Assembly: GCA_044892505.1 (NCBI GenBank) | Contig: CM097882.1 | Location: forward strand, 556,946,001 to 557,010,000 | DNA: 64,000 bases | DNA from: Schmidtea nova | Lineage: Eukaryota | Direction: 5' to 3' | Shown: positions 1 to 64,000 of the stretch, piece after piece | Numbering within the stretch: position 1 is the first letter of the stretch | How the letters are laid out: each line of letters starts with the position of its first letter | Program-made: the position numbers and the translations under genes | Notes under the pieces: generated by a model | Seen by the model: only the letters and a program-made list of their open reading frames with translations | What the model was told of the DNA's origin: nothing | Databases searched by the model: none

Positions 1-94
1 GAAATCAAGCATATTACGAGCCTATTTCGATAGATTCCAAAAATAGGTTTGCTTTTTTTCTAGTAACTACATCAATATTTTTTGCGTGGTCGCC

Positions 95-195
95 AGTTAT
101 GAGTATTTCTACTACTGACATAAAAAGATAAATAAGACAATTTACTTATAAATTCAAAATCTCTTTCGAAACGATCAATATTAAAACAATTCACT
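95..195 (-). mobile_element. Putative 5' LTR (101 bp, AGTGAA...ATAACT) of a second gypsy family; PBS at 84-95 and gag-like start running off the window edge
   Basis: GCGTGGTCGCCAGT (84-97) is identical to the PBS/LTR junction at 6282-6295. Termini mirror AGTGAC...GTTACT of the 1823-6396 element. In-frame ORF 14-121 reads MSVVEILITGDHAKNIDVVTRKKANLFLESIEIGS. Confidence 0.7.
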
Positions 196-1822
196 AATTT
201 AAATTGTTAAATTATCATATAATATCTGTTAGGTGCAATTAAATTTCAGTCTTCCATAATAATTTATTCAATAAAAGACAATTATTTCAAAGTTCTCAAA
301 TTTTTATCTGAATATTGAAACAACTGATGCAATTGTGATTCTAATATTAATGAGAATATTGGACATTGAAACTCTGTATTTGTTTTTCATTAGGCATATT
401 TAAGGAGCATGAGTCCAATTTGAAAATTCAATAAGACTGGTTAGCATAATTTTATGACACTAGAAAAACTTTTGCAATAAGCTGTATTAATTTATTTGAA
501 TATTAATTTGATCAGCAACATTCAAAATAAGACTAAATGATATTTTTTCCACAATTTTGTAATCAATGATTTTTGCAATAACTAACATGGGAAAATAATT
601 TATTTAATTATTAACAGATCATAATTTATAATAGCATTTTTCTATATTGAGAGAATAAAGATAATATTAAAGAAACATCGTATCAAATTAGTATTTATGG
701 ATATTTATAAAACGGAAACGAAAATAAATGATATATTACTGTAAATTATGAACGATTATTGAATTAAATATTGTATACAAGATGAGATAAATTATTTATA
801 ATAAAAATTATTAAGGAAAAATCCATATTAAATCAATAACTAGCGTTGTAAAAAGGAGACTTTTAGAATTCATTGATATAATGCTGGAAATTTATGTCTC
901 AAATGGGCAATTTATCATCAATTAAATATAAATCTGAAAGAATTATGATTGGCGTTTTAATTATATTAATTATGTGATTTTTCCAAATCATTTTCACAAT
1001 TATTTTATTTCATTGATATTTTGATTTTTTAAAAATTGAAAAATAAATAAATTATTGTGCCCCATTAATGTTATAAATTTTCCCGTGCCCCTATAGAATT
1101 TTTTACTGATTTTCGATAAAGTTAATTTCTAAATAAATTTTGTTAGATGTATTTATTATTGATTAAATTTTTAAAATATCATAGAGAAAATTTCGAATTT
1201 AATGAAATTAAATAATGCAGCTTGAATATATTTTTCGATCATATTACCTTTATTATGAATTTAATAAAATACAAGGTAAAAAATGTTTTTGTCAACAAAT
1301 AAGGAAAATTAGTTTTTGTAGTAAATCATTAAGTCAATTTTTTTCACGAAATATTTCTGTTTCAAGAGGTCAGTACAAATTATAAGTTGGTTTTCCGCAC
1401 AAAAGATTTAAATTATAAAACATATAATTTTTATATTATTTATATTATAATATTTCAAGTAAATCTTAATAATAAATGATTTTCAAATTTTTTGAGACAT
1501 ACGAATTAAAAAATTCCAACATCCATCATTTATACTGTAGTATATATGTTACCTTGAAAGGCCGAGATCTGGCTAATGTCGAGCTGTTTAATAGTATATT
1601 CGGTTTTTCATCGACATATTATGTTTTTGTCGACATTTCCCGGTTTATGTTGAAACTCACTGATTTCGATCTTTCACGGTAACATATCTTTTAAATTTTT
1701 TAAATATATTTTAAATTTTAAAAACAATTTCTATATAAATACAATAACTTTTAAATAATAAATTATTAAATTTTAAAATAATTTCGATTTAAAACTTAAA
1801 ATTTTTTTATTTTTTTCCTCAC

Positions 1823-1926
1823 AGTAACATTTCCATTATTAGTCATAATATAAGACGTTATTTCCAAAATTATATTCTATTTAAAACTGTAATATTTAAA
1901 CAAATATTAATCTAAATATCGTCACT
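1823..1926 (-). repeat. 3' LTR, 104 bp
   Basis: Base-for-base identical to 6293-6396 and immediately follows the PPT. Confidence 0.95.
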
Positions 1927-1936
1927 CTCCCCTTCT

Positions 1937-4900
1937 TTAAGAACTGTGATACTCTTTCAGCCATTCAATTCTTCTGCATCTTTTCCCACTTGGATATTCT
2001 AGTTCAACTTGGTGTTTCGTTGGGAAACCAAGAATCTTTACAGGACCTTCGAACAAATTACCATGCTTTGATCTCTTATGGGGATCCATTTTTACTAGAA
2101 CTCTCTGACCAACCTCAAAATGCCGATGAATTTTCTTATCTGCATCTCTTGATCTCATTTTATCTGCCGCTACCTTAATATTATTCTGTGCTGTCAATAA
2201 TACTTGTTCTCGATTAAGATCTATAAATGAATTCTTTCCATGTATATTAACCTTTCTTCCAAATAGTATTTCCATTGGCGAAAATCCCGTAGAACTCTGT
2301 GTTGTTGAGTTCAGGGAATATTCAATTTTTGGCATGATGTCATCCCAACACCCTCCAGTTTGCCCATCATTCAGAAATGTCACGATCATATCACGAACCG
2401 TTCGTATTACCCGTTCTGCTAAACCATTAGACTTATGATCATATGGTGAGGTAAATATCCATTCGATGTTAAAATTATCCATTAACCCTTTGATTTGACT
2501 TCCTTCGAAAACTTTACCTCTATCCGAAACAATGTAAGCTGGTTTACCGAATTTGTATATCCAATTGTGTAAAAGTACCCGATATATTGTCTTTTCATCT
2601 TGGTTCTGAGTAGGCGTTAAACTAACCATCTTGCTGAACTGATCAATTATTACTACCAAATAACGGTTACGGTTTCTGGTTTCTTTCATATGAGCAATAT
2701 CGATTACGATTTGTTCCATCGAACTCATTATTACCCTAGGAATTAAATACTCAGCTGTTTTACTTGTCAACACTTTCCTTCTCATGCATACATCACATTT
2801 TTTTATAATATCTCGTATATCGGTTACCATGTGTATCCAAAAGAAATAATCGTTCATATAATTTCTTGTTTTCTTAACTCCTAAATGACAGAGTTCTTTG
2901 TGCATATGCTGTACGACTTGTGACACCATTTTCTGCGGAATTATTATCTTCTGCTTATCATCATTTACTATTAATAACAGATTGTCTTTTACAAATATCT
3001 GATCCAGTCTTTTGGAATAAGGTGAATCCCGAATCAAGTGAGGTATCTCGGGACTCGGGTTTAGTACATATTTCTTTATTGTAGACAGCAAATTATCTGT
3101 TTCCTGATTCTCAATATATACCTGCATATTTAAATTACTTGAAGTAATCACGTTCAAAAATCTTATTCGGCTCTTCTCAAGTTTTCCTTCTTCGTGTTCG
3201 GTTTGACATTGTGAGCAATAACTTAGTAATATCCTCGATAGTCCATCAGCGTTACTATGATTTTCACCTTTCCTATATTTTAAATCAAAATCATAACCTG
3301 ACAACTCACTCAACCATGTTTGGAATTGTGGACTTATTGGTTTCGAAGTTGACTTTAAGAACTTTAAAGCCTTGTGATCCGTACGTATATCAAACTTTTT
3401 TCCATATAAATAATGCCGAAAATATAAGACGTACTCGTATATTTGCTAATAATTCTTTTCTAGACACACAGTATCCTTTCTCATGAGCACTTAAAAGTCT
3501 TGAACCATATGCTATGACTTTTTCACAACCATTTTGAACTTGGCTCAGAACAGCACCAATTCCGCTAAAACACGCATCAGTATCCAAAATAAAGTAATCG
3601 ACCTTATTTGGAAACGCCAATATTGGTGCACTCGATAGTGCATGCTTAAGTTTTTGGAAACTTTCCTCACACTCGTCATTCCATTTAATATCTTTTTCAT
3701 GTCCCTTTGTAGCTTCATATAACGGTTTGGCTATTTCAGCAAAATTTGGAACAAATTTGCGATAATAATTTGCTAATCCCAAAAATGAACGTAGTTGTTT
3801 ACTGCATTTCGGTATTTCAACCTCAATAATTCTTTTTATCATCTTGTTATTCGTGGATATACCTTCTGCTGAAATTTTATGCCCCAAGAATATCAATTCA
3901 CTTTTATAAAAACTACATTTCTTAGGATTGATCCTTAACCCCGCTAATTTAATTCGCTTGAAAACTTCCTCCAAATTTCTATTGTGTTCTTCGATAGTTT
4001 TTCCATATATCAGAACATCATCTAAATATGCTGCAACACCGTTATACAAAATATCATCAAATAATATGTGCATAAGTCTTTGGAAAGTTGCTGGAGCTGT
4101 GGATAATCCAAATGGCATTCGATTGTAGCAAAACTGTCCCTTCTTTGTAGAAAACGCTGTTTTTAACTGAGACGCCTCATCAACATATACCTGATAATAT
4201 GCCTGCCCCAAGTCTAGAGATGAAAAAACTGAAGATCCCGACAAAGAATCGAATATTGTTTGGGAGTCCGCCATTGGAAAACTGAATTTTTCAGTAACTT
4301 CATTGACTTTCCTAAAGTCTTGACACATTCTGATTGATCCATCTTTTTTACCTACCACGACCGTAGGTGAGTTCCATGGGCTTTGGCATTTCCTGATAAT
4401 GCCCATTTTTAATAATTTCATAATCATATCGTCCACTTTTGATTCCATTTGCATTGCCATGCGCCTGTGATTTTGAATTATTGGATTTCCCGACGTTTTT
4501 ATAGTATGAGTAACTAAACTAGTACAACCTAAATCAAAATCCGATGCCATGAAGATCGAACTATACATGGTTACTAACTCCACCAGTTTTGGATTTGGAT
4601 TTGGTCCAAAAACATCCAGCGCTTTTTGACATCGTTCTTTATCACTGTAGCTAACACCAACCGTATCTGAATCGATTAATGCAATTGATGTATCTGGCAC
4701 CAGTTTTATTTTAAAAGCTAAAATCAAATTCATTCCACCCACAAAACTTGGACTTATATCTCTAACCACAATTACCTTTACTTTCTGACACGATTCATTC
4801 CAAACAATTGAAGTCATAAAATCACCTAAGCATGATATCGGTTTATTTCCAAACGCACCTCTGAGCGCAATATCCAACGGTTTTAAAACTGGACTGCCAC

Positions 4901-5108
4901 ACTTTCTCCATATGGCCTCTGACATTACCGTAACCGATGCACCTGTATCCCACAACATCTCAGTCACTTTTCCACAACATTGAACAAAACTCCACCACCT
5001 TCCATCCGTCTTCTTGAACATCATAACATTTCGGTTTTCTGTGTTCTTCACATTTAATTCAACGACTCCACAGACGAAATGTTTGCCATGGAGCGTATCT
5101 CGTTTAAA
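1937..5108 (-). CDS. pol: Pol (protease, RT, RNase H, integrase), with a 1-nt insertion at about 3442-3444
   Basis: WDTGAS protease; MPFGL and YLDD RT; DTDAC RNase H; HHCC and DDE integrase. Removing one A restores KELLAIYEYVLYFRHYLYGKKFDIRTDHKAL and joins ORFs 3390-5051 and 1937-3313. Confidence 0.93.
5025..5108 (-). promoter_or_regulatory. -1 programmed ribosomal frameshift signal: slippery T_TTA_AAC plus H-type pseudoknot
   Basis: The heptamer is in gag phase, just after the last stop in the -1 frame. 7-nt spacer; S1 GCTCCATGG/CTGTGGAGT; S2 AACATTTCG/CGAAATGTT. Confidence 0.85.
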
Positions 5109-6316
5109 GGACGTTCTTTGTTAGTTCTTCTATGACCTCCTGTAATCGATCCTATTTCATTTACTTCAGATTCTGACGTGCCATCATTCTCAAGGTCTTC
5201 ATACGAATAAGTCAGATTTCCTAAATCATTCTCTTCTTGAATACAGTGGATTTTTCTTGTATTATTACTTCTTAATAGAGGGCAATTATTAAAAAAATGA
5301 TCATTTTTACCACATATTAAACAACATTTGCTTAAAGGACAACTGTTCCGAATATGACCTGATTCGCCACAACAATAACATTGACAGGGTTGTAAGGGTC
5401 GCAATTCTGGTTCCGGAAACCCTTCCGCTTTGTTGTAAACTCGTCTTGCAATATGTTTCATAGAAACCATAGGCCTATTGGGTCTCTCATTAACCAATAA
5501 ACTTTCTGAATTTCGCTTTCTTTCAGTGAAATGTGGTCTATTGCCATTTTTGTCGTAATTTCTTTTATTACTGACATACCGATTAGTCTCTGGAACTGAT
5601 GGTCTAATCACTGGGTGAACATTCTGCCTTACTGGGATTTTATTTCTTGTTACAGATGCATATGACGATTGTTTCCTATTATCTGCCAGTGCAAATATCT
5701 CTCTGGTGTCTTCTGTATGTAAATTATTTTCAAAGTTTACATTCATTTTCTCTATTTCTGTGAGAGATACTTCTGGGTTCATTGCAATTGCATCCTTAAC
5801 TTTTTCTGAATACATACGTTTTGTAACAATATCCTTGACAATCATGTCTTCCGTTTGATTTGCGGAAAGAACTTCACGGACTAATTTCCTCACTCTGATT
5901 ATAAAATTTTCAAACCTTTCGTCCGATCTCTGCTTTATCAGACTCATGTCTTCGATATTTTGTAAAAAACTTTTGGATTTTACATATTTTAAAATAAACC
6001 AACCTTTTACTTCTTGATCTGAAGCCGGAGTCTTAAGTGTCTCCTTAAAGGCCATCCATAATTCTTTTGCATCTCCGTGTAATAATTAATCGAATGCTGC
6101 TCCTAAATTGAGCGAATTTATCGTCACAAATTCTTCAATAGATTCAAGCCAGTCCTTTGCATTTTCTTCTTTTCCTCCAAAAAACTTTTTTATCACTGGG
6201 TAAATCGATTCTTGAAGATTTTTTGGCAAAGATTCTACAATTTTCTGCCTTTGTTGTGATCTTGTAATAGCTGCGATTTCGGCGTGGTCGCCAGTAACAT
6301 TTCCATTATTAGTCAT
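5054..6316 (-). CDS. gag: Gag with two zinc-knuckle motifs, interrupted by an in-frame TAA at 6088-6086
   Basis: ORFs 6086-6337 and 5054-6055 are in the same frame. Motifs FFGGKEENAKDWL, CYCCGESGHIRNSC and CLICGKNDHFFNNC. The only true ATG upstream of the body is at 6316 (6337 is TTG). Confidence 0.9.
6283..6293 (-). promoter_or_regulatory. Primer-binding site TGGCGACCACG (compatible with a tRNA-Arg(UCG)-type 3' end)
   Basis: TGG-initiated sequence abutting the 5' LTR. The tRNA assignment is from recall of ...CGUGGUCGCCA ends and has not been checked. Confidence 0.75.
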
Positions 6317-6396
6317 AATATAAGACGTTATTTCCAAAATTATATTCTATTTAAAACTGTAATATTTAAACAAATATTAATCTAAATATCGTCACT
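6293..6396 (-). repeat. 5' LTR, 104 bp
   Basis: Identical to 1823-1926; its last T is the first base of the PBS TGG. Confidence 0.95.
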
Positions 6397-6989
6397 CTCA
6401 CAATTTAAATTTGTTGATTTTATTTGTTAAAGTAGTTTCCAAAAGAAATAATAAATCCCGTTAAAAATGTATTGTGATTTTTACAATCATGATACAAAGG
6501 TTAAATTTCTGGTTAAATTCGTTAACTCTTTCAATCCTTTTAGTAAGTGAATATATTTATAGGTAAACGATAAAAATCTGTGGCTATAACTCAAAACAAC
6601 TGATTAATCCCATCCCAGTACATTATTAACAAAAAAATTACAAATTTATCTCATAATATTGAAAGAGTTAATGAGAGATTATCTATATTTTATCAAATAG
6701 AGGAACCATAGGATTCGGATGGGTACCTAATCAAATTTTTGACAAATAAGAATTCACTTAAAAATTGTTTTGTAGACATTGACAGACTGACTAATTCAAA
6801 GAAAGATCAGAATTGATCCCCGAAAATCAGATTTCATTGTGAAAGCTGAAAATAAAAATGAACTTAAAATTTCATTACACATTGACAAGATTTATTAACA
6901 AGCAAATGAAGTTGAATAATTTGGTTTAGTTGCTCGCGAAAAATTGAATTAAAAGGATAAAATATGAAGTGTTGAAAAAAACTTGTTGA

Positions 6990-7360
6990 GTATTTGGAAA
7001 ATGTTAAATTCTCCGAGGAATTTAAATATAATCTATTTGACTCGAATGGTAGAACAATTGAATGGAAAATGGCACATACCGATTTTTTGTCCAAATTTCA
7101 CAGATCCAATGATCAAGTAATACAGCTTGAAATATTTTGTGCATTTTGGATAGCATCATGGATAAATATTATTATTGAGATATTATTGAATAAAATATGC
7201 CAGTGTCAATAAAACTACTTAAACTAGATAAACGCTGCAAATCTATACCTGCTAATTTGACATAAAAAAACTTATAAATACTGGCTTAAACAAAGACATT
7301 AACATATTTCTTGGATTTAAATCTTATTGAACATTTATGGGACAAATTGAAATGGCAGAT
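6990..7360 (+). pseudogene. Highly decayed Tc1-like transposase remnant
   Basis: ENVKFSEEFKYNLFDSNGR resembles the xFSDESKFNLFGSDG motif; later DLNLIEHLWD resembles SPDLNPIEHLW. Confidence 0.6.
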
Positions 7361-7645
7361 ATAAGACTATCAGCCAAAAGTAGACAGTAAATTAAATTGA
7401 TGCTGATTCAAGATTCAATTGCCTGTACAAGAGAAACTTGTCAACCGCAATTCCTAATTATTTATATTAATACAATAAATGAAAAATTACAAAGAAATAC
7501 TAAATGTGGTTGAATTTATAAGTTAAAATAATTTTTTATGTTATCATAACAAATAATTGTTCACTTATCAAAAATAAAATGTTTTTGCTTAATTTTTAAC
7601 TAAAAGCAAAAACTTTCAAAAAGTGTCATACTTAATAAGTTTAAC

Positions 7646-7841
7646 GGTTGTACGACAATCCGCCAAATCATTAATAGGCTGGCGACAATCCGCCAAACGA
7701 CAATTCGCTAAATGACAATCCGCCAAATAGTACAAAGCGACAATCCACCAAAGCGACAATCCACCAAAGCGACAATCTGCCAAAAAGTCGATAAATTTTT
7801 GTTTTAACATACATACATACATATAAATAATAATAATAATC

Positions 7842-7931
<90 letters not shown>

Positions 7932-7997
7932 GCCAATTTTTTAGTGTTGGCGGATTGTCATTTGGCGGATTGTCATTTGGCGGATTGTCGGAATACG
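7646..7997. mobile_element. Foldback/MULE-like MITE with tandem GACAATCCGCCAAA subterminal repeats and a central (TAA)n tract
   Basis: About 7 motif copies on the left and 3 inverted copies on the right; 9-bp direct repeat AAGTTTAAC at 7637-7645 and 7998-8006. Confidence 0.75.
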
Positions 7998-9043
7998 AAG
8001 TTTAACAGTGAATGGCTATTTTGTTGAATAAAGAAAGAATCAAAAATTGATTAATTAAAATGCAATAACTGACACTCTTTATTATTTGTTACATTTAAAA
8101 AAATAAATTTACCCTCTGTGACACCTTGCGAGAAGTTACTTTACAAGAAAAAATGTAATAAAAATATGATTCAATAGCACTTCATAAACTTGCTGTTATA
8201 AAATAAGAAATAAAAATAATTATTTCAAGTGCTAGAATGCGTTTTCAACATTATATTTCTTAGTGGTTTTATTTATTTTAAATAGATAGAAGAAATGACA
8301 ATAAATTTCAAAAGCATTGTATGCAAAAAACATAATAAAAATTGTCAGAATTAAAATTTTAATAATTTCATAATTCTTGAAGAACAAGGATTAGAACATT
8401 TAATCACGTGTTTTACTAAAGAAATGAAATTCTCATTTTACTTTACACCCCTTAAATAAGGTTTTACTTTAAAGAATAATGCTCAAATATTAATCCGGAT
8501 TTATCAAAGGACAAATAAAAACTTGTCTAGCAATTCCTACAGAAAATTATTATTTTTACATATTCTCCATTTCCAAAAACAAGTATAGATTCCAATGAAA
8601 AGCAAAATAAATAAAAAATATCGGGCAAAAGATAAGTTTTGACAATGGCGTCAAACACAGAGATTGAATTTTGTTAATAAAATTTCGAGTGGTTTCGGAT
8701 ATAGTGAAAGAAAAGTCAACTAATTACCTAAGACGAGTTATTTTACATATTTTTGAATAAATGCATAAAAATACATAAAAGTGATGGATTAGTTTAATGT
8801 AATTTGTCACCCCATTTTCATGATTTTCAATTTGATTTAAATGGAGTTTTTTCATTTCCTTTAGTAAGATAAAAATACAGAAAAGTCTTTCTTTCTATCT
8901 CGTTCATTTATTTAACAAGAATAGATCAAATATAAGGCGATTAAAAATTCTAATTCCAATTTTCAATTTCATAACTTAAAAACTTTAACATAACAAATCA
9001 CACAAATTTTCTTTAAGAAAATATTATTAAAAATTGCCAACTA

Positions 9044-9174
9044 CACCTAATTCTATTTTAACACGATTTTCAATATTTTTTCAATATATTTTCAATACTA
9101 TTTTTCCATTCAGCCAATATCTTTTTTACACGAATTTTTAGGAACGTATCTATTGTGTAAAACAGAATTAGGTG
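9044..9174. mobile_element. Small TA-flanked MITE (Tc1/mariner type)
   Basis: TIR CACCTAATTCT...AGAATTAGGTG flanked by TA. The internal segment TTTTTACACGAATTTTTAGGA recurs near 25058. Confidence 0.6.
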
Positions 9175-9536
9175 TACTGCACAATTTATATTTAATCTTT
9201 ATTGTGAATATTAATTATATTATTTATTATAAATTTATTGGTAAAAAGTTTTATCAAAATTTTAACTAAATTTCAGTCACATTGATGCTTTGCCACTTCA
9301 AGATAACCGATATTATTACTTTATATTTCCCTTTGAATAAATAAATAAATTTCAATACCAATATTAATGTTTTAGGTCAGTTATTTGATAAATATTCTCA
9401 GCACATCAGTGCGAATAGACTGAATGTTTTTATTATTAGGAATTATTTAATAATATAATTAACAACGCCATCCAAAAATTAAATGATATTTCAGTAAATT
9501 TGATAAATGTTATCGTAATAATTTTCTGTAACTAAC

Positions 9537-9917
9537 TTTGTAGTTTTTATTGATATCTGTAAATTCCCACTGGCCATTTGGTACGCCCATCCGTTTGAAA
9601 CTCGAAGTTAATCGTTTATTGGATAAAATCCAACCAGTAGGTTGGGGAAATTGTTTAATTGTGTTAGAGGAAAAACATGGAAGTTTAGAATGTTGATCTA
9701 AAAATTGAAAATAAATTAAAGTTTGTGTAGACTGACTTATTGCATTCTTACCAACATTTGCAATAAGTTTTAAAAGCACCAGCCGAAGCTTATCGCTTCC
9801 ATTATTGTCTTCGATTACAAACCGATAGGTATGGAAATCTTTCAAAGATATAATGAGAACTTTCCCCATGCTGTTAACCGATGGAGAATCAATCGAGGAT
9901 ATTAAATGGATCAAAAT
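9537..9917 (-). CDS. MTMR6/7/8: Myotubularin-related protein 6/7/8 coding exon (381 bp, phase 0/0)
   Basis: TTTCAG acceptor and GTTAGT donor. Translation ILIHLISSI...SLKDFHTYRF...GW...FKRMGVPNGQWEFTDINKNYK matches the MTMR6-subfamily PH-GRAM and RMGVPN region. Confidence 0.9.
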
Positions 9918-38128: not shown

Positions 38129-41100
38129 GCAACTAATTCGAGAAAACACGTTTTACATATTAACAAATTTTAGCTTGGTATTTCTTTTAATGTTAATTTT
38201 AGTTTTCGGATTAGTGGCATACCCCAATGCTAAATAAATTAATAAAATTTCAGATATAAGAATAATTATATATTATAAATCAAAATCAAAATAAATTAAA
38301 TAAATCAAAATTATAAAAAATTACAAAATAAATTACAAGCATGCAATCCAGTCATAAATAATAGTTTTGGAAAGGCTTTCAAAATGGTATACATTCCTCA
38401 ACTCCTCAATAATTTCTTTCACCGGGAACTTCTTCAAAACAAGAAACTTTATTACACTACGAAATTCCACGGGAGAATACATGATTATGACGAAAGATTG
38501 AATGTCCGCGAAAATAAGACAACCTGTAAATTAGACATTACAGTAAAACAACTTATATTTCAGTTACCTATAATACTCAAGGAATATATCACAAAAAATC
38601 ATTTAAATTGATATTTTATTAGACCTTCATTCCAGGCATTTNNNNNNNNNNNNNNNNNNNNNNNNNNNNNNNNNNNNNNNNNNNNNNNNNNNNNNNNNNN
38701 NNNNNNNNNNNNNNNNNNNNNNNNNNNNNNNNNNNNNNNNNNNNNNNNNNNNNNNNNNNNNNNNNNNNNNNNNNNNNNNNNNNNNNNNNNNNNNATTCAT
38801 TATCCTCGCCCTATAATTTTGAAAATATAAAATTAGAGTCTATTCGTTTTTTAAGGTAATTTTAGAAAACCTAATAAAACCCGAGCAGACAAAAAAGCTC
38901 TTCAAAATATTGGACGCAATACAACATTTAATTACATATTATATTTTAACAAAAAGACACAATACGAATTTTATTTTCTTTGAACAATGTAAAGACTATT
39001 TTTCAATTTCAATTGGTAATTTTTATTGAATATTAAATTTTTTACTAGTTTTATTATCGGTATTTTTAACCAGTGCACGCTGGGATCCCGAATATCAAGA
39101 CCTTAACACTAATTTTGATATACTAATTTTCATTTACTATACGGGTTTCCTCCTGATTTCGACAAGCAATTTTCCTGTTTGTCCAATCTGTAAATTTGCT
39201 TTCTCTACAATTGTTGATAAGCTTGACTTGATGATAAATAAAATTACTTAATTAATCAATTAATTTGAAACGGTAATTTTGCTTTAGCTCCTCCCAGAGA
39301 TGCCAAATTAATATAAAATTATTTTATTCGATTCTAACTTTCAATTTTCTATTGCTTTCCACTTTTCCTTTCTGGAAAATATTGATTATTACCATTTTTA
39401 AAATTTTAATTTATGCTTAATTAATGTTGAGGTTTTGAGAATCTCAACTTGATGGTTCGTATAAAAATAAAAACGAAGAGGCTGTTTAATAAATTTTATT
39501 TATTTATCAAAATTATTTTACAAGTCACAAAAATGACAATTACCTCAGCCAAATAAAATATAGATTTTTATCAATTTTTATAGATGTGCTCGGATATGTA
39601 AAGATTTATGTTGCAATATCAACTACTGAATTTGCAACTCTTTGAAATCACAATTTTTAGAGTGATTTGATTGAAAAATCGGTCAGTTTATATACTAATT
39701 TGTAGGGCACTTAATCTGCCAATAATATTTATTTTTCTTCTACTTGAGTTGATAGAAAATGAAATTGTTTTCATAAAATAATTGTTTTTTAACCTTATTA
39801 TTCCACTGTGCTGATCTTTTAGGTCATAAATATAATTTATTTATAAAAACGGTAAAAAGTTACTTTCTTATTATTATTATTCATTTCTCTTAATTAAAAT
39901 ATTATCCAAAAATTTAAATTTTAAACATTTTCAAAATAGTTTCAAAAAAATTAATTTACTTAAAATATTTTCTAAAATTAATGAACATAACATATTCTAA
40001 CAAAATCATGTAAAATGTTATTATTAATTGTTTCCATCGCCATAAAATAAAAATATCAAAAAATGTTCATAAGATTGTTAGGGTTNNNNNNNNNNNNNNN
40101 NNNNNNNNNNNNNNNNNNNNNNNNNNNNNNNNNNNNNNNNNNNNNNNNNNNNNNNNNNNNNNNNNNNNNNNNNNNNNNNNNNNNNNNNNNNNNNNNNNNN
40201 NNNNNNNNNNNNNNNNNNNNNNNNNNNNNNNNNNNNNNNNNNNNNNNNNNNNNNNNNNNNNNNNNNNNNNNNNNNNNNNNNNNNNNNNNNNNNNNNNNNN
40301 NNNTGCTATAAATATAAATAAATATAGTAATAAGCAAATTCTAGTAATAGAAATACAATAGTAATAGTAATAAGCAATAGATAATTTTACTAATAAATTG
40401 TAATTAAAAGATAATAATGTTGGAGTCGTGATTAAATAATCATGAAATAAAATAAAAAGTACAAAAACTATGTGCAAATCAATGAAAAAACACAAAATGA
40501 AAAAAATTATAATTAAAATTCAAAAATTAATTAAAATTTTGAAAAAACAAAAATAAAGATTTAACGGAAGAGTTTGGTATTTAAGGATGGAAAATAGAGA
40601 GACAAGTGCAAATATGAAAATAAAATATAAATGGGGGTCCCCGGAAAAAGATATTCAACAAATATAAATGAATTAAAAAATAATGAAGTATTTATTAGTT
40701 ATGCAGAAAACCCGAGTCAATGGGAAGCCCGAGTGCATGGAAGACTTGGGTGGTGAGAGCCCGAGGAAGGGGAAACCCGGTTGGAAATTAAATTACGAAA
40801 ATCACGAAATAAGTAAATCTAATTATAACAAATTGTAATCAACTAAAACCAAATTACTAAAGTTGATAATCAAATTTCATCCCAAGTTAGGAAACGTAAT
40901 CAAATTGTTGACAAATTGGAAAACTATAAAAGCGACAAAGAAACAACATCGAATTACAAGTTGGTTGAAGAAAGTTTTCGTTGTAAATTGTTGAATAGAA
41001 AGAAATAAAAATTTATTGTGTTGGGTCTTGGTTATTTTATCAATTAATCCTGCACTAGTAGTCAGAAAATAAAACGACTCAAAATAAAAATCCAACAATA

Positions 41101-42163
41101 GTAATATTCAATTACTAAATATAGAAAATAGTATAGATCATAATAGTAGCGCGGTTTCACGTACATTAGAATAACTATAAATACTGATAGTAAAGAGGGA
41201 CACAAAAATTTTAACTGATAATAACAGTAGAAAAATATTTATTTCAGAGCAAAATTATTTCAAGCGAGAAATATAGCATTTATTACTGCTACCATATTTG
41301 GAATATCTCTTTGTCAAAATATTGGTAATCATTTAATTTTTTTACCCTGAGTATTAGTATTATCTTTTAATACTATCTTACTCTTCAAATTTAAATTATT
41401 AGCAAGAATAATTGTTATAGGAAGAAATATCAACCAATTCTGGGTTGATTCTATCGCGTTGAATTTTAGGATATACCACAAATTTCTTTATACCTTACAC
41501 CAGTAGAAGCTGTTGAAATTATTAGATCTAACTTTCGCTCTTAACATCTGAGGACGGTTTGAACAACCGATATCTTGCTTCGTAAAATTATGACAACAAT
41601 TGTGGTATTTTAAATTTTTATTTGGGAAACTAAATTGTAAATCCAATTGTACTATTTATTAAATTTTTAGCTTAATCTATATTTGTTTTCTTTTTATTTA
41701 CACCCAACAAATATTATCATATTTATAGAGATTATCCTTTGGAGTCGGATAATTAATTGTTTGATTTTAAAGACAAATAATTATGTGTTGATTCGTAACC
41801 ACTGATACGAAAAAACAAGATCACAAATTGTAAAATAGATACGTTTTCCCGTATAATTACGCCATCAGCTTAAATATTCTGGAGACAAACAATAAAATGA
41901 CGATCATTTGAGAAGGTGTCTCTAAAGAGAAATATCAAAAATATGCACAGAAAGCAATTGCCAAAATCTGTTGGAAGATATATTTAAAAGCTGATATATA
42001 TTTACTGGCCTATTTATTCCAAAATTTAACATGTCATGATTTTGAATGGATTGACACAAATACGAGTTTACGGGCGAACTCAAGATATGTCCTTGACAAG
42101 AATTATTATAAATTATTTAACAACATATTATATGGCAAAAACCTAGAAAATTTACAGAAGAGC

Positions 42164-42379
42164 ATGAATTTGAGGCTTTACAATTCAGATGCAAAATTGT
42201 TAATATATATCTCCAAGCCAACATTCAAGAAATCAATCAAAATTGTAGATGCTTTAGTAACAGTAATATTAAAGAAATATTCAATCTACCTGGAAAGGAC
42301 AAGCTACATTGAAGGGGGGTGTCATGGTGCCTTGATACTTTTCATAAGGCATAACGTAGTACCTTCTGAAAGGAATGAA

Positions 42380-42470
<91 letters not shown>

Positions 42471-42950
42471 ACAAAATTATTTTGTATGTGTGAGCCTTAA
42501 ACCAAAAATTACCATATTGGTAGTTTTCATGGATTACTAAAAAATTTAATTAATCTTATGCACTCGAATCTCGAAATACTTTCGTATGATATAACCTTTG
42601 AAGTACATTTAGAGATTCCCACGTTAATTTACGATAAATTAAAAGATTTTCCCATTGTGACTGAAAGAATGCGTGTTCCAGGTTCTAAAGTTAAAAAGAT
42701 GATTCTCATGCATTATCTAAGAAAGAACCATGTTCTTCATTGGAGGCTTCTCAAACTCTTTGTTTCTTTGGGTGTTAAAATAACAATTGTTTATCGTACC
42801 ATTTATTACAGTCAAAAAACATGTTCAAGACATACATCGACACCAACACTCAACTTAGGGTGTCATCGAATAATACTACAAACTCTTGAATAATAGTCTC
42901 CGCGGTAGAAATGTAGATAATCTTAAAAAGCCCTTAATCTATATATCAGC
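42164..42950 (+). pseudogene. Polinton/Maverick-type protein-primed DNA polymerase B fragment, split by (TA)n
   Basis: YIEGGCHG resembles GIRGG. FEVHLEIPTLIYDKLKDFPIVTER...KNHVLHWRLLKLFVSLGVKITIVYRTIYYSQK resembles the EVDLEYP..LHD...P...YV.H...L...G.K....R.L.F.Q block of Polinton PolB. Confidence 0.7.
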
Positions 42951-43122
42951 TCCAATATGAAGTATTTCGGTATTTTCTTTTTATTTAAATATTATTTTCT
43001 TTTATTATTTTTTTAATTTTAATTAATAATATTATTCATTTTATTATTTGTTTAACTTATGCTACCATTTTTATTTATTTTTGTTCATATTTATTATCTT
43101 TCTTTCTAATTATTAATATTTA

Positions 43123-44170
43123 TGTGATAAAAAATGTTTGAAATAAAGCTAGATTCAACGTTTATTCTTTATTACAAGATTATTTTTCAAATTCTGTTTC
43201 TCTTTGAAAATCACTCGATATAAACAAATCTATTTTCTTTTAAATTGATTATCTAAAAAAAAATAATTATCACATTCCCCCGTGATCAGTACGAATAATC
43301 CAACTCGTACTGATCAAGATAGGAAGGCTTCCTTCGGTTGCGAGCCAAGCGCGTGTCTTCCTCACTCTCTTCTGGATTTCTGATGTCAACCTGATTGTCT
43401 TCAAATTCGCATTCGACATCGCTGGATTCGATAGGTTGATTTGGCAACACTCGGATGTCTGCAACATGACGCGGTACTCCATCAACCTCTACGTTGGTAG
43501 GTGAATTAATGCCAGTGATGATTCCACTGGACCACTGATCAGTGCATTTGCTCAGAACTGGCTTTATAACAACATTCTGACAAGTTTTAAATTTACTAGA
43601 TACTACGCGCTCCTCCTCGACATCTCTGTGAAATTTCCATTTGTACTTAAATAGCCCCTCTGATGGAGCTGTACTCTGATCCTTCGCGTCTTTGGGTGCC
43701 ATGTTATACCAATAAACAATGTCCCGTGGGTCTGAACGACTCCTGGCTGCATGGTCTTTTATTGTCCGGTGGTTTCTCTCCACGATCCTATTCCCAGATG
43801 GATGGTAGGCACATCTGTATGTCGGCTTTACATCCCATCTACAACATAAATCTTGTAAGGATTTAGAATGAAAACTAGGCCCATTGTCCATGAGTAGCTC
43901 ACGAGGCGGACCTCTCTCTCGAAACACTTCTTCGAGATTTTTCACAATATTTTGTGCATCTTCATATGGTATCCTTCTTCAAATGGCAAATCTGCTAGGC
44001 CCACAATCAACGATAGTCAAGAAAATGGATCCTTCGTAGTGCGTTACATCTACAGCTAGCCTTTCCAATTTTTATTGACCCCTAATGATCCATTTTCCCA
44101 CTTAATTGGCGACGGATCGATTGATTTGCATTCAATACAATTTCTTACCACATTTTCTATGTAGTCTCGT
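43123..44170 (-). mobile_element. 3' half of a gypsy element: integrase remnant, PPT and 152-bp 3' LTR (43123-43274)
   Basis: CIECKSIDP...LAVDVTHY...DNGPSF...GNRIVERNHRTIK; PPT GGGGGAA; LTR with a perfect 8-bp terminal inverted repeat TGTGATAA...TTATCACA. Confidence 0.88.
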
Positions 44171-44173
44171 GGG

Positions 44174-45928
44174 GTGTCTGGGTTTTCTAACTATTATCGA
44201 AGGTTTATTAAAGACTACGCAAAAAAGTCAAGAGCTTTAGAGAGTATATGTGGTAAAAATAGCGACAAAATAATATGGAAGGAAAATTGTGAGCAGGCTT
44301 TTGAGAATATGAAGTTGGCATTGATAACCGCACCGATCTTGGTATTTCCGGATTTTAAGAAAGAATTCATATTGGATACGGACGCAAGTTTTGATACGAT
44401 TGGCGCAGTCTTATCACAGAAGGATGACATGGGATATGAGCAAGTTATCGCATATGGATCACATGCGATGAATGACCACGAAAGGGGTTATTGTATTACA
44501 AGAAAAGAACTTCTGGCTATATACTATTTTTGTCGACATTTCAACCACTATTTATATGGAAAAAGATTCACACTACGTACAGATCATAAGGCGATAACGT
44601 TTATTCTAACAACAAAGAAGCCAATTACAGCTCAATTCCAGACGTGGATAAACTATTTAAGCAGCCTTGATATAAAAATGGAATTTAGAAAAGGTACATT
44701 ACATGCTAACGCAGACATGTTCTCGAGGAAAACGTGTGGCACATGTGTGCAATGCCTTATGAATCACGATAATCCTAAAATGGGAAGAATGAAAACCAGA
44801 TTGTTAAGTATAATGACTGAAGGGAAAGGAGAAGAATGGCAAAGAAATTGTGAAGAAATAGAGGACATTAAAAATAAAATAAGAACTCAACCAAGTAAAA
44901 GGTTTATTATAGAAGATAACATTTTATACACCAAAGGAAAAAGAATATGGATACCAGAAAGTAAAAGAAGAGAAATGATTAAGAAAACACATTTATTATT
45001 ATGTCATGCCGGAGTTGATAAAGTTATCAAATACATACAAAACAATTTTGATATGAGAGATTTAATAAATGAGGTAAAAACAGCAATATCAAACTGCGAA
45101 TCGTGCCAAAAAGTTAAAGTTGTAACTACAAAGATGAAAGAGAAATCAAAAGTACTTGAAGCATCAGAACCTTTCGAGAAAATATATATGGAGATCTGTG
45201 GCCCAATGAAAGAAACATTTAACAAGAAAAGATACATTTGCGCAATAATCGACCATTACAGTAAATACATTTCGCTAACAGCAATAAATAAACAGGATGA
45301 AGAGACAATTGGGAAGATATTGTTAAACAATTGGATTCTAAAATTTGGGGCACCCAAGGAACTACATGTAGATTGCGGGAAAACATTCGAAGCGAATAGC
45401 ATAAAGAATATAAGCAAGAAAGCAGGGATCGAAATAGTGTATTCGAGTCCATATCATCATAATACGAATGGTATAATCGAAAGACAATTCCGGACAATAA
45501 GAGATTTTATTAATGCATCACTGAAAGACGGAAATACAAAAGACTGGGCAGATCTTATTCCAGATATAGAATATACACTCAACGCGAAAGTCCAAAAAAC
45601 AACGGGAGTAAGTCCAGCTGAAATTGTTTTTGGTAGGAGAATTGATAGATCGAAATGGTATAGTGATAGTAGAATCAACAGAAAAGAAATAGCATTGAAA
45701 ATTGAAAGTAAAAAACTAAATGACGAAAGAACAACTGCAAGGAAGTTTGAAGTGGGAGACAAAGTGTTAATCAAACGAGAAATACGAAACAAGGATCAAG
45801 ATAGGTATGAAGGACCATACACGGTAACAAAACGAATACACGATCGTAGTTATATGCTGAGAGATAAATGTGGAAAGTCTTTAATCAGGAATAATGAAAA
45901 GATTAAAGAATTTAAAGAAGGGGAATGA
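44174..45928 (+). CDS. pol: 5'-truncated gypsy pol (RT connection, RNase H, integrase), same lineage as the 1823-6396 element
   Basis: 584-aa open frame with DTDAS, RKELLA, TDHKA, CESC and GIIER. PPT AAAGAAGGGGA at the end, as in the first element. Confidence 0.92.
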   Translation: MSGFSNYYRRFIKDYAKKSRALESICGKNSDKIIWKENCEQAFENMKLALITAPILVFPDFKKEFILDTDASFDTIGAVLSQKDDMGYEQVIAYGSHAMNDHERGYCITRKELLAIYYFCRHFNHYLYGKRFTLRTDHKAITFILTTKKPITAQFQTWINYLSSLDIKMEFRKGTLHANADMFSRKTCGTCVQCLMNHDNPKMGRMKTRLLSIMTEGKGEEWQRNCEEIEDIKNKIRTQPSKRFIIEDNILYTKGKRIWIPESKRREMIKKTHLLLCHAGVDKVIKYIQNNFDMRDLINEVKTAISNCESCQKVKVVTTKMKEKSKVLEASEPFEKIYMEICGPMKETFNKKRYICAIIDHYSKYISLTAINKQDEETIGKILLNNWILKFGAPKELHVDCGKTFEANSIKNISKKAGIEIVYSSPYHHNTNGIIERQFRTIRDFINASLKDGNTKDWADLIPDIEYTLNAKVQKTTGVSPAEIVFGRRIDRSKWYSDSRINRKEIALKIESKKLNDERTTARKFEVGDKVLIKREIRNKDQDRYEGPYTVTKRIHDRSYMLRDKCGKSLIRNNEKIKEFKEGE

Positions 45929-47046
45929 AAGAGTAGAATTCACGTTTAAATTAAAATTGCTAATAAACATTTAAATTGTATTTGTCAGATTTCATAAATT
46001 TTTATTTAAACATCTTAAATTAATTAATTAAATTAACCTTAAAATATATGTTATTTCTTATTTAAAAATTAGCCAGCATTTAAATCAACATCAGAATTAA
46101 AGAAGAATAGCCTTCAAGTTTTTGTTTATATATTAGGAGAAGAGAGCGTAGTTTTCAAATTTAATAAATTTTGTAGTTGATTTTATTTATTTAATGGATA
46201 CCGAAAATGATTTTAATTGAAATCGCCCACTTGTTATCTTGTTAAAAAATGTGGTTCTACAAAGACGAAAGTATAAAAGTAAAAGTATAAAAAAAGAAGA
46301 AAGAAAAGTGATACTACAGAGAATTTATGGGCATTTCAAAACGATATAATTAAATTTTAAAATAAAAAAAATAACATTAAAATATAAATGGCTGGAAAAT
46401 TAAAAATGTAGAATACAGACATTGGAAAATTTTAAAATTTTCAATTTTTAAAAAATGGATAAAATTATTTATTCTGAAAAAAAATTAGAAAAAAGTTTTA
46501 AAAAATTTTAGAGTTTTTATTTTATATTTTTAAATTTTTAACAAAAAACATTTAAAAACAATTAAGAATTTCAAATATTTATATGATTCAGATTAACATC
46601 CAATGAAAGGGAAGAGAAATCACGAAAAAAAGAAACAACAGAATGAATGAAGATACCAGTTATTTGCTGAATTAGAGATTGACGAGGATTATTATAATCG
46701 AAAATTTTCTCACTTAATAAAATTATTTTTGCAACAAANNNNNNNNNNNNNNNNNNNNNNNNNNNNNNNNNNNNNNNNNNNNNNNNNNNNNNNNNNNNNN
46801 NNNNNNNNNNNNNNNNNNNNNNNNNNNNNNNNNNNNNNNNNNNNNNNNNNNNNNNNNNNNNNNNNNNNNNNNNNNNNNNNNNNNNNNNNNNNNNNNTTTG
46901 ATCTTTTTTCACCTTTGATCTTTTTTTATTATTATTATCAATAATTCTCATAATGATGACTATAGATCAAAATTATTTTTTTATAAACAATAACACAATA
47001 TTTCGGCACAGCCTTTATCAAGTGTGTATACACAGTTGATAAAATA

Positions 47047-47294
47047 CACACTTGATAAAGGCTGTGCCGAAATATTGTGTTATTGTTTATAAAAAAAAAT
47101 TTTGATCTATAGTCATCATTATGAGAATTATTGATAATAATAATAATTATTATTATTATTATTATTATTATAATTATCTTTTTTTCACCTTTGATCTTTT
47201 TATATTATTAATATCAATAATTCCCATAATGACTATAGATCAAAATTTCTTAAAATAAGTACACGATATTTCAGCACAGCCTTTATCAAGTGTG
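47047..47294. mobile_element. TA-flanked long-TIR MITE (ends CACACTTGATAAAGGCTGTG); family copies near 16168, 23970-24335, 46900-47026 and 55920-56135
   Basis: About 90-bp imperfect TIRs with TA on both sides, and multiple near-identical copies in the window. Confidence 0.85.
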
Positions 47295-47429
47295 TATTTG
47301 ATGAGTCATCGAGGCGTCAAAATAAATTTTTAAAATGATAAAAAATAGGTTAAAAAAGATTTTAAAAATTAGACCCTCCTTCTCCCACGCAAGACTTTTG
47401 GTATGAAAACCCTCTTTGTGATTGTTTTT

Positions 47430-48890
47430 GCAAGAAATTGACTCTATGATTCAATATGTACAGTTTGAAAAAATACAACTATCTTAACTTATTTTTAATA
47501 TTATGTGTATTTGAATTAATGCATGATTGTATTTTATGTATGTAAAGATATTTTGTGATTATATTTCATATATGTAATGATATTCTTTGTGTATAGGATT
47601 TATTTCTATGTACTATTGATATTTTGTATGTAGATATTTCATGTATGTGATAATGTTTTGTGAAATGATATTTCATGTATGTAATGATACTTCTATGTAT
47701 TTTGATAATTTTCTATGTATTTCTATGTTATCAAACAATAATATGATAATCTGTTGTGTATTTATCTTTGTATATCTAATATTTTCTTTGTGAATCTGAT
47801 TTTTTGTTATGATATTTCAGTTATGTAATGATACTTTGTGATGACATTTCATATATTTTGTGTGTTTTTCTAATGTTTCTGCACTATAATGTGATAATAT
47901 TATGAGCATAATTTTGTATTTTATTGATATTCTGTTTGTATTTTACATTAAAGTATAATAATATTTCGTGTATGTGATAAGCTTTTGAGCAATGTGATAA
48001 TATTTTGTGTATATTGTTGCACTAGTGTGATAATATTTCTTTTTATGATTACTATTGTCTGTATTTCTAATGTGTATGATAGATTTTCTATATATTTCGT
48101 GTGTTTGATGATATTTTGTGATGAAGTTTCATATATTTGATTATATTTCGTATTCTCGTATGATGAATTTCTATCTAGTTTTGATATTCACGTGTATTTT
48201 GTGATGATATTTCATGTATCTTTGGTATTTTTATGTATCTTGCACTATAGTATAATAATAATAGGTCTTTGTGTAATGTTATTTCTTGTATGTGATATTT
48301 TTGAAAATGTGTGAGTGATGAATATCTAGACATCTTTGATAGTTTGTGTAATTTGTAGATTTTATGTATTTCTATGTTATCAAACAATGATAATAATGTT
48401 TAATGCATGTGATAATCTTTTGTGTAATGATATTTCTTATATACGAAATTTTCTATGAATGTTTATGAATCTCTATATATCTCTGATAGTTTGAGTGTAT
48501 TTTTGATAATTTTCTATGTATTTTCTATGTATTTTCTATGTATTTTCTATGTTATCAAACCATAGTATGATGATATTTCATGTATCTTTGTTTGTATTTC
48601 TGATATTTTGTGTATATTCTTTACTATATTATGTTTATATTTTGTACGTGTGTGATGAATTTCTATGTACTTTTGATATTTTGAGTGTGTTTTTGATAAT
48701 TTTCTATGTTATCAAACTATAGTATGATGACATTTTGTATGTATTTTGCACAAAGTATAATGATATTTCATGTATGTAAGGATACGTTGTGATGATATTT
48801 CATGTATGTAATGTATCTTTCATGTATTTTTTATATATTTGTACTATAATGTAAGAATAATTTGTATGATAATTTTTCATGTATTTATCA
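47430..48890 (+). repeat. Complex degenerate T/G-rich satellite
   Basis: Recurring GATATTTCATGTATGTAATGATA and TTTGATAA(TTTTCTATGT)nTATCAAA modules. Confidence 0.7.
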
Positions 48891-49741
48891 TAGTGACAGA
48901 ACTTTGGTAGCAGAACCCATTTTGTGATGGTTTTATCTACTAAAGCTTCATATTCGAACATAATTTTAATAAACAATATACTGTTACCTCATTTTCAATG
49001 TTTCTTATCATCATTTCAATATAACAGTTTAGCAAAATTTTTGATAATTGATTGGTCATTAAAATGATTGGTTATTAAAATGGTTCATTTGTGAAATATA
49101 AATATAACTTGTAAATAAATTAATGCTGCTACCAAGGAATCACCATTTTAAACTTGTAAATAGTATTGATTGACGTAAATGAATAACGAAACAAATAAGG
49201 TTTGTTTTAAATATATATTTAAATAAGTTATTTTAAACTAGGTTACAGATAATTTTATTACTTTGGATAATTAGAGCCAATCATTTTCAATAATTGATGA
49301 CCTTTTGACTTCGATTGAGAAATGCGATATCGACATTCTTTCAAAATTATTCATATCCTTCAATAATAAATTAATTATTGGTATCACAGACGCATTTGGA
49401 TATAATAAATCTATGATGAAATTATCCAGTTTTATTATGACACTTAATGATATTGATTTTACTGACTTCAATATGCATACCATTTTCTGGTCATGTATGG
49501 AATTTCGACTAGGAAAATACTGTACTTTTATTCGAACTTTCATGCAGAATGTGGATAGTTTAGAGTTAAAGATAAACAACAAATTGAAAAAATAAAACAA
49601 AGGTCTCTCACATGTTCAATATGTAATGTCAATAGAACATCCATTTTATATTTATCTTGTGGATATGTCATTATTTGCTCAAAATGTTTTAAAAACTCTG
49701 ATAAGTGTGAATCTTGTGGTATAAATATTGATGAATAGCAT

Positions 49742-49793
<52 letters not shown>

Positions 49794-50149
49794 TATATTT
49801 TTTCATTTATTTCTACTGAAACAGATTGTCAAAAAGCTTTCCCCTCAAACATGAAATTAATAAAAATTGATTAGATAATATGAAATTTACTGAATTCATA
49901 ATTCATGATAATCATACTTACATTTCAAATACCTTTTAAATGATATCTATTTATGAAGTTTTAAAATTTTTGAACCTTGGATCCTTCAAGGATATGACCT
50001 TTGAACTCAAAATCAAAAGTCTTTTTGGATGATATATAACTTATTTAAGATTTGAATTTGAAATGAGTCGTCGATGACACCATCGTGTCATCACGATGAG
50101 TTATAAAGAGAATTTTCCTACCCGGGGGTATGGATGACTCATTTTCTTT

Positions 50150-52080
50150 GTTATGGATCATCGATGAGTCATATGTCTTTGTTCCCGGCTCCAAACTTCT
50201 ACCTACTAGTAAACAATCTCAAAAAAATACGGAAAATCTTGATGGAAGAAAATAAAAACAAAGAGACACATTTAACCAAAACGAGGCTGTTAATTCAAAC
50301 TTATCAACAAGAAATCATTATACAAAGAGAAACAATAATCAAATTTCAAACTCAAATTTCAAACTCAATATTAGCACTTCAAGAAATAACTCGATTGGAA
50401 GAAAAGTAAAATCGAAAGTATCAAGAATCAACATCATAATGCTTCCAGTATGCAAACAATGTGGAAACCGTATAAGCTCACATCTTAAACGACGAGGCGG
50501 TGAAGAGTAAAGTGTAGAAAGAAATAAAGAGGATAAATTGTAAATAGCAAAATTAATTCAATGTATACGTATCAATATGGTATTAATATTCGTAGAAGAA
50601 GTCAAAGAAATTTATATACCAGTAATAAAACAGATATATGTAAACCCAATGTATAATATTTCAAAAAAATAAAAAATAAAAAATCAAGAAATCATCAAGC
50701 TCGTCCACTGTAAAACCAAGAACACGAAAATTAAAATCACGTCATAAAGAAAGTCAGAACAGAAAATGGGGAAATCAAACCAGATAGGAGATTCAGATAA
50801 GAAAACATGAAACTAAACTGTATTAAAGTAGGCATTATAAAGATTTCGAATAAATAAATATACTCATAACGAGATACAAAGCGAAAAGCCATTATGACAA
50901 ATGAAACAAAAGTATTGGAAATGGTAGAACAATCAAGCTTATTTAAAAATGAAGCCAAAATGAAATGAATTAAGAAAGGCAGGACAGTACGAAGTGAAAA
51001 GAACAGTCGTGGTATAGAGGTCGGGATATGACTATATAATATGGTTATAATAATATGGTTATACATTTGATTTACACTATCTACATATGACTATATGTAG
51101 ATAGTGTAAATCAAATGTATAACCATATTATTACATCCAGGGGCATGTATATTATAGATCTTTAAAATATTAAGTAAGACGAAATGAAGTACAGCAAGAG
51201 ACCAGAAAATTAACGAAAACTACAAGAGACAGGCAAACATTACGAAAATATGAGAAAGGAAAATGAAGAGAAGAAAGAACCTACAAGAAGCTTTAGTCAA
51301 GAAATGGGATCAGAATAGACAGAAATTCGTCAAAGAAAAAAACTGAAAATTAAAGCACGAAGGTGAAATTGGTTGTTAACAAATAGAATACAGAGAGAAA
51401 GACTTGATGCAGGGATATAAGTGTAAAATAATGAGAAAATCACTTGTGTAAATAACACGGTAATGGTGAATGAACGGACAGTGAATCAATGTATATGTAT
51501 TAAATAAAATCATGGAGAATCGACTCGTTATCCCAACAATCCTGAATATAAAAATAATGGTAACAACACAAAATCCAACCCAATTAAAATAAGAACCCGA
51601 TGAGCAATCACAAATCAAACGAAGACTTACCGAATCAATCATAAAAACTCAACAGAGAGCAGCCCGGACGAAGACCATCAAACCCAAATCCTACAACTTC
51701 AAAACATTTAAAAACTTCTAAAAGAAAATAAAAAGAGTTATCAAAACTAAGGAAGCCATCATCATAATTAACAACCTCAATATCCTGAAAATCGTCACAT
51801 TAATCACCTGGACAGAATTCCAAGGAAGAACATTAAAAAGAAAACTATCAACAATTCAACAATCCATCCAACCAACCAAGAAAAAAGAAATCCCGAAATC
51901 ATTCAAGTCAATCTACAATTCGTTACACCCGAGAAATGAGAAATCCAGAATCAATACAACCTGACCTCAAGAATCAAGTCAGATGTGAATGAGAAACATT
52001 AAAAGAACCAATCCACCAAATGAAAACAAAACCACATCGAGTCAAAGGATCCCACAAACGAACTGAAAGTAACATTGACA
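50150..52080 (+). pseudogene. Very decayed A-rich retroelement-like region
   Basis: Coiled-coil-like ORF, LPVCKQCG, RLVIPTIL and strong A-rich skew; no intact catalytic motif. Confidence 0.3.
51048..51133. repeat. Perfect palindrome: 41-bp arms, 4-nt loop (GACT)
   Basis: 51048-51088 is the exact reverse complement of 51093-51133. Confidence 0.95.
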
Positions 52081-52829
52081 TTATTACTGTGACAGTTATG
52101 GTTATTTATTTGTATGAATCGGTCACTTTATGTGATTCTTTCTTGTCTTGATGGGCATTTATCTACATTTTATTTTTAGTATTGGTTGTAAGCGTATGAG
52201 TATGCATGCAGTAAGGGTAAAATGTATATTTAATGATATTGCGTGGCACAATTTAAACGGGCCCTGGAGTGTTGTTGGGCTGGTGGAATCAAAAGGTAAT
52301 GTAAGACAAAACAAAACATAAATTGGTTAATCAACCTGAATAATTTAATAATAAATATTTAAAAAATAAAAACTAATATTTAGAACGATAAATAAATAAA
52401 ATAAATTACAAATAATCTTTTATAAATAAATTAAATTTATATGTTTATAAAATTGTGTAGTCATAATTCGTAATAATGTACATTGATTTTATTATTCATT
52501 CACTCAGTTATATACGAGTGAGTGAACTGATAAATTGCCGCGTGGTTTACCGTTGGCGCGCTTTGGTTTCGGTTAACGGGCGGATAGTTTAATGAAAGCT
52601 TGTTAATGCGTGAATAATGTTAAAAATGTTTTAAAAATAGTAACATAAAATAATTTGTAAATTATGTGCATGCAGTCTCGACAGAGTCAATATGCGAGCG
52701 TACACGTAATGTCCGGGCGACTGGTGTTGTGGGTTGGTGAGATGATAGAAAAGCTGCCGCATACACCTACGTTTTGCTAACATTTGTATGGCAACTACGT
52801 GTCGACAGTGGACACACAGCCACTCCAAG

Positions 52830-52876
<47 letters not shown>

Positions 52877-53949
52877 TTGAAACCAAAGATTTGCAGACAA
52901 GTGATTCCACCAGCCAGCTTTAATCCTTTTGTGAATTACTAAGGTATGTTTTATTGTTAATTTGTATAATTTGGAAGTTTCTATAAACTTTAATGGTGTT
53001 TAAATATTTTGAATTGTAATTTTGTGTTCATTTGTTTTGTTTTATTAATTTATGGGTAAACCCTCATAATATCCGGGGTAAAATATATAAGGTGCGCCTC
53101 GGTAGTTGTTGAATTTGATGTGAAAAGTCTCTCGGTCGTGACTCTTTAATTTGGTTGCGCCGATGCGGTGTCTTTGAACCAAATTCGGGCGGGAGAAAAG
53201 AGGATTATACATAGACATTTGGTGAAACATTTTATAAATTGATATATAATTTTTTGAGGATGAATAAAGATAAATATTTAATAGCAGGGGGTTATAGATA
53301 ATTAAGATGTAATCATGTGATAGGACCAAAATGTAAGCAAATGCGTAAGTCCTTTATCGGCAGTAGGAACCCGAAAGAAAGAATATAGTGCGGAGTAGTT
53401 TTGGAAACAAAGCTCATCTACTCACTAGATTCTTGCTACCGTGCACAGTACCAACATAGTTAGTTAGGGAATAACTATGGGTGTGGTAGATTAATTTTTA
53501 TGTTGCGGTATGGGTTGCATTAATCCCTAGAAATTGTTAATATTTTTTTATAACAACACCCATACTTCTCAGCACCAGTATGGTCGAAGATAAAAATTTC
53601 TGATTTTTGATGATAAATCAGAAGCGACAAAACAAAAACTTAAAAGAGAACGAAGGGTTAGAGTGCAGATTTAACCAATTTTCTTGCGTATTAGAATGAG
53701 AAATTTCAAATTGAGTTACCTACTTTAACGCTAGAAGAGCGCAGAGAACATTTTGTAACTTTGTGTAATCGAAATTGTGTTCGATCAATTTGAAAATAAA
53801 GATTGTTGTGTTGGGTTTAGTTCATTATTGTAAAATACATACTTGTTTAAACTAGTTGTGACAAAATCAATTACTTGGTGACATTTGGATAAACCATTGG
53901 TCAGCCAAGTAACAGAGGTTTCTGTTTGGTTTGATATGACATTTTAAGA

Positions 53950-54610
53950 TACAGTCATAATCATTCTGTTTTTTCTCTATACGTGTGGAAGCATCTGAGG
54001 TTCTTGTATGTGAGGCAGAAACCTTTGATGACCTTCTCTATCATTTTAGTTTTGGTAGTGTTTTATTCTGCATATTTGAATCCTAACTTTCTCAGTAGGT
54101 CACAGTTACTTTTATCCGATGTTCCCAGTGAGTATACTACAAATGTATCCACTGTGTTTGGAATATTATTTGTCTCTTTTATTTCCTTCATTAGTTTTCT
54201 GTATTAGTCGTGGTTCTTGGTTCTTTCTCCTTTGACTGCCTCACTTTCATCAAATGGGCATTTTATGTCTATGATTGTTATCTTATCTTGCTGTCTTACT
54301 ATGATCTCTAGTTCAAGTATTTTGCAAGAATCTTTCGGTTTAGACTCTATCTCGGAGCTTATAACTTTGGACCTTAGTTGATTTTAGAGGGCTTTTTGTA
54401 ATTGGTTGCGATTGTTTATTTTGAGTCTTTGTCCATATAAACAATGGTTGAGCACATCTGGTGATGATTCGGTCGGGCATTTGCATCTCTTACATATGGT
54501 AAATCATGGCCGTCCGCCTTGGTATGATTGCTTCGATTCAGCTTCTTGGTTCTTGCTTTAATTATGAATTTCCATTCTTGAACTTGTCATACCTTAGACA
54601 TTTTCTATTC
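53950..54610 (-). pseudogene. C-terminus of a NeSL/R2-like non-LTR retrotransposon (zinc knuckle plus restriction-like endonuclease)
   Basis: EWKFIIKART; CKRCKCPTESSPDVLNHC; ITIIDIKCPFD...NHD*YRKL...DTFVVYSLGT...NCDLLRKLG, with a few stops. Confidence 0.85.
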
Positions 54611-55207
54611 CATTATTTTGTCACTGTGATAGGTTTACTATGTAACCCTTGCAAATTTTCGTTTTACATTACCAAAAGACTGAGAAGAAAAGGTAGAGAT
54701 ATTAAAACAAATTATTAAAGGCAATAAGAGTGGAGTTGATTTAGTTCATATAATGGAAATATGAATAAAGTTCCAATCAGTTTTGATATGCCTTGGAATT
54801 ACGTTGTAGAACAGAAAATTATTGAAGATATAACAATAGAAACTGCCTGATCTGAAAATCGCAATTTTACGGTTGTTCTTTGAGTGATACAAGATGGATG
54901 AAAACTACCACCGACGGTACTTATCCTATTGTAAGTGTAATATCTCTTATTTGCACGTTTGATCTTTGCGTTTTTTTCTCCAAACTTTTCATTTCTTTTA
55001 AAGACTAGATCAAAACTTTTGTTACGTTTTTTAAAAGTGGTTAAGTGAACTATGGCTTAGTAGATATTTTTCCTAAAAAATAAATTCATATCTATTTAAA
55101 AAATAAAATCCAATAATATTCATTTTTGTGTCTATGGAAAGTTACAAACAATATGAATTCTACAGTCAATCTACAATAAAAGCAAACACTTGAAATGACC
55201 ACGACTC

Positions 55208-55426
55208 TTAAGCATGTTCGATGAATTCATTATTTTTTTTACTGTTGACTGGATTTACAGACCGTTGAACTTGATACTGAAATCTGTATGTTTGAGAATC
55301 TTTTGCATTCTTATGTGGTTTTGGAACTGCTCTGTACTCAGCCTTAAAGCCTTTTGCACTAACAGTGTCATCTGATACAAAATGTATTAACAAATTCCCA
55401 CTCTGTGACGTGATCAGGGTTGGCAT
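55208..55426 (-). CDS. Terminal coding exon ending a CUB domain; probable tolloid/BMP1-like protease
   Basis: TTTCCCATTTAG acceptor. LITSQSGNLLIHFVSDDTVSAKGFKAEY resembles the last CUB of BMP1/tolloid (VKFHSDDTITKKGFHLRY), followed by a short tail and stop. Upstream exons were not found. Confidence 0.75.
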   Translation of the reverse strand: MPTLITSQSGNLLIHFVSDDTVSAKGFKAEYRAVPKPHKNAKDSQTYRFQYQVQRSVNPVNSKKNNEFIEHA

Positions 55427-55447
55427 CTAAATGGGAAATGAAAGCTA

Positions 55448-55527
<80 letters not shown>

Positions 55528-56531
55528 GAATTTTGCATAAAAAGATAATTAAAATACAATTTTTAGAATAAATTGTTTTTTCAATGGTAGCGAATGAATC
55601 TTGTTGCAGGACCCTTTCCAGTGATTATTTAACAGACTAATATTGTATTTGATGATAATTTACTATAAAGACGAGTTTGGCGTCACCTTCTATGCATTCT
55701 TAAAAGATTCTGCAAAGCCAACGTCAAAGAAAGTGGTGTCTGTCACTCTATTAATTTGACTTTTTTGGAGTTATAAATTTGATTATTTTTTTAAATTAAT
55801 TTCTAAATTTAATTAATTGTGTAAATAAAATTTCCTTCACTAATGTTGTTAACTTTAATTAACAATATTAGATAAATCAAGTCCATTCGACATACTAATT
55901 CCTCTTTACATAATCATTTTATCATAATTATCTTTTTTCACCTTTGATGTTTTTTTATTATTATCAATAATTCTCATAATGACTATAGATCAAAATTATT
56001 TTTATAAACAATACCACAATATTTCGGCACAGTCTTTAAACACACTTGATAAAGGCTGTGCCAAATATTGTGTTATTGTTTATAAAAATAATTTTGATCT
56101 ATAGTCATCATTATGGGAATTATTGATAATAATAATCATTTTACATAAAAATATTTTTACTATAAAAATATGCTCGGCAGATACACAATTAAAACGTTAA
56201 TATAAATCCTCAAGGACATTTAAAATTTTTCTTTAACTATTTCACTCTGCCTCCAAGTTTATCATCGATTTAAATTTTTTTGGTAAGCCGTCTTCATTTA
56301 ATAAAATTATTTTCTGGTGTTTTATCTAGTAGGACATAGAAAGACAGGAAAACGATCGACTCCGACTCCCGACTCCTTTCAGTTTCAATAAGGCATCGCA
56401 CGATTCCAAAAATTGATCACTGAAAATTTTTTTGACTTTTGAAATTTGGTTATCACTATAAGATACTTTTTTTAGATCGTTGTTTTACGTTACACCTATA
56501 AAAGAAGCTTCAGGAAATTCAAATACGCCTA

Positions 56532-57511
56532 TCCCCTGATTTACACAGTACTTTCTTTGCACGTTTTCGCTTTTACACAGTTTCGAAAATTATATATTTT
56601 TTATTTCATTCTTATCCGACATATTTAATAATAATATGCATATGTAAAATAAAAAAATCAACACCGAATGCATGCTGGAAAACAATATGGCCAGAAGTTG
56701 TTGGAACAGGCAATATTGTTTCACCAGTAGAGACTGAATATACACAAATTATTGAATCAGCAAATACCTTGAGAGGGGAAGGATTCAAAGATTTAGCAGA
56801 ATTAGTGGTAGATCATGGTTTGGATGAAGATGATCTAGTAAACATGGGGGACTTACCCAATGATCCTGATCCTAATAACACCAGTGATAATGAGGAAGAA
56901 CGGTTAGAATTAACTCCAACGATTGTTCATGAAGGTCTTGAATTAGGTAAAAAATTTGAAAAATATTTTTTAAATCATGATCCAGTTGTTGAGCGAGCTA
57001 ATCAATTTCAAAGAGAACTCAATCAATATTTGGCGAAATATCAAGAAATCTATAAAGATTTGCCCAAAAATAGCACTCAACTGTTAATTACAGATCTTGT
57101 GAAAAAGATCACACAGGAAGAAGTTCCTACACAGTCTATAAATGATTCAGAAATATCCATTTCAAGCGACGAAAGTGAAATTTTTCCATTTCGAAAGAGA
57201 AGGCAGAACATTGAGGATTCTGATGATTAAAATTTAGTAACACTTTACTTTGTTTTATAAAATGAATTAAACCTTTTTATTTTATGTTTAAATTAATATA
57301 AATTTCTTTCTGTTTTGTTATAAACATTTTTTCATTTAACCAGTTTTTTACCCAATGTTTCAGTTTCCATTGATTTATAGGTCCGATTTGCGAGTTTACT
57401 TCTTTGTTGGAACCAATCCCTTACAAATATACTATATGTCTTTGTCCCCATTTACACGGTTTCGATTTACACGGAATTCTCGGGAACCAATCTACCTTGT
57501 AAATCGGGGAA
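56532..57511 (+). mobile_element. pogo/Tigger-like deletion derivative carrying the transposase C-terminus (ORF 56769-57230)
   Basis: Imperfect TIR TCCCCTGATTTACA / TTCCCCGATTTACA flanked by TA; NACWKTIWPEVV and an acidic TIGD1-like tail. Confidence 0.75.
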
Positions 57512-57914
57512 TATATATATATATATATATGATAAATATGAATGAAGTTACAAATTTCGAACTCCAGCTGAAGAATATTTAATCACGGGAAAATAGTCAC
57601 ACTTTGAAATAAGGCTGTCACTAATAAATGTTGTTTGGAGAACGTTGTATTGCATTGTATCGATCGAAAAAGCTACCAGCAATTTCAAAGTGTTAATCTT
57701 ATTGTTATGCGATAAATATTACCGAAGATATGGATTTTAGAATATTTTCTTTTAACATTACAATAGGCATAAAAAAATGTTTAGGAATCATGGAAATATT
57801 ACTGATTCCGATTCCTGAAAAATATCTGATTCCCGTTTCCGATTAAAGAAATATCGATAAATATAAAAATTTTGTTTTAAAGAAGAAAAAAGCAGATTTG
57901 ATTTGAAATTTTAA

Positions 57915-58065
57915 AAACGCAGAAAATTTACAATGCAGAAGAATTGAAATTTACAACGCAGAAGAATTAAAATTTACAACGCAGAAGAATTGAAATTTAA
58001 AACGCAGAAGAATTGAAATTTACAACGCAGAGAATTGAAATTTATAACGCAGAAAATTTCAACAA
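57915..58065 (+). repeat. 23-bp minisatellite (AACGCAGAAGAATTGAAATTTAC), roughly 6 copies
   Basis: Head-to-tail units with no spacers. Confidence 0.9.
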
Positions 58066-58579
58066 GCAGAATTCTAACCAATAAATAAATGTTTATTTTT
58101 GAATTTTTCTTATTAACTTTTGTTTTAAGGGTATCAGCAATGAAAGTTGCAACCCCGATAAAGTTAATTAATTTAAAACGGAATTAATAACTTTCTTATT
58201 AATTAAGAGAGAGCAATGAAATATATAGCTTAAACTTTCTTTTTTTGTTGTTATTATTTATTTCGTTGTATTTTATACTTTAAATTATTAATTATTTCGC
58301 TGTATTAAAGTTTAACCAACTGTTTCATTTTATAATTAAATAAATTAAACAGATAAATAAAGATTGAATAAATCTTCTCTCTAGACAAATTATTTCTTAT
58401 CTCTTTTGGGTTCTTGTATAGTAAAACTATCCCTCACTATGTATCCATGCATTTTTCGTTTTTTAGATCGCTAATAAGGGCCTGGTGTGCATTTTATTCG
58501 ATTAGCATTCATATTTTTCGTAACTTTAACATGTGTGCGTGAAATATGGAGAAGTTTAATAAATATTTTTCCGAAGTGT

Positions 58580-58692
58580 AAAAGGAGTCGAAGAGTCGAT
58601 TAATTTTTATCGACTCTGACTCTGACATCGACTCCTCGAAAAACCTTCAACTCCTCGACTCCTCGACTCCGACTCCCATTCCCCATCCCTGG
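58580..58692. mobile_element. One end of a hAT-like MITE with GACTCC/GGAGTC subterminal repeats; related motif at 56350-56385
   Basis: Repeated CGACTCC ending in CCCTG; the partner end was not identified. Confidence 0.45.
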
Positions 58693-59044
58693 AAAGATGT
58701 AGTGTATTATTTTTTATAAATTATTTGAATTAAAATTATTTTCTTTAAACTTTACCTATTTAACATTTGTTTACAGTTTACTGTTCTTCCTTTCTATAAA
58801 TAAATTGATATTTTCTATTACTTTGAATAAATTATTTTCAATGATACATTATTGAATTTTGTTTATTTCCGTTTTTTCAGAAAACAAATGAAAATGTTTT
58901 CAATTTAACACAAGATTTAGGTACTGTCTTGAACGTTTTATATGTATTTATAACACTTGAAAAAGGTAGTGTATAAAATTAATATTAAATTGAAAACATT
59001 ATGACTTTTGGTTTGAAAGTGTGAAAACAAACGAAGGATTAAAG

Positions 59045-59692
59045 CAGGGATATTCAACTGGCGGCCCGCGGGCCAGATCCGGCCCGCCGAAATTTGAAAA
59101 TAGCCCTTTCAATATCTTCGAATATTACACATATAAAAATATTTGGATGATATATGCATAAAAACGATCAAGTATTTTATGTATGGCATATAGAAAAGGC
59201 TGTCTATTTAAATTCAAACCTGATCAAAATGGGGTTTTTTTTGCTTTAACGGTAGGAAGAAATTGGGAATTCGTGTAAATTGCGATAGTTTTGAAATAAA
59301 AAAACTTGCAAAAAACAGTAAAATATTAGAAAAAGGTGTCTTGTAAGTTTGAATAGGAAACGGGGTTTATTTAATATTTAATAAATTAAATATGTGTATA
59401 AGCGGCTGCGATCATTCAAATTCCTTGGAAAATGCGTTAAAATTTAAAAAAATAAATGAAATAATGGTAATAAAGTTATTAATTTAAAATGCGTCTGGAA
59501 AATTACATAATAATATAAAAATATATGGTAAACATTATAATACTTGGTAATAGAATAACAATCACTAAAACACGTTTATATTTTGTTAAATTGTAATCCG
59601 CTACAAAACTAACAACTTTTTAATTGATACGGCCCTCGATTGCCGTTATAAGATAAATTTGGCCCTTCATAATATTTAGTTGAATACCCATG
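59045..59692. mobile_element. hAT (Charlie-like) non-autonomous element
   Basis: TIR CAGGGATATTCAACT / AGTTGAATACCCATG, GGCCCGCGGGCC subterminal motif, and 7/8 TSD GATTAAAG/GGTTAAAG. Confidence 0.88.
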
Positions 59693-60607
59693 GGTTAAAG
59701 GTTAAGAAAATCAAAGTATTTTAATTGTTTCACTATTTTCTCAGTTACTTTTAAATCCAATAAACTTTTTTGTAGATTTAATTTATTCAAATTTATTATT
59801 ATCGAAGTTCAATCACTTTTCCAAATAATTAATCTTAATTTTTAAGAAAAATTAGCACCAACCTTAAATTTAATAGTATTTTTTAAAACTTAACTCTTCA
59901 TCTCTCACAGTTTTGCTCTGAAAAGTATTTGAATTTTATGTCAAATTGTTATATATAAAATGTGCAACGTAACCCGTCATAAAGTTTTATTTTTTTCTTT
60001 CATTAGACTTTTATTCCGAATTCCAGAAAAAACTTACAAATCACAAAATTTTGCAATTATATGAATGCAACAATACAAATATGCCGTTTTCATTATTTCC
60101 AGAAATTACTAAAAATTACTACTAATTATGATTAAAATATAATTAAAAATTAAAAAAATTATATACAAATTTTAAAATTAATTTTTTTAATTAAAATTAA
60201 TAAAAAAAATACAAATTTTAAAAATATACAGTGCTACACACAAAACAACATATTACGGAAATTATACACCGGTTTTCCAAAATCAAAGTTTATCAAATTA
60301 TGTGCCTAAATTTCATTTACATATTTTCCATATTAATTAGTTTCTATTTTTAGATAATTCTTAGTTTTGTACAATAAATTATTGTCGATATTCATCTTTC
60401 TTCTATACAGCCCGATAATTATTGTCAGAAATCTGGGCAATAACGAATCACCGGAACTTCTTAAGTGTTCAGAAATCGATTTAATTTATGTGCTTAATTT
60501 AATTATTGTTTATTTTAATTTCAATTGTTTTAATAGACAGTTGATGTTATAAAATAAATTTTCAAAAACTCGTTAATTATTTTTACTACAAGCTATCGCG
60601 GCCATCG

Positions 60608-61215
60608 ATGGAAATTTTGAAATATTTGAAAAAATTCGATGGAACCGGCAATGTTGCAAGCTGGTTTGCTCAACTCAAATCAATTGTAAAGATGTTGAAG
60701 ATAGAAACTATAGAAGTTTTTATGCCTATTATTTTGAAAAGCGATGCATATGCCGTCTACGAACATTTATCAGAAAAGGACAACGCTAGTTTTGAAGCAA
60801 TCGAGGATGCATTGGAAAAAGCTTTTTCTCCAAGTATGTTTTTATCATAAGAAAAAATGAGAAATTTAGATGGACTGGAGGATCAGTGGATGTTTTTTTG
60901 GCCGATCTAAGATTTCATGCAAAGCTTGCAAGAGTGAATGAGAACTCCGTTAGGAACGCTTTTGTCGTAGGACTACCTAAAGACGTGTCGAGATTGTAGC
61001 AGGGTTCTCCAAAGATTGATACTATGCCAATGGAGGATATTGTTCAGATAACACGGGCAATGATGAATACGAGAGTTCAAGACATTGAATGTGTCAACGT
61101 TGTATATAACAAAGTAAAACGCTGTACTCATTGCGACAAGATTGGCCACGTAGCTGAACGTTGTTTTAAGAAGTTTGGTACAAGGTGTTGGTCTTGTAAC
61201 GGCACCGATCATATA
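60608..61215 (+). pseudogene. gag: Gypsy gag remnant
   Basis: KKFDGTGNVASW...ALEKAFS; CTHCDKIGHVAERC knuckle; stops and frameshifts. Confidence 0.8.
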
Positions 61216-62899
61216 TCTCACGAACAGAAACAAAGTACAGAACCTTCGACAGAGAGTTACTAGCCATGGTGCTTTCCATTAAACATTTCAGGCACTTTAT
61301 TGAAGGCAGACACTTCACCGTTTTCACCGACCACAAACCACTTCTACACTGTCTTACCATACAGAATCAGTCAAATAGAGTATTCCGTCAACTAGCATTT
61401 TTATTTTCTTTCGACTTCGAGATCAAGCACATCGCAGGACGAGATACCTTCATCGCAAACTGTTTTTCCGCAACAGTCGTAAATTCAATATCTTTCTCTT
61501 CCTTCTTTTCACTGGATACTCTTTTTTCTAAATCGCCATCCAAGACTGACATCTCTAAATTCAAAGAATCCCACAAATTTATCGACGGCATGCATTATGA
61601 CACATCTTTAACAATTCACTACGGCCCATATTACAAGAATCCCTCCGCAAAGACGCATTTCTTGCAATCCATAACCTTTACCATCCTGGCATCAAATATA
61701 CATTCGCACTGCTCCGTCAGAAAGTCAACTAGTACACCCTGTTCAACGACGTTAAACGGTTGGTGAATGAGTGCAAAGGCTGTTCAACAGCAAAAAGTGA
61801 ATAAACACACCAAACCACCGTTCACTGCATTCCCGACTGGTTCACGCTTTGACATCAGACATATCGACCTAGTAGGACCACTGCCACCAGACGTAGGTTT
61901 ATCCTATATCTTCACAATGATAGATCGAAAGACATGTTGGCTCAAAGCAATCACCATTCCTAATATTACAACCCAAACAGTCACAGATTTTTTCGCCTCT
62001 AGTTGGTTCTCTCGTTACAACATACAGTCGGCCATCATCACAGTCCAAGGACACGAATTCGAAGCAGAGCTGTTCAATTATATGACAAATTCCCTCGACA
62101 TCAAACACTTACGCACTTCCTCATACCATTCCCAGACCAACGGCGTCGTGGAATGCGCTCATTGCACTATCAAAACATCACTTCGTATTCTCTCTATTTC
62201 ATCAATATGGACCAAATCTTTACCTTTCGTACTACTAGGATGGCACAATACTCCTAATCGTTCTAGTGGAGTTATTCCCTCGCAATTACTATTCGGCATG
62301 AATACACGTATGCCATCCGAACTACTAGAGACCGATTCAGACTACTCCCTACAACAGGTAAACCATGCCAGCAACCACTTCTTATTCTCAGACTCCAACC
62401 TGTCCTCAACATACTCAACACTGTACAAACCCTAAATCCCAAAATCACTCCTCTTAACTTCGCACGCCTGGTTAAAATGTTACGATACTTCAAATCCCGC
62501 TACAAAGGACCTTTCTCGGTGATAAATTCTTAAAAATACACTGCACAATAAGATATCGACGGTGCAGCACACATTATAAGCTTGAACCACCTCAAACCTG
62601 CTCTTGTTCTAAATGGTCAACACGACCTACCCAACTTCATCTCCCAGTCGACGTAGATTTGATAGAAGACTCTTCCTGTATTCCACCCCTGTACTGACCC
62701 TCTCGCCTCTATTCCACTCACCAACCCTTTATCCGGCCTATATACAACCACCTGCATCCGCCGCCCCGCATAATACCTCGTAGATTACCTGCTAGACACT
62801 ACCGTCGTTAGTTAATACTCTTAGTTCTTTCAGTCCCCATTCGCTCCGCGTATTTCGGCGATGGCTAGTGTAGTGCCTCTGCTTTAAAATATATTGCAT

Positions 62900-62937
<38 letters not shown>

Positions 62938-62990
62938 TTAAATTAAAATATGTTTATTTATAAAAATCACGCTGTTTAAATAATACACTT
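61216..62990 (+). mobile_element. pol: CsRn1/Kabuki-like gypsy RNase H-integrase remnant, with 3' LTR starting TGTAGT at 62869
   Basis: TETKYRTFDRELLA, RHFIEGRHFTVFTDHKPL, HIDLVGPLP, QTNGVVE and FKSRYKGPF; degenerate PPT at 62857-62868. Confidence 0.8.
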
Positions 62991-63559
62991 TATTGCGGTC
63001 ATCAAGCTTGTTTCTAAGAATAATATTTTACTCATTTTTCAACAGTCTCAATTTAAAATCCATGACAGAAAAGAAGAGAAAGAAAAAATGCAGCTCGAAA
63101 CTCAATTCATTTGTTTGTACAATAAATTATTGTCGATATTCATCTTTCTTCTATACAGCACGACAACTTTTTTTTGATGTTTTAAAATAAATAATAAAAC
63201 TTCAAGTAATTTTTAGAAAAAAGACAAATTGGTTATAATAATATAAATTCAATCTAATGTACAACATTTTAAAATTTTTATGATTAGATATAAACTTTGT
63301 TTTCAATGAAATAAATGTGGTAAATGCGTAAGATAACTTAATTTCTACTGTATCGAACAACTTATCCGAAAAGCAAAAATTATTTGAGCAATTTGGCTTA
63401 TAGATGAATAAATAATTGGTATAATCCTATTATAAGATGTTTTAAAATATTAATATTAAAACGGAATACTATTAAGCAAAACTAATACATGTTTCCATAA
63501 ATACTGAAAATAATTAACATAAATTTTTTTTTCAATTCTTCACTTTATTCATAAACATT

Positions 63560-64000
63560 ATTACCAATCAAAATTATTAGCTCGTTGAACACTTTGAACT
63601 TGGGACACATCCTCCTGAACAAAAACTTGGACAAATAACCTGCCAAATATGTTTTGTGTATGTATGCTGAGGTCGTCTGGCGAAAGAAAATTCATCGAAT
63701 GGATAACCACACCATGCATGTAAATTCCTGAATTTTGTATCGATCGGTATGCGGCTCAACCCTCGCTGATGATCCTCGTTCCTGGTAGTATTCGTCTGTT
63801 TATAATTTCCAATAAAGTCTCGGCATTTCTATTTGGTACTACTTCCAAGAAACATTTCTTTGAGCCTCGTTCATACGCCCAAAAAACCCATTTATATGAA
63901 CCCAGGCGACCACGATTATATTTACGCTTAAAGAAGCATGATTCATCAATTTCAACTTCCAGTGGATTATCAGATTTATCAAGACCACCAATCGTTTCAT
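63560..64000 (-). pseudogene. Merlin / IS1595(ISXO2)-like DDE transposase remnant, running off the window edge
   Basis: VEIDESCFFKRKYNRGR...WVF...ER...CFLEVVPNRNAETLLEII...ILPGTRIISEG*AAY. Confidence 0.88.

Follow-up and report, generated by a model that had tools for sequence, protein, structure and literature searches.

How does the retrotransposon in this window (the whole stretch of 64,000 nucleotides that was analysed) translate a pol gene that overlaps gag in the −1 frame? A sequence-only reading of the locus had proposed a coronavirus-style −1 frameshift cassette, made of a U_UUA_AAC slippery heptamer and a long-loop H-type pseudoknot. We found this proposal supported by covariation of the stems, a conserved heptamer register, the geometry of the two reading frames, and the dipeptides K-N and L-N at the slip position of related Gag proteins. 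Below, family A denotes the family of the window copy, and B, C, D and E denote four other gypsy families of the same genome.

The carrier element and its gag-pol junction

The cassette lies where gag meets pol in a 4.6-kb Ty3/gypsy LTR retrotransposon, within an AT-rich window of a 1.25-Gb genome. The element is laid out as follows:

6293..6396, minus strand: 5' LTR, 104 nt, with ends AGT...ACT, followed by a primer-binding-site-like stretch
5054..6316, minus strand: gag, with its ATG inside the 5' LTR
1937..5120, minus strand: pol in the −1 frame, encoding protease, reverse transcriptase (RT), RNase H and integrase (Pfam; the protease match is weak)
1823..1926, minus strand: 3' LTR, with the same sequence as its 5' counterpart and a polypurine tract before it

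The assignment to Ty3/gypsy follows from the LTRs, the domain order PR-RT-RH-IN and the nearest solved RTs in the PDB, which by sequence are 4ol8_A (RT/RNase H, E 4e-66) and 7q5b_A (Ty3-G Gag-Pol, E 8e-65). The LTR termini read AGT...ACT instead of TG...CA, and a 5-bp target-site duplication flanks both ends of the element, as 5-bp duplications do in four of the five other copies with located LTRs. The gag product gives a weak Pfam match to the C-terminal part of capsid and contains Cys/His zinc-knuckle-like motifs that were spotted by eye. Between pol and the 3' LTR, no env-like third frame of at least 80 codons was found. The window copy is itself defective: gag is interrupted early by a stop at 6088-6086, and the RNase H frame is broken near 3,440. 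Because the premature stop lies upstream, the cassette in this copy is likely idle.

As a minor observation, in the region from the gag ATG onwards (6316-6280, minus strand) the primer-binding-site-like stretch is translated within gag as the peptide T-G-D-H, which is kept in five of five full-length homologues and in families B and D. Elsewhere, the window holds frames without a Pfam match at 56502-57230 (plus strand, 242 codons) and 41912-42493 (plus strand, 193 codons, entering a TA repeat), along with fragments of other LTR retrotransposons with RNase H and integrase domains at 44165-45928 (plus), 43286-43978 (minus) and 61200-62435 (plus).

Re-reading of the junction gave the following features:

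5102..5108, minus strand: slippery heptamer U_UUA_AAC, encoding L-N in the gag phase (re-reading and close copies)
5095..5101, minus strand: spacer, 7 nt (5-6 nt in families B-E)
5086..5094, minus strand: stem 1 (S1), 5' arm (re-reading and covariation across families)
5085-5084, minus strand: loop 1 (L1), 2 nt
5075..5083, minus strand: stem 2 (S2), 5' arm (re-reading and covariation)
5074..5074, minus strand: L2, a lone unpaired U between the stems, identical in five of five families
5065..5073, minus strand: S1, 3' arm (re-reading and covariation)
5034..5064, minus strand: L3, 31 nt, containing the gag stop TAA at 5056-5054 (about 21-24 nt in families B-E)
5025..5033, minus strand: S2, 3' arm (re-reading and covariation)
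5019..5024, minus strand: two ATG codons of the pol frame (ATG ATG), immediately 3' of the pseudoknot (frame reading)

The heptamer TTTAAAC, with codons CCT TTA AAC in the gag phase, agreed base for base with the earlier description, as did the spacer, the 9-bp S1 with its three G-U pairs, the lengths of all three loops, the nine Watson-Crick pairs of S2 and the placement of the gag stop within L3. One detail required correction: the pol frame opens 12 nt (four codons) before the heptamer, at 5120, and not 9 nt before it. From that point the frame stays open through the cassette and into the protease, as had been claimed. Pol should be annotated as part of a Gag-Pol fusion rather than as starting at GTG 5051 or Met 5024, and the Met after the pseudoknot is possibly a protease cleavage site or an internal start. 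To the 96 nt after the heptamer we applied a custom pseudoknot finder that admits perfect helices only and scores stacking energy without loop penalties. The best H-type pseudoknot it returned was exactly the claimed geometry (stacking −28.5 kcal/mol), a value reached by 0 of 1000 dinucleotide shuffles (shuffle mean −5.5).

Family A is young and present at high copy number. All 40 scored DNA matches in the genome had 99-100% identity, and the 150 protease matches listed were all at least 95% identical, many of them with an unbroken pol frame of 1060 codons. Thirty close copies, about 99% identical, all had a canonical heptamer (two as the variant U_UUA_AAU), and they showed one variant in L3 and zero changes in the stems. 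Such near-identity makes close copies uninformative for covariation, so the proposed check of covariation across family copies gave nothing within family A and was productive only across the other families. A contig from another organism also spans the cassette; it has 28 differences, and the 25 of these that were listed include two in L3 (one at 5039) and none in the heptamer, S1 or S2. Fused single-frame gag-pol copies are rare, with one among the 150 matches listed and one of 45 in the Pol-protein search that yielded family B; in L351 and L217, which have fused frames of 1469 and 1477 codons, the fusion comes from an extra base inside the cassette.

Cassette relatives and covariation of the two stems

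Families B-E each have the cassette, in a register matching that of A. Family B was found via a public Pol protein and family C via a protease motif, in searches independent of the cassette, and families D and E were found by patterns comprising the 5' arm of S2 and the 3' arm of S1 without their partner arms, the pattern for E additionally containing the end of the heptamer. Gag identity over the aligned part is 31-40% between families, and 54% for D and E. The heptamer is A_AAA_AAC in B-E and U_UUA_AAC in A, all fitting X_XXY_YYZ, and it was canonical in 30/30 copies of A, 30/30 of B, 19/27 of C, 17/19 of D and 14/15 of E, counts that leave out copies without a located cassette (3/30 in C and 1/20 in D). 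Family B is young and intact; family C is old and decayed.

The frames have the same arrangement throughout. The pol frame opens 4, 9, 9, 4 and 2 codons before the heptamer in A, B, C, D and E, respectively, contains 7-15 stops per 100 codons upstream of that opening, and is open through the cassette in all five families, and the gag stop lies 17 codons past the slip site in each of them. In B-E, S1 is longer by one outer G-C pair and the spacer is correspondingly shorter; the longest perfect S1 helix measures 11 bp in C, 11 in D and 10 in E, and is interrupted in B.

A Pol tree of local and unnamed rows gave no clear placement of family A with B-E. Searches with RT motifs also retrieved sister gypsy families with about 40% Pol identity. 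The core motif of the cassette was absent from all ten sister-family loci examined, and in nine of these ten the pol frame is closed by a stop 40-173 codons ahead of the protease; four loci without the cassette (L066, L076, L089 and L099) have a pol frame that opens 119-173 codons before it. A pattern of TTAAAC, a gap and the protease motif was tried as a finder of relatives and rejected, its matches being mostly chance hits or unrelated single-frame elements. A metagenome scan of 56 loci returned only weak matches of zinc-knuckle type, and viral contigs scanned for relatives gave no match.

We assessed covariation in an alignment of one natural copy from each of the five families (19 pairs, 94 cells). 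Pairing was possible in 94.7% of the 94 cells, and 6 of the 19 pairs showed change on both sides (four of the ten S1 pairs and two S2 pairs). The covariation score was 0.326 versus 0.185 in shuffles, with 0 of 500 shuffles as high, a count that cannot be read as a probability given that only five related lineages are compared. When partners were slid by 1-3 columns, pairing fell to 30-55%. One S1 pair appears as U-A, C-G or G-U according to family (G-G in B), two others swap C-G and U-A, and another runs through C-G, U-G and U-A; in S2, the two outermost pairs are A-U in family A and U-A in families B and C. S1 was also recovered unaided by RNAalifold, a program that draws no pseudoknots. The compensating changes alter the encoded residues (gag N to F together with pol V to E, and gag S/E to P/G), which argues that protein conservation is not their explanation.

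In S2, seven of the nine columns are invariant and both frames read through the 5' arm, which leaves two pairs as the basis of S2 covariation. In family B, S1 contains a G-G mismatch and the inner S2 pair is G-A; the finder missed this family's pseudoknot, with 251 of 1000 shuffles as good. In family D, seven of the nine S2 positions pair. Taken together, the alignment supports an H-type pseudoknot with two crossing stems, each of which is backed by compensatory change, and the loss of S1 and S2 complementarity in relatives that would have spoken against the earlier proposal was not what we found: both stems covary over the five families.

A slip-site signature in distant Gag proteins

We then turned to Gag relatives from protein searches of public assemblies, which are proteins without their DNA. 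Of 32 that entered, 29 had an I-S-S-V-like tail, a fraction to be read with the search profile in mind, as the profile contained the tail and was biased toward its conservation; the three proteins without the tail motif were dropped, and 11 further tails, distant or truncated, were left out. At the slip position, 17 of the 29 tails have K-N and 11 have L-N (28/29, compared to a background of 13/1421), the dipeptides encoded by A_AAA_AAC and U_UUA_AAC.

The tails also carry a trace of S1. The two residues that encode one S1 pair occur as P/G in 11 proteins, S/E in 8, S/G in 1 and P/E in 0, a linkage of P/G versus S/E with a Fisher p of 7e-5 when kinship is ignored. A codon starting with G is implied at the site of a needed S1 G-C pair in 28 of the 29 tails. 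Across all tails, 164 of 174 S1 positions were able to pair, compared to 72-115 when the arms were slid, and 8 of 2000 permutations did as well. In a Gag tree built with the tail excluded, S/E occurs both in the family A clade and, a second time, within P/G elements (family B), a pattern that points to repeated change. A sub-group with tails of the form Q-P/L-P/A ... R/G/E-L (P0050, P0071, P0049, P0051, P0092 and P0130) showed a poorer S1 fit, at five of six positions, and S1 in these proteins' genes may be bulged or shifted.

Probable frameshifting, rival explanations and known systems

The anatomy of the junction, the −1 overlap, the conservation and the covariation lead us to regard it as highly probable that the cassette is a programmed −1 frameshift signal, in which the pseudoknot would pause the ribosome, a tandem slip would take place on the heptamer, and reading would carry on into pol. 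In the predicted mechanism, the ribosomes on gag would meet an H-type pseudoknot, and pause there, once they reach the heptamer (U_UUA_AAC or A_AAA_AAC), which lies 5-7 nt before the first stem. This predicted stimulator has an S1 of 9-11 bp, an L1 of about 2 nt, an S2 of 7-10 bp, a junction U and an L3 of 21-31 nt. A minority of ribosomes would slip back by one base and produce protease, RT, RNase H and integrase; the remainder would terminate 17 codons on, within L3, and the split between the two outcomes would set the ratio of Gag to Gag-Pol. That both stems fold simultaneously in the cell, along with the pause, the slip and its rate, is what we infer from comparison of sequences.

One alternative is that frameshifting is driven by an S1 hairpin alone, or in family A by a switch between the pseudoknot and a competing hairpin, with S2 incidental or regulatory. 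The lowest-energy nested fold of the window copy extends S2 by a further helix, S3 (5074-5069 with 5043-5038), at −18.1 kcal/mol, and this S2+S3 hairpin occupies the S1 3' arm and thus blocks S1. For B, C and E the nested fold contains S1 only, and covarying pairs in S2 number only two, both of which would suit such a reading. S3 is present in family A only, however: its pairs form in 53% of cells across families, a level matched by 48-187 of 500 shuffles, and in the contig from the other organism it is the S3 base 5039 that has changed while the heptamer, S1 and S2 are intact among the listed differences. The sequence of the S2 3' arm is also kept across L3 lengths of 21-30 nt, and we consider this alternative improbable.

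Pol might instead be made without frameshifting, by an internal start or re-initiation at a conserved Met or from a spliced RNA, with the structure serving initiation, packaging or dimerisation. A Met does lie shortly after S2 in the pol frame, before the protease, in five of five families, and two publicly available Pol proteins, P0001 and P0002, are annotated from a Met in this region. Such a scheme would leave unexplained the canonical heptamer, its fixed distance from the structure and its toggling between two shifty forms, as well as a pol frame that is open from the heptamer to the Met, and the conserved Met may mark a protease cleavage site; we find this explanation very improbable. Less probable still is a change of frame by slippage of a polymerase or reverse transcriptase in the A/U run rather than by the ribosome. 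Slippage of this kind has been proposed for some Drosophila elements (PMC5737552), and the rare copies with fused gag-pol frames would be compatible with it. U_UUA_AAC contains no long homopolymer, however, and a run held in codon phase with a structure 5-7 nt on its 3' side has a ribosomal geometry.

Programmed frameshifting as a mechanism is already known from PEG10, Ma3 and retroviruses, and −1 overlaps occur frequently among the LTR retrotransposons of animals. A 2003 survey cited in PMC5009743 is reported to have placed pol in −1 in 28 of 51 animal LTR retroelements, many of them with well-placed heptamers, as in the overlap and heptamer seen here. A_AAA_AAC and U_UUA_AAC rank with the most shift-prone heptamers in mammalian ribosomes (PMC5009743). 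The papers searched describe pseudoknot stimulators for viruses, PEG10 and Ma3 and not for mobile gypsy families, and literature searches covering titles and the opening lines of abstracts gave no description of a pseudoknot in this gypsy clade. An Rfam search of the window at E up to 10 gave only weak chance matches to snoRNA, lncRNA and sRNA families, and searches with four loci gave none. The cassette is real, well supported by the comparison and without an Rfam entry; covariation across five families and a 28/29 protein signature extend what was one predicted fold to an RNA family with defined features.

The closest counterparts are the gypsy-derived genes PEG10 and Ma3, which use pseudoknots (PMC5009743). 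PEG10/Edr and PNMA3 (Ma3) have in common with our cassette a Ty3/gypsy origin, a position at the gag/pol junction, an X_XXY_YYZ heptamer with an H-type pseudoknot, and a gag stop inside a pseudoknot loop. They are domesticated single-copy mammalian genes, whereas the cassette here belongs to a mobile clade of several families, and PEG10 combines GGGAAAC (G_GGA_AAC) with a compact H-type pseudoknot (PMC13622457), compared to U_UUA_AAC or A_AAA_AAC and an L3 of 21-31 nt here. Yeast Ty3 shares the domain order PR-RT-RH-IN and is a best PDB match, but its shift is +1, at GCG_AGU_U, and is described as having no paired stimulator (PMC5009743).

The earlier claim of a close resemblance to the IBV/coronavirus pseudoknot held in part. 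IBV and family A have in common U_UUA_AAC (the other four families use A_AAA_AAC), a short spacer, a long S1 and an L3 of about 30 nt, the coronavirus class having an S1 of about 11 bp and an L3 of about 30 nt (PMC7618472). The likeness stops at S1, which in the window has 9 bp and falls below the IBV minimum of 11 bp (PMC5009743, PMC7618472), at the Rfam searches, and at the conserved unpaired junction U and the retrotransposon carrier, both unlike IBV. With neither a sequence match nor an Rfam match, and with a retrotransposon as carrier, we interpret the coronavirus likeness as convergence and not descent.

A broader reading is tentative and, in our view, rather unlikely. A deep animal gypsy clade may have kept one frameshift pseudoknot, its core (the S2 helix, the lone junction U and fixed S1 pairs) near letter-for-letter, while Gag fell to about 30% identity; this pseudoknot may represent a separate class of long-loop stimulator, one able to act with only 9-10 bp in S1, short of the 11 bp that IBV needs, through its conserved junction architecture or a bound factor; and the competing hairpin in family A could switch Gag-Pol output. 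The five natural variants vary in their heptamer and in the lengths of S1 and L3, and would provide a series for the stem-length and junction rules derived from coronaviruses. Frameshift spacers are usually 5-9 nt (PMC7618472), and those of the cassette fall within this range, at 7 nt in the window and 5-6 nt in its relatives.
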